DNA of 64,000 nt, taken from NCBI GenBank assembly GCA_049325335.1, contig JBMOMC010000002.1:192001-256000 (forward strand). Reading direction: 5' to 3'. A program made the position numbers and the translations under genes. Origin of the DNA: Nitrospirota bacterium. Lineage in GTDB: Bacteria; Nitrospirota; Nitrospiria; 2-01-FULL-66-17. A model generated the notes under the pieces. It ran no database searches. It was not told the origin of the DNA and was given only the letters and a program-made list of their open reading frames with translations. Below are positions 1-64,000 of the stretch, piece by piece (position 1 is the first letter of the stretch; each line of letters opens with the position of its first letter).

Positions 1-579
1 GGTGCGGCGCACCATGCGGAGCGGAATCGACCGGTCGGCAATCGTGTCGGGCAACCGCCCGATCCCCGCGAGCGCGCGAGGGCCGAACACCGCAAAGTCT
101 TTCAAGTCAAACTGTTTCCCAACGCATCGGGACACGGACGCGCCCCGCCGATTGCCGGAGTTCAGGAGCGCGCGCAAGCCCTCATGGTCCTTCGCCTTCG
201 GCCCGAACACGGCGTCTACCTCGTCGAGCAGGAGCGTGGGCCGGTCGCGGTCGAGTTTGCGAAACAGGACCGCTTCGCTCGGCGCGACGGCGCGCCAGGG
301 GCGCGCGACAAGCAGTTCCAGTATTTCCAGCAGCCGGGTCTTGCCCGATCCCTTCTCGGGCGAGGTCACGTCAAGGAAGGGGGTCGCCTCCGCGGCGTCG
401 ATGGCGTGGGTATGCACGATCCACAAGGCGATCACGCACACTTGATCGGGCGACAGCACCACGAAGCGGCGGACGAACTGCATCAGGTCGTGCAATAGCG
501 GTCCCACGTGGGGCGCGTGTGCGGGCGGGTCCAGCGGCCGCCCGGCTTCCCCTTCAAGGGCGTCAATGTCGTCGGACAT
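1..579 (-). CDS. DUF3631-type P-loop NTPase/helicase of mobile elements (3' end outside window)
   Basis: Manual translation from ATG 579 (absent from ORF track): MSDDIDAL...ALWIVHTH...VTSPEKGSGKT (Walker A)...LLLDEVD (Walker B)...LLNSG...LPDTIADRSI. Confidence 0.85.
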   Translation of the reverse strand, partial: MSDDIDALEGEAGRPLDPPAHAPHVGPLLHDLMQFVRRFVVLSPDQVCVIALWIVHTHAIDAAEATPFLDVTSPEKGSGKTRLLEILELLVARPWRAVAPSEAVLFRKLDRDRPTLLLDEVDAVFGPKAKDHEGLRALLNSGNRRGASVSRCVGKQFDLKDFAVFGPRALAGIGRLPDTIADRSIPLRMVRRT

Positions 580-1090
580 GGTCCCTCGTGCTGAGCCGGT
601 GTTCGCGGAACGCGAACGTGAGGCGGTGCAGGTGCTCCGCTATCCGTAAATCGTCGTAGCCGCGGCAGACGGCGCGCATGGCGCGGTCAACATCGGCCGC
701 GCTCCACCCGGACACGTCCAGGCCGCGCGCCCGATCGAGCACCGCAAGGCCGCGCAACTCGCGGGCGATCGCACCGCGCCAGAGGCCGTATTCCGCCGCG
801 CGCAGAAACTCCCGCGGAGTGAACGGCCGCGGGTCAGGAACCCGGCGCGTGCTGCGTGGGGACGGGTGGTCAAACAACTCGTGCGGCGTGAGCCCGAGGG
901 CTGCACAAATCGCGTCAAGTGAGCATCCCGTAAAGCAATGCAGGAGCACTCCGCGTTCTCCCGCACGGATGGACAGCGACGGGCTCCGGTCGTTGTGCGC
1001 GGGACACGGGGCAGTCCAGCCGTCGCCCGAAGGTTTCGCGTGGGGCAACCGATTGAGCACCCGTTGAACCGGAAGAGACGCCATCGCCAC
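563..1090 (-). CDS. Primase-type Zn-binding domain protein
   Basis: CPAHNDRSPSLSI...LLHCFTGC motif of phage/plasmid primase Zn domains; overlaps the start of the helicase gene. Confidence 0.8.
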   Translation of the reverse strand: MAMASLPVQRVLNRLPHAKPSGDGWTAPCPAHNDRSPSLSIRAGERGVLLHCFTGCSLDAICAALGLTPHELFDHPSPRSTRRVPDPRPFTPREFLRAAEYGLWRGAIARELRGLAVLDRARGLDVSGWSAADVDRAMRAVCRGYDDLRIAEHLHRLTFAFREHRLSTRDHVRRH

Positions 1091-1093
1091 CCC

Positions 1094-1381
1094 TTACGGC
1101 TCCCGCGGTCCGGCCGACAGTCCGGCGGCCTGGGCCACGCGGTCGATCCACGCCCGCACGGCGGCGACCGGCCGCGCGCCGCGCCAAATCCACCCGCCCG
1201 TGGTGAGTCGGAGATAGGCGGTCTTGGTCCCGAAGGACCGCACCTCGCAGCGCCAACACCGCCAGTACGGGCGGCCCTTCACGTCAAAATGCACGTCAAG
1301 CTCGGCGAGACAGTACGGACACGCCCCGGTGAGACTGTCCCCTTGTATTCTGGTATGTGCTGCGCTATCGTCCATGCTCAC
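1094..1381 (-). CDS. Small Zn-ribbon protein
   Basis: CPYC...CWRC; ends 3 bp before the primase-like gene. Confidence 0.6.
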   Translation of the reverse strand: MSMDDSAAHTRIQGDSLTGACPYCLAELDVHFDVKGRPYWRCWRCEVRSFGTKTAYLRLTTGGWIWRGARPVAAVRAWIDRVAQAAGLSAGPREP

Positions 1382-1545
1382 TCTCCCCTGTGGCCGTTGT
1401 TCTATCTATATGCACGCGACTGTATAAGAGGGGATATCCCGGAACCAGGCGAAAAACGCGTGGCCGTGCAAAAAACATGAGTTGTGTGTTTTGATGTCCC
1501 CGCGAAGCCGCACTAGGAGCGGGCCGGATGAGTTTCTGGTTTTAG

Positions 1546-2355
1546 ATGGTGAAATTCATGCAAGTAGATTGGGGAAAATGGATCGCGGACTACTACCCAC
1601 GCTGGACTGACCGGCGCTGGAGAGCGTGCGTCACGGAGATTCGAGAGCAGCGGAGACTGTCCGTCGAGGAGTTCCAGTACGTCGTGCTTGGGTGCGGATA
1701 CTACTTCCACGTCCACCGACCCTCTGCGGACGACGTGGTGTCACGGCTGAAGCAAGCGATCAACGGCCTCGACGGGGAGGATATCGCCGAGTTCATATTG
1801 AATGAACAGGCCATTCGGCGACGGGTCGGAAAACTTGGGTGGGAGGTGGGGCCGGATCGGGTCCGCCTGAGCAGCACGCCCAAGCGTGGGCCGGTGGTTA
1901 ATCCGGCTCCAAGAATCGCGGCGCTATCGGTGTACGCTTGGATTAAGCGGCGGAGGCCGGAGACGGACCCGACGGGGTTTGTCTGCGCGGTCTATCACGC
2001 GCTATCCGGTCGGGGGATCAGTGACGTGACGTTCGGCCGGATGCAAAAGGCTGCGGCTGCGGTCCATGTGCTCCGGTACGTGCCAGAGGAGCGGAACGTG
2101 TCCGCGATTGAGGCGTGGCTCGGGATGCTTGAGAGCCGGTACAAGGGGTTTCGTCGCGCGGAGGATGAAGCCAAGCAGGCTGAGCGAGCGTCGGTCACGA
2201 AGCCCCTGGAGAAAGACGACATTCCGAACCTGTATCCGATCAGCGGGATGGCGGCCGTTGTGCTGCGGGCCGTCGGGGTGACGGTCGAGCCGAGAAGACG
2301 CGCGGACGGGCGCTTCTTACCCAGGGGTCAAAAACTGTCTCACGTTGTGAGGTAA
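1546..2355 (+). CDS. Hypothetical element protein, divergent from the replication genes
   Basis: 269-aa ORF, no recognisable motif. Confidence 0.55.
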   Translation: MVKFMQVDWGKWIADYYPRWTDRRWRACVTEIREQRRLSVEEFQYVVLGCGYYFHVHRPSADDVVSRLKQAINGLDGEDIAEFILNEQAIRRRVGKLGWEVGPDRVRLSSTPKRGPVVNPAPRIAALSVYAWIKRRRPETDPTGFVCAVYHALSGRGISDVTFGRMQKAAAAVHVLRYVPEERNVSAIEAWLGMLESRYKGFRRAEDEAKQAERASVTKPLEKDDIPNLYPISGMAAVVLRAVGVTVEPRRRADGRFLPRGQKLSHVVR

Positions 2356-2445
2356 AAAGGGCTGAATTTTCAGGGATGCGCGGGGCAGTTTGGCGCGAGG
2401 TCAAAAACAAATCTTAATGCGCGATTGATAGGTTGGATCACGACG

Positions 2446-3078
2446 ATGTACTACGACGAAGAAGACTACAGCGCGGAGGCCTATCTCGACGACGCGCTAA
2501 AGAGTATTTCCGAAGATAATACAAGGGCCTATCTAGGAGTCTACGGAGACGCGATAGAAGAAAGGGTTCAGGATTGCCTAAAACAAGCTGAAGAGTTGCT
2601 GTCCACAGGCTATAACGGACCAGCCCTGGCTCTTGCTGCAACCGCTGTTGAACTAATGATCCGATTCATGTTACTGCGTCCCCTAATTGAAGGCGCCTTC
2701 CTGTCAGAGGAATGGGCAGAGATTCTGGCGACGCGTGTGGCTACTGGGCGCTCCGCGGAGGACCGCGAACTTTTACCTGCGGTTCTGCAGCGATGGCGAA
2801 TCGACATTGCGACGATCAGGACCCCTGGAGGCTTCCCTCTCTGGGAGTTTGTGTTGAAAGAACTGTGGCCGAAACGTCATAACTTCGTACATAAAGGTGA
2901 GCGACCGTCGAGGGAGATTGCTGCGACGGCAATCGAGTGTGCTCGCTGTTTCAAAGAAACGGTCATCGGAGCGATAGCGATGAAGCTAGGATTTACGCGC
3001 GCAAGAACTGGAAAATGGTGCGAGATTGATAGCGAAGACGGGAGTATGAGGAGATTTGGCCCCCAGAGTCCATTCTAA
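2446..3078 (+). CDS. Putative HEPN-domain protein
   Basis: Helical protein with ALALAATAVE followed later by the R-x4-H motif RHNFVH(KG). Confidence 0.55.
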   Translation: MYYDEEDYSAEAYLDDALKSISEDNTRAYLGVYGDAIEERVQDCLKQAEELLSTGYNGPALALAATAVELMIRFMLLRPLIEGAFLSEEWAEILATRVATGRSAEDRELLPAVLQRWRIDIATIRTPGGFPLWEFVLKELWPKRHNFVHKGERPSREIAATAIECARCFKETVIGAIAMKLGFTRARTGKWCEIDSEDGSMRRFGPQSPF

Positions 3079-3188
3079 GGTCAATATGTGTTCTTTTTGA
3101 CCCTGGATGTGGCGATTCCGATGTGCCTTGTAAATTGGGGGGCTTTGGATGATGAGGGTGTCGGGTTATTGCCCCCCGCGCAAATGAC

Positions 3189-3602
3189 CTACTCGCGAAC
3201 GTCATTAACGAATGTTTTCCCTGCCAAAGCGCCAAGAAAGATAGCTCCAGACTGGAGCACGAAAATAAGAAACTTTCCAATTCCCGATCCCTCAAGCACC
3301 ATGCGCTCAAAATCATAAATGAAAAACAGAATCACCAGGACCGCCGCGACGGACACAAAACTGACATAGATTGTAGAAATGGGGACCGAACGGAAGAGGA
3401 GTGCTGTAACGTAAACTGCAAAAAAACCTCCTACCCCTGGGCTAAGGACCCACATCAAGAAAATGTTAACCAGAGGGAATACACCAACTTCTGGTCGGGC
3501 CCGGCTGGCAATGATACCGATAACAGCTAAAATCGTCGCCATCAGTACCCAGCCGAGCACTAAGATAATCACGCTCGAAAGGGTTGAGAGGATGGCTTTC
3601 AA
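3189..3602 (-). CDS. Membrane protein (about 4 TM)
   Basis: Long hydrophobic segments; AT-rich. Confidence 0.65.
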   Translation of the reverse strand: MKAILSTLSSVIILVLGWVLMATILAVIGIIASRARPEVGVFPLVNIFLMWVLSPGVGGFFAVYVTALLFRSVPISTIYVSFVSVAAVLVILFFIYDFERMVLEGSGIGKFLIFVLQSGAIFLGALAGKTFVNDVRE

Positions 3603-3605
3603 CGG

Positions 3606-3881
3606 TCAGCGCTCCGAATCTTTGTCGATGGCTGCGCCGATGGCATGGAGAACGCCTCCAGCAATTCCGCTCCCGTAAACAAGCAGACAAGGGAACCAGT
3701 TGCCATGAGCTAACGCTTCATACCAAGGGGCAAAGGCCAACGTGACGGGCCATAAAAAGAACGAAATTATCCCTCCAAGGAATCCAAGGTTGTCAATAGC
3801 TATATCGAGGGAAATGAAAAATCCCCAGAGGCCGGCGACAACAAAAATGATGACCGCTGGTGTTTTGAATATTATTCCCAT
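3606..3881 (-). CDS. Small membrane protein (about 3 TM)
   Basis: Hydrophobic 91-aa ORF with GGAGA RBS; 3 bp from the next gene. Confidence 0.65.
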   Translation of the reverse strand: MGIIFKTPAVIIFVVAGLWGFFISLDIAIDNLGFLGGIISFFLWPVTLAFAPWYEALAHGNWFPCLLVYGSGIAGGVLHAIGAAIDKDSER

Positions 3882-4229
3882 CGTGGATTCTCCGACGTAG
3901 ATCAGAGGGTACCAAGGGTAGGCCTATACCTTTTGAAGGATGGCATCCAGATTTCAGCACGAGCAGAAAATATTGTCAACAACAGGGGTGATGAGGGCCT
4001 TGTCGTCGTTGACATCATGGAACGACGAGGGGTCAGCCCCTGACTTGCAACAAGCGAGTCCGGCCTGGGCCTGGGTTCACCCCACCGAATTGTGCTCGGA
4101 ATGTGCTCAAGCCCACCGGTCTCCAGCCCATTCAGGCCTATTCAGGCCAAAGTCGCCCGAACGCGAATCTCTTGGCTGGAGTGGGATTTAGTGACGTGGA
4201 GTGGGCTGGGGTAGGTAGGCTCTACCCGA

Positions 4230-4266
4230 GTGTGAAGCAAGCGCTCTACCACTGAGCTAATCGCCC
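4230..4266 (-). pseudogene. 5' half of tRNA-Val(CAC); probable att junction
   Basis: GGGCGATTAGCTCAGTGGTAGAGCGCTTGC-TTCACAC, then non-tRNA sequence instead of the GCAAG stem and T arm. Confidence 0.85.
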
Positions 4267-4290
4267 GATCACGGTCCGGAAGGGTGTCGC

Positions 4291-4319
4291 AGTATAACGA
4301 TCCGAAGTTGGCGAGTCAA
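4291..4319 (-). promoter_or_regulatory. sigma70 promoter of the tRNA-Val gene
   Basis: TTGACT-17 bp-TATACT, 24 bp upstream of the tRNA 5' end. Confidence 0.8.
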
Positions 4320-4335
4320 TTGCGCTCGGCCTACA

Positions 4336-4370
4336 CACGAGCCGGTGGAGCTCCGCTCCACCGGCTCGTG
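4336..4370 (-). terminator. Strong hairpin after the beta-barrel gene
   Basis: Perfect 16-bp stem CACGAGCCGGTGGAGC/GCTCCACCGGCTCGTG; no clear U tract. Confidence 0.55.
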
Positions 4371-4386
4371 CCGTCTCATGGCGTCA

Positions 4387-5097
4387 CTAAAACGTGGTGC
4401 CGGCGCTGACGCTGATCGCGGTCTGGTCCACCAACCGCAGTTCCACGCCGAAGGTGACGTTGCCCTGGGCCTTGGCGTTGAGACCCGCAAACAGGCCGAA
4501 CGCGTTGTCTTCAGCCGCGCCGCCGTCAATATCGAGTCCGGACCAGGCGAATCCGCCGTACGGCACCAAGCCGAACTCGGTTTGGCGCCGTTTGGGGTCG
4601 CGGGCGCCGGCCATGTCGAGCGACACTCCGAGTGCGGCATCGTGCTCGGTCCATCCGAGACGGCCAAAGGCGTCGTTTTCCGTCCTCGTATGTGTGGTTT
4701 GGAACACGCTGCCGATTTTGAGATTTGCCGAGGGGACGGTGGCCCAGGTCACGCGCATGCCCACGCCGAACGAGGGACCAATGTCCGAATCGAACGTGCT
4801 CCCCGGGTCGACGCCGAAATCGCCGAACCCGAGCCGAAAATCCAGGTCAAGCCGCTCGTCGATCCCCAACGTGCCCTTGGCGAAGATCTGTGAGCCTTCG
4901 GCTTCTCCTCCCCCCGTCAAGTCTCGGTCCACCAACACGTTCACTTCCGCGCCGAGGGCGGTTTTGCCCGCGCCGGTGGTGGCGGCCGGCACACCGAGCG
5001 GGGCCGCGTGGGCGGTTGCGGCCAAGCCGCCCGCCAGCACGATGGTGATCACGGCCAGGCGCATCCCTCGCGCCCTGAAGATGGTTCTGTGGTTCAT
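4387..5097 (-). CDS. Outer-membrane beta-barrel protein
   Basis: Signal peptide (AHA), amphipathic beta strands, C-terminal Phe. Confidence 0.7.
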   Translation of the reverse strand: MNHRTIFRARGMRLAVITIVLAGGLAATAHAAPLGVPAATTGAGKTALGAEVNVLVDRDLTGGGEAEGSQIFAKGTLGIDERLDLDFRLGFGDFGVDPGSTFDSDIGPSFGVGMRVTWATVPSANLKIGSVFQTTHTRTENDAFGRLGWTEHDAALGVSLDMAGARDPKRRQTEFGLVPYGGFAWSGLDIDGGAAEDNAFGLFAGLNAKAQGNVTFGVELRLVDQTAISVSAGTTF

Positions 5098-5238
5098 GAG
5101 TCCTCCTGGGTGAAAATGATGGTGTTCTTTCCCACGGTCGTCCCGACCGCGCGACGTGTATAGCAAATTAGGAACGGGAATACAATTGGAGGGTCCCGGG
5201 AACGTGTTGCCCGGGACGCCGGTCTTGCGGTGAACCGG

Positions 5239-6885
5239 TTACCGATTGTCCGCGTGTCTGGTGAGCAGCATGACCGGCAGCAGGCCGACCAACACCAGCG
5301 CCAAGGCGGGGAGGGCGGCATGGTCCCATTGGCCTTCCGAGGTGAGTTCGAAGATGCGCACCGACAGGGTGTCCCAGCCAAATGGGCGGGTCATCAAGGT
5401 CGCGGGCATTTCCTTCATCACGTCCACGAAGACCAGGGTGGCGGCGGTCAACACGCCGCCGCGGATGATGGGGATGTGCACGCGGCGGAGGAGACGGCGT
5501 CCGCTCACCCCCAACCCGCGCGCGGCTTCTTCGAGGTTCGGCGTGACGCGGTGCATGGCGCTGTTGATGGGGCCGAAGCCCGCGGCCAGGAAACGGGCCA
5601 GGTACGCGAGCAGCATGGCGAGCGGCGTGCCGAGGATCACCAGCCCGACCTCGCGTTGCAACAATGGGAGGCCGGCGGCCACCTGCCGATCCAGCCATGC
5701 GAGCGGGATGAACGTGCCCACCGCCAAGACCGAGCCCGGCAGGGCGTACCCGAGGGTGGAAACGCGCGTGGCGAGGCGCACCATGCCGTTGCCGTGTCGT
5801 TGCGCGTAGGTCAACACCAACGCGCACGCGCAGGTCAGCACCGCCGCGGCGGCGCCCAAGAACGTGGAGTGCCAGAGAAACCCGACGGCTCGCGCGTCCA
5901 CGTCGCTCCCCAGCCGGGGCAGCCCCCATGCCAGGAGTTGGAGGACCGGGACTCCGAAGGCCAACGCCAGCACCGCGGCGCACGCGCCGAACGCGAGCCG
6001 CGCCGGGACGGTGGTGAGCCGGATGCGTTGGTCCGCGACGTCGTGTTTGCCGGCGGTGGTGTAACGGCCGCCAGCGTGCCAGCGTTGTTCCAGGACGAGC
6101 AGGGCGAACACGATCACGATCAGCACCGAGGCCAATTGCGCCGCGGCGTTCAGCGAAAACATGCCGAACCACGCTTTATAAATCGCGGTGGTGAACGTAT
6201 CGTAGTTGAACACCGATACCGTGCCGAAGTCCGCCAGGGTTTCCATGACCACCAACGCGAGTCCGCCCACGATCCACGGCCGCGCCATGGGCACGGCCAG
6301 GCCAAAAAATCCGGACCAAGGGCCGTGCCCCAGGGCTTGCGCAGCCTCCATCGCGCGTTTGCCTTGGGTGAGAAATGCCTGGCGGGTCAGCAAATACACG
6401 TACGGATAGAGCGCCAGACTCATGACGAGAATCACCCCGCCTTGGGATCGAATCGAGGGGAGGCTTGCCCATTCGGCCGGGAGGGCGTCGCGCATGAGGC
6501 GCTGAATCGGCCCCGTGTAGTCGAGCAGCCCGATCGCCACAAACGCGGTCACGTACGCGGGGATTGCCAGGGGCAACATGAGCGCCCACTCGAATAGACG
6601 GCGGCCCGGAAACTCGCAGACCGCGGTGAGCCACGCCAAGCCGACTCCGAGGACTCCCGTGGTTACGGCGACCCCCGCAACCAGCCAGAAGGTGTTGCGG
6701 AGCAGGTCGCCGAGCACCGTGTTCGCGAGATGACGCCATACCTCGTCCGCGGGAGCGAACACGGATGATAGCACGACGACCAACGGGAACACCACGATTC
6801 CGGCGATCGCGAACGCGCCGAGGCGCCACGCATCCACATCCTGCTTCCGTGGTACTGTCAGGACGTTGCCGGAATAGCTTGTCAT
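5239..6885 (-). CDS. fbpB: Fe3+ ABC transporter permease (FbpB/FutB-like)
   Basis: Duplicated permease with EAA loops (MEAAQALG, LEEAARGLG), LADFGTV and MKEMPAT motifs. Confidence 0.9.
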   Translation of the reverse strand: MTSYSGNVLTVPRKQDVDAWRLGAFAIAGIVVFPLVVVLSSVFAPADEVWRHLANTVLGDLLRNTFWLVAGVAVTTGVLGVGLAWLTAVCEFPGRRLFEWALMLPLAIPAYVTAFVAIGLLDYTGPIQRLMRDALPAEWASLPSIRSQGGVILVMSLALYPYVYLLTRQAFLTQGKRAMEAAQALGHGPWSGFFGLAVPMARPWIVGGLALVVMETLADFGTVSVFNYDTFTTAIYKAWFGMFSLNAAAQLASVLIVIVFALLVLEQRWHAGGRYTTAGKHDVADQRIRLTTVPARLAFGACAAVLALAFGVPVLQLLAWGLPRLGSDVDARAVGFLWHSTFLGAAAAVLTCACALVLTYAQRHGNGMVRLATRVSTLGYALPGSVLAVGTFIPLAWLDRQVAAGLPLLQREVGLVILGTPLAMLLAYLARFLAAGFGPINSAMHRVTPNLEEAARGLGVSGRRLLRRVHIPIIRGGVLTAATLVFVDVMKEMPATLMTRPFGWDTLSVRIFELTSEGQWDHAALPALALVLVGLLPVMLLTRHADNR

Positions 6886-6900
6886 CTCAGGCTGTCGCGT

Positions 6901-6928
6901 GTAAGGGCGTACGGCCGTACGCCCTTAC
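6901..6928. repeat. REP-like palindrome
   Basis: Perfect 28-bp palindrome GTAAGGGCGTACGGCCGTACGCCCTTAC; related copies at 12967 and 13058. Confidence 0.8.
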
Positions 6929-6969
6929 GAAAAAAAAAGCGTAAGGACCATCGACAGCCTCCGGAGTCA

Positions 6970-7974
6970 TCAGCGGTAGCCCGCGCGGTCCATCAGCATC
7001 ACGGCCGCGCGCTGCAACTCTCCGGCTTTGGCTACGTTGATCGTATCGGATTTGAACGTTCCCCAGGCCGCGACCGCGGGCGATGGGCTGACGGCGGGAT
7101 TCGCGGGGTACTCGAAGTCGATGTCCGTGAAGATTTTCTGGGCTGGAGGCGACGAGAGCCACTCCAGCAATCGAACTGCGGCCTCGGGGTGTTTGCTGTG
7201 GCGCGTAACGCCCCCCCCCGACACGTTGACGTGGACGCCGCGGTCGGTTTGGTTGGGCCAGAAGAGCGCGACCGTCGCGTCGGGGTGTTTCTGTTTGTAG
7301 CGGCCGAAATAATACGTGTTGGCGATGCCCACGTCGCAGAGGCCCGAGGCGATCGCCTCGATCATGGCCGTGTCGTCGGCGAACACGTCGGCGGCGAGGT
7401 TGCCGACCCACGAACGTACCACGGCTTCGGTCTTGGGTTCTCCGAGGGCCGCGATCATCATAGCGACCATGGACTGGTTGTACACCTTTTTCGAGGTGCG
7501 CAGGCACACGCGCTTTTTCCACTTCGGGCTGCCGAGGTCTTCGTAGGTCGAGAGCTCCACGGGTTTCATGCGGGTGGTGTTGTACACGAGGGTCCGCGCG
7601 CGCACCGTGAGCGCGAACCATCGGGATTCGGGGTCGCGTAGGGCCTCCGGGACGTTGGCGCGGAGCGCGGCGGAATCAATCGGGCGCAGCAGCCCTTCCT
7701 GCGCCGCGTACCACAGATTGCCCGCGTCCACCGTGATCAACAGATCCGCGGGCGTGTTCGCGCCCTCGGCCTTGAGTCGTTCGACCAGGGGGCCTTCCTT
7801 ATCGGTGATGAACCGCACCGACACGCCGGTGGTTTTGGTATACGCGTCGAACAGCGGCTTAATGAGTTGCTCGTTGCGCGCGCTGTACACGACGACCTCC
7901 TCGGCCGCGGCCGGAAGGGAGGCAACGAGACTCGCGGTGATGGTGAACACGGACAGAACGCGGAAGAGGGACAT
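6970..7974 (-). CDS. fbpA: Fe3+ ABC transporter substrate-binding protein (FbpA/FutA-like)
   Basis: VVVYSAR, PADLLITVDAG, ANTYY iron-ligand motif; signal peptide. Confidence 0.9.
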   Translation of the reverse strand: MSLFRVLSVFTITASLVASLPAAAEEVVVYSARNEQLIKPLFDAYTKTTGVSVRFITDKEGPLVERLKAEGANTPADLLITVDAGNLWYAAQEGLLRPIDSAALRANVPEALRDPESRWFALTVRARTLVYNTTRMKPVELSTYEDLGSPKWKKRVCLRTSKKVYNQSMVAMMIAALGEPKTEAVVRSWVGNLAADVFADDTAMIEAIASGLCDVGIANTYYFGRYKQKHPDATVALFWPNQTDRGVHVNVSGGGVTRHSKHPEAAVRLLEWLSSPPAQKIFTDIDFEYPANPAVSPSPAVAAWGTFKSDTINVAKAGELQRAAVMLMDRAGYR

Positions 7975-8002
7975 GGCGGCCTCGCAGCGGATGAACGCGA
8001 CG

Positions 8003-8032
8003 AGTGTATAGCAATTGAAAACGATTTGCAAT
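8003..8032 (-). promoter_or_regulatory. fbpA promoter with overlapping Fur-like box
   Basis: TTGCAA-17-TACACT; imperfect 19-bp AT-rich palindrome ATTGAAAACGATTTGCAAT (8014-8032). Confidence 0.7.
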
Positions 8033-8045
8033 ATCTCGATAGGAG

Positions 8046-8088
8046 AAAAACGAGGCGCGCGGGATCGCCACCTCCCGCGCGCCTCGTT
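8046..8088 (-). terminator. Intrinsic terminator
   Basis: AACGAGGCGCGCGGGA...TCCCGCGCGCCTCGTT stem followed by a T run on the minus strand. Confidence 0.75.
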
Positions 8089-8111
8089 CGCGATCGTTCT
8101 TGGAGCCGGGA

Positions 8112-9068
8112 CTACGGCACGACCTTGACCACGTCTCCGCTCTGAAAGCCCTTGCCGGACACGATCGTGGTGGTGGACAGGCGCTCGTTTTGGTGTTCGC
8201 TAATTCGGACCACGCCGATCTTGGTTTCCTTGGTTCCCAAGAGCTCTCCGCTGTCCGGGTCGCGGATTTCCGCGCCGCGGCGATACACGTCGAGTTCCGT
8301 GCCTTCGGAGAGGTGGGAACGCGTGCCCGCGCGGATCACGACGCTGTCGGGGTCCGCCAGCACGACCTTGCCGCGAAACGGCTGGCTGCTGAGTTTGGCG
8401 ACCATTTTGTTCATGGCCTTGGCCAGCGCGTCGCGCAGGGCGCCGTCTCGCAGGTTGGGGTCGAACGAGGATTTGGCGCCCAGGCCCAACGCGCCCGTGG
8501 TTTTTTTGCGGTACTCGCCCGCGCCGGATTCGGCCACCAAGGACTTGCCCGTGACCACGTCCACCAGCGCGTAGTCCACGGTCACGCGCGCCACCCGCGA
8601 CTTGCTCTGGTAGACCACCGCGTCCACGCCCTCCTCGACTTCGGAGTAGGCGGTAATGGCGCCGGAGAGCCGGTAGTCCACGGCGTCGAATCCCTCGTCG
8701 GCCCGTTTCTTTCCGGCCTTGACGACCCCGGATTGCTGCAAATCCACCATCTGTTTTTGCTGTTTGAGTTCTCCCTCGTCCAGCAACAGGGCGTTGAGTC
8801 CTGCGGCTTCGACCTGGGTTCGCAGGATCGTGGTGGCGGCTTCGCCGATGCCCAGGACCTTGGACGGCGTCTTGTTGTCGAACGTGATGATGCCGACCGT
8901 GTATTCCGGGCCCGTGTACCGCGCGCCGGCGTCGGCCAGTCGCTGGGTCTCTCCGGTCAGCGTGGTGTCGTCCTTGACCACCCCGGTGGAACTGATGCTG
9001 CAGGCCGCGAGGGCCGCGCTGATAAGCCCGATGCCGATCAACCGTCCTGCGTGTCGTGAGGTGTCCAT
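8112..9068 (-). CDS. CsgG/HfaB-family lipoprotein with FlgT-like C-terminus
   Basis: Lipobox LAAC; FDNKT, GAITAY, VDYALVDV; C-terminal beta domain. Confidence 0.75.
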   Translation of the reverse strand: MDTSRHAGRLIGIGLISAALAACSISSTGVVKDDTTLTGETQRLADAGARYTGPEYTVGIITFDNKTPSKVLGIGEAATTILRTQVEAAGLNALLLDEGELKQQKQMVDLQQSGVVKAGKKRADEGFDAVDYRLSGAITAYSEVEEGVDAVVYQSKSRVARVTVDYALVDVVTGKSLVAESGAGEYRKKTTGALGLGAKSSFDPNLRDGALRDALAKAMNKMVAKLSSQPFRGKVVLADPDSVVIRAGTRSHLSEGTELDVYRRGAEIRDPDSGELLGTKETKIGVVRISEHQNERLSTTTIVSGKGFQSGDVVKVVP

Positions 9069-9110
9069 CCGTGTCTCCTTTCGATCAGTATGCCTTCATG
9101 TCCGCCGTGG

Positions 9111-9758
9111 TCAGTCAACGGCGCGTCTGACCGGAATCGCCCCGGCTCCGGACGGCAGACGCGGCGTCATGCGCCGATAGAACTGGGTGACGACGGACCC
9201 CAGTGGTTTGCCTGATCCGCGCTCAATCACGCTCGCGATCAACCCCACGGCCAATGTCGCGGAGTTGGACTCGCGTCGGCCCAGGGCCGTGTCTTCCTTC
9301 ACGTGATCGTGATACTCCCAAATTTTCCGGCCGGAGCCGGATTCGTACATGGCAAACCCCGCCTCCACCTCGCTGTAGAGCGCCAACACGGTGCCGAATT
9401 TTTGCACCGTGCCGGTCAGCACCGCGTCCACGCCGAGCATGGCGCCGACCTTGGGGATCATCTCTTCGGTGACCTGCCCGCCCAGCGACACGCCGAATTG
9501 GTCGGACAACGCGCGATCTACCTCCTCCAGCGGCCGCGGTTCGTACCCCGCTTCTTTCAGGTGGTCGTGCATGGTCTCGCGCAAGTAGAGCGCGCCAGGC
9601 ACCGAGTTGGTTTGGTTGTCGAACGGGAGCACCGCGATCGTGCGCGGCGGCGTGATCCCTTCTCCGAACGGCACGTACGGACGGTGCCCGGCGCAGGCCG
9701 CCAGCGTGAGTGCGACGGCCGCGACCATGATCGCCTGGTGTCGTGGTGTGACGTACAT
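9111..9758 (-). CDS. GNA1162/DUF799-like lipoprotein
   Basis: Lipobox LAAC; IAVLPFDNQT and LGVDAVLTGTV motifs; start uncertain. Confidence 0.7.
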   Translation of the reverse strand: MYVTPRHQAIMVAAVALTLAACAGHRPYVPFGEGITPPRTIAVLPFDNQTNSVPGALYLRETMHDHLKEAGYEPRPLEEVDRALSDQFGVSLGGQVTEEMIPKVGAMLGVDAVLTGTVQKFGTVLALYSEVEAGFAMYESGSGRKIWEYHDHVKEDTALGRRESNSATLAVGLIASVIERGSGKPLGSVVTQFYRRMTPRLPSGAGAIPVRRAVD

Positions 9759-9895
9759 GTGGACCCCCATTGACGGGGCAAGCATAGGGGCACTCCCCCG
9801 GATTTGTAAAGGCCGATGGGCGTGGGTGGCGTGGGTCGGGGTATGGAGCATCCCGATACTCGGTCCGCTGACGGTGACGAGTATCATGACTCGTG

Positions 9896-9925
9896 TTGAC
9901 TTCGGGCAGCGCGCGGCCGTAGAAT
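9896..9925 (+). promoter_or_regulatory. sigma70 promoter of the thiC operon
   Basis: TTGACT-18-TAGAAT just upstream of the riboswitch. Confidence 0.6.
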
Positions 9926-9937
9926 CCAACCCTCATA

Positions 9938-10027
9938 TGCGCTGGGGGAGCCCTTTGGGGCTGAGAGTCCGCCGAGTCGGACAACCCTTTGAACCTGATC
10001 TGGATTATGCCAGCGAAGGGAAGCGGG
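9938..10027 (+). ncRNA. TPP riboswitch
   Basis: GGGG...GGCTGAGAG...ACCCTTTGAACCTGATCTGGATTATGCCAGCGAAGGGAAG upstream of thiC. Confidence 0.95.
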
Positions 10028-10039
10028 ATCTGTGATACA

Positions 10040-10075
10040 CAACCGCACCCAGGCCGGCGCGGTTGTTTTGTTTTG
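10040..10075 (+). terminator. Riboswitch attenuator terminator
   Basis: CAACCGCACC...GGCGCGGTTG hairpin plus TTTTGTTTT between aptamer and thiC. Confidence 0.65.
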
Positions 10076-10093
10076 TGCCCACGCGACGGATGA

Positions 10094-12046
<1,953 letters not shown>

Positions 12047-12053
12047 CGCCGCG

Positions 12054-12115
12054 GTGGTTCGACAGGCTCACCACGAACGGAGCGACGCTCCGTCTGCCCT
12101 GAGCGCGTCGAAGGG
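12054..12115. repeat. Palindromic intergenic element (TTCGACAGGCTCA...TGAGC..GTCGAAGGG type)
   Basis: Imperfect long hairpin resembling a widespread REP-like family; single copy in the window. Confidence 0.6.
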
Positions 12116-12138
12116 CCGCCGCACACGAGGTCACTGAC

Positions 12139-12957
12139 ATGAATCAAACACGCGCGATAGCATCCACCCGCGAACGCGACATCACCCGGGCGATTGCCCG
12201 CGAATATTTTCGTCAGTTCGACGACATGATCGAATCCGACGCAATCATCGTCGGCTCCGGCCCGTCGGGTCTGGTGTGCGGACGCGATCTGGCGCTGGCG
12301 GGTTTTAAGGTCGTCATCGTCGAGCAGATGAATCATTTGGGCGGCGGGTTCTGGAACGGCGGGTATCTCATGACCAAAGCCACCATCGCGGCGCCGGCGC
12401 ACGCGATTCTCGAAGAAGTCGGCGCGCCGTGCCAGGAGGTGGGGCCCGACATGTACATCGTGGACCCGCCACACGCCACCGCGAAGTTGATCGGCGCGGC
12501 GTACGACGCGGGCGTGAAAGTGATGAACTTCACCAAGGTCGTGGACCTGGTTTACCGTGCCGATCGCCTCGAAGGCGTGGTCGTGAACTGGACCCCGCTG
12601 GAAATGGTGGGCCACGACGTGGCGCACGTGGATCCCATCGCGCTGGAATCGCGGGTGGTGGTGGACGCCACGGGCCACGACGCGGTGGCGGTGGAGATGC
12701 TCGCCAAACGAGGCCTTCATCAGCCCGTGCCCGGCAACGGCGCGATGTGGGTGGATCAGTCCGAAGAAATCGTGATCAACAAAACCGGGGAGGTGTACCC
12801 GAATCTGTTCCTGGTCGGCTTGTCGGTCGCGGCCGTGTACGGTACGCCCCGCATGGGCCCGGCGTTCGGCGCGATGTTGTTATCCGGCCGCAAGGGGGCG
12901 GGGCAAATTGCGGCGAAATTGGCTGCGCAGTCGGGCGTTCAATCCCACCGCGGGTAA
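12139..12957 (+). CDS. thi4: Thi4-family thiazole synthase, non-Cys (sulfide-dependent) type
   Basis: GSGPSG, GGGFWNGG, HVDP, DATGHD, PRMGP motifs. Confidence 0.9.
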   Translation: MNQTRAIASTRERDITRAIAREYFRQFDDMIESDAIIVGSGPSGLVCGRDLALAGFKVVIVEQMNHLGGGFWNGGYLMTKATIAAPAHAILEEVGAPCQEVGPDMYIVDPPHATAKLIGAAYDAGVKVMNFTKVVDLVYRADRLEGVVVNWTPLEMVGHDVAHVDPIALESRVVVDATGHDAVAVEMLAKRGLHQPVPGNGAMWVDQSEEIVINKTGEVYPNLFLVGLSVAAVYGTPRMGPAFGAMLLSGRKGAGQIAAKLAAQSGVQSHRG

Positions 12958-12966
12958 GTCCGAACC

Positions 12967-12991
12967 GGGGCGTACGGCCGTACGCCCCTAC
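12967..12991. repeat. REP-like palindrome
   Basis: GGGGCGTACGGCCGTACGCCCCTAC (GTAG-type on the minus strand). Confidence 0.8.
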
Positions 12992-13004
12992 GAAAATCGA
13001 AGAC

Positions 13005-13025
13005 GGACGTTTTGAGCAGCCAGCA
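13005..13025. repeat. Isolated end of the MITE-like repeat
   Basis: GGACGTTTTGAGCAGCC is identical to the right end of the 14643-14763 element. Confidence 0.6.
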
Positions 13026-13057
13026 GGGATTGTGGAGTTCTGAGGTTTTATGAACCT

Positions 13058-13082
13058 GTAGGGGCGTATCGCATATGCCCCT
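13058..13082. repeat. GTAG REP-like palindrome
   Basis: GTAGGGGCGTATCGCATATGCCCCT. Confidence 0.7.
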
Positions 13083-13086
13083 CGGT

Positions 13087-13824
13087 CTAGTTGGCCAAAC
13101 CGAAACCGAACGACGACGTCGCCCAATCACCGATCGCGGCAAACGAGTTGGTCATCAGCAGCAGCCCGATGACGATCAGCAACACCGCGGTGACTCGGGT
13201 GACCACCGGCATATACGGCGCGAGGCGGCGGTATGAGGTTAAAAATCGCTCCACCGCGATCGCGGAGAGAAACAGCGGAACGCCCAGTCCCAACGAGTAG
13301 GCGAGCAACAATGTGGCGCCGGCTTCGGTGGATTCGGTCGAGGCGGCCATGGTCAAAATGCCCGCGAGCACCGGTCCCACACAGGGGGTCCACCCCGCGG
13401 CAAAGATCATCCCGACCAGAAACGTGCCCAACATGCCCGCGGGCCGCGCGGAAAGGTGAACCCGCCGCTCGCGCGCGAGCCAGTGTAATGGAAGCCACCC
13501 GCCCACGTAGAGCCCGAACAACACCACCAACCCGCCGCCGATCATCCGGATAATGTGTTGGTAGTCGAGCAACCACTGGCCGAACGCGCTGGCGGACAAT
13601 CCCAAGAGCGCGAACATGGTGGAGAAGCCGGCGATAAAGAGGAGCGAGTTCACAATGGTCTTGGTGCGCACGCGCGCGGTGTGGCCCTGGGTGGTGAGCT
13701 CCTCGAACGAGAGTCCGGTGATATATCCCACGTAGGAGGGCACCAATGGCAATACGCAGGGCGACGCGAACGACAACAGCCCCCCGGAAAACGCCATGGC
13801 CAATGAAACCGATTGTCCGTCCAT
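13087..13824 (-). CDS. ccdA: Cytochrome c biogenesis protein CcdA
   Basis: SFASPCVLPL and AGWTPCVGP Cys motifs; about 6 TM. Confidence 0.92.
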   Translation of the reverse strand: MDGQSVSLAMAFSGGLLSFASPCVLPLVPSYVGYITGLSFEELTTQGHTARVRTKTIVNSLLFIAGFSTMFALLGLSASAFGQWLLDYQHIIRMIGGGLVVLFGLYVGGWLPLHWLARERRVHLSARPAGMLGTFLVGMIFAAGWTPCVGPVLAGILTMAASTESTEAGATLLLAYSLGLGVPLFLSAIAVERFLTSYRRLAPYMPVVTRVTAVLLIVIGLLLMTNSFAAIGDWATSSFGFGLAN

Positions 13825-13836
13825 TAGGAGCCTTTC

Positions 13837-14622
13837 TTAGAGCATGCCAAAGGCGTGGGCGCCCGAGAACACATAGTTCACGCCGATAAACGTGAACAAG
13901 GTCAGCGGCACGCCCACCACCATCCACACCGCGAACCGGCGCACATCCACCGAGCCGACGTGAAACGCCGCGGCGTAGTACAACCACGTGATCAACGCCC
14001 AGGTCTCTTTGGGATCCCAGGCCCAAAAACTGCCCCACACCGTGTACGCCCAGATCGCGCCCAAGACGATGCCGGCTGAAAACAACGGAAACCCCACGCG
14101 CAACAGTCGGCCGATCGACAATGCGTAGTCGTCGCTGTTGCCGCCGCGTCGCCGCGCGCACAATGCGCACGCGCCGGTGAGCCCGGCCACCAGAAACGCG
14201 GCGTAGCCCAATACAGTCACGGGCACGTGGATCTGAATCCAAATGCTGTTGAGCGAGGGTAACAACGGTTTGAGGTCCGCGCCGCCCGTGGCCTGCGCGT
14301 ATGCCAGCAGCCCGGCCAGCGGGGTCAGCACCACCAATGCGGTGGTGGCCACCACCCCCGGCAAGCGCCGTCCCACCCACAACATGAGCCCCACGCAAAA
14401 CACGGTCATCAACGCCACGGCTTCGAACAAGTTCGCGGACGGGAAGTGGCCGTACCCTTGGAGCCAACTCTCCCACGCGCGCATGGACAGGCCGCCCACT
14501 CCGAACAAGAACGTAAAACCCGCGATCGGAACCTGGATCGTTCGCAGCCGCGGGATGAAGGCCGACGCGGCCAGCGCCACGCAGCCGAACAACATCACGT
14601 TCAATAACCAGAGGTGGGTCAT
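13837..14622 (-). CDS. ccsA: Cytochrome c synthase CcsA/ResC (System II)
   Basis: WIQIHV; WWD motif WAYTVWGSFWAWDPKETW; C-terminal HAF; RBS before ATG 14622. Confidence 0.92.
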   Translation of the reverse strand: MTHLWLLNVMLFGCVALAASAFIPRLRTIQVPIAGFTFLFGVGGLSMRAWESWLQGYGHFPSANLFEAVALMTVFCVGLMLWVGRRLPGVVATTALVVLTPLAGLLAYAQATGGADLKPLLPSLNSIWIQIHVPVTVLGYAAFLVAGLTGACALCARRRGGNSDDYALSIGRLLRVGFPLFSAGIVLGAIWAYTVWGSFWAWDPKETWALITWLYYAAAFHVGSVDVRRFAVWMVVGVPLTLFTFIGVNYVFSGAHAFGML

Positions 14623-14642
14623 CGCGTCATCCTCCCTCCTGG

Positions 14643-14763
14643 GCAGGCTGCTGAAAACGTCCATCTGCGGCGTTCTCGGTCGTCGGAAATCCTCACGTAC
14701 GAGTTAGTACGCTCCGGTTTCCTCCTCCCTGCGGCCTTGCATCTGGGACGTTTTGAGCAGCCT
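14643..14763. mobile_element. MITE-like element between resB and ccsA
   Basis: Ends AGGCTGCTGAAAACGTCC / GGACGTTTTGAGCAGCCT; near-identical core at 27650-27816. Confidence 0.8.
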
Positions 14764-14793
14764 ATTAGCATCACCGTATCTGTCAGCGTCCTG

Positions 14794-16026
14794 TTAAAGT
14801 AGACCAACGGCAGCCCCTTCCCGTTCCCTGACCACCACAGGGGCTGAAGCCGCGGGCCGGGTAGTCTGCTCTCTATTGCCAGTCAGATCGAGTGCTTTAA
14901 TCGGCGGGCGCGCCCGCATCGGCGCGCCGGTGGTTGGCGGTTTCCAGAACGCCAGCATCCACGCCACGCCCAGCACCACCAGCGTGCCGGACGCGAGCAA
15001 GACCATCAACCCGGGATAATACCGAATCTGAAGCCCGATGGCCTTACGCGGGTCGATCGAGCTCACCGTCAAATATTCGGAAAACGGCAGGGCCAGGGCC
15101 GCGTCGCGATCCGCCAACACGTGCACGGATTCAAACTCGCGTCCGCCCACGGGCCGGTAATCCACCACGTGTGACGCGGACTCATAACTCATCACCTCAT
15201 ACACACGGCCGTCGCGTCCCGTCACCTGGTACACAATGGCCCGGCCCACGTCGCGATCCCCGTCCGGCGTGCGGCGCGTGGCGTGCTCCTCGATGGTCAG
15301 CAACGAGATGGCGCCGGAAGTCGGCGCCTCGATGGTGCCACCCACCTCACCGGTATACGTCACCGACTGCATGGGGTCGGCAATCGAGCGGATACGGCCT
15401 TCCACGCGCGTCCCCACGAACCCAAACCGAAACAAGGAGAAACGATACCCGCGATAATCCAGCGGCGCCCCGACCCCTACGGCGGATGATCTGACCACCA
15501 TGTCACCTTCGGTCAGTTCCACACCGCCCACGAACTGTTTGACCTCGCCGGTTTCATAGTGCTCGGTGTTGAACGCGGTGGCCCGGACCGTGAACGGTAA
15601 GGTCAAGCGCCGCCCGTCATCGAGCCGCGCTTCGCGGCTCTCCGCGCCGATGGGCAATTCCATCACCGCTTCGACCGATCCGGACTTGGCGTAGCCGAAC
15701 GCGGCGATCAACACGACCAACCCGCCGTGCAGCACAAAAAATGCGCCGTGCGGCGTCTTCACCAGCAACCGCGCCAATTCACGCCGCGGGCGCTCGCCGG
15801 CGTGAGCCGCTTGTGCCACCATCACGGCCCGTTGAATCAGACTCATGGCCAACACAACGAGCAGGAGTGCAAACAATCCCCGTTCAACCATCACCACGCC
15901 GGTGAACACCCAGCGCGGCCAATCGGCCGGAAGGATCACTTCCACGCCAATGGCCGCCCCGAGCAGGGCCAGGAGCATCAGCCCCTGGCGCATGGTGGCT
16001 CGGTAGGTGAGCGGCGCAATACGCAT
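14794..16026 (-). CDS. resB: Cytochrome c biogenesis protein ResB/Ccs1-like
   Basis: LHGGL TM His, FNTEHYETGEVKQF, PLDYRGYRF, GLQIRYYPG; lies before ccsA. Confidence 0.8.
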   Translation of the reverse strand: MRIAPLTYRATMRQGLMLLALLGAAIGVEVILPADWPRWVFTGVVMVERGLFALLLVVLAMSLIQRAVMVAQAAHAGERPRRELARLLVKTPHGAFFVLHGGLVVLIAAFGYAKSGSVEAVMELPIGAESREARLDDGRRLTLPFTVRATAFNTEHYETGEVKQFVGGVELTEGDMVVRSSAVGVGAPLDYRGYRFSLFRFGFVGTRVEGRIRSIADPMQSVTYTGEVGGTIEAPTSGAISLLTIEEHATRRTPDGDRDVGRAIVYQVTGRDGRVYEVMSYESASHVVDYRPVGGREFESVHVLADRDAALALPFSEYLTVSSIDPRKAIGLQIRYYPGLMVLLASGTLVVLGVAWMLAFWKPPTTGAPMRARPPIKALDLTGNREQTTRPAASAPVVVREREGAAVGLL

Positions 16027-16028
16027 TG

Positions 16029-17045
16029 TTAGTGACCTTCCGGTCCCGCAGCGCCTTCTTGAATCCAACGCAAGAGTGTCTGATAGTCCCGGTCGTTCCG
16101 GCTCGTGGCGATCTTTCCGCCACCGTGGGATGTTTCAGGACCGAGCATTTTAGCCAGTAAGAGGCTATCCTCCGGATGATCGAGGTTGATCAACGGACGT
16201 CCGCTGATTCCGTGCCGAGGGAGCCCGGTTGCTTTGTCGATCACGGAGTCGTATTCAACGAGATCGAACTCGGCGGTGTAATCGTATTTTGTACCGGCGG
16301 CCTTGAGATCATCCGCGAGGAGCCGCTCCGCATTCGTCGGCGCGTGGCACGGGAGACACTTGGCACCGAAGATCGGTAAGACATCCCGATTAAACGAGAC
16401 TTTGCTGTTGGTATCCGACGGCAATGGCGCTTTGGGAGCCGCGGACCACGACCCTGCCCACATCGCGCCACGCCACACGAACGGCGTATGGTGCTGGTTA
16501 CACGAGCCGCTGGTCATCGTCACCATTGGCAACACCGTTCCATCCACCCCTAGGATCCAGGTTTTGTATGTGCGGGCCTTGGGGGTAGCGGTGCTGTTGG
16601 GATCCTCTGCGATAGGGGTTTGTGTCATGAAGTTGCCCGCGGCATTGGTGGTCATCGAAATTACATGACCCGCACCGTCGAGTAAGACGACTTCGGCGCC
16701 TGCGAGTGGTTCAGACCCGAGAAGGTCTTTGTAGACCGTTCCCGCCATCGTGAATGGGACCACGGCTGCCTTGGCGTTCGCCGTGTGGCACCTCAGACAG
16801 TCTTTCCCTTGGTAATGAAATTCGTTTGAGCCCTGCGTGTTATTTCCCTTCGCTTTATAGTTGTCGAACCCTACTCCGTTCGGCCGGTCGGGGACCGCCG
16901 CCACCGCCATATCCGAGGGTGTAAAGAGGGTCTGTAAGGCGACGGGCTCTTCCTCCCGTTGTTGAACGTCTCCTTCGGAGCTCGAAGCACATGCCGTGCA
17001 CAGCCAGATCAGGGCGAGGGCTGCAAGATAGTTGTTGCGTCGCAT
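16029..17045 (-). CDS. Lipoprotein c-type cytochrome (2 canonical and 1 variant heme motif)
   Basis: Lipoprotein-type signal (CTAC); CLRCH, CNQHH, CLPCH; C-terminal planctomycete-cytochrome-like VSFNRDVLPIF...WIQEGA. Confidence 0.8.
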   Translation of the reverse strand: MRRNNYLAALALIWLCTACASSSEGDVQQREEEPVALQTLFTPSDMAVAAVPDRPNGVGFDNYKAKGNNTQGSNEFHYQGKDCLRCHTANAKAAVVPFTMAGTVYKDLLGSEPLAGAEVVLLDGAGHVISMTTNAAGNFMTQTPIAEDPNSTATPKARTYKTWILGVDGTVLPMVTMTSGSCNQHHTPFVWRGAMWAGSWSAAPKAPLPSDTNSKVSFNRDVLPIFGAKCLPCHAPTNAERLLADDLKAAGTKYDYTAEFDLVEYDSVIDKATGLPRHGISGRPLINLDHPEDSLLLAKMLGPETSHGGGKIATSRNDRDYQTLLRWIQEGAAGPEGH

Positions 17046-17056
17046 GAACGTCCTCC

Positions 17057-18793
17057 TTACGGCTGGAACGACTGGATCACCGCCGCCCCGCTGTTGTCGT
17101 TGGAATTGGTGCCCGGCACGTCCGTAACCGTATCGACGGCGGTGGGGTCGCGATCCGGTACGCCTACGACCAAATCGGGAAGTGTCGATGAGGTCAAGTC
17201 ACCGGCCGCCAACGCCTGCCCCATTCGATCGTTGCCCCGTCCCATGAGTTCAACCCAGTCGTCATTGGCATCTTTGACGAGAATGTCATCGCCATGTGTT
17301 TCAATTTTCCACGCGAGGCTGGTCGGAAGATTGGTGTTGGTCAGGGCGCCCGGCGTGGGTTGCAGCACATTCGCTCCCGAGACGACATACACCCTTCCGG
17401 CGATGATCGAACCGAGGAGGACTCCATCCGCCCATGGCGCGCCCACCGCAAAATCAGGAACATCGTCGCCGTTGAGATCGTCGAGATTCACGGCGGAAGT
17501 TCCAAATTTATCCTGCAGTTTTTCTCCGGAAATAGCCGCCAGCGCGACCTTGGTCAGTTTGTTAATGCTGGTGATACTGGTGTGGTCGAAGGGCGTGAAC
17601 TTCGCCGAATTCAGAAGGTTTCCGTCGACGATGTACAGCCCGCCGGCCGTGATGGTATCTACTCGCACAAACGAGCTATTGGGCCCAGTGCGGCCCGGCA
17701 TCGTGATCTCGCGCCAGCCGTCTCCGTTCAGATCGCCAATCAGCGCCGGCGTCCCCTCTCCCAATGAACTCGTGCCGTCTCCAGTGATTGCGACCCGGGG
17801 TTCTCCAAATCCAACCGGATCTCCGTCCGGAAGGGGATCTTCGCTCCAACTCGTAAAGAAGGCGGACCCTGGGCGGGTGTGCCCGCCGGCTCCGGCTCCA
17901 GACGCCCAGATCATCAGATCGTCCTGTGTATCGGTTGTCATGGGATCTTGGATCTTATCGAGATTACCCAGGTTGAGTAAGCTGATACCGTAGAACGCCA
18001 GGTAACCTTCTCCGGGAGTGAGTTCGACCATCAGTTCGTGCTCAGGATCTGTTGCGAGCGCGTCAAGATGTTCAGCAATGGCCGAACCAGTAATAAGCGA
18101 CACGGCGCCGGTCATCTGGCCGTCTTCGGGGTGCATCCCCTCTTCCACGTGGCCGTGACCAGCGGTATACCAGGGCGACCCCACCACGATGTCTTGGAGG
18201 TCGTCACCGTCAAAGTCTCCAACTTCAATTGCCCTCCCGAAATGCTCGCGGTATTGCGTTCCGCAGGCTTCGACCGTGGCCTCATGAGCCTCAATGACAC
18301 CCGGCATGATCGGTCCTTCGAATATGTAGACGCACCCCGATCGATAACTGTCGTGCCCGGAGGCGAACATTGCCGAGACAATGACATCCGGCGAGCCGTT
18401 GCCGACCACGTTCGCAACCTTGATCGCGGTTCCAAACCGATCGTCGGGGTCTTCGCCATGGATAATGGTGGAGGGAGTGGAGCCCAAGCCACCGGGATCG
18501 CCGGTGTAGATCAAGACCCGCCCTTTTGGTCCGCTGGGTTCAGCACTCGCCGTGTTTTGGTTGGCTCCGTCGGTATGCGGAGCACCGGCATCGTACGCCG
18601 GAGCGCCGACGAGTAAATCTTGCACCGAGTCCCCAGTGACGTCGGCCACTGCGACCGCGTACCCTGCTCGGCCTTGTGGGTCTGGACCCTGGAGGAATAT
18701 GGCTGGGAGCATGGTCAGCGCCCATGCGGTGCCGGCTGCAAGGCCGACGATCGCGGCGCCCAGGCCCAGGTGTGTGGTGGTACGAGTCTTCAT
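17057..18793 (-). CDS. Secreted FG-GAP (integrin-alpha-like) beta-propeller protein
   Basis: Signal peptide; about 6-7 repeats FG...DxxGDxxxDxxVGAP. Confidence 0.85.
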   Translation of the reverse strand: MKTRTTTHLGLGAAIVGLAAGTAWALTMLPAIFLQGPDPQGRAGYAVAVADVTGDSVQDLLVGAPAYDAGAPHTDGANQNTASAEPSGPKGRVLIYTGDPGGLGSTPSTIIHGEDPDDRFGTAIKVANVVGNGSPDVIVSAMFASGHDSYRSGCVYIFEGPIMPGVIEAHEATVEACGTQYREHFGRAIEVGDFDGDDLQDIVVGSPWYTAGHGHVEEGMHPEDGQMTGAVSLITGSAIAEHLDALATDPEHELMVELTPGEGYLAFYGISLLNLGNLDKIQDPMTTDTQDDLMIWASGAGAGGHTRPGSAFFTSWSEDPLPDGDPVGFGEPRVAITGDGTSSLGEGTPALIGDLNGDGWREITMPGRTGPNSSFVRVDTITAGGLYIVDGNLLNSAKFTPFDHTSITSINKLTKVALAAISGEKLQDKFGTSAVNLDDLNGDDVPDFAVGAPWADGVLLGSIIAGRVYVVSGANVLQPTPGALTNTNLPTSLAWKIETHGDDILVKDANDDWVELMGRGNDRMGQALAAGDLTSSTLPDLVVGVPDRDPTAVDTVTDVPGTNSNDNSGAAVIQSFQP

Positions 18794-18861
18794 TGCATTC
18801 TCCTCTGAGTTGGCTTCCAGACCACCTTGCTCGGCGTTTTCTTCACTTTCGGTCCTCGCGG

Positions 18862-19296
18862 TCAAAAGATCCGTCCGGTGGTGTCAGGATCTGTCACATC
18901 AATTGGTACGTGGCACGTGTTGCAGGGTGCGCGGTCCGGCATGGGGTGCGGCCCGCTGCTGGGTCCGGATCCCACCCGGAAAAGGTAATCGCCCGAATAG
19001 GTTCCCATGCTCCAGAAATTGGCCTGCTCGTCGGCCACAATGCCGACCTCAGGGCCGCTGGGCGGGGTGACCCAGAGGGTGGCACCCGGCACGCGCGCGC
19101 TGCCAGCCAAGCCGTCGTATACCGTGCCCCCGATCGTAAAGCCGGCGTGGCACGCGGATTGTGTACAGTTCGGGCCGACCATATGAATGGCGGTCAGTTC
19201 GGCGTTGAACGAGTTCTGATCGCCGCAGCCGACCAATGCCACGGCCATGATCAGGCCGGCGGTTCCAAGTCCTAGTCGTCTTGTCATGGTCTCCAT
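18862..19296 (-). CDS. Small diheme lipoprotein cytochrome c
   Basis: Lipobox LVGC; CTQSACH (CX4CH) and CNTCH; FTIGGTVY shared with 16029-17045. Confidence 0.8.
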   Translation of the reverse strand: METMTRRLGLGTAGLIMAVALVGCGDQNSFNAELTAIHMVGPNCTQSACHAGFTIGGTVYDGLAGSARVPGATLWVTPPSGPEVGIVADEQANFWSMGTYSGDYLFRVGSGPSSGPHPMPDRAPCNTCHVPIDVTDPDTTGRIF

Positions 19297-19298
19297 CG

Positions 19299-20498
19299 CT
19301 AAAACCTCGTCATGAGGCCGACTTCAATGACCTTGGCGTTCAAGCCGGGCCGCTGTTCGTAGGCATCGATTTTGGCGTTAAATTCGGTCCGGTCGAACCA
19401 TGGGAGTTGCCAGGCCGAGGTGCTGACCTTGATCCCGTAGAGATGGGCTCGGAACGGACGCAGTTTGCCGTCGATGGTCTTGAATCCCGCGGCCGGATCC
19501 GGGCTGACGACCCAGAAGTCCGCGCCGGATTGGTCGTACCAACGGTATTCCAGCCGCCCGACCCAGAAGTCGCCGAAGTATTGATACCAGGACGCCCCGG
19601 CGGTGTGGGATGAGATACCCCACGTGTCGCGGTAGTAGCGGTAATGGGTGTGTAGGGCCGAGCGGCTTTCAAAATACCGGATTAGCCGTCCCACCATGGC
19701 CGCGCGTTGTCGCTCGGTCGGGTGGACCTCTTCGGACCAGGTGCCGTCTGAATTGGTCACGATGTTCTCCGGGTGCGCCAGGTAGCCTTGCTGACGAGCC
19801 CAGTACACGTTGCCTTGGGCCACCATCTTGGGCGAGAGCACTTGCGCCACGGTGACCACCACCGCATCCAGCGATACATCTTGCGGGAACGGCCGGGTGT
19901 CCGCGATCTTGAGCGTGTCGATCTCGTCGCGGTTGATGGTGTAGGCCAAGCCGAGCGTGGTGTTGCGCTCGAAAAATTCGCGTTGTACGGAGAGGGTCGC
20001 GAAGTCGGAATTGTAGTTGGGCTCCCGACTCACCCCGCCGCTGATGCCGAAGACGTTCACGCCAGACGTGTACGTGGCGCCCAAGCCGCCTTCGTGGCGG
20101 TACTCCCATTGCGTGGCCGGGGTGGCGCCGGTCACGCCGTCCACGCGCCACGTGGCGGACGTGACCCCATCCACCCCGTAGTGCGCGTTGACCTCCACGC
20201 GTTCCGTCACACCCTGTTTGTACGTGACCAAGGTCTGCGGGGTCGTGTTGCCTTCGGACGCCCCGAAAAAGATGCTCTGGTTGTCGGAAAAGTAACTGTA
20301 CTTAATGACCAATTGCGCCTGCGGAACCGACTGGGCGAACGCAGGCGCGGGGGACAGAAACAGTATGGTTGTGAGGAACAGGAGCGTTCCAGATGACAGG
20401 AGTCTTCCGGTCCGGTTGACGGTCGGCACGTTCCGTGTCGGTTCGGGCGCACAGCCGTGCGCCCGCCCAGCGGACCTATGGCGACTAATTGCAGCCAC
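19299..20498 (-). CDS. DUF3570-family outer-membrane beta-barrel
   Basis: VDGVTSAT/VDGVTGAT, SREPNY, YRYYRDTWGISSHT, C-terminal Phe; follows DUF4266; start uncertain. Confidence 0.85.
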   Translation of the reverse strand: MAAISRHRSAGRAHGCAPEPTRNVPTVNRTGRLLSSGTLLFLTTILFLSPAPAFAQSVPQAQLVIKYSYFSDNQSIFFGASEGNTTPQTLVTYKQGVTERVEVNAHYGVDGVTSATWRVDGVTGATPATQWEYRHEGGLGATYTSGVNVFGISGGVSREPNYNSDFATLSVQREFFERNTTLGLAYTINRDEIDTLKIADTRPFPQDVSLDAVVVTVAQVLSPKMVAQGNVYWARQQGYLAHPENIVTNSDGTWSEEVHPTERQRAAMVGRLIRYFESRSALHTHYRYYRDTWGISSHTAGASWYQYFGDFWVGRLEYRWYDQSGADFWVVSPDPAAGFKTIDGKLRPFRAHLYGIKVSTSAWQLPWFDRTEFNAKIDAYEQRPGLNAKVIEVGLMTRF

Positions 20499-20703
20499 AG
20501 CCGCCTCCTCCTCCCCCATACCCCCCGACGCTCCCTTCTCGCGTGCCGAGCACGTGCTGGCGCATGGTGTTTTCTTCCGGGTCAGGGTCCATTTGCATAA
20601 TCGGGTCGGCCAAATACTCGCGTTCATATGGCGAGACCCGCGCGCAGCCCACGGTGGACAATGCGCCGAGCAAGAGCGCAAGAACAACCAGACGTCGTGT
20701 CAT
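20485..20703 (-). CDS. DUF4266-family small lipoprotein
   Basis: VGC lipobox, VSPYERE.LA, REGS.GG.GGGGGGCGCN terminus. Confidence 0.9.
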   Translation of the reverse strand: MTRRLVVLALLLGALSTVGCARVSPYEREYLADPIMQMDPDPEENTMRQHVLGTREGSVGGYGGGGGGCGCN

Positions 20704-21221
20704 GGCGTGGGGCCCTCCGCCAGCAATTTGGTGATCTCCTCGCGATAGGCGGCGAGGTAGCTTTTTTGGTACCCAAGGTGGACGAACCGCACCATGCCCT
20801 TCTGGTCGATCACGTAGGCGGTTGGCATGGCGCGCGGTTTGTATCGGTCCGCGATGGAGCGGTCCTGATCATGGACCACGGTGAACGTGACCGGGTGTTT
20901 GGCCACGAATTCCAGGGCGTTTTCGCGCTTACGGTCCACGGAGACCGCCACGATTTCGACGCCTCGGTCGCGGAACTCCTTGTACATGGCTTCAAACTCC
21001 GGGAATTCCTCGCGGCAGGGCTCGCACCAGCTCGCCCAAAAGTCCATCAGCAACACTTTGCCCTTCAGGTCGGCGAGCGCTACCGGCTGCCCCGCGAGGG
21101 TCTTGGCCTCGAAGAGGGGGGCGGCGCGCCCCACATCGGCGCGCTCGGCCCGCGCGGGCGCGGCCGCGAGCACCACCACGGCGATGACAGCGATCAACAG
21201 TGCGCGTAATCGGTCCGTCAT
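20700..21221 (-). CDS. TlpA/ResA-family thiol-disulfide oxidoreductase
   Basis: DFWASWCEPC, MPT; signal peptide. Confidence 0.92.
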   Translation of the reverse strand: MTDRLRALLIAVIAVVVLAAAPARAERADVGRAAPLFEAKTLAGQPVALADLKGKVLLMDFWASWCEPCREEFPEFEAMYKEFRDRGVEIVAVSVDRKRENALEFVAKHPVTFTVVHDQDRSIADRYKPRAMPTAYVIDQKGMVRFVHLGYQKSYLAAYREEITKLLAEGPTP

Positions 21222-22261
21222 AACGTGAAGCTCACTTTCTCCTTCAGCGCCGGCGAAACGTGGAGGCCTCCGGTGTCGTCGATGAAAATGCCTTGCAGGT
21301 TCTGCGCGTGCAGCACTTCGAGTCCTCGTGCCGGGCCCAACACGAACGCGCCGGTGGCCAGCGCATCGGCGCGCGCGCCGGTTCCCGAAATCACGGTCAC
21401 GCTGCGCGTTTTACGCGCCGGGCTCAGGGTGTCCGGGTCCAGGATATGGTGGTACCGAATGCCGTTTTCAAAGAACATGCGTTCGTAGTCGCCGGAGGTG
21501 GAAATCGCGGTATCGGTCAGATCCAGCGTGGCCAGGAACCCGTCTTGGCGCCGGGGGTGCCGCACGCCGATTCGCCAGGGCGTGCCGTCGGGCCGGGCGC
21601 CGAACACGATGATGTCTCCCGCAGCCGCGATGAGTCCGCCGGACATGCCGTGCGCGGTCAACACCTGTTTGGCGCGCTCAGTCAACGCGCCTTTGCCGAT
21701 CCCGCCTGGATCGAGCTTCATGCCGGTGTGGGTCAAGAACGCCGCGCTCGCGGATTTGTCGATCTGCACGCGTCCGCCGTGCACCAGGGGACGGAGCGCA
21801 GACAACTCCTGCTTATCCGGCACGTGGCGTTTGCCCAGCACGTCCCAGGCCGAAATCGCGGGGCCCAACGCCATGTGGAATCCGCCATTGGTCAGTTGGG
21901 TCATGGCCAACCCGTCTTCCAGCACGTCGATCGTGGCCGGGCTGACCGTCACCGGCCGCTTACCCGCAGCCTGGTTGAGCCGAGACATTTCGCTGGACGG
22001 GTTGTAGATCGACAGCAACTGCTCCAACCGCTCCATTTCTGCAAACGCCGCGTTGAGCGCCCGGTCCGCGTCGGTTTCTCGTTCTGCGACCACGGTCAAA
22101 CTCACCGGGATCCCGCCCATCATGGTGCGCGTCTGTTTGAACAGACCCAGGTTGCTCGCACCAGACTGCTCGGCGGCCAACAGGCGTGATGGACGCCCGA
22201 TGGTCAGACTCACGAGACTCAACCCCACGAGCTGTAACAGGTCTCGTCGGTCGATCGACAT
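21218..22261 (-). CDS. apbE: FAD:protein FMN transferase with Tat signal
   Basis: RRDLL Tat motif; LDPGGIGKG, STSGDYER, RYHHILDP, ADALATG. Confidence 0.93.
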   Translation of the reverse strand: MSIDRRDLLQLVGLSLVSLTIGRPSRLLAAEQSGASNLGLFKQTRTMMGGIPVSLTVVAERETDADRALNAAFAEMERLEQLLSIYNPSSEMSRLNQAAGKRPVTVSPATIDVLEDGLAMTQLTNGGFHMALGPAISAWDVLGKRHVPDKQELSALRPLVHGGRVQIDKSASAAFLTHTGMKLDPGGIGKGALTERAKQVLTAHGMSGGLIAAAGDIIVFGARPDGTPWRIGVRHPRRQDGFLATLDLTDTAISTSGDYERMFFENGIRYHHILDPDTLSPARKTRSVTVISGTGARADALATGAFVLGPARGLEVLHAQNLQGIFIDDTGGLHVSPALKEKVSFTL

Positions 22262-22380
22262 AGACACTCCTTCCCTGGCGGCGGATGCCGCATGTATGAA
22301 AGTGCGCCCCGGCCCACACACGGGGTTGGCACGATAACTACGTTAGGAAACGAAAGCCGAAAACGACTGGAACGGAAGAA

Positions 22381-22740
22381 CTACAGGACGGGCGGAGCTC
22401 GGGACGGGGTGATGCGTACTCGGTTGGAAACCGTTAACGTGAAGTCGTCAACCGCAACATGGGCGGTCGGCGCTAGGACCGGAAGCGGCGCTGAGGCATG
22501 GGCGTTGACCGTGACCGACCCGCTGTGGTTGGCCACCAGGCAGTGTATCTTATGGTCCGTGGTGGCTCGATCAGACGAGGAGGAATGGTCGCCATGTTCG
22601 GCGTGCGACGGTGTAAGATATTGACAATGAATGGTTTCTCCAGCGAGCGCGACATAGGCCAGAATGAGGGCCGCGAACGTGAAGCGGATTACTCCTGAGG
22701 AACAACGCCAAAACATCAGCCGATGGATGGAGTGATTCAT
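22381..22740 (-). CDS. DUF2946/CruR-like leader protein ending in RAPP
   Basis: N-terminal hydrophobic helix, Cys/His-rich middle, C-terminal SRAPPVL. Confidence 0.7.
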   Translation of the reverse strand: MNHSIHRLMFWRCSSGVIRFTFAALILAYVALAGETIHCQYLTPSHAEHGDHSSSSDRATTDHKIHCLVANHSGSVTVNAHASAPLPVLAPTAHVAVDDFTLTVSNRVRITPSRAPPVL

Positions 22741-22779
22741 TACCCGCTAAACCGGTAACCGTAATGTAATATTCCGCTT

Positions 22780-25700
22780 CTAGTCAGCCCGGAAGTATTT
22801 GGCCTCAGGATGGTGAAAGACGAGTGCTGAGACCGAGGCTTCAGGGTCCATCATATCCCCGTCTGTCAGCTCAATGCAAATGTCTTGTGGCCTGATGAGC
22901 GAGAAGAGCTTGCGCTGATCTGCCAAGTTCGGGCACGCGGGGTAGCCGAAGCTCACGCGGATGCCCTGGTATTTGTTCTTGAGCACGTCGTGAATCGTCG
23001 TGGTCGGCGGGTCGGGGAAGCCCCACGTTGTTCGCAACCGGCGGTGCAACCACTCGGCCATGCCTTCGGCGGCTTCGACCGCAATGGCTTGCAGCGCGTG
23101 CGAGCGCAGGTATTCGCCCGCGTCTTTCCAGCGTTGCGACAGCTCGCGCACGCCCACTCCGCAGGTGACCGCGAAGAGGGCGATGGCGTCGCGCTCGTTC
23201 GATCCGGCGTCCCGCACATAGTCGGCCAGACATAAGCGTTCGCCCGCGGCTTGTCGGGGAAAGTGAAATCGTTCGATCGCGCGGTCCGGCGTCGCCGGGT
23301 CATAGATGATCACGTCGTCGCCGTCAGCTTGGCAGGGGAAGAAACGCCACACCGCGTGGGCGGACAGGAGCTTGTGCTCCATGATCTCGCGCTTCAAGGC
23401 TTCCACCGTGTCGTGGAGCTTGATCGCTTTTTCGTCCTTGTCCGCGAGCAACTTGTCGATCTGGCCGCGCAGCCCGAGGTGTTTGCCGTACAACATGATC
23501 GGGTTGATATAGGCGAAGATTTCGCCCAGCGGCGCGTCGCGGATCACGTGACGCTCGAAGTCGGGAGCCGGGGACAGCGGCGCGTCGCGCCGCACCGCTG
23601 AGCGGGTCGCAACCGGGGCGGACGGCGAGGCAACAGGTTTGGGCGTGGCCGCGCCCCGGACCAAGGACTGTTGCTCCTCGCGGATGCGCGCGATGAGGGC
23701 CTGTCGTTCTTGTTCGTCGGTCAGGCGGTTGGCGAGGTCCAGTCCGCTCATGGCGTCCTTGGCGTAGAGCACGATTCCGGGATACTCCGGCGCGATCTTG
23801 GTGGCGGTGAACTTGTTCGACAATGCGGCGCCGCCCACGAGGATCGGCACGTCGATGCCCGCGGCGCGCAGGTCCTGCGCGGTGATGACCATCTGCTGGG
23901 CCGACTTGACCAGCAGCCCGGAGAGCCCGATCGCGTCCGGCTTCTCGCGCCGGTACGCGTCGATTAGGACTTCCGGCGCCACTTTGATGCCCAGGTTCAC
24001 GATATGATAACCGTTGTTGCCCAGAATGATTTCCACGAGGTTTTTGCCGATGTCGTGAACGTCGCCCTTGACCGTCGCAAGCAGGATCTTGGCCTTGGAC
24101 GTGGTCTCGGATTTTTCCATGAACTGTTCAAGGTGCCGCACCGCGGCCTTCATGGCCTCGGCGCTCTGCAGCACTTCGGCGACGATCAACTCGTTGTTGT
24201 TGAAGAGGCGTCCCACCTGATCCATTCCGGCCATCAGCGGGCCGTTGATGATGTCCAGCGGCGCGCGCGTGGTGAGGGCTTCGTCGAGATCAGCCACCAA
24301 CCCGTCGCGCGACCCTTCCACGATGTACCGCGCCAAACGATCGTCCAGGGGCAAGTCCGCCGCGGCGGTTCGGACCTTGGTCTGTTTGCCTTTGAAGTGC
24401 GCGGCAAACGCGGCGACCGGATCGTCACCGCGCCAGAAGATCAAATCCTCCGCCAACCGACGTTCGTCCTCGGGAATCGACGGGTACCGCTCTAAACGTT
24501 CGGCGTTCACGATCGCCAAATCAAGCCCGGCCTTGACGTTGTGGTACAGGTACACCGCGTTTAAGACCTCGCGGCCTGCGGGCGGGAGGCCGAACGAGAC
24601 GTTGCTGACCCCGAGAATGGTTTTGGTGTCGGGGAGCGCGGCCTTGATCAGCTTGATGCCCTCGATGGTTTCGATCGCGGAGCCGATGTAGTTCGCGTCG
24701 CCGGTGCCGACCGGAAAAACCAGCGCGTCGAAGATGATGTCGCGCGGGGGGAGGCCGTACTTCTTCACCAGCAAATCGTATGAGCGTTTGGCGATGTCCA
24801 ATTTTCTCTGGCGCGTGACCCCCATGCCTTGTTGCGGGTCCTCGTCGATGCAGCCCACCACCACCGCGCCGCCGTAGCGTTTGATCAAGGGCACGACGTG
24901 TTCGAACCGTTCCTCGCCGTCTTCCAGATTGATCGAATTGATGATGCACTTGCCTTGGCAACGTTTGAGCGCGGCCTCGATGACGATGTGGTCGGTGGAG
25001 TCGATCATCAACGGCAGTTTGGTCTTTTTCGTCAAGACATGGATGAAGGCCTCCATGTCGGCCAGTTCGTTGCGGTCGGGGTTGGCCATACACACGTCCA
25101 AGATCTGCGCGCCGTTCTTGGCCTGGGCGCGACCGATTTCTCCGGCTTCTTCGATCTTGCCGTCGATGATCATCTCTTTGAACTTGCGGCTGCCGATGAC
25201 GTTGGTGCGCTCGCCTACGATGAGCGGCCGGTTGTCGTCTTCGATCGGCACGAAGTCAACGCCGGACACCGCGGGTTTGAGCGCGTGTTGCGGCGTGCGC
25301 GGGCGTTTGCCATGCACCATCGCGACGATCGCGGCGATGTGCGCGGGCGTGGTGCCGCAGCACCCGCCGATGATGTTGATCCAGCCCTCGTCCACGAAGC
25401 GGGAGAGTTTGGCGGCCAGACTTTGGGGCGTTTCCGCGTAGCGACCTTCTTCGTCCGGCAACCCCGCGTTGGGGTAGACCGAGACGAAACACGTGGCCAG
25501 GCCGGCGAGCGAACGCACGTGGTCGGTCATGAACTCGGGGCCGGTGGCGCAGTTCAGCCCGATCGAAAACAGGTTGAGGTGTTCGAGCGACGTGTAGAGG
25601 GCCTCGACCCCTTGGCCCGCCAGCATAGTGCCCATGGGCTCGATCGTACCCGACACCATCAACGGCACTCGTGAGCCCAACGCCTGCTGCGCGGCCGCGA

Positions 25701-26241
25701 TGCCGATGGCCGCGGCCTTGAGGTTGAGCGTGTCCTGCGCGGTTTCCAACAACAGGAGATCTACGCCGCCTTCGATCAACCCCTTGGCCTGGATCGTGAA
25801 CGATTCGATCAACTGGTCGAACGTGACCCCGCCCGTGACCGTGATGGTCTTGGTCGTGGGTCCCATCGAGCCCGCCACGAATCGCGGCTTGTCCGTCGTT
25901 GATCGCGTGTCCGCCACTCTGCGCGCGAGCGCGGCGCTGGCACGGCTGATCTCCAGCGCCTTATCGGCCAAGCCGTATTCCGCGAGCACGAGCGGCGTGC
26001 TCCCGAACGTGTTGGTCTCGATGATGTCCGCGCCCGCGTCGAAATACGCTTCGAACACGCTGGAGATCACGTCGGGCCGCGTTAGATTGAGATGTTCGTT
26101 GCACCCCTCGTATTCCGGCCCGCCGAAGTCGGCCGCGGTCAGATTCTTGGTCTGCAACACGGTGCCCATGGCGCCGTCCAGCACCAGGATGCGGCGGCCG
26201 AGCAGGGCGCGTAATTGATCAGCGGAGTCACGGATAGTCAT
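22780..26241 (-). CDS. metH: Cobalamin-dependent methionine synthase
   Basis: LDGAMGT, GGCCGT, GERTN, DVHDIGKN, FGYPACP. Confidence 0.97.
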   Translation of the reverse strand: MTIRDSADQLRALLGRRILVLDGAMGTVLQTKNLTAADFGGPEYEGCNEHLNLTRPDVISSVFEAYFDAGADIIETNTFGSTPLVLAEYGLADKALEISRASAALARRVADTRSTTDKPRFVAGSMGPTTKTITVTGGVTFDQLIESFTIQAKGLIEGGVDLLLLETAQDTLNLKAAAIGIAAAQQALGSRVPLMVSGTIEPMGTMLAGQGVEALYTSLEHLNLFSIGLNCATGPEFMTDHVRSLAGLATCFVSVYPNAGLPDEEGRYAETPQSLAAKLSRFVDEGWINIIGGCCGTTPAHIAAIVAMVHGKRPRTPQHALKPAVSGVDFVPIEDDNRPLIVGERTNVIGSRKFKEMIIDGKIEEAGEIGRAQAKNGAQILDVCMANPDRNELADMEAFIHVLTKKTKLPLMIDSTDHIVIEAALKRCQGKCIINSINLEDGEERFEHVVPLIKRYGGAVVVGCIDEDPQQGMGVTRQRKLDIAKRSYDLLVKKYGLPPRDIIFDALVFPVGTGDANYIGSAIETIEGIKLIKAALPDTKTILGVSNVSFGLPPAGREVLNAVYLYHNVKAGLDLAIVNAERLERYPSIPEDERRLAEDLIFWRGDDPVAAFAAHFKGKQTKVRTAAADLPLDDRLARYIVEGSRDGLVADLDEALTTRAPLDIINGPLMAGMDQVGRLFNNNELIVAEVLQSAEAMKAAVRHLEQFMEKSETTSKAKILLATVKGDVHDIGKNLVEIILGNNGYHIVNLGIKVAPEVLIDAYRREKPDAIGLSGLLVKSAQQMVITAQDLRAAGIDVPILVGGAALSNKFTATKIAPEYPGIVLYAKDAMSGLDLANRLTDEQERQALIARIREEQQSLVRGAATPKPVASPSAPVATRSAVRRDAPLSPAPDFERHVIRDAPLGEIFAYINPIMLYGKHLGLRGQIDKLLADKDEKAIKLHDTVEALKREIMEHKLLSAHAVWRFFPCQADGDDVIIYDPATPDRAIERFHFPRQAAGERLCLADYVRDAGSNERDAIALFAVTCGVGVRELSQRWKDAGEYLRSHALQAIAVEAAEGMAEWLHRRLRTTWGFPDPPTTTIHDVLKNKYQGIRVSFGYPACPNLADQRKLFSLIRPQDICIELTDGDMMDPEASVSALVFHHPEAKYFRAD

Positions 26242-26334
26242 GGGTCGGCATCATATCAGAACGGCAAGTCCTCGTCAGTTGGACGGTGGTTGCTACGCCA
26301 CCTCTATGGAACGGAGCGATTACAGGGCCTCCTT

Positions 26335-26784
26335 TCAGTCGGCTGGCGGTTCAAAATGTCCGGGGGGACGACTTTCCCATGGAACAGTTGTTTTCGGAAT
26401 CTGTTTCACCAGGCTCCGGAGGCTGACCTCCGCGGCGCGGATCAGGCGCGGTTCACCGGCCCAGACGAGTTGCGTCAATAAGGTAAAGATCTCGCGTTCG
26501 GTTCCTGCCGCGGCCAACATCCGGGCGGTGACGGGATCGGGTTCGGCGCACGGTTCGCTGTCGGTTTCGATCAGGGCCAGCAACCGCTTGGGGTCGTCGT
26601 ACAACCAACCGGGAGGGATGCCTAGTGCGGCCGCGAGCGTTTCAATGTCCGCGCTCGACGCGTCCGTATCGCCCTGTTCAACGGCGGTGAGGCGCTCGGG
26701 GACAATCCCGGCGCGGGTTGCCAACTCGTCGGGCGTTACGCGGCGCGCGACGCGCCACGCGGCGATGCGTTCTCCCAAGGTCAC
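26335..26784 (-). CDS. XRE-family HTH regulator
   Basis: LGERIAAWR...ELATRAGI...VEQG...LAAALGI. Confidence 0.8.
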   Translation of the reverse strand: MTLGERIAAWRVARRVTPDELATRAGIVPERLTAVEQGDTDASSADIETLAAALGIPPGWLYDDPKRLLALIETDSEPCAEPDPVTARMLAAAGTEREIFTLLTQLVWAGEPRLIRAAEVSLRSLVKQIPKTTVPWESRPPGHFEPPAD

Positions 26785-26826
26785 GACGTTGGCGATTGTA
26801 ACGAAATCCCGTCGTGGATCACAGCG

Positions 26827-27093
26827 TTATTTGGAGTCGTCGGGGTCGGCCGCGCCGTCTTCGGCGTCGGGTTCAATCGAGTCCGGGTGCACCGGCCGAT
26901 AGTCGTCGCTCGGGATCAACACGATTTCCACGAGGTTCACGTCGTCGCGAACAGAGACCAAGGGGGGCGAGTCCGTATCCACGATTAGCCGCTGCGGCGC
27001 GGCCGGAAAGGTCGGTGACTCGGCGGCGCCGGCGGCCAACGGAAACGCCGCCAGCAAGCCGGCAATGAGTAGGCGAGTCCAAGGTGCATACAT
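26827..27093 (-). CDS. Small secreted hypothetical protein
   Basis: Signal peptide, acidic tail, AAGGAG RBS. Confidence 0.6.
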   Translation of the reverse strand: MYAPWTRLLIAGLLAAFPLAAGAAESPTFPAAPQRLIVDTDSPPLVSVRDDVNLVEIVLIPSDDYRPVHPDSIEPDAEDGAADPDDSK

Positions 27094-27314
27094 GGGTGGT
27101 GCTCCTTATATAATTAACACCGTGGGGCGGACTGCCCCGGAGTGGCGCCGTTGATGGAAAAACCGCTGAACACGGGTGTTTATTGCGTGTGATGGAACAA
27201 ATCGGTTGATTGGCCGGATGAAAACTCGCTACAATACCATTCTGGTCGGGGGTGAGTGGTGCTGTTTTTCATGAGAATGAAGGATGGGATGGTCCGCATG
27301 TCTCGGAGGGGGCG

Positions 27315-27650
27315 ATGAGTGAGATCGAACAGAAGGTGGCGGTTGCGGCGAACGATGATTGCAGCGTGGCGGATTCGGGGGACGCGCCGCCCTTGGTCGT
27401 GGTGTACGATATGAAGGGCAGCGAAGTGGTGTTCCGCACGATCCGGTACTACGACAACAGCCTCATTGAAGCGGTGAATGACTGCAAAATGGTCATCGGC
27501 AAATCGTTCGGGGACGCCATCAAGACGGACCTGGCATCGCGCGGGATTGAGACCCGCGTGACCACCCTGGACTCATCCGACGACGCCGTGGGCCAGGTGT
27601 TCGGGATCAAGCGGGGCGACACGAAGGTGGAGATGAAGATCCAGCATTAG
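27315..27650 (+). CDS. NifB/NifX-like family small protein
   Basis: KVAVA...VVYD...DCKMVIGKSFG...LASRGIE pattern. Confidence 0.6.
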   Translation: MSEIEQKVAVAANDDCSVADSGDAPPLVVVYDMKGSEVVFRTIRYYDNSLIEAVNDCKMVIGKSFGDAIKTDLASRGIETRVTTLDSSDDAVGQVFGIKRGDTKVEMKIQH

Positions 27651-27816
27651 CAGGCTGCTGAAAAAGCCCATCTGCGGCGTGCTCGGTCGTCGGAAATCCT
27701 CACGTACGACCCAGTACGCTTCGGTTTCCTCCTCCCTGCGGCCTTGCGACCCACCGTCGAAACTCAAATGCCGGAAGTCCCCGAAGGGGGCATCTGGGGC
27801 TTTTTGAACAGCCTGC
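27650..27816. mobile_element. MITE-like element with 44-bp internal insert
   Basis: Ends GCAGGCTGCTGAAAAAG / CTTTTTGAACAGCCTGC; core matches 14643-14763. Confidence 0.8.
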
Positions 27817-27860
27817 TGGTTTTGTCGAGTTTTTCAGCGTTCGGCCAATGTGTCGTGTGG

Positions 27861-28733
27861 CTACGAAGATCTCCCGCCCTCGGTCCCCCGCACCGTTAAA
27901 TAGACTCCCGACAGCATGACCAAGAGCGCGCCCGCGAGAAAATGCGGGGTCGCGACCTCGCCGAGAACCATGATCCCCAACGCGCTGCCCACCACCGCGC
28001 CGAACATCGATAAGACGCCGCCCTCGACTGCGGTGGTAAAGCGATACGCATAGGTCGTCCCGAGTTGTCCTAAGATCGAAAACAGGAGGACCGCCAACAA
28101 CAGGGGAAGGTGTTCGACCGTCGGCGTTGTCCAGTACGCGGGCAGCAACGGCGCGGTCACCAGCATGCCCGCAATGTTGTAGTAGTGGAACACGGTCCAG
28201 GATGTTTCGGTGGCGCGGGAGATTTTGAGCGACACCAGCGCGCCGCCAGCGGCCATCGCGGCCAGCAATCCGAACACGTCTCCGGACGCCGCCGTGTCGA
28301 ACGAGGGTTGCACGATCAAGTACACGCCCACGAACGACGCGGCGAACGCGCCGACCATTGCCGTGGACAGCGCCGCGCCATGGGTCACCCGGATGGTCAA
28401 CGCCATAAACACGGGGTAGGTGTAGAACAACACCACCGCGTTGGACAGGCGCGTGTGCGTGACGGCCAGAAACAGCAGCAGGCTTCCGACGCCTCCGAGC
28501 AGGCCGCGAATCCAGAGGATGCGCCGGTTGGTGGGGCGCACGTCGATCCACCCCGCCGTGATCGCGGCTCGCATCAGGGCGTAGCTGACCGCGAATCTGA
28601 GGAACGCCAACGTGACCGGATGAATGTCGCGGCCCGCGAGTTTCACGAAGAACCCTTGCACGCCGATGCAGGCGGCGGCCGCGAGCATCAGGACCATACC
28701 AAGACGGTGTGCAGTGGATGACGAGCCGGTCAT
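27861..28733 (-). CDS. DMT/EamA-family transporter
   Basis: About 10 TM; AFLRF, RGLLG, GIMVLGE motifs. Confidence 0.88.
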   Translation of the reverse strand: MTGSSSTAHRLGMVLMLAAAACIGVQGFFVKLAGRDIHPVTLAFLRFAVSYALMRAAITAGWIDVRPTNRRILWIRGLLGGVGSLLLFLAVTHTRLSNAVVLFYTYPVFMALTIRVTHGAALSTAMVGAFAASFVGVYLIVQPSFDTAASGDVFGLLAAMAAGGALVSLKISRATETSWTVFHYYNIAGMLVTAPLLPAYWTTPTVEHLPLLLAVLLFSILGQLGTTYAYRFTTAVEGGVLSMFGAVVGSALGIMVLGEVATPHFLAGALLVMLSGVYLTVRGTEGGRSS

Positions 28734-28859
28734 GGGAGCGCGATCCTAGTACGCGGGGCCGGTAAAGTCAAAATCGGAGCTGTCGGTCCGATACGCCCAT
28801 GAATAATCCCGGTCCCCGGCCGTCTGACCGGTTGTCGGGTGATTCATCCGGAGGCGGCG

Positions 28860-29615
28860 ATGAAAGCGGTTGGAGTTGTGTTGGTCGGTGTCCTCGCGTT
28901 GGCGGCGTCGGCATGCGGGCGGGTGGTGGAGCCGGTGGGCGTGGTGCCGTGCTCCTCCGGAGAATGCTGGGATCTCTCGGCGGGAACCGATGTGTTCGTC
29001 AATGACGAGCCCGCCGCGGCGGAGGTGGGACCCCACGACGCGCATGCCTGGCGTTTTGCCACGGTACCGGGACATCGGTACCTCGTTCTGACCAGAGTCT
29101 TTTCCGGCGGCGCGGATACGTACGTGTCCTTCTCACCCGTCATCGATCCGCTGACGCACGGGATGGTGGACCTGGGATCGGCCACGGGGATGACGTTTAC
29201 GGCCGCTGATACGGCAGCCTATATCGCGGTGGCCGGCCGCGGGAGCCCCACGCGAACGGAGTACACGGTTCGCGTGGTCTCGTACGATGAGTCCCTGGAC
29301 CCGCTGCCAGGGACAACTCGGCTCACAGTCAACGGATTCCCCGCGCCCCGCGCGTTGGCGTCCGGTGAACTCGCGCGGTTTGTGTTCGACGCGGTGCGCG
29401 GCGTGGATTACACGATCCGCGTGACCACGACCCGGGGAGTGACCGACACCATGGCGTCGTTGATCCCGTCGGTGGACGATGATTTCTTCGACGTGAGCGG
29501 TCCGTCCGGGACCATTGTCTTCCGCGCGACCGAGACCGGGCGTTACTACGTGGCGGTTGTTGACCGCTCCGACTCTGCAGGGGCTGATGCGATTGTACGG
29601 GTCACGAGCCCGTGA
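28860..29615 (+). CDS. Lipoprotein with two PPC-like beta domains
   Basis: Lipobox ASAC; internal repeat (F.T.PG.RY...FTA...AYIAV / FDA.RG.DY...FRA...YYVAV). Confidence 0.65.
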   Translation: MKAVGVVLVGVLALAASACGRVVEPVGVVPCSSGECWDLSAGTDVFVNDEPAAAEVGPHDAHAWRFATVPGHRYLVLTRVFSGGADTYVSFSPVIDPLTHGMVDLGSATGMTFTAADTAAYIAVAGRGSPTRTEYTVRVVSYDESLDPLPGTTRLTVNGFPAPRALASGELARFVFDAVRGVDYTIRVTTTRGVTDTMASLIPSVDDDFFDVSGPSGTIVFRATETGRYYVAVVDRSDSAGADAIVRVTSP

Positions 29616-29881
29616 TGCGGGGCAGTGGTCCTGGCGGTGGAGCGCTGCCCGCTGTGTCGAAGAAAATTACAGGGCGATTCGATCCATATTATATTGATTA
29701 ATATGAGTAAAACACGAATTTTTAGTGGAGGTCGTGGTTATATAGTGACTGATTTTTTTACACATACCGATCTTAACCTGACAGTAATGGAAAATATGGC
29801 CATGAACGATTGTTCGCGTAACTATTTGGAAAGTAAATAAATTCTTTCTCAGACGAGACTATTCTGACGATGAAGTGTTGG

Positions 29882-29897
29882 TGGCACGAGACTTGAA
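29882..29897 (+). promoter_or_regulatory. Putative sigma54 promoter of the PEP-CTERM gene
   Basis: TGGCACGAGACTTGAA (variant -12 element) after an AT-rich region. Confidence 0.5.
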
Positions 29898-29966
29898 TAA
29901 CACTGGAACAGCAGCGTGCGAAATTGTGTCGGTTTCACTGTGGTCACTGGTGGGAAGGAGAATTCC

Positions 29967-30713
29967 GTGGTTAAGGGGCAGCGTCTTGAGGTATTCGCAG
30001 TCGGCATGGCACTTTTGGGGTTGGTGGCATTCGGAGGTCGCGACGCATCGGCGTATCCGCTGCTGCAGTTGGATATCGGCGGTGGGGTATACGACTCGGC
30101 GACCCAGACGATTGTCGGAACATCCGACCCGTTTACGTTATACGCCATTCTGACCCCGCGCGAAGGTATGAATGACCAACAGGTGTCTGCGTTGTTGGCT
30201 CAGACCTACTATGTTTCCGCGGCGCTCACTCCGCAGACGGCACCTCCCGGAGGTGACCTTGGAAGTTTTGTATTCAACGGGACGACGGTCAATGCCACTT
30301 CCGACATGTCATTCGGCGTACCGCCGTTGGAGACAAACATCGCGTTTGACTCGGGAGACCTATCCCGGCACGGGATTTTCGAAACGTATTTCAGCGAATT
30401 CGCGTTCACCTTCAATCCGCTCAACACCGCGTTGTCGTACAATACGGCGGAAACGCCGGGCGGCCCGACTGCGGGTTCCGGTTCGTACGTTGCGGCGTTC
30501 ACGGTGGACAGCCGTCTGCTTGCCGGCGGGTATAACTTGCACTTCGACCTGTACGACACGTATCTCAAACAAGGCGACACCGACCGGGATCACTTTGCGC
30601 CGTTTTCGCACGACGCGGAGTGCTGCGTGGAGCGGGTGCCGGAACCCGCCAGCTTGCTGTTGCTCGGTTCCGGGATCGTGGCCTTGGGCGCGTGGAGACG
30701 CTGGAGCGCATAA
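29967..30713 (+). CDS. PEP-CTERM sorting-domain surface protein
   Basis: Signal peptide; C-terminal VPEPASLLLLGSGIVALGAWRR. Confidence 0.9.
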   Translation: MVKGQRLEVFAVGMALLGLVAFGGRDASAYPLLQLDIGGGVYDSATQTIVGTSDPFTLYAILTPREGMNDQQVSALLAQTYYVSAALTPQTAPPGGDLGSFVFNGTTVNATSDMSFGVPPLETNIAFDSGDLSRHGIFETYFSEFAFTFNPLNTALSYNTAETPGGPTAGSGSYVAAFTVDSRLLAGGYNLHFDLYDTYLKQGDTDRDHFAPFSHDAECCVERVPEPASLLLLGSGIVALGAWRRWSA

Positions 30714-30760
30714 GCCGGATTCGCTGGATTGCTCACCGGGTACGTTACCGGATGTTTTCG

Positions 30761-30793
30761 GGCAGGGGACTTCGGTCCCCTGCCTTGTTTTTT
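30761..30793 (+). terminator. Intrinsic terminator
   Basis: GGCAGGGGAC-TTCG-GTCCCCTGCC followed by TTGTTTTTT. Confidence 0.85.
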
Positions 30794-30899
30794 GCGCGCG
30801 CCATGTACACCGCGTCAACATGGGCCGGATATCCGTGCGCCCACGCGTTGCGCGGGCTGAAAATCGCGTGGTACAGTGCAGGCTCACCGGGGACGGGGC

Positions 30900-31832
30900 A
30901 TGCGCTGTCGTTCGCTCGGTACAACGGGTCTGACGGTCTCTGAAATCGGCTTCGGCGGCTGGTCCATCGGCGGGCGGGATTATGGGCCCACGTACGACCG
31001 TGAGTCCGTGGCCGCGATCCGGCGGGCGCTCGAGCTGGGCGTGACGTTCTTCGACACCGCGGACATGTACGGCGACGGCCGTAGCGAGCGGTTGTTCGGC
31101 GAAGCGCTCTCCGGCCTGGCGGGTAAGGTCGTGGTGGCGACCAAGGGCGGGTACGATGTGGCGCGCGGCATGGTGAAGGATTTTTCGCGCGCCCATCTGG
31201 AAAGAGCCGTGGCCGCGAGCCTTCAGCGCCTCAAGGTCGATGTCATCGACCTGTATCAGTTGCACAACCCGTCGATTGAGTTGCTCAAGGGCGCGGAGGT
31301 ATTCGAGATCGTGGAGGATTTTCAGCGACGCGGCCTGATCCGGCACTACGGGGTCTCGGTGAGCGACGCGGAGTCTGCGCGGCTGGTCATGGGCCGCGGG
31401 AGCGCGGCCACGCTGCAACTGGTCCACAACTTGTTGCGACCGCAGATCCTGCACACGATTGCTCCGGACGTGGAGCGCGCGGGCATCGGGATCATCGTGC
31501 GCACCCCCATTGAATACGGAATGCTCTCGGGCAAATACCGGGTGGGCGCGCACTTTCACGCCGCAGATCATCGCGCCGCGCGCTGGACGCCTGAGCAGTT
31601 CGCCGCGTTGCTCGCGCGAGTCGAGCAGTTCCAATTTCTGGTCCACGGCGCGGTCAAGACCTTAGCGGAGGCGGCGGTGCGGTACGTGTTGACGTCGCCG
31701 ATGGTATCGACCGTGATTCCCGGCATCAAAACGCCGACGCAGATCGAAGAGTTCGTCCGCGCGAGCGATCCGCCGTACGTTGCCGGCGACGAATTGCATC
31801 GCATCGCGGTTCTTCAAGGGAGGGCATCGTAG
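30900..31832 (+). CDS. Aldo/keto reductase
   Basis: VSEIGFG, FDTADMYG, IDLYQLH, IPG. Confidence 0.92.
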   Translation: MRCRSLGTTGLTVSEIGFGGWSIGGRDYGPTYDRESVAAIRRALELGVTFFDTADMYGDGRSERLFGEALSGLAGKVVVATKGGYDVARGMVKDFSRAHLERAVAASLQRLKVDVIDLYQLHNPSIELLKGAEVFEIVEDFQRRGLIRHYGVSVSDAESARLVMGRGSAATLQLVHNLLRPQILHTIAPDVERAGIGIIVRTPIEYGMLSGKYRVGAHFHAADHRAARWTPEQFAALLARVEQFQFLVHGAVKTLAEAAVRYVLTSPMVSTVIPGIKTPTQIEEFVRASDPPYVAGDELHRIAVLQGRAS

Positions 31833-31907
31833 AACAAAATGGGACAATGGATGGTCCGTCTTATGGAGTGCGATGACCGCGCACACGCTCCATCCCGAGG
31901 ACGCGCC

Positions 31908-34040
31908 ATGAAAACCGTGAACGTTGGATGGTGGATGCTGGCCGGAGCCCTACTGGCGTCCGCCGGTTGTACGACCCAACCCGAGACTGCGGCAAACAGC
32001 GACGAACAACACACCGCCCTGTCGCTGGCCGCACTCACATTGACGCCGTCGTCGGATTGCACGGACCTCAAAAGGTACTTGGAGGCGTCGTGGCTTGAAC
32101 GCCTGATTTCGCCGCCCATCTCATACGCTCGCGACACCGACGGTGCGCCCGCGGTCCAGGGCGGCGTTGCGCCGGCGGGTGCGGAGTCCGCCGTGCCGGA
32201 TGACGTGTCCCAGACCAACACCCATGAAGCGGGAGTGGACGAGGCGGATCTCGTGAAAGCGGACCAGAACGGCTATCTCTATGCGGTCAGCAACGGGTTT
32301 CTGATCGTGGAGCGGGGATTCCCACCCCGGGAATTGCGCGAGGTCTCGCGGGTGGATTTGGACGCGCACGGGTACGCCGTGTATCTGGATGAGGTGAACC
32401 GCCGTGTGGTGGTGGTCGCGATCAACCGTCAGACGTATCCGTTCCGGTCGGCGATCGCTGATACGACGATGATCCTTCCCGAGCCCGCGGCGCCCAAGGT
32501 CGTGGTGATTTTCGTGGATGTGGGTGACCCCGCCGCGCCCGTGATTACCGACCGATTGTCGCTCGACGGGTACGCGGTGGGAACCAGGCGGGTGGACGAT
32601 CGGATTCATGTGGTCTCGCGGTTTTGGATTCCCGAGCCCGCGGCGCTCGAAGGCAATTCGCTGCTCCGGGATTTGGCCCAACAGTATCAGGCGGCGGAGA
32701 ACGCTCAGCGAGCCGATGACGCGGAGCGGATCAAACAGGAGATGCGCGACGAGATCCGCGCCGCGGTGCACGCGCTGGACGCGGGGTCGCTGCTGCCGCA
32801 GGCCGAACGGCTCGGCGGAGACGTCCAACTTCTCACGTGCGCGGATGTCTACCGACCGGACGTGCAGCTCGATCCGGGCCTGCTGACGGTCACGAGCGTG
32901 GATACCGACGGCGAGAACGCGTCGGCGGTCGGGATCATGAACAATGCGTGGACCGTGTATGCGAGCCCGGAGCACCTGTATGTGTCGCAATCCAGCGGGG
33001 GATGGTGGTGGCCCGGGGCGGAGGCGCAACAGACCGCGATCTACAAGTTTGCGTTGTCGGGCTGGCGTCCTGAATACCGCGCGACCGGGACGGTCGACGG
33101 CTGGGTAAAAGACCAATTCAGCTTCAGTGAATATCAAGGATACTTGCGGGTGGCGAGCACCGAGGCCCGCATCAACACGGCCACCCATCAGTGGCAGCCG
33201 ACCAACCACCTGTTCGTGCTCGGAGACGCGGGAGACGGCGCGCTCGATGTGGCGGGATCGGTCAGAGATTTCGGCGCCGGTGAGCGGATTTTCGCCGTGC
33301 GGTTCTTGGAGGATCGCGGGTTCGTGGTGACGTTTCGGCAGATCGATCCCTTGTTCGCGTTTGATCTTTCCGATCCGACCACTCCGGTTCTCAAGGGTGA
33401 AACGGAAATCCCGGGTGTGAGTACGTATCTGCACCCGATTGATGGCGACCATCTCCTGACCGTGGGGCGGGTGGGCGGCAATGTCCAACTCCAGATCTTC
33501 GACGTTCGCGACCTGGCGAACCCGGTGCGAACCCACCAGTACGTGCCGCCTGGAGCCGCGTTCAGCTACAGCGGCGCGGAGGATGACCACTTGGCGGTTA
33601 TGTACTACGCGCCGCGCAAGCTACTGGTGATGCCGTTGGTCACCGCCAATGCGGACGCCTACTTCAGCGGGATGGCGGCGTACCGGGTCGGCGTCGAGGA
33701 GGGCTTCACGGAATTGGGCCGCGTCGATCACGCCGATCTCGCTAAGGAGGCCTATTGCAGTGCGATCCAACGTGATGACGCGTGGCGTTCCGACGCGTGT
33801 GCGAACGGGTGGTACCTGTGGGGCGCGGTGCCGCGGCGATCGATCATCATGACCGGCGGCGACGAAACGTACCTCTACAGCGTGTCGGACATCGGGATCA
33901 AGGCCACCGAGGTCGAGGCTCCGGACGTGACCCTCGGACGCGTCCTGTTTCCCAATGCAGGACCGTCGTGGTGGGGGTGGTTCGGCTTTCTGGGTGCGCC
34001 GGTCAACGTGTCTGGAGCGGAGTCGGGTGGGGTGGGATGA
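31908..34040 (+). CDS. Secreted beta-propeller domain lipoprotein
   Basis: Lipobox SAGC; TNTHEAGVDEADLVK, ERIFAVRF, VTFRQIDPLF, IPGVSTYLHP. Confidence 0.85.
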   Translation: MKTVNVGWWMLAGALLASAGCTTQPETAANSDEQHTALSLAALTLTPSSDCTDLKRYLEASWLERLISPPISYARDTDGAPAVQGGVAPAGAESAVPDDVSQTNTHEAGVDEADLVKADQNGYLYAVSNGFLIVERGFPPRELREVSRVDLDAHGYAVYLDEVNRRVVVVAINRQTYPFRSAIADTTMILPEPAAPKVVVIFVDVGDPAAPVITDRLSLDGYAVGTRRVDDRIHVVSRFWIPEPAALEGNSLLRDLAQQYQAAENAQRADDAERIKQEMRDEIRAAVHALDAGSLLPQAERLGGDVQLLTCADVYRPDVQLDPGLLTVTSVDTDGENASAVGIMNNAWTVYASPEHLYVSQSSGGWWWPGAEAQQTAIYKFALSGWRPEYRATGTVDGWVKDQFSFSEYQGYLRVASTEARINTATHQWQPTNHLFVLGDAGDGALDVAGSVRDFGAGERIFAVRFLEDRGFVVTFRQIDPLFAFDLSDPTTPVLKGETEIPGVSTYLHPIDGDHLLTVGRVGGNVQLQIFDVRDLANPVRTHQYVPPGAAFSYSGAEDDHLAVMYYAPRKLLVMPLVTANADAYFSGMAAYRVGVEEGFTELGRVDHADLAKEAYCSAIQRDDAWRSDACANGWYLWGAVPRRSIIMTGGDETYLYSVSDIGIKATEVEAPDVTLGRVLFPNAGPSWWGWFGFLGAPVNVSGAESGGVG

Positions 34041-34053
34041 ACTGCAACGGGGC

Positions 34054-34548
34054 GTGACGTTCTGCGCGCACTGCGGCGGGCAACTGCTGGTGCGGCCGCA
34101 GGCGTCGGACCAGCGGCCGCGCCCGGTGTGCTCGTCGTGCGGGCGCATCGTATACCTCGATCCCAAAGTCGCGGTCGGCGCCGTGATTCCGCACGACGGC
34201 GGGCTGGTTCTGCTCAAACGCGGAATCGAACCCGGGTACGGGAAGTGGGTGTTCCCCGGCGGGTTCGTGGATCGTGGCGAAACCTTGGAAGAAGCGGCCG
34301 CGCGCGAGACGTTCGAAGAAGTCGGCTTGGAGGTCACGGCCGATCGCTTGCTCGGCGCGTATTCCTACCGCGAGTTTCCGGTCGTGATCGTGGTCTACGT
34401 GGCCCGCGTCACGGGTGGCCGGTTGGCGGCCGGAGACGAAACGCTGGAAACGAGAACATTTTCAGTCGCCGATCTACCATGGCCGGAGTTGGCGTTCGAG
34501 AGCACCCGGCACGCGTTACACGATTATCTGAAACAACACGACGGATAA
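34054..34548 (+). CDS. NUDIX hydrolase with N-terminal Zn ribbon
   Basis: FCAHCG...CSSCG; Nudix box GGFVDRGETLEEAAARETFEEVG; start approximate. Confidence 0.9.
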   Translation: MTFCAHCGGQLLVRPQASDQRPRPVCSSCGRIVYLDPKVAVGAVIPHDGGLVLLKRGIEPGYGKWVFPGGFVDRGETLEEAAARETFEEVGLEVTADRLLGAYSYREFPVVIVVYVARVTGGRLAAGDETLETRTFSVADLPWPELAFESTRHALHDYLKQHDG

Positions 34549-34557
34549 AGGAGCCGC

Positions 34558-34848
34558 ATGGTCACGAATTACGAAGTGGACGCGTTTATCAGCTCGCTGC
34601 GGGACGAAGGGGCCGAGGTGCAGGGCCTGATCAAGAATTTTCTCAAGGTGCTCGACGACGCGCATAATCCTGACCTGGCCGCGGCCCGCAAACGGCTGCG
34701 GGAGCTGATGCAGCGCGACGCGGAGATCGGGAAGCACCAACAGGTGTGGCCGCTGCTCGCGCCGTGGTTGGTTGAAGCCCCGACGCCAGCCAAGCCGAGC
34801 AAGCCGAAGGGCACGGTCATCAAGGACATCGGTGTGGCGCCGCCGTAG
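34558..34848 (+). CDS. Hypothetical protein
   Basis: AAGGAG RBS, typical codon usage. Confidence 0.7.
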   Translation: MVTNYEVDAFISSLRDEGAEVQGLIKNFLKVLDDAHNPDLAAARKRLRELMQRDAEIGKHQQVWPLLAPWLVEAPTPAKPSKPKGTVIKDIGVAPP

Positions 34849-34857
34849 GGTCGGTCG

Positions 34858-37014
<2,157 letters not shown>

Positions 37015-37166
37015 TCAGTGCCAGCGCAGAGCGCACGATGCACATTCTACCCATCCCGCGAAGTGGTCACAAGCGTCGGGCGTCGGCACGCGTCGATCCC
37101 AGAGACGTGCCGAGCAACACCTGCGGCCGTGACCGAGGTCAAGGTCGTCAGAGGTCGGGAGGCGTG

Positions 37167-37640
37167 TTACTGGGTCGTGCTCCCCCATCCGACGCGGTGG
37201 GGCACTTGGAAATGGATCGTCGCGCGTAGGCGCTGGAAATACCACGCGCCGTCGCGCCGACGGTACTCCTCGTCGTACTCGGCCAGCAGCCATGCGGCTT
37301 GACCGTCGCTGAGTCGATGCGGCATCAAGATCCACCAGTGCCCGGTGGCCTCGGTGCCGGTGTTCGCCACGTCGATGGTTTCGTTCATGACCAGGTGCTC
37401 GGCAAACGGAATAGCTGCTGAAATCTGCTGAAAAAAGTCCCGAATCGCGGCACGACCGGTGTAGGTGCCGAACGGGCCCGCGTCCCACACCGCGTCGTCA
37501 AGGAACAGCGCGGACAACCCGTCGGGATCGTATCCGCGATCACAGAGTGTGCAATACCGGTGTTTGAGCCGACGAATGGCCTCGATGTGCTCGAGCCGCT
37601 CGATGCGCGCCGCGAGATCGGAGTTCGAAGGGGCGGACAT
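37167..37640 (-). CDS. SnoaL/NTF2-like protein
   Basis: IEAIRRLKHRYC...D...LF.DDAVW...YDEEYRR.DG.W. Confidence 0.85.
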   Translation of the reverse strand: MSAPSNSDLAARIERLEHIEAIRRLKHRYCTLCDRGYDPDGLSALFLDDAVWDAGPFGTYTGRAAIRDFFQQISAAIPFAEHLVMNETIDVANTGTEATGHWWILMPHRLSDGQAAWLLAEYDEEYRRRDGAWYFQRLRATIHFQVPHRVGWGSTTQ

Positions 37641-37809
37641 GTCGTTCGCTCAGACCACGTGGTGATGAGGAAACCGATCAGCGACCGGCCTGCCGAATAG
37701 CCGTCGCATTGCGGCCATCCAGGTGCGGCATGTCAAGGCGGGAACAGAAGGGCTTGGGATTGTCTGATTGTTAAAATTTTTCGGAGTTTTTTTTGCGCGA
37801 AACAATTGC

Positions 37810-37948
37810 TTGACTTCCACGACGGCCTTTTGCTATAAACCCGCCTCTCACAACGAACGCGTCGAGCTGTCGGAAGAAAAATTGCTTGACACTGAGATAT
37901 CTCGTGTGATCTAATCACGCGTTCGCAGCACGAATCGCTCTTTGAAAA
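37810..37948 (+). promoter_or_regulatory. Tandem rRNA promoters and boxA
   Basis: TTGACT-18-TATAAA (37810), TTGACA at 37886, boxA-like CGCTCTTTGAAAA; second boxA GTTCTTTGACAA at 40061. Confidence 0.7.
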
Positions 37949-38032
37949 CTGAATAGGATGTCGGGAACGCGAAGCGGGTCTATTCAATTTCTGTAAACCT
38001 TGCTCAACGAGCAAAGGATAGCTTTCACGATT

Positions 38033-39597
<1,565 letters not shown>

Positions 39598-39755
39598 GGA
39601 GACGTTCGTGATGGCCTCGCTTCGGCGAGGGGTATCACGCCAGTCTCTGGTCGATCCCGCTTTGCACCCGACATCCTATTGAGCGTTCGAAGGCACGTGG
39701 GCCTTCGGAGTCGCCGTTGACGGCGCCTCTCGACGGGAGAATGACGTCCAGATAC

Positions 39756-39832
39756 GGGCCTATAGCTCAGTTGGTTAGAGCACACGCCTGATAAGCGTGA
39801 GGTCCCTGGTTCAACTCCAGGTAGGCCCACCA
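39756..39832 (+). tRNA. tRNA-Ile(GAT)
   Basis: Cloverleaf GGGCCTATAGCTCAG...CTGATAA...GGCCCACCA. Confidence 0.98.
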
Positions 39833-39867
39833 CACCGAGCTTGCTGAGCGCAACTGGCTTGGCAGTC

Positions 39868-39940
39868 GGGGCTGTAGCTCAGTTGGGAGAGCACCTGCTT
39901 TGCAAGCAGGGGGTCGGCGGTTCGATCCCGCTCAGCTCCA
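39868..39940 (+). tRNA. tRNA-Ala(TGC), CCA not encoded
   Basis: GGGGCTGTAGCTCAG...TTTGCAA...CAGCTCCA. Confidence 0.98.
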
Positions 39941-40145
39941 CTGCTCGCGGATCGCGGGCAGGATGGGAGTAGGGATGGGATCTCGACGCAACGGCTCGGC
40001 AGCCGATCGATTCGATCGAGCGCAACACGTGGCAGTTCGCACCGGGTCATCGGTGCAGCGGTTCTTTGACAACTGAATAGATGGCACAATCGCGTTTTTT
40101 CCATGTGCAGTAGAACAAAGCCTCAGTGATCAGAGGCAACGATTT

Positions 40146-43156
<3,011 letters not shown>

Positions 43157-43198
43157 TTTCGTGCCTTTGATCAGTGCGGTTTTGTGCGATTGTGCGGT

Positions 43199-43318
<120 letters not shown>

Positions 43319-43324
43319 TAACAT

Positions 43325-43367
43325 CACGAGCCCTTCCTGACATTCAGGAAGGGCTCGTGTCATTTTT
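43325..43367 (+). terminator. rRNA operon terminator
   Basis: CACGAGCCCTTCCTGA/TCAGGAAGGGCTCGTG stem followed by T run. Confidence 0.85.
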
Positions 43368-43485
43368 GCGCTCGCCCGTGGCGGCCGCATGACGCGTTGA
43401 TTTGCCGCGGCTGCTGGTTGTATGATGCCCCGGCCGTTTGGACCAACCCGGCTGTGTGGGCCGCGATTCCGTCGGAGGACGCTTC

Positions 43486-44865
43486 ATGCCCGAACGCATT
43501 TTGGTCGTGGACGATGATGCTCAGGCGCGGGACGTGTTGGCCTATGCGTTACGGCGTCACGGCTACGACGTCACGGAACGCGCTGATCCGGCCGACGCCA
43601 TCCAAGCGTGTCGCGACACCCCCTTCGACGTCCTGTTTACCGATCTGAAAATGCCGGGGATGGACGGGGTCGCCCTGTTCCAGCAGGCGCGCGCGATCCT
43701 TCCGCGGTTGGTGGGGATCGTGGTCACCGGACACGGCACGATCGATTCGGCCGTCCGCGCGCTCCGGGAAGGGCTGTTCGACTATATCACCAAGCCGTTT
43801 CTGGTGGACGAGGTCGTCGCCGCGCTGCAACGCGCGTTGGAATTTCGTCGGTTGGTCGACGAAAACAAATCGCTGAAGCGACAGCTCCAGACCAAATACC
43901 ATTACGATCGCTTTTTGGGGCACAGCGAGGCCATGGCCCGCGTGTTTTCGCTGATCGAGCGGGTCGCCGAGACCGACAGCACCGTGCTGATCCTCGGCGA
44001 AAGCGGCACGGGCAAGGAATTGGTCGCGCGGACCATCCACTTTAACGGTCCGCGTGCGGACAAGCCGTTGATCCCGGTCAACTGCGGCGCGATCCCGGAC
44101 TCCTTATTGGAGAGCGAACTGTTCGGGCACGAACGCGGGGCGTTTACCGGCGCGCACGCCACCAGGATCGGACGGTTCGAACTGGCCCACGGCGGCACGA
44201 TCTTTCTGGATGAGATCGGCGACATGAGTCAGACCCTGCAGGTCAAGCTGCTGCGGGTGCTGCAAGAGCGGTGTTTTGAGCGCGTCGGGGGGACCAAGAC
44301 GATCCAGGTTGACGTGCGGGTGTTGGCCGCCACGAATCGCGATCTCGAACAGGCGGTGCGCGAGGGGCGTTTTCGCGAGGATTTGTATTACCGGCTGAAC
44401 GTGATCCCGATCATCATTCCTCCGCTGCGTGATCGTACCGAGGATATTCCGCTGTTGTTCGAGCATTTCCTGGAATCCTTCAACGCTCAGAAACACAAGG
44501 CCGTTTCAGGCATCGCGCCCGAGGCGATGCGTCGGTTGGTCACGTATGCCTGGCCCGGCAATGTCCGCGAGTTGGAAAACCTGGTCGAGCGGTTGGTGAT
44601 TCTGAAGGGCCAGGGCCTCCTGACGCTGGAGGATCTGCCCGACAAAGTGGTCCGCGGCGATTCGCCGGCCGTGCCGGTGGTAGTGTTTCCGGCGGACGGC
44701 GTGGATTTGAACCGGTTGGTCGAGGCGTTTGAGGAAGATTTGATTCAGCGCGCGCTCAAGGCGGCCGGCGGCGTGAAGAATCGGGCGGCGCAGTTGCTGC
44801 GCCTCAATCGGACCACGTTGGTGGAGAAGATGAAAAAGGCCGCGCGCACGATGCCGCACCACTAG
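43486..44865 (+). CDS. sigma54-dependent response regulator (NtrC/FleR-like)
   Basis: REC domain, [14 protein letters not shown], Fis-type HTH. Confidence 0.95.
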
Positions 44866-45002
44866 CGCGGGCCGCTCACACCGTTCCTCCGCGGCGTTGC
44901 CGCCGCGCGGGGCATTCCGCCCCATCCCCTCACGCGCCCCTCCGCGCGGCGTTTCTCCGCGATACTTGTCAGACGAAAACCTTTTGTTACACTCAATCGC
45001 GT

Positions 45003-45470
45003 ATGGCAATCCCACGACACACGCACTCGACCGACGGCGCCGAGGACTCGGGCGTCATCGACTTTGCGCGTCGGGTCGAGCAGGGGTTGAGCGAAGACCT
45101 CAAGCGCCTCCATGCGGACCTGATCGAAGAGGAGAGTCGGCTCACCGCGCTGGAGGAGATTCGTCGGCATTCCATGCGCGACTTCGAGACGCTGAGCGAA
45201 CAAGGCGTCACCACGATTGAAGCCGCGATGTACTACACCCTGTTCCATCACTTAACGCAAGAGATCTCGATGCAGGGGCGCCTCGTGGTCAACGCGCGAC
45301 TCCGGGTGTCCGACAAACAAACCGCGGTACGGGCCGCGCGAGAAGACCGGCTGGTTGCCGAACGACGGTACAGCGGGCCCGCGTCCCCCGGGATGCGCCA
45401 GGTCTCGGCCACTCCGTCGCGCTGCGGGGCCTGGGCGTCTCACCGGCCCGCGCTGAAGAAAGCGTCGTGA
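45003..45470 (+). CDS. FliJ-like coiled-coil protein (divergent)
   Basis: VIDF.RR.E...Y..F...L...I..Q...V..A...V..K......A..DR...E pattern. Confidence 0.5.
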   Translation: MAIPRHTHSTDGAEDSGVIDFARRVEQGLSEDLKRLHADLIEEESRLTALEEIRRHSMRDFETLSEQGVTTIEAAMYYTLFHHLTQEISMQGRLVVNARLRVSDKQTAVRAAREDRLVAERRYSGPASPGMRQVSATPSRCGAWASHRPALKKAS

Positions 45471-45507
45471 GCGAGCCAGCAGTAACTGCCAGTGGGTTGT
45501 TCACTGG

Positions 45508-47286
45508 GTGCCGCGACGCGTTATCCTATCCGCCGTGGTTCGCGACATGGAGCATGGAGTAAGACCGACAGCAGGGACCGGAGGGTTGGCTTGGCCGCGG
45601 CGGGACCCGTCCATTGGGACCAAGGGTTTCATCCGGCGGCTCATCATCGCGTTTGGGTTGATCGTCCTTCTCCCGTTGTTGGTGATGGTGTATCTCCACA
45701 CCCACGGCCGGGAAGTCTCGTTCCCCCTCATTCTGTTCAGCACGTCGGCGGTCTCGATCCTCGGTTTTTACGTGGTGTGGGAGATGATGACCCGCGTGAT
45801 CGCGCTGCTCCAAGACATTAGACGGCCCAACGGGAACACGCATGATGTGGATCAGCATTCGGTGGGGGACGAACAGTCGGTCTCGCAACTGATCCACCGG
45901 ATGCAGGCAAATATGGCGGAGCTTGAAACCAAAGCCAGCCTGCTCGATGAAACCGAACGACGGTTAGGCGACGCGACCATGTATTCGGCGCAGGTCATCG
46001 CGTCGATTCCCGATTTTGTGATCGTGACCACCCCCCAATTGGAGATGAAGACAGTCAACGCGTCGATTCAAACCGGGCTTGGGTATCAAGCCGATGAGCT
46101 GAGTGGTCGTCCGATCGAAACCCTCGTGCGGGGAACGGCCGGTGGAGACATGTTGCTCACGTCGCAAGAGATGGATCAACTCACGCAGGCGGGAATGCTC
46201 TGGGGCAAGAGCGGGATGTTGCGGAGCCGAGATGGGGAGGGCATTCCAGTCCAGATCAACTTCTCGGTGATCAAGGACGTGGCCGGTCGATTGAACGGTA
46301 TCGTCATTGTCGCGCGCGACATCCGAGAGACGCTGCGGTTGGTGGCGGATCTTCAACAAGCGAAGGCCACGCTGGAGGAACGAGTCAGGCAACGTACCGT
46401 GGAGATCGAAGACGCGTTGCGCGAGCGGGAGAAGGCGCACCGTGAGCTTACGCGGAAGGACGATCAACTCATCCGTCAGGAAAAAATGGCTTCGTTGGGA
46501 CAGCTCGCTGCGGGCGTTGCCCATGAGATCAATAATCCGGTTGGGTTTGTCAACAGTAACCTCCAGATGCTGCAGACGTACCTGGGTGATCTCACCCAAT
46601 ACGCTGAACGCACCAGGGCATTACTTGCCCAACTGGCCGGCGGTAACTTACGGGCATCGGAGGTCGAGCAGGTCCGAAACCTTGTTCAATGGGGTGAACA
46701 GGTGCAACTGCCTCAGACAATCGAGGATGCGAGACAGTCCGTGATGGAATCGATCGAAGGCCTTCATCGGGTCAAGAAGATCGTGTCGGCGCTCCGGGAA
46801 TTCTCCCACGCGGATCAGGACGAGCCGGCGTGGTCAGACCTAAATGAGGGGCTGGAAAGTACGATCAATATTGTATGGAACGAATTGAAGTATAAGGTCA
46901 CGCTCCATCGTGATTTCGGCGCCCTCCCCAAGGTGCTGTGTTACCCGCATCAGGTGAACCAGGTTTTCATGAACCTCCTGATGAATGCGGCGCAAGCGAT
47001 TCCGGATCGCGGAGAGATCTGTGTGAAGACCTGGGCTACCGCCGACAGTGTATTCATCGATATCCGCGATACGGGCACAGGGATATCCGAGGAACACCTC
47101 TCCAAAATTTTCGACCCGTTTTTTACGACGAAGCCCATCGGGCATGGTACGGGGTTGGGATTGAGCATCGTGTACGGAATCGTTGAGCGTCATGGGGGCG
47201 GTATCCGAGTCGACAGTGCGAAGGGTGAAGGGACGACGTTCCACGTGTCGTTCCCCATCGAACGCGTAGTGAAAGTCGCCGCCTGA
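45508..47286 (+). CDS. PAS-domain sensor histidine kinase
   Basis: 2 TM, PAS, AHEINNP H-box, N/G1/F/G2 boxes. Confidence 0.92.
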   Translation: MPRRVILSAVVRDMEHGVRPTAGTGGLAWPRRDPSIGTKGFIRRLIIAFGLIVLLPLLVMVYLHTHGREVSFPLILFSTSAVSILGFYVVWEMMTRVIALLQDIRRPNGNTHDVDQHSVGDEQSVSQLIHRMQANMAELETKASLLDETERRLGDATMYSAQVIASIPDFVIVTTPQLEMKTVNASIQTGLGYQADELSGRPIETLVRGTAGGDMLLTSQEMDQLTQAGMLWGKSGMLRSRDGEGIPVQINFSVIKDVAGRLNGIVIVARDIRETLRLVADLQQAKATLEERVRQRTVEIEDALREREKAHRELTRKDDQLIRQEKMASLGQLAAGVAHEINNPVGFVNSNLQMLQTYLGDLTQYAERTRALLAQLAGGNLRASEVEQVRNLVQWGEQVQLPQTIEDARQSVMESIEGLHRVKKIVSALREFSHADQDEPAWSDLNEGLESTINIVWNELKYKVTLHRDFGALPKVLCYPHQVNQVFMNLLMNAAQAIPDRGEICVKTWATADSVFIDIRDTGTGISEEHLSKIFDPFFTTKPIGHGTGLGLSIVYGIVERHGGGIRVDSAKGEGTTFHVSFPIERVVKVAA

Positions 47287-47313
47287 TGATCGGAGTATGG
47301 GAGTGAGCAGGTC

Positions 47314-47841
47314 ATGAGTCAGAAGCCAACGATCTTGGTGGTCGACGATGAACCAGCGGTTCGCGCATCGCTTCGCCGGTTGTTTGCCCGTGAGCAGTAC
47401 GCGGTGCTGGAGGCCGGAGGAGTGCAGGAAGCAATCATGTCGATGGGGACGGCCCAGGTCGACCTCGTCATTACGGATTATGCCATGCCCGATGGAACCG
47501 GACTGGATCTCCTGTTAATGCTGAAACAGCGATACCCCCATGTGGTTCGAATGATCATCACGGGGAAAGCGGATCTGAACGCGGTCATTGCGGCGATCAA
47601 TGATGGTCATGTATACCGATTCGTGTTAAAGCCGTGGGACAACGAGGACCTGTGCCTATCGGTACGATTGGCACTGGAACAAGCCAAACTTCTGTCAGAG
47701 AAGCGAGAACTCGTCGGACGGTTGGAGGACCAAGAGCGAACTTTACGGACGCTTGCCAAGCAGTATCCGGGGATTACGGCGGTCGACTGGGACGCGGACG
47801 GCGCGATCGTGCTTGATGATCCCGACGAGGAGGCAGCGTGA
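47314..47841 (+). CDS. Response regulator
   Basis: VVDDE, TDYAMP, KPW. Confidence 0.9.
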   Translation: MSQKPTILVVDDEPAVRASLRRLFAREQYAVLEAGGVQEAIMSMGTAQVDLVITDYAMPDGTGLDLLLMLKQRYPHVVRMIITGKADLNAVIAAINDGHVYRFVLKPWDNEDLCLSVRLALEQAKLLSEKRELVGRLEDQERTLRTLAKQYPGITAVDWDADGAIVLDDPDEEAA

Positions 47842-47848
47842 GGAACAC

Positions 47849-48919
47849 ATGGGTGAGTTGAACCGGTTGTTGATAGTCGACGACGAGCCATTCGTCTTGA
47901 GCTCGCTGACGCGGTTGTTGCGCCGCGACGGGTATGAGGTGATGACGGCGGATGCGCCCAGTCGCGGGCTCGCCATGTTGGAGCAAGGCTCGGTTGGTGT
48001 GATCATCTCGGATTACCGGATGCCTGAAATGGATGGGGTCCAATTGCTGCGGCGAGCCCGTGAAGTGGCGCCTCATGCGATCCGGATTATTCTCAGCGGC
48101 TATGCGGAAACCCATGCGATCCTGTCCGCGGTTAATGACGGCGGGATTCACAAATATTTGACCAAACCTTGGAACGACGAGCAGGTGCGCCTAGAGATCA
48201 AGTCCGGTTTCGAACTCTATCATCTCGCGGCCACCAACCGCGAGTTGCAAGAGAGGCTTAGTCGTCAGAATGAGGAATTGAGGACGCTCGCACAGTCGCT
48301 GGCCGTTGAACAGGCTCGCCAGCGCGAGATCTTTAGCGCGACAATCGAAATGCTCGTGTCGCTTCCCAGGCTCAAGCGCCCCAAGGAGACGCTCAATGGT
48401 GATCGCACGCAGGTGGTCTGCCGGGCGATTGGTGAACGTCTTGGATTGGATGACACTCGGTTGAGCCACCTGGATCTCGCCGCGCGGCTGCACGACGTGG
48501 GGAATCTGGGGGTGGACCCGATGATTCTGCTCAAGAACGGGCCCCTGGATTCCGAAGAGACACATGCGGTTCAGCAGCACGCGGTGGTTCCTGGACAATT
48601 ACTCAGCGGAGTGCCTGGCATGGAGACCGTCGTGCGGGTCCTGCGGTCACACCACGAGAATTTCGACGGGTCCGGGTACCCTGAGGGGTTGTCGGGCGCG
48701 GCGATCCCGGAACTGTCCCGCGTGCTTCGTCTTGGCGATACGTATCAGGCGCTTCGTTCTCGCCGGCCCTATCGGGAGCCGATGACCCCTGTGCAGGCGA
48801 TGATGCACATCGAGCGGGAGGCCGGACGAGCGTTCGATCCCACGCTGATCGAACCGTTGACGCACGCCATTGCGGGCATCGAGGGCGTGCGGTCGAACGA
48901 TGTGAAGATGAGCCGGTAA
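47849..48919 (+). CDS. REC plus HD-GYP c-di-GMP phosphodiesterase-like protein
   Basis: REC; LHDVG; HHENFDGSGYPEG. Confidence 0.9.
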   Translation: MGELNRLLIVDDEPFVLSSLTRLLRRDGYEVMTADAPSRGLAMLEQGSVGVIISDYRMPEMDGVQLLRRAREVAPHAIRIILSGYAETHAILSAVNDGGIHKYLTKPWNDEQVRLEIKSGFELYHLAATNRELQERLSRQNEELRTLAQSLAVEQARQREIFSATIEMLVSLPRLKRPKETLNGDRTQVVCRAIGERLGLDDTRLSHLDLAARLHDVGNLGVDPMILLKNGPLDSEETHAVQQHAVVPGQLLSGVPGMETVVRVLRSHHENFDGSGYPEGLSGAAIPELSRVLRLGDTYQALRSRRPYREPMTPVQAMMHIEREAGRAFDPTLIEPLTHAIAGIEGVRSNDVKMSR

Positions 48920-48955
48920 CGCCGGCGGCGCATTTGGCATCCAAGGAGGGCGATC

Positions 48956-49216
48956 GTGTTGGTGCTGACGAGGCGAGTGGAAGAAGGGATCATGATCGGC
49001 GATCAGGTCCGGGTGCGCGTCCTGGAGATCAAAGGTCACCAGGTCAAACTCGGGATCGAGGCGCCGCGGAGCACCGGCGTGTATCGCGAGGAAATTTATC
49101 AACGCATCCAGGACGAAAACCGGCGCGCCACGCAGGCCCCCCAACACTCCGGCGTGTTGTCGACGTTGTGGCGAGAGTGGCGAACCCGCGGCGGGGATGA
49201 GGAGAAAAAATCGTGA
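48956..49216 (+). CDS. csrA: Carbon storage regulator
   Basis: MLVLTRR...VKLGIEAP...REEIY..IQDEN. Confidence 0.95.
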
Positions 49217-49674
49217 AAATCCAGACGAAACGTTTCGGTCCGATTCGGGTGGATGCGCACGCGGTCATCGAGTTGCCGAATGGGTTGATCGGATGGCCGT
49301 CGCTGACGCGATTTGCGCCGGTTGAGCGCGAGGACATCGGCATGTTCCGCTGGTGGCAGGCGCTCGATGCGCCCGAGGTCGCGGTGGTGGTGGTCGATCC
49401 GTTGCGCGTGGCGCCCGACTATGACCTGGCAAGTCTGGAACTGGACCTGATCGATCCGGCGCTCGGTGATCCCGCGTCGCGATCCGTGGTGGTGCTCGCG
49501 ACCGTCCCGCGGCCCATGCTGGAATCGGTGACCCTCAATCTCGCGGCCCCGATCGTGGTCAACACGGCCACGCGACAGGGGTGGCAACTCGTGCATCCCG
49601 ACGGCCGGTACGCGGTGGATACGCGTCTCGACGAGCTACTCTCCCCCAAACGCGTGTTGGAACTGGCCGCGTGA
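49213..49674 (+). CDS. fliW: Flagellar assembly factor FliW
   Basis: MKIQTKRFG...GLIG...WQ...DP...Y...T.NL.APIVVN. Confidence 0.9.
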
Positions 49675-50132
49675 GCGGGCCGTCACACCCGTTCGAGGCC
49701 ACGCTCCCGGCCTGGTGGGAGCCGGCCTGTCCCACCGACGCCGCGGTCGGCGCATCGGACCGGATGGTCCTCGTGCTCTATGCGGAGGCGTTGACCCGGG
49801 TGCGGATGGCGCGGACCGTCCCCCGGCCCGCCTCGCGCGACGTCCAGACCGTGTTGGGGATTCTCGCGGAGCTCTCAAACGCGTTGGCGATCCGGGATGA
49901 TCGCGACGCCGTAGGGGATCTGCTGTCGCTGTATTACTATATGACCCATCGATTAACCACGGCCGGCCACGACACCATTGCGTGCGCCTTGGCCGAGGTG
50001 GAACGGCTGTTCGTCACGCTGCAGGACGGGTGGATTCAGGTGTTGCAGGCGGACTCACTGGGAGGATTTCCCGACGCATGGGAATCCGACGACGCCCGCC
50101 CCGCATCGGCCGCCACCGTGTTGCCCCCGTAA
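49671..50132 (+). CDS. FliS-like flagellin chaperone (divergent)
   Basis: LYAEAL...ILAELSNAL...LLSLYYYM..RL...EV..L...L.DGW. Confidence 0.7.
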   Translation: MSGPSHPFEATLPAWWEPACPTDAAVGASDRMVLVLYAEALTRVRMARTVPRPASRDVQTVLGILAELSNALAIRDDRDAVGDLLSLYYYMTHRLTTAGHDTIACALAEVERLFVTLQDGWIQVLQADSLGGFPDAWESDDARPASAATVLPP

Positions 50133-50270
50133 GGAACGTTCTCCTCCATCGTCGTTACCGCGTCGGCGCCCTGATCGATTCCCGGCGTTGCCGCCCGCGC
50201 ACAGGCCCGGGCGATCTCTGCGGGCTGCGTCCGCGGTGACGACCGCTACCGTTGCAGGCAACGGAATTTA

Positions 50271-50298
50271 TTGACTTTTGATCTTCGATCCCTATACT
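50271..50298 (+). promoter_or_regulatory. sigma70 promoter of the argS operon
   Basis: TTGACT-16-TATACT. Confidence 0.65.
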
Positions 50299-50312
50299 AG
50301 GGGGCTACGTTT

Positions 50313-51992
50313 ATGCCTGCGACAGTGGCCGTTTCCATCAAAAAACGCGTGACGGAGGTCGTGGATCAAGCGCTCCGCCGCGCCCGATCCGCCGGAGATC
50401 TGCGCAGCGATCCGGTTGCGGCGTCGGTGGAGCTGCCCAAACGCGCGGGACGGGGCGACTACGCCACCACGGTGGCGTTGACCCTTGCGCCGAGTGAACG
50501 ACGCCCGCCCCAGCAGATCGCGGAAATCCTCAAAAAGTACATTGATCTCTCCGACCTGATCGCCGCCGTGGAGATCGCGGGACCGGGCTACGTCAATCTG
50601 ACCGTGCGCCACGAGGCGTGGCGGTCGATGATCCCGCAGACGCTCGGCGCCGGCGCGGAGTATGGACGGGGGGAGTCGTCCGGGCGGTCGGTGCAGGTGG
50701 AGTTCGTCAGCGCGAATCCGACGGGACCGCTGCACGTCGGACATGGGCGACTCGCGGCCGTGGGCGTGGCGTTGGCCAACCTGCTGGCGGCGGCCGGGGA
50801 TCGGGTGTCGCGCGAGTACTACATCAACGATGCCGGTCGGCAGATGCGGTTGCTGGGCGAGTCGGTCTGGGCGCGGTATTGCACGCTCGCGGGCCGTCCC
50901 ACGCCGGTTCCGGAGGACGGGTACCAGGGAGCGTACGTCGAGGAGATCGCACGCGCCGTTGTCGCGGATGTCGGTCCGCGGTATCTCGATGTCCCTCGCG
51001 ACGAGGCGCTTGCCGCGTTGACCGCCGCCGCGTATCAGCGGCTGTTGGAGGAAATTCGGGTGGATCTGGACGCGTTCGGCGTGTCGTTCGACGCGTGGAC
51101 CAGCGAACGCGCGTTGTTCGCCTCGGGCGCGGTGGACGCGGTGATCGACCGACTGCGCGCGCTCGGGTACATGTATGAAGCGGACGGCGCGTTGTGGTTT
51201 CAATCGTCGGCGTTGGGCGATGAAAAGGATCGGGTGGTGCGCAAGCAGGACGGCGAGTGGACCTATCTCGCGTCCGATTTGGCGTATCACCTCCAGAAAC
51301 TCGCCGGCGGGTTTCATGTCCTAATCGACCTGTGGGGCGCGGATCATCACGGCTACATTGGGAGGATCCGCGCCTTGTTTCGCGCGCTCGATCAGCCGGA
51401 AGAACGTCTCCGGGTGGAGATCGGCCAACTGGTCACCGTGGTCAGAAAAGGCAAACCCGTCCCGATGTCCAAGCGGGCGGGCACGTTCGTGACTCTTCGC
51501 GACGTGATCGACGAGGTCGGACGCGACGCCGCGTTGTTGACGTTTCAGATGCGCCGGCTCGACAGTCCGATGGAGTTCGACTTGGCGTTGGCCAAAGAGC
51601 AATCGTCGGAAAATCCGGTGTACTACATTCAATACGCCCACGCGCGGGTGGCGAGTATTCTGCGCGCGGCCGCGGAGCAGTCGTTGTTGTGGCAATCGGC
51701 GGGCGAGGCCGAGCTCGCGCGCCTGGAGTTGCCCGAAGAACTGGGGCTGCTCAAAGCGCTGGCCGCGTATCCCGACGTGATCGCGGATGCCGCGGCCGCC
51801 TACGAACCGCATCGCCTCGCGTATTTCCTCCAGGATCTGGCGGGGCAATTCCACGGGTACTACTACAAGCACCGGATCATCGGCGACGATCGGACCCAGT
51901 CGCTCGCGCGGGTGGCGTTGGCGGCGGCGGTCGGCGTGGTGATTCGCAACGGCCTGACCATCTTCGGCGTCTCCGCTCCGGACCGGATGTGA
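50313..51992 (+). CDS. argS: Arginine--tRNA ligase
   Basis: EFVSANPTGPLHVGH, GADHHGY, MSKRAG, YIQYAHAR. Confidence 0.97.
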   Translation: MPATVAVSIKKRVTEVVDQALRRARSAGDLRSDPVAASVELPKRAGRGDYATTVALTLAPSERRPPQQIAEILKKYIDLSDLIAAVEIAGPGYVNLTVRHEAWRSMIPQTLGAGAEYGRGESSGRSVQVEFVSANPTGPLHVGHGRLAAVGVALANLLAAAGDRVSREYYINDAGRQMRLLGESVWARYCTLAGRPTPVPEDGYQGAYVEEIARAVVADVGPRYLDVPRDEALAALTAAAYQRLLEEIRVDLDAFGVSFDAWTSERALFASGAVDAVIDRLRALGYMYEADGALWFQSSALGDEKDRVVRKQDGEWTYLASDLAYHLQKLAGGFHVLIDLWGADHHGYIGRIRALFRALDQPEERLRVEIGQLVTVVRKGKPVPMSKRAGTFVTLRDVIDEVGRDAALLTFQMRRLDSPMEFDLALAKEQSSENPVYYIQYAHARVASILRAAAEQSLLWQSAGEAELARLELPEELGLLKALAAYPDVIADAAAAYEPHRLAYFLQDLAGQFHGYYYKHRIIGDDRTQSLARVALAAAVGVVIRNGLTIFGVSAPDRM

Positions 51993-53206
51993 TGGCGGCG
52001 CCGAGCCTGCACGCCGTGGCCGAGGTCGCGGGACCCGAAAGCGGACGCGACGCGACGCAGAAGCGCGCCTTCACGGTCCTGGCGGTGGACGCCGGCACGG
52101 GCGCGCGACGCGGTCGCTTGCGAACCGCGCACGGGGTGGTCGAGACGCCGGCGTTCATGCCGGTCGGCACATCGGCCGCGGTCAAAGGTCTGGATCCGGA
52201 CGACTTGGTCGCGGTCGGCGCGCAGATCATCCTCTCGAACACCTATCATTTGTGGCTGCGTCCGGGTCATCAGGTGATCGCCGACTTGGGCGGACTGCAC
52301 GAATTCATGGGCTGGTCCCGCCCGATCTTGACCGACAGCGGGGGCTTTCAGGTCTACAGCTTGGCGGGGTTACGGCGCGTGTCCGACGAGGGCGTCTCGT
52401 TTCGGTCGCACCTGGACGGGTCGCTCCATGAGTTGACGCCGGAGGGCGCGATCGAGATTCAGGACGCGTTGGGAGCGGACATCGTGATGGCCTTCGACGA
52501 ATGCCTCGCCTATCCCGCGAGCGAGGCGGAGGCCGCCGAGGCCTTACGCCGAACCACGGCGTGGGCGCGACGGTGCGCCGAGGTGCGCCGTCGCCGGCCG
52601 TCGCTGTTGTTCGGCATCGTGCAGGGCGGGTTTTCGCTCCGGCTGCGGGAGCGCGCGATCGCGGAGAGCGTGGCGGTCGGGTTCGACGGCTACGCGATCG
52701 GCGGCCTCTCGGTCGGGGAACCCAAGGCCGAGATGCTGCGCGTGATCGACCACGTGGCCCCGCGCCTGCCCGCGGACATGCCGCGGTACTTGATGGGCGT
52801 TGGCACGCCGGGCGATTTGGCGGATGCGGTCGCGCGCGGCCTGGACCTGTTCGACTGCGTGATGCCCACGCGGCACGCCCGCACCGGGTGGCTCTTTACG
52901 AGCGAGGGCCGCGTGTCGATCAAACACGCACGGTACGCGACGGACGACCGTCCGCTCGATCCCGCGTGCGCCTGCTCGACGTGCCGTCGGTTTTCGCGGG
53001 CGTATCTGCGACATCTATTCCAATCGAACGACCCCTTGGCCGTTCGGTTGCACACCATCCACAATCTGTCGTTTTATCTGGGGCTCATGGCCGAGATGCG
53101 ACGGGCGATCGAGGACGGTCGCTTCGGCGCGTGGAAGACGGCGGCCGACGCCGCGGCGTGGCGCCGAACCGACACGGTCGTTCAAGGAGAGGAGACGTCT
53201 GCGTGA
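51992..53206 (+). CDS. tgt: Queuine tRNA-ribosyltransferase
   Basis: TPAFMPVGT, TDSGGFQ, FDCVMPTR, CACSTC. Confidence 0.96.
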   Translation: MAAPSLHAVAEVAGPESGRDATQKRAFTVLAVDAGTGARRGRLRTAHGVVETPAFMPVGTSAAVKGLDPDDLVAVGAQIILSNTYHLWLRPGHQVIADLGGLHEFMGWSRPILTDSGGFQVYSLAGLRRVSDEGVSFRSHLDGSLHELTPEGAIEIQDALGADIVMAFDECLAYPASEAEAAEALRRTTAWARRCAEVRRRRPSLLFGIVQGGFSLRLRERAIAESVAVGFDGYAIGGLSVGEPKAEMLRVIDHVAPRLPADMPRYLMGVGTPGDLADAVARGLDLFDCVMPTRHARTGWLFTSEGRVSIKHARYATDDRPLDPACACSTCRRFSRAYLRHLFQSNDPLAVRLHTIHNLSFYLGLMAEMRRAIEDGRFGAWKTAADAAAWRRTDTVVQGEETSA

Positions 53207-53598
53207 GGCAACGAGGATCATTCGTACGGAACACGGTATTTGGCGGCGCGGGGCTCGTGACGTGGGTTCCCGTTGCGTCGCCGGCCTACGCTCAAGACGC
53301 CTCGGCCCCGGCCGGTCCCCTGGGGCCGCTGTCGGGGTTTATCCCATTTCTCTTGATCATCGTCTTATTCTATTTCTTGCTCATTCTGCCCCAGCAGCGT
53401 CGAACGAAGAAGCTACGGACCATGCTCGAGGCGCTCAAAAAAGACGACAAGATCGTGACCACGGGCGGCATCTACGGAACGGTGAAGAGTTTGACCAAAG
53501 ACGCGGTCACGCTGGAAGTCGCCAAAGGCGTGGCCATGAAAGTGCGGCGTGACGCGGTCGCGGAGTTGCGGACCGGCGATGATGAGGACACGAAATGA
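53203..53598 (+). CDS. yajC: Preprotein translocase subunit YajC
   Basis: FYFLLILPQQRR, VTTGGIYG. Confidence 0.93.
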   Translation: MRQRGSFVRNTVFGGAGLVTWVPVASPAYAQDASAPAGPLGPLSGFIPFLLIIVLFYFLLILPQQRRTKKLRTMLEALKKDDKIVTTGGIYGTVKSLTKDAVTLEVAKGVAMKVRRDAVAELRTGDDEDTK

Positions 53599-55226
53599 AA
53601 CGGGGCGTCAAAGGACGGTTTGTGCTGATTGGGGTGACGGTGGTGGTGTCGACGATGTTTTTCCTCCCCTCGACGCCGTGGTTTCAGTCGTTGCCCGGGT
53701 GGTGGCAACGCATCATGCCGTCCAAGGGGATCACGTTGGGTTTGGATCTCCAGGGCGGGATGCACTTGGTGATGGAGGTCGACGTCGAACGGGCGGTGGA
53801 TAACGGTCTCGACCGGATGGCGCTCGACTTGGGGGATCGGCTCAAGGACCAGCAGGTCACCGCGACCGCGGCGCGCGAGGGGCGGTCGGTCGTGGTGACC
53901 ATGACCGACGCGGCGGACCGCGAAAAAATCTCCAAACTCGTGGATGAGGGATTCGGCGCGCTGACGGTCGGGGACCTCCAGGACCGGAAGCTGACGCTCG
54001 CGTTGCGCAGCGGCGAGGTCGAACGCGTGCAAAAGGCCGCGGTGTCGCAGTCGATCGAGACCATTCGCAACCGCGTGGACCAATTCGGCGTGACCGAACC
54101 GCTGATTCAGCTCCAAGGCGAGCGACAGATCCTGATCCAATTGCCGGGGGAAAAAGATCCGCAGCGCGCGTTGAGCGTGATCGGCAAAACCGCGCTCTTG
54201 GAGTTCAAACTGCTGGATGAGGACAGCCCGGTTGCCCACGAGTTGCCCGAGTCGGTGCCGGCCGAACAGGAGCAGGCGTGGCTGGCCGAGTGGCGCGCCA
54301 AAATTCCTCCGGGCGACGAGATCCTGTTCGAGCGGGTCTCGGAGGAGAAGGGGCCAGTCAGCAAGCGACCCTATCTGGTGAAGCAACGCGCCGCGATGAC
54401 GGGTGAGTCGCTGCGCGATGCGCTGGTGACGATCGGGGAGTTTAACGACGCCCAAGTGTCGGTCACGTTCGACGGCGCGGGGGCCGCGCAGTTTGAGCGC
54501 CTGACCGGGGAGAACGTCAAGAAACGCTTGGCAATCGTGCTGGATAACTCGGTCTATTCGGCTCCGGTAATCCAGGACCGCATTGCGGGCGGTCGCGCCC
54601 AGATTTCCGGGACGTTTACTATGGAGGAGGCGAACGACCTCGCGATCGTGTTGCGCGCCGGGGCCTTGCCCGCGCCCGTGCACGTGATCCAAAACGTCAC
54701 GGTGGGCCCGTCGCTCGGCCAGGACTCGATCGATGCGGGGATCCGCGCCGCCTGGATCGGCACATTGCTCGTGGTCGCGTTTATGGCGATCTATTACCGG
54801 CTGGCCGGCGTCATCGCCGACTTCGCTCTGGCGCTCAACGTGATTCTGCTGGTCGGCGCATTGGCCGCGCTCAATGCCACGCTGACGTTGCCCGGTATCG
54901 CAGGCATCATCCTGACGATCGGCATGGCCGTGGACTCCAACGTGCTGATCTTCGAGCGCATCCGGGAAGAGCTCCGCCAGGGCAAACCCGTACGCTTAGC
55001 CGTGGATGCCGGGTACGAGAAAGCGTTTCTCACCGTGGTGGATTCTCACGTCACCACGTTGATCACGGCCTTGGTGCTGTTTCTCTTCGGCACCGGGCCG
55101 ATCAAGGGGTTTGCGGTCACGTTGAGCCTGGGCGTCACGATCAATCTCTTTACCGCCTTGGTCGGCACCAAAGTCGTGTTCGATTTGATCAACTCCCGGG
55201 CTAAAGCGGCTCGGCTGAGCATCTGA
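53595..55226 (+). CDS. secD: Protein translocase subunit SecD
   Basis: LGLDLQGG, RNRVDQFGVTEP, GMAVDSNVLIFER. Confidence 0.97.
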   Translation: MKRGVKGRFVLIGVTVVVSTMFFLPSTPWFQSLPGWWQRIMPSKGITLGLDLQGGMHLVMEVDVERAVDNGLDRMALDLGDRLKDQQVTATAAREGRSVVVTMTDAADREKISKLVDEGFGALTVGDLQDRKLTLALRSGEVERVQKAAVSQSIETIRNRVDQFGVTEPLIQLQGERQILIQLPGEKDPQRALSVIGKTALLEFKLLDEDSPVAHELPESVPAEQEQAWLAEWRAKIPPGDEILFERVSEEKGPVSKRPYLVKQRAAMTGESLRDALVTIGEFNDAQVSVTFDGAGAAQFERLTGENVKKRLAIVLDNSVYSAPVIQDRIAGGRAQISGTFTMEEANDLAIVLRAGALPAPVHVIQNVTVGPSLGQDSIDAGIRAAWIGTLLVVAFMAIYYRLAGVIADFALALNVILLVGALAALNATLTLPGIAGIILTIGMAVDSNVLIFERIREELRQGKPVRLAVDAGYEKAFLTVVDSHVTTLITALVLFLFGTGPIKGFAVTLSLGVTINLFTALVGTKVVFDLINSRAKAARLSI

Positions 55227-55234
55227 GGAGTCTT

Positions 55235-56155
55235 ATGTTCGAACTACTGGGCAAAACCAACATCGACTTTATCGGCAAACGCACCTATGCGTTCGCGCTG
55301 TCGGGCATTTTCGCGCTGCTCGGGGCGATTACCGTGGGGCAAATCGCGTTGGGCAAGGCAAACACCGGGATCGACTTTGCGGGCGGCACCGCGGTGCAAC
55401 TGCAGTTTGAGCAGCCGGTGCCGTTGGACGACGCGCGCGCATTGCTGGAACGCGAAGGCTTCCATGACGCGGAGCTGCAGCAATTTACGACCGGCAACAA
55501 GCTGCTCATTCGCGTGAAGAAACAGACCACGATTCAGGAAAAAACCGCGGACCGGTTGGTCGCCGTATTCAAGGCGGGGTTTGAATCCAATCCGTTCGTG
55601 GTGGACAGCACGACCGAGATCGGGCCGACGGTCGGCACGAAATTACAGCAGGACGCGGTCAAGGCGATCACTATCGCCATGATCGGAATCGTCATCTACA
55701 TCGCGCTGCGGTTTGAATTTCGCTTCGGCGTGGCGGCCGCGGTGGCCACGTTTCACGACGTGTTGGCGGTGCTGGGGATCATGGGCCTGATGGGGAAAGA
55801 AATCAATCTCTTGATCGTCACCGCGTTACTGACTCTGGCCGGGTACTCGTTGACGGATACCGTGGTGGTGTTCGACCGCATCCGGGAAAACTTGCGCACC
55901 CGGCGGCGGGACCCGCTGGCGCAAGTGATCAACCAGGGGATCAATCAAGTGCTCTCGCGCACGATCGTGGTGTCGTTGACGGTATTTCTGGTGTTGATCG
56001 CCCTGTTCTTTTTCGGGGGTGAAGTGATCCATGATTTTTCGCTCGCCCTGTTGATGGGCGTGGTGGTCGGCACGTATTCGTCGATTTTCGTGGCGAGTCC
56101 GTTGCTCCTGCTGTGGCCCGGCGCGCAAGGAAAGCTGCTGAAACGGACCGCGTAA
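55235..56155 (+). CDS. secF: Protein translocase subunit SecF
   Basis: GIDFAGG, HD, GYSLTDTVVVFDRIREN. Confidence 0.97.
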   Translation: MFELLGKTNIDFIGKRTYAFALSGIFALLGAITVGQIALGKANTGIDFAGGTAVQLQFEQPVPLDDARALLEREGFHDAELQQFTTGNKLLIRVKKQTTIQEKTADRLVAVFKAGFESNPFVVDSTTEIGPTVGTKLQQDAVKAITIAMIGIVIYIALRFEFRFGVAAAVATFHDVLAVLGIMGLMGKEINLLIVTALLTLAGYSLTDTVVVFDRIRENLRTRRRDPLAQVINQGINQVLSRTIVVSLTVFLVLIALFFFGGEVIHDFSLALLMGVVVGTYSSIFVASPLLLLWPGAQGKLLKRTA

Positions 56156-56217
56156 TCTCGATAGGGGCGGCGCGCCGGCGCGCCGACGGTGAGCGCGCGA
56201 GGTCTGGAACGCATGCC

Positions 56218-56844
56218 ATGTCTCCCGTGATCGCCATCATCCGACGCTGCGCCGTGGTGGGGGGCCTCGCCGTCCTCGTGGCCTGCGCGAGCCGTCCCCC
56301 GGTGTTCGATCCAGTGCCGCTGAGCGTCTCGTCCGGCGACCACGACGTGGTGGTACAGATTCAACCAATTGACACACAACTGGGCAGCGAGGACCGGCGG
56401 CGGTACGGCGTGGACTTTGGCGCGTATTTTTCCGCGTTTCGCGTGCGGGTGGAGAATCACACGAGCCATCCCGCAATGGCGGATCTGTCCCTATCCACAT
56501 TGGGTCCGGCGGACGGGCCGGTGACTGGCGTGTTAAGCGACGAAGAGCTGGTACAGGTCTATCGACGCGGCGGCCTGGACGAGGGCGCGGTGGAACTCAT
56601 CGCCAAGGCGCCGACCGTGGTCAAACGGGAACTCGAACAGATTCGCGCCGCGCGGATGCCGGTCGGTCGGGTAGACCCTGGCGGGTCGCTCGAAGGGGTG
56701 TTGTTTTTCCGTCCACCGTCCGGTCCGGAGTGCGCGCCGTCGGTGTTGACGATTCAGGGGATCGAGTTGCTCGACGCCCCCCAACGATTGGAGTTTGCGT
56801 TTCCGCTCGACCCGTGTGGGCGGGCCGAGCGGAACGCGGAGTAA
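56218..56844 (+). CDS. Hypothetical lipoprotein
   Basis: Lipobox LVAC. Confidence 0.65.
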   Translation: MSPVIAIIRRCAVVGGLAVLVACASRPPVFDPVPLSVSSGDHDVVVQIQPIDTQLGSEDRRRYGVDFGAYFSAFRVRVENHTSHPAMADLSLSTLGPADGPVTGVLSDEELVQVYRRGGLDEGAVELIAKAPTVVKRELEQIRAARMPVGRVDPGGSLEGVLFFRPPSGPECAPSVLTIQGIELLDAPQRLEFAFPLDPCGRAERNAE

Positions 56845-56849
56845 TGCGG

Positions 56850-57008
56850 TTATCTCGAGGCGGCGTAGGATGCGTCTTTGTTCTTGTTTTCGAGGATCGT
56901 GTGATCAACGATCGATCCACAATTGACGCATTTCCAGGCGTAAAAGGTCAGGAAGTAGTCGGACAGCCGTTCGCTGTACATCATTCCACTGCACTTTGGA
57001 CAGGTCAT
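56850..57008 (-). CDS. 52-aa Zn-finger microprotein
   Basis: MTCPKCSG...WKCVNCG; GGAGGAG RBS. Confidence 0.8.
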   Translation of the reverse strand: MTCPKCSGMMYSERLSDYFLTFYAWKCVNCGSIVDHTILENKNKDASYAASR

Positions 57009-57075
57009 GAGTCGCTCCTCCGTGAGAGAAAATTCCTTGGGTCCGAGTGGCGCGTGTGCACGGATCGGGTAGAAA

Positions 57076-57092
57076 AGCAAGTGTTATGCCAA
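57076..57092 (-). promoter_or_regulatory. sigma54 promoter of the Zn-finger microprotein
   Basis: TTGGCATAACACTTGCT (GG-N10-GC). Confidence 0.75.
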
Positions 57093-57192
57093 CATCGTCT
57101 CGCGCGGGAATGGCACGAAAGCGTGCTTTTGGGGTATAAGATGCAGTCAATCGTGCCGACTATGTCAGGCGTTTGACGTATGGTGTCAAAAA

Positions 57193-57930
57193 ATGTCCAC
57201 TGAGCCGCAATTCCGCCCAACCCGCAATGTCGCGCCACAGTCGTATCCGATCACGCAATGGCCGAACGACGAGCGCCCTCGGGAGCGATTGTTGGAGCGA
57301 GGAGCCGACGGGCTCAGCGACGCGCAACTGGTGGCGATCGTGCTCCGCACCGGGCGCAAACACCAAAGCGCCGTGGAGTTGGCGTCGCGCATGTTGGCGG
57401 AGTTCGGGGATTTGCACGGGCTGGCGCACGCCAGCGCCACGGAGTTGTGTCGAATCCACGGCGTGGGACCGGCCAAGGCCGCGCAACTCAAGGCCGCCCA
57501 GGAGTTGGGGCGGCGCGTGGCGTCGGTCCCGTGGCGGGCGGGCGCGCCGATCGAGTCCAGCGCCGTGGTGTTCGACCACTTCGGTCCGTTGTTAAAGGGG
57601 TTGAAGCAGGAACGGTTCATCGGCCTCTACTTGGACGGAAAACACCGCATCATCGTGGAACGCACGATTTCCGAGGGCAGTTTAACCGCCAGCCTCGTGC
57701 ATCCGCGTGAAGCGTTTGCGCCGGCCGTGCGCGCGTCCGCGGCCGGCGTGATTTTTCTGCACAACCATCCGAGCGGAGACGAGGCGCCCAGTCGGGAAGA
57801 CCGGGAGCTGACCTCGCGGCTGGCCGCCTGCGGTCGGTTGTTGGGGATCCCGGTGTTGGATCATCTGGTGATCGGGGCGGAGCGGTACTTTAGTTTTGCC
57901 GACCACCGCTTGATGGAGCCCGGCGCGTGA
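57193..57930 (+). CDS. radC: RadC-family JAB domain protein
   Basis: ERPRERL, VHPRE, HNHPSG, VLDHLVIG. Confidence 0.95.
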   Translation: MSTEPQFRPTRNVAPQSYPITQWPNDERPRERLLERGADGLSDAQLVAIVLRTGRKHQSAVELASRMLAEFGDLHGLAHASATELCRIHGVGPAKAAQLKAAQELGRRVASVPWRAGAPIESSAVVFDHFGPLLKGLKQERFIGLYLDGKHRIIVERTISEGSLTASLVHPREAFAPAVRASAAGVIFLHNHPSGDEAPSREDRELTSRLAACGRLLGIPVLDHLVIGAERYFSFADHRLMEPGA

Positions 57931-58145
57931 TCGAGCGACGCCAGGGCGAACGGCGTCAGGCCGAGCGCCGCAAGCCCGCCGACCGACGGCTGCGGCGGCG
58001 GCGCAGCGGCATGGATCGTCGGGTCGCGGTCCGCGCCATCACCTTCCCGGATCGGCGGTTCGCCGCGCGGCGCGGGCCCGACCGCCGGCGCGGGGATCGT
58101 CGCGGCGCCGTCCCCGCGCCCCCGCCGGAGCGCGGCCCCTCGTGA
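57927..58145 (+). CDS. Arg-rich (E/D)RR-repeat microprotein
   Basis: GTGA overlaps with both neighbours; repeated ERRxxERR/DRR. Confidence 0.6.
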   Translation: MIERRQGERRQAERRKPADRRLRRRRSGMDRRVAVRAITFPDRRFAARRGPDRRRGDRRGAVPAPPPERGPS

Positions 58146-58453
58146 AACCCCGGAAACCGTCGCGCGTTCCCGGACGCGGGGGATCGAAGTCGCCGCGCCC
58201 CGCGCCCTCGTCCCGTCCCGCCGCGTCCAAACGCCTCCCGGCGCTGTCTGCCGAGGTGCGGGCGCTGCGGCTCGACATGGAGCGCGCGTCGGGACAGACC
58301 AAGGACATGATCCGGAAACTGGAGCGCCTGGCCTTGATGGTCGGTGAACTCCGCGACGCGGTGGCCGATCTGCAGGCCTCCCTCGGCGACGGCGACGTGG
58401 AGTACGGCGCGGTGGACGATACGGATTCCGAAATGGGGGAGGGCCATGCGTAG
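58142..58453 (+). CDS. Small coiled-coil hypothetical protein
   Basis: Basic N-terminus, heptad region, acidic tail; operonic position. Confidence 0.6.
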   Translation: MKPRKPSRVPGRGGSKSPRPAPSSRPAASKRLPALSAEVRALRLDMERASGQTKDMIRKLERLALMVGELRDAVADLQASLGDGDVEYGAVDDTDSEMGEGHA

Positions 58454-58492
58454 CCTCCCGGACTCCGCCCGAGCGAACGGACGCTCCGCGGC

Positions 58493-60937
58493 TTGGTGAC
58501 GCGGGGGTTGTGGGGCCGGGCCCTAACAGCGCTCGCCCTGTCTGCGTGCACTTTGGCGGCGATGGGGACCGCGCACGGCGCGTCGGACGGTCCCGCCATT
58601 CTCTCCGTGGCCGTGCGCGGCGCCGCCAACATCGAGGCCTCGACCATTATCAGCCGCAGCACGTTGGCGGTGGGGGGATCGGCGGATGCCGCGGCCATTC
58701 GGGAGGCGATCAAAGCCGTCTACCGTATGGGGTATTTCGACGACGTGTCGATCGAACAAGAGCCCGGGCCCGACGGGGTGCACGTCATCATCGTCGTGAA
58801 TGAACGGGCCACGCTCACCGACATCCGGTACGAAGGGTATGACGAGGTCGGCGAAGAGAAGCTCAAGGAACAGGTCACGCTCACGCTGCACACCGCCGTG
58901 GACCTCCGCGCGGTCAACGCCGCGGCCGCCAAGATCGAGCAGTACTATCGGAGCGAAGGGTACGCGGACGCGCGGGTGATCCCGGTGACCAAAACCGTGT
59001 CGCCGGGGGCGGTGTCCGTCACCTTTTATATTGAAGAAGGCGCGCGTGCGAAGATCCGCGCCGTGGCGTTTGAGGGCAACGCCCGGGTCCGGACCAAACG
59101 ACTCCGGGAGGTGGTGACGACTAAATCCTATTTTTGGCTGACGTCGTGGATCACGAGTCGGGGCATCTTCAAGCAAGATGACCTGGAGCAGGACGCGGAG
59201 CGACTGCGGGATTTTTACCTGAACGAGGGGTATGTGCAGGCGCAGGTCGGCGCGCCGCGGATCACGCCGGATCCGCGCGGCAAGGGCGTGCGCGTGACGT
59301 TTCCGGTGGAAGAAGGCGAACGCTACACCGTGGCCCGCATCACCGTGTCCGGGCACACCGTGCTGACCACGTCGCAGGTGCGGGAGGGGTTGGCGCTGCG
59401 CGAGGGGGATATCTTCCGTCGCAACCTCCTGCGGCAGGACATGACGCTGCTCACGGATCGATACGGCGAGCGGGGGTACGCCTTTGTGGACATTCGCCCC
59501 CAGTTTACGCCGCGTCCCGAATCCCGATCCATCGATCTGACCTACGAGATCCGCGAGGGCCGTCCGGTCACGGTCCGCACCGTCACGGTGGAGGGCAACG
59601 AGAAGACGTACGACTGGGTGATCCGGCGCGAGCTGCGGGTGGCGGAACAGGAGTTGGTGAACACCAAGGCGCTCAAGCGGAGTTTTCAGCGCATCAACAA
59701 CCTCAATTTTTTTGAGAACGTCGAGATCTTGCCGAACCCGATCGGCGACGACCAGATGGACATCACGGTGCGCGTGAAGGAAAAGCCCACCGGGACGTTC
59801 AGTTTGGGCGGCGGGTACAGTTCGGTGGACCGGGTCGTGTACCAGGCCAACATCGAGCAGGGCAATTTGTTCGGACGCGGCCAGTTGTTGCGCGCGCGGA
59901 TGGAAAAAAGCAGCGCCACCACGTCCAATTATTCCATCACGTTTCGCGAGCCGTACCTGTTTGATCGGCCCTTGGCGGGGACCATTGATTTGTTCTCGAA
60001 CGAGCGACGGTACACCACCTACCGGGACGGCCGCACCGGATTTTCATTGGGCCTCAACCGCTGGTTCGGGGAATACGTCTCGGCGGGCGTGTCGTATACG
60101 CGCGAGGTCAATCATTTGTTCGACCTGACCACATACGACCCGACGCCGCCGTTTTGCCCAACGGGGTCGACGTGTCCGCCGGACCCGCCCACCGATACGG
60201 ACGTGACCGACAATTCTACGCCCAATGCTCCGCCTGCGATCGTCCAAGAGGCGGCGCGCGGCAAAGTCACGACCAGCAGCGTGGGCGTGTCGGTGGCACG
60301 CGATACCCGGGATTTTTCGTTTGATCCGCGTGAAGGGCAACGCCACGCCTTGTCGGTCGAATACGCCGGCGGGTTGTTCAAAGGGGACAATCGTTTTTAC
60401 CGCATCGTGTCCGATCACAGCGCGTTTTTTCCGATGTTCTGGAGCACGGTGTTTTCGCTGCACCTGCGGATCGGGTATCTGGGCGGACAACAGTATCCGT
60501 TTTCGGAGCGGTTCGTGGTGGGCGGGATCAACACGGTGCGCGGATTCGATTACGGAGCCGCCGGGCGGGTGGATCCGGCCACCGGGGAAATCTTCGGGGG
60601 CAATAAAGAATTGATCTTCAACGCAGAATACGTGTTTCCGCTGATTCCTGACGCCAAGATGAAGGGCGTGTTGTTCTTCGACGCGGGGCGATCATTCGAC
60701 GATCAGGGGCGATACGTGGACGCGGCGAAGACCACGGCGTTGGTGGGACCAGACGGGGTCCCCATGACCACGGGCGAGCGGTTGCGGATCAGCGATCTGC
60801 GCTACAGCGTGGGGTTCGGCATTCGGATGTTGCTGCCGATCGGGCCGATTCGCTTGGAATGGGGGTATAATCTCGATTCCCAGCCCGGCGAGAAGACCGG
60901 AGCGTTCCCCGAGTTTACGATCGGGTCGGTGTTTTAA
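58493..60937 (+). CDS. bamA: Outer membrane protein assembly factor BamA
   Basis: 5 POTRA-like domains, VRGF motif, GPIRLEWG, C-terminal F. Confidence 0.95.
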   Translation: MVTRGLWGRALTALALSACTLAAMGTAHGASDGPAILSVAVRGAANIEASTIISRSTLAVGGSADAAAIREAIKAVYRMGYFDDVSIEQEPGPDGVHVIIVVNERATLTDIRYEGYDEVGEEKLKEQVTLTLHTAVDLRAVNAAAAKIEQYYRSEGYADARVIPVTKTVSPGAVSVTFYIEEGARAKIRAVAFEGNARVRTKRLREVVTTKSYFWLTSWITSRGIFKQDDLEQDAERLRDFYLNEGYVQAQVGAPRITPDPRGKGVRVTFPVEEGERYTVARITVSGHTVLTTSQVREGLALREGDIFRRNLLRQDMTLLTDRYGERGYAFVDIRPQFTPRPESRSIDLTYEIREGRPVTVRTVTVEGNEKTYDWVIRRELRVAEQELVNTKALKRSFQRINNLNFFENVEILPNPIGDDQMDITVRVKEKPTGTFSLGGGYSSVDRVVYQANIEQGNLFGRGQLLRARMEKSSATTSNYSITFREPYLFDRPLAGTIDLFSNERRYTTYRDGRTGFSLGLNRWFGEYVSAGVSYTREVNHLFDLTTYDPTPPFCPTGSTCPPDPPTDTDVTDNSTPNAPPAIVQEAARGKVTTSSVGVSVARDTRDFSFDPREGQRHALSVEYAGGLFKGDNRFYRIVSDHSAFFPMFWSTVFSLHLRIGYLGGQQYPFSERFVVGGINTVRGFDYGAAGRVDPATGEIFGGNKELIFNAEYVFPLIPDAKMKGVLFFDAGRSFDDQGRYVDAAKTTALVGPDGVPMTTGERLRISDLRYSVGFGIRMLLPIGPIRLEWGYNLDSQPGEKTGAFPEFTIGSVF

Positions 60938-60951
60938 TTCAGGGAAGGAGG

Positions 60952-61518
60952 ATGGTGATGGCAGGACGGTCTGTCCGCGCCTTGTGCGCGTGGATGATGG
61001 GGCTGGCGGTCGTGTGCGGCGCGGCGGAACCCGCGTGGGCGCAGGCCAACGGCCTCAAGGTGGCGTATCTGGACACGCAACAGGTTTTTGATCAGTCCAA
61101 AGCCGGCAAGAAGGCCAAGGGCCTGCTGGAAGAGTACGTCAAGAGCCGGCAGAAGATCATTGACCTGGAAGAAGCGGAGATCAAGGAACTCGAGGACAAC
61201 TTGCTCAAACAAGAAAGCGTGTTGAGCCCGGAGGCCAAACGGGCCAAACAAGAAGACTTACAGCGCAAATTGCTCGCGTACCAGAAGAAGGCGACGGATC
61301 TCAATCGGGAGATCCAAGACAAGAAAGTCGACGTGCTCAAGGAGTTTCACGCGCAGTTGGAAGGCGTGGTCAAACGTGTCGCGGAGCGCGACGGGTACGC
61401 CATGATCTTCGACAAGGGCGGCAGCGGGCCGGCGGACATGGCGGCGGTGCTGTACGCCAAGGAGTCGCTGTCGATCACCGATAAGGTGTTGGCGGAGTTG
61501 GATAAGGACGCGAAATAG
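60952..61518 (+). CDS. skp: Skp/OmpH chaperone
   Basis: KVAYLD, long coiled coil, VLYA...ITDKVL. Confidence 0.92.
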
Positions 61519-61534
61519 CGGGCCGTCGTCACCC

Positions 61535-62665
61535 ATGACCTTCCCGCCGCGAACCACCACGCTCGCTGCGCTCGCCCAACATGTCGGGGGGGTGCTCAAG
61601 GGCGAAGATTGCGTGATCACCGGCGTCTCCGGCGTCCGCGAGGCCGAGCCCGGGCAGGTGACCTTCCTGGCCAACCTGAAGTACGCGCACGACTTGGCGC
61701 GCACGCGCGCTTCTGGCGTGGTGGTGGCGCCGGATCACCCGAGCGAAGGACTCGCGCGGATCGAAGTGGCCGACCCCTACCACGCGTTTTGCCGCATCGT
61801 GCGATGGTTCCACGATCGGCCCTACCGGAGCGGGGGCATCAGTCCGCACGCAGTGATTGCGCCCGACGCGGTGATCGGCGTGGAGCCCACCATTGGGGCG
61901 TTTGTCACCGTCGGTTCTCGCACTCGACTCGGCGATCGCGTCACGTTGCTGGCGGGCACGGTGGTGGGCGACGACGTTGTCATCGGGGACGACGCGCTGG
62001 TGCACCCCAACGTCACGATCCGCGACGGGTGCGCGATCGGCGCGCGCGTGATCCTGCAGAGCGGGGCGGTCATCGGGGGCGACGGATACGGGTTCGCCAC
62101 CCGCAACGGCCGCCACGAGAAAATTCCGCAAGTCGGGCGGGTGGTGATCGAGGATGACGTGGAACTGGGCGCGAACGTGTGCGTGGACCGGGCCGCGCTG
62201 GGCGCCACGGTCATCAAACGCGGGACTAAGGTCGATAACCTCGTCCATGTGGCCCATAATGTCGTGGTGGGCGAGGACAGTTTACTGGTTGCGCAGGTCG
62301 GGATTTCCGGCAGCACGGTGCTCGGCCGCAACGTCGTGCTGGCCGGACAAGTGGGCGTGACCGGTCACCTCACCATCGGCGATCGCGTGATGGTGGGCGC
62401 GCAGAGCGGGGTGATCGCGGACGTGGCCGCGGGGCAAACCGTGTCGGGCACGTACGCCATGCCGCACCCCACCTGGCTGCGCGTGCAGGCCGTGTTGCCC
62501 ACCCTGCCCGAGATGCGAAAGACGATCAAACAGTTGCAGGCGCGGATCGAAGCGCTCGAACAACGGACCAAGACGCCGTCGTCCGCGGCGAAGGCCACGC
62601 CCCGGTCGCGCGCCAAGGCCGTCGGCCGGTCCGCGCGGAACAAACGGTCGCCCAAGTCCGCGTAA
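61535..62665 (+). CDS. lpxD: UDP-3-O-acylglucosamine N-acyltransferase
   Basis: Hexapeptide repeats, [17 protein letters not shown]. Confidence 0.96.
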
Positions 62666-62703
62666 CTCGCCGGGTGTTCCGAGCCCCGTCGTGAAGGAGA
62701 ACG

Positions 62704-63141
62704 ATGTTGGAAGCCGATGACATCATGAAACGCCTGCCTCACCGGTATCCGTTCCTGTTGGTGGATCGGGTCCTGTCGGTCGAGGAGAAGAAGGCGGTCG
62801 CGATCAAGAACGTGACGATCAACGAACCGTTTTTTCAGGGCCACTTTCCGGGCCGGCCCATCATGCCGGGCGTGCTGATTCTGGAGGCCTTGGCGCAGGT
62901 CGGCGGGATCTTGGCGTTTCAGACCGCCAAGGACGCGGAGAATCACCTCGTGATCTTCTTGGCCATTGATAACGCCAAGTTCCGAAAACCCGTGGGGCCC
63001 GGCGACCAATTGCGCATGGAGGTGTCGTTGTTGCAGCGGCGCGATCCCTACTGGCGGCTGCGCGGCGAGGCGTACGTCGGCGAGGTCCTGGTCTGCGAAA
63101 TGGAGTTTAAAGCCATGGTCGCGCCCAAGGACGCGGCATGA
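62704..63141 (+). CDS. fabZ: 3-hydroxyacyl-ACP dehydratase
   Basis: [24 protein letters not shown]. Confidence 0.97.
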
Positions 63142-63911
63142 GCCGGCACCCGACCGCGATCATCCATCCCGGCGCCAAGCTGGCCGAGGACGTCGCCGTG
63201 GGGCCGTACGCGGTGATCGGCGAACACGTGACCGTCGGCGCCGGCACCCAAATCGGCGCGCACTGCGTGATCGAGGGGTGGACCGAGATCGGCGAGGCGT
63301 GCGTGTTTTCGCATTTCGTCTCCGCCGGGACTCCGCCGCAGGACCTGAAGTTCGGCGGGGAAGAGAGTCGCCTGATCATCGGGCACCACAATACCTTCCG
63401 GGAGTTCGTGACCCTGAACCGGGGCACGCACCACGGCGGCGGCGTGACCCGCATCGGGAATCACACCTTTTTGATGGCCTACGTGCACGTGGCGCACGAT
63501 TGCACGGTGGGCGACCACGTCATCATGGCCAATGCCGCGACCTTGGCCGGTCACATCGCGGTTGGGGACCATGCCGTGTTGGGCGGACTGACCGGAGTGC
63601 ACCAATTCACGCGGATCGGCGCGTACGCCATGATCGGCGGCTGTTCCGCGATCGCGCAAGACGTGCCGCCGTTCGTGTCCGCCACCGGTAACCGCGCAAA
63701 GCTGTTTGGGTTGAATCTCGTCGGCTTGAAGCGCAACGGGTTTTCCGAGGAGCGCATCGCGGCGCTGAAAAAAGCCTATCGCACCCTGTTCAACGCCCAT
63801 CTGTCGATGAAAGATGCGCTCGTGAAGGCGCGGGAGGAATCGAAAGGGCAACCGGACGTCGAGACGCTCGTACGGTTTGTCGAGACGTCGGAGCGCGGCA
63901 TCAGCCGGTAG
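63138..63911 (+). CDS. lpxA: UDP-N-acetylglucosamine O-acyltransferase
   Basis: HPTAII, PQDLKF, HVAHDC, VHQF, GLN.VGL.R. Confidence 0.97.
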
Positions 63912-63956
63912 GGGAAGCTCCGAAGCTCTGGGTTGATAAGCCCGTTCAGGAATCGG

Positions 63957-63985
63957 CCAGATGCCCCCTACGGGGACTTCCGGCA
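63957..63985 (-). repeat. Further partial copy of the insert-bearing MITE-like repeat
   Basis: 28/29 identical to the reverse complement of 27769-27797. Confidence 0.75.
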
Positions 63986-64000
63986 GTAGATTTTTTGGCG

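Follow-up and report, generated by a model that had tools for sequence, protein, structure and literature searches.

An operon of a Nitrospirota bacterium joining the DUF3570 flavin module to two heme lipoproteins behind a CruR-like leader

In porin-cytochrome conduits of the MtrAB type, a multiheme cytochrome fills a large barrel. An outer-membrane barrel is also present in the operon described here, but it is predicted to have 16 strands and to hold the non-heme protein DUF4266 in its lumen, and no multiheme chain is encoded. Five genes (ApbE, TlpA, DUF4266, DUF3570 and CcdA) constitute the 'DsbD system' published by Méheust in 2021 (PMC8238504), where an electron chain from CcdA through thioredoxin and DUF4266 to flavin was already proposed, covalent FMN on DUF3570 was demonstrated only for the Chlorobium luteolum protein, and the iron transporter VIT1 was found in 25 DUF3570 clusters. 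DUF2946 leaders work in both directions: for CruR (Bp2923) of Bordetella pertussis, ribosome arrest and a copper response were shown, whereas CutF of Rhodobacter capsulatus is a copper-induced DUF2946 protein that switches detoxification on (PMC9426467; PMC12992588; 10.1101/2025.02.05.636593). Dedicated System II heme lyases are known as well, such as NrfI and CcsA1 of Wolinella (PMC6976685).

The window analysed was a stretch of 64,000 nucleotides (GCA_049325335.1, contig JBMOMC010000002.1, positions 192,001 to 256,000), to which all coordinates refer. Eleven open reading frames, all on the minus strand, occupied positions 13087–22740 in the order leader, apbE, tlpA, DUF4266, DUF3570, cytA, FG-GAP, cytB, resB, ccsA and ccdA. 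The co-orientation and order given in a preliminary description were borne out, and so, for the most part, was the tight spacing, with gaps between likely starts and stops of -4 to 68 nt; only the leader, followed by 119 nt, and the pair resB and ccsA, 171 nt apart, depart from this. Matches above the Pfam cut-offs were obtained for ApbE, AhpC-TSA/Redoxin, DUF4266, DUF3570, FG-GAP, ResB, Cytochrom_C_asm and DsbD_TM, and no family above cut-off was found in the Pfam search for cytA and cytB. The operon genes encode neither an inner-membrane metal transporter, whose absence counts against a role in metal acquisition, nor an efflux system. The 171-nt gap holds a dispersed inverted-repeat element (14643..14777, no strand), recognized from sequence, genome BLAST (40 pieces, 12 of them of at least 100 nt) and comparison with relatives; since the relatives have a tight junction there, it is not part of the system. 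The gene order is not due to chance, because the leader and the ten genes behind it recur in two metagenome loci (L034 and L036), at 44–81% identity; conservation in relatives was in this way confirmed, and the full set was found only in close relatives. No sigma-70-like promoter was found in the region, and the number of terminator-like sites (14 versus 9.0 ± 3.1 in shuffles) was uninformative. A horizontal island was also considered by GC content and rejected, without a clear signal (58–64% in the operon, about 62% around it).

The apbE gene (21218..22261) encodes a flavin transferase with a twin-arginine signal (PF02424, E 7e-77), and tlpA (20700..21221) a TlpA/ResA-like exported thioredoxin with WCEPC, which scored 131 bits against the ResA cut-off of 170 and matched PF00578, PF08534 and PF13905, not PF13899, the family named in PMC8238504. 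DUF4266 (20485..20703) is a lipoprotein with a Gly-rich tail ending in GCGCN, that is, with a C-terminal CGC; Met17, His31, Cys50 and Cys52 (mature numbering) were invariant in the alignment. The DUF3570 outer-membrane protein (19299..20429; PF12094), with a terminal Phe, was predicted by AlphaFold2 to be a 16-strand barrel (pLDDT 90, pTM 0.84), and the search for a close solved relative returned none, only generic porins of at most 11% identity. Its two flavinylation-type motifs, DGVTSAT and DGVTGAT (20121..20171, minus strand), were placed by this prediction in extracellular loop 2, so that the flavin sites would point away from the cell. Two [S/T]GA[S/T] motifs characterise DUF3570 of the DsbD system; here the first motif is a TSAT variant and the other a strict TGAT. 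Variants are common in the family, and the second flavin-acceptor column was Ser or Thr in 61 of 62 aligned DUF3570 rows. The identities first proposed for these four proteins, including the CGC of DUF4266, agreed with Pfam and sequence.

Co-folding of DUF3570 with DUF4266, suggested in the preliminary description, gave a score of 0.91, compared with 0.00 for the best control; the mark used was reached by 116 of 157 solved pairs and by 2 of 215 mismatched pairs. The runs shared at least 87% of contacts, with a partner pLDDT of at least 73, and of the 28 barrel positions with the highest conservation, 15 were among the 71 interface residues (of 344). In the model, DUF4266 is predicted to plug the lumen next to the flavin loop, with Cys52 outside the confident contacts. 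The CGC tail would lie in the outer half of the filled lumen, and therefore access of periplasmic TlpA to it would need a movement; this and the place of Cys52 weigh against the reading given below. As in the DsbD system, to the extent that it is described in the available text of PMC8238504, two flavinylation-type motifs and a C-terminal CXC are present and the proposed electron flow is the same, so that the CcdA–TlpA–DUF4266–FMN-barrel part of the chain first proposed for this locus coincides with a published one. All five components are here in one operon. On the other hand, that text describes no barrel or plug, both of which are predicted here; the first motif is TSAT; and ccdA is located six genes from DUF3570, beyond the five-gene window used there. 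The published module is joined here to two unstudied heme lipoproteins, an FG-GAP propeller, the System II genes ResB/CcsA and a DUF2946/RAPP leader.

The first gene (22381..22740), whose identity was missed when it was described plainly as a leader, encodes a CruR/CutF-like DUF2946 protein of 119 aa, assigned from PF11162 (24.3 bits against a cut-off of 23.7, a marginal score) and residue spacing. It comprises a hydrophobic N-terminal segment, with an export signal judged from hydropathy alone, a His-rich middle with two His-Cys pairs, and a C-terminal RAPP. Cys67, in HCLVANH, is 46 residues ahead of RAPP, and the second His-Cys pair lies upstream. A Cys at 45–48 residues before an xPP motif was present in 15 of 15 leaders of related operons (5000 shuffles gave a mean of 1.8 and a maximum of 8), the same spacing as that from C90/C93 of CruR to its arrest motif (PMC9426467). 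The position as first gene, the export-type N-terminus and the long spacer are also shared with CruR and CutF. In contrast, the CxxC metal motif is absent from the leader, which has His-Cys pairs instead and is therefore CruR-like and not a CruR orthologue, and the cargo of CruR and CutF is a TonB-dependent transporter or multicopper oxidase, not a flavin barrel with cytochromes. The missing CxxC, the marginal Pfam score, the two directions in which DUF2946 leaders act and the lack of any Pfam match for the leaders of close relatives at L034 and L054 count against the metal-acquisition reading given below. In L038, SCO1 and NosL follow a divergent twin of the leader. A strict leader pattern was matched by 2 of 414 hydrophobic small ORFs of the genome and a relaxed one by 3 ORFs. 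The two other plausible leaders head operons for a barrel-like protein and ZnuA-type uptake; these indicate uptake of Zn/Mn type, and Zn is not redox active, which also speaks against a metal reading. The leader is followed by a spacer of 119 nt (22262..22380, minus strand), C-rich and G-poor at its start, a candidate Rho- or hairpin-type control site. A hairpin between the RAPP codons and the ribosome-binding site of apbE had a probability of only about 0.45, and the long C-rich spacer looks more like that of CruR than like a fixed hairpin covering this site. A CruR-like RAPP leader points to metal homeostasis rather than respiration; since such a leader was found in only 6 of 80 DUF4266 loci, control by metal is not a general trait of the family.

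The lipoprotein cytA (18862..19296) has, by sequence comparison, one diheme domain with CX4CH and CxxCH sites and invariant His38 and His117. The FG-GAP gene (17057..18793; Pfam) encodes a repeat beta-propeller with a cleavable-type signal and lay upstream of cytB, as a constant partner, in 11 of 11 genomes. The lipoprotein cytB (16029..17045) consists, according to motifs, profiles and structure comparison, of a diheme domain and a C-terminal His-ligated heme domain, and carries two CxxCH sites and a one-cysteine CxxHH site. Its diheme domain (CxxCH and CxxHH), a transthyretin-like sandwich, is the same as that of cytA; the diheme and larger cytochrome lipoproteins of the preliminary description are in this way real, with their heme sites refined. 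The shared domain matched 744 clusters at E ≤ 1e-10, some through the sandwich part alone, and represents a sizeable unnamed heme-domain family; in the ESM Atlas, the cytB domain matched unnamed clusters only, and FG-GAP only generic FG-GAP clusters. The cytB model was mediocre (pLDDT 67); neither the lack of Foldseek matches at E ≤ 0.001 nor the best VIA-align Z of at most 8.0, to a common sandwich, shows a new fold. The C-terminal domain resembles PccH, the HzsA C-terminus and FoxE (for FoxE, Z 6.9, rmsd 3.0, 101 aligned residues and E 0.059; for PccH, E 0.0014), no other domain being like FoxE. The pairing of a cytochrome with a propeller, together with this weak FoxE/PccH fold, recalls FoxEYZ of Rhodobacter ferrooxidans SW2. 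However, FoxY is a PQQ-type propeller, the distal ligand there is Met and not the His of the cytB C-terminal domain, FoxE is an all-helical diheme protein without the extra transthyretin-like heme domain found here, and a DMT transporter, the counterpart of FoxZ, is absent from the operon.

ResB (CcsB; 14794..16026; Pfam) is a System II heme lyase subunit and the sole one in the genome, a second ResB having been looked for there and not found. CcsA (13837..14622; Pfam) has an intact WWD motif and His ligands, with TIGR03144 at 148.5 bits, below the cut-off of 187.6; the NCBIfam CcsB and ResA models were both below cut-off. CcdA (13087..13824) carries the DsbD transmembrane domain PF02683 and is the second copy in the genome. 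With TlpA as ResA, the four-gene System II set is complete, and TlpA and CcdA might have no role other than heme attachment, a point against a metal reading. A difference from System II as known is that here it is the second maturation system, in a genome that has System I with a Ccm cluster (CcmC, CcmE and CcmF confirmed) and another ccdA elsewhere. The case in which resB, ccsA and ccdA are housekeeping copies that merely sit adjacent was rejected on these grounds and because ResB was found in 0 of 3 same-genus genomes. Among five cytB genomes without operon-linked resB, four have ResB elsewhere. Like the dedicated lyases of PMC6976685, these genes accompany cytochromes with atypical motifs, here CX4CH and CxxHH; ResB/CcsA may be dedicated to them, simple co-transfer being equally possible.

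The eleven genes do not form a fixed system across bacteria, as had been implied: among 80 DUF4266 loci, FG-GAP was found in 1 and resB/ccsA in 0, and DUF3570 was present in the cytB operons of only 2 of 11 genomes. The proposed linkage to DUF3570 held for heme-motif genes, near 43 of the 80 loci compared with 130 of 1000 control genes, and not for FG-GAP and ccs genes. A narrower DUF4266 alignment was used for the genome scan, the broad DUF3570 and DUF4266 alignments being too diverse. Among the 11 genomes with FG-GAP/cytB operons, the operon's leader was complete in 9 (in one it is cut by a contig end, one was not assessable), another type of barrel accompanied the operon in 9, and an FtrD-like gene in 7.

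Our tentative reading, held at slightly less than an even chance, is that the operon is a metal-regulated outer-membrane reducing station that frees or takes up a scarce trace metal; the neighbours point to Fe, Cu and Zn/Mn as candidates. In favour of it are the leader family with its Cys spacing, the barrel and ZnuA operons behind the other leaders, SCO1 and NosL in L038, the FtrD-like genes, VIT1 in DUF3570 clusters, the predicted plug and the separate maturation genes. By comparison with CruR, metal shortage would stall the ribosome at RAPP and allow expression of the operon. CcdA, as established for the families, would feed electrons to TlpA, and ApbE would attach FMN to loop 2 of DUF3570. 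The predicted plug would have its lipid anchor on the periplasmic side and its Gly-rich CGC tail near the flavin loop; the tail could then act as a swinging arm carrying two electrons from TlpA to FMN, which might hand them singly to Fe(III), Cu(II) or a metal-holding oxide. CytA and FG-GAP/cytB, matured by ResB/CcsA, would be likely periplasmic one-electron partners that handle metal or buffer electrons. A bolder version, which we consider unlikely, treats DUF3570–DUF4266 as a metal gate that is driven by redox chemistry and does not need TonB: covalent flavins at its outer opening would reduce Cu(II)/Fe(III), the plug would pass the reduced ion inward via its invariant CXC, His and Met to a periplasmic propeller-cytochrome whose CxxHH is a converted heme site, now a Cys-His3 metal site, and the switch would be a ribosome-stalling His-Cys metal sensor.

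It is also rather improbable that FG-GAP and cytB form a periplasmic heme enzyme, a split analogue of the hydrazine synthase alpha type, acting on a small S or N compound. The plugged flavin barrel would then supply this compound or reduce it beforehand, the CGC tail would be a SoxY-like carrier arm, and TlpA and CcdA would mainly mature hemes. By hhalign, the C-terminal domain of cytB matched (97.2%) the corresponding domain of the HzsA-like protein encoded by the second DUF3570 cluster of the genome, HzsA-like proteins occurred in 21 of the 80 DUF4266 loci, and together with His59 the conserved CxxHH might bind a non-heme metal. Genes of the ExtKL family were in or beside the cytB operons of 3 of 11 genomes, and a Geobacter multiheme selenoprotein, inferred to be ExtKL, is a polysulfide reductase according to the abstract of PMC13510729. 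However, only the C-terminal heme domain is common to cytB and hydrazine synthase alpha, with no middle-domain fusion here: PF18582 had no match in the window proteins, and cytA matched the HzsA-like middle domain with only 9% probability. Among the matches listed by a literature search for homologues of hydrazine synthase in organisms other than anammox bacteria, none was relevant. The metal-type leader and the FtrD-like neighbours (7 of 11 genomes) would also be left unexplained.

Metal detoxification, with excess metal turning the operon on through a CutF-like leader and the metal's redox state being changed at the envelope, appears quite unlikely. The copper induction of CutF, the CxxxC of related leaders in L060 and L063, and HMA and Metal_resist genes near some DUF3570 loci are in its favour, but the operons behind the two other leaders of the genome are for uptake, the spacer is the more CruR-like, and efflux is not encoded.

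Very doubtful is the conduit of the preliminary description, which would connect CcdA with cytochromes at the cell surface for redox reactions with minerals and use the propeller as a scaffold or adhesin, despite the heme-motif neighbours, the outward-facing flavin sites predicted and the likeness of cytB to FoxE and PccH. No heme chain crosses the barrel in the co-fold model, each cytochrome has just two canonical-type hemes, many cytB relatives lack a lipobox, and the operon's cytochromes were found in none of the 3 same-genus genomes searched; a thioredoxin-fed path would suit low flux. A respiratory wire is not supported. Conservation in relatives, the non-housekeeping Ccs, the heme linkage and the barrel partner were supported, and surface cytochromes, heme wire and fixed system were not.

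The weakest alternative, in which the flavin barrel and the propeller-cytochrome with Ccs are modules that move independently and share one leader without cooperating, draws on FG-GAP/cytB operons without DUF3570 in 9 of 11 genomes and on same-genus locus L054, where a similar leader and apbE-tlpA-DUF4266 have different cargo, but the diheme domain joins DUF3570 in separate lineages and gene orders (here, f15 with L043 and L044, f30 with L052, L076, L077 and L079, and 7 Myxococcota-type or deltaproteobacterial loci).

For the DUF3570 family, the predicted lipoprotein plug offers a structural model, open to testing, of how thiols might be linked to flavin through the outer membrane. Since the enzymes that attach flavin and heme are encoded in the operon itself, it is expressible whole in a laboratory strain. 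Additionally, a CruR-like leader before a complete, self-contained operon provides a direct handle on the function of DUF3570 flavinylation.

The eleven minus-strand ORFs announced in the preliminary description (13087-22740; leader, apbE, tlpA, DUF4266, DUF3570, cytA, FG-GAP, cytB, resB, ccsA and ccdA) were all present as described. Pfam confirmed ApbE, a TlpA-type thioredoxin, DUF4266, DUF3570, FG-GAP, ResB, CcsA and CcdA, and assigned the leader to DUF2946 with a score barely over the cut-off; the small and large heme lipoproteins, CytA and CytB, matched no family over the cut-off in Pfam and another family-model search. Gene content, motifs and conservation were observed directly. Intergenic gaps ranged from -4 to 68 nt, with two exceptions: the leader is followed by 119 nt, and ccsA is preceded by 171 nt. 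The latter gap is occupied by a dispersed inverted-repeat element (14643-14777, between resB and ccsA; 12 genome matches of at least 100 nt), whose insertion could affect ccsA-ccdA expression; similar text was found near 12990-13030, after ccdA, and near 27650-27700. The leader and all ten other genes were repeated in the metagenome loci L034 and L036 (44-81% identity), six of the genes in L035, the front half in L092 and L101 as far as the contig ends, and the resB-ccsA-ccdA tail in L166; relatives with names were Nitrospiria. The genes thiC and thi4 (10115-12957, plus strand) converge on the operon's end, and metH (22780-26241, minus strand) lies ahead of the leader, as is also the case in L034 and L036. 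Nothing indicated that these flanking genes are functionally linked to the operon.

Méheust et al. 2021 (PMC8238504) described gene clusters that combine ApbE and DUF3570 with a thioredoxin-like protein, DUF4266 and DsbD; in the available text of that paper, one DUF3570 protein is demonstrated to be flavinylated at two motifs, electrons are proposed to flow from DsbD, the function is left open, and VIT1 is present in 25 clusters. In the accessible portions of later work, Haft 2023 mentions DUF3570/DUF4266 as a gene neighbourhood only, and the 2024 follow-up to Méheust presents models of other substrates. Literature searches on DUF3570/DUF4266, covering the retrievable article text of the sources, returned no account of the barrel, plug, cytochromes or leader.

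To describe the neighbourhood of DUF4266, 38 of 64 parts were scanned and the best 80 of 124 confirmed loci were compared, many of them ending with the contig and many related to one another. Co-oriented neighbours were DUF3570 (76), TlpA (65), ApbE (51), HzsA-like protein (21), diheme domain (9), leader (6) and CcdA/DsbD (5). FG-GAP and ccs genes, linked to DUF3570 in L034 and L036, were rare or absent among these 80 loci, where FG-GAP occurred once and ResB/CcsA not at all. The rule is therefore a core with variable heme cargo, and the full set is lineage-limited. Within 5 kb, a gene with CxxCH was present at 43 of the 80 loci versus 130 of 1000 genes of the own genome, an imperfect control. 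A second DUF3570 cluster of this genome (C2:80-94 kb, outside the window) encodes an HzsA-like triheme protein, SH3/barrel proteins, tlpA, DUF4266, DUF3570 and apbE, followed by TPR proteins, MotA/ExbB, two ExbD and a TonB-C-like protein; clusters of this type made up about a quarter of the loci. In six others (L085, L105, L107, L118, L119 and L122) tlpA-DUF4266-DUF3570-apbE is preceded by a cytochrome b561-DHC fusion, DUF1924 and another diheme protein, and followed by an RND efflux set.

DUF3570 was modelled by AlphaFold2 (62 sequences) as a 16-strand barrel with pLDDT 90 and disordered loop 2; its structural matches were generic porins only, with identity of at most 11%. The C-terminal Phe of an outer-membrane barrel marks the periplasmic side, so the long loops are predicted to lie outside, with both flavin motifs in loop 2. 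Co-folding with DUF4266, as proposed in the preliminary description, placed DUF4266 in the barrel lumen with a score of 0.91 (best control 0.00), passing a mark that 116 of 157 solved pairs attained, as did 2 of 215 mismatched ones; contact agreement between runs was at least 87% and partner pLDDT at least 73. In this predicted complex, DUF4266 residues 16-17 contact periplasmic strand ends, residues 36-39 contact outer ends, and the tail (46-51) is part of the interface. The other barrel contacts (55, 79, 81, 100-111 and 132-136) lead us to infer that the tail would lie close to the flavin loop's base, and the model supports thiol-flavin proximity. Of the 28 barrel positions conserved in at least 90% of rows, 15 are among the 71 interface residues.

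The cytochromes had few close relatives: counting the query itself, there were 22 of CytB and 13 of CytA. In hhalign (97.4%), CytA resembles CytB's N-terminal domain, their common domain being ordered as His, heme motif, transthyretin-like sandwich and second heme motif; the diheme-domain profile matched 744 clusters at E ≤1e-10. The first motif of CytA is an invariant CX4CH and the second of CytB a conserved CxxHH. The C-terminal domain of CytB resembles the final heme domain in the second cluster's HzsA-like protein (97.2%) and, weakly, PccH, HzsA and FoxE. In the phylum, 16 of 401 genomes gave a match to the CytB profile: the own genome, 11 others with a strong match and 4 with a weak one. 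None of 3 genomes of the same genus matched; DUF3570 exceeded the cut-off in 28 of the 401. FG-GAP stood ahead of cytB in all 11 strongly matching genomes, a different barrel ahead of that pair in 9, an FtrD-like gene behind cytB in 7 (one checked by Pfam, the others by BLAST clustering), and DUF3570 inside the operon in 2. Many CytB relatives have no lipobox and their FG-GAP partners often have one, a pattern that fits a periplasmic pair sharing one anchor. L043 has a split FG-GAP gene, and L045 and L046 have a split cytB, either through a frameshift or through an assembly error.

A separate Ccm System I cluster with ccdA was observed directly at C1:280-289 kb, so that resB, ccsA and ccdA are not merely housekeeping copies, in agreement with what had been supposed. 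The genome has no ResB other than that of the operon; used as query, this protein matched 2 of 61 relatives, own genome included. Five of the 11 cytB genomes were examined, and of these 4 have ResB elsewhere and 1 has CcmE; thus cytB tends to accompany System II. Dedicated lyases for atypical heme motifs are known (PMC6976685, as far as its available text goes), and ResB/CcsA of this operon may be dedicated to its atypical motifs.

The leader is hydrophobic at its N-terminus, rich in His in its middle part, and carries RAPP three residues before its end. In the accessible text of PMC9426467, CruR stalls at RAPP, senses copper by a CxxC 45 residues upstream and closes its uptake operon through Rho-dependent termination; its arrest is demonstrated in the part available of PMC12992588, and CutF is described, in the portion available, as acting in the opposite direction. 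The present leader differs from CruR in lacking CxxC but is alike in having a Cys 46 residues upstream of RAPP. Fifteen leaders were chosen by position and tail motif, after near-duplicates had been removed from 18; all 15 carry Cys at 45-48 before the tail motif (shuffles: mean 1.8, maximum 8, n=5000), a window that equals the two Cys positions of CruR and was fixed after the spacings had been viewed. The pattern is rare in the own genome (strict, 2 of 414 hydrophobic small ORFs; relaxed, 3 ORFs, one being noise). The other two plausible leaders are RGPP-tailed (L169:13145-13534 on C1 and L170:2145-2597 on C6) and head ZnuA-type operons, each standing ahead of ZnuA and a barrel-like gene. In 9 of the 11 genomes the FG-GAP/cytB operon begins with a complete leader, one more being cut at a contig end, and one divergent twin leader heads SCO1 and NosL. 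Tandem RAPP-type leaders were seen in L060, L063, L150 and L109 (Candidatus Manganitrophus sp.); in L109 a leader-headed ZnuABC/MerC-like operon directly precedes a leader-headed apbE-tlpA-DUF4266-propeller-DUF3570-ccdA operon, which also has a spermidine-synthase-like membrane protein. In L039-L049, L060 and L063 a nameless 340-390 aa barrel with an N-terminal Cys cluster, weakly matching Phenol_MetA_deg in one, usually stands directly behind the leader and is a candidate metal channel.

A metal-regulated reduction is tentatively favoured, although as a whole it is given slightly less than an even chance. Metal shortage would stall ribosomes at the leader, the CGC arm of DUF4266 would swing between TlpA and FMN, a metal may be reduced by one electron at the barrel's outer mouth, and the heme partners would reside on the periplasmic side. 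Against it count the leader without CxxC, the absence of an inner-membrane transporter from the operon, and the movement that TlpA would need in order to reach the DUF4266 tail. A periplasmic heme enzyme acting on sulfur or nitrogen compounds, with the CGC tail as a SoxY-like arm, is unlikely, although ExtKL neighbours in 3 of the 11 genomes speak for it (compare the abstract PMC13510729, on a Geobacter multiheme selenoprotein acting as polysulfide reductase). Metal detoxification appears distinctly unlikely. Features of MtrAB-type conduits served as comparison for a respiratory conduit, which is considered very unlikely; the plugged-barrel model shows no heme path across the membrane. A mosaic of uncoupled modules is the least probable.

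The operon is a variant of an already published system of unsolved function, to which this locus adds the link to the leader and the CxxHH cytochrome.
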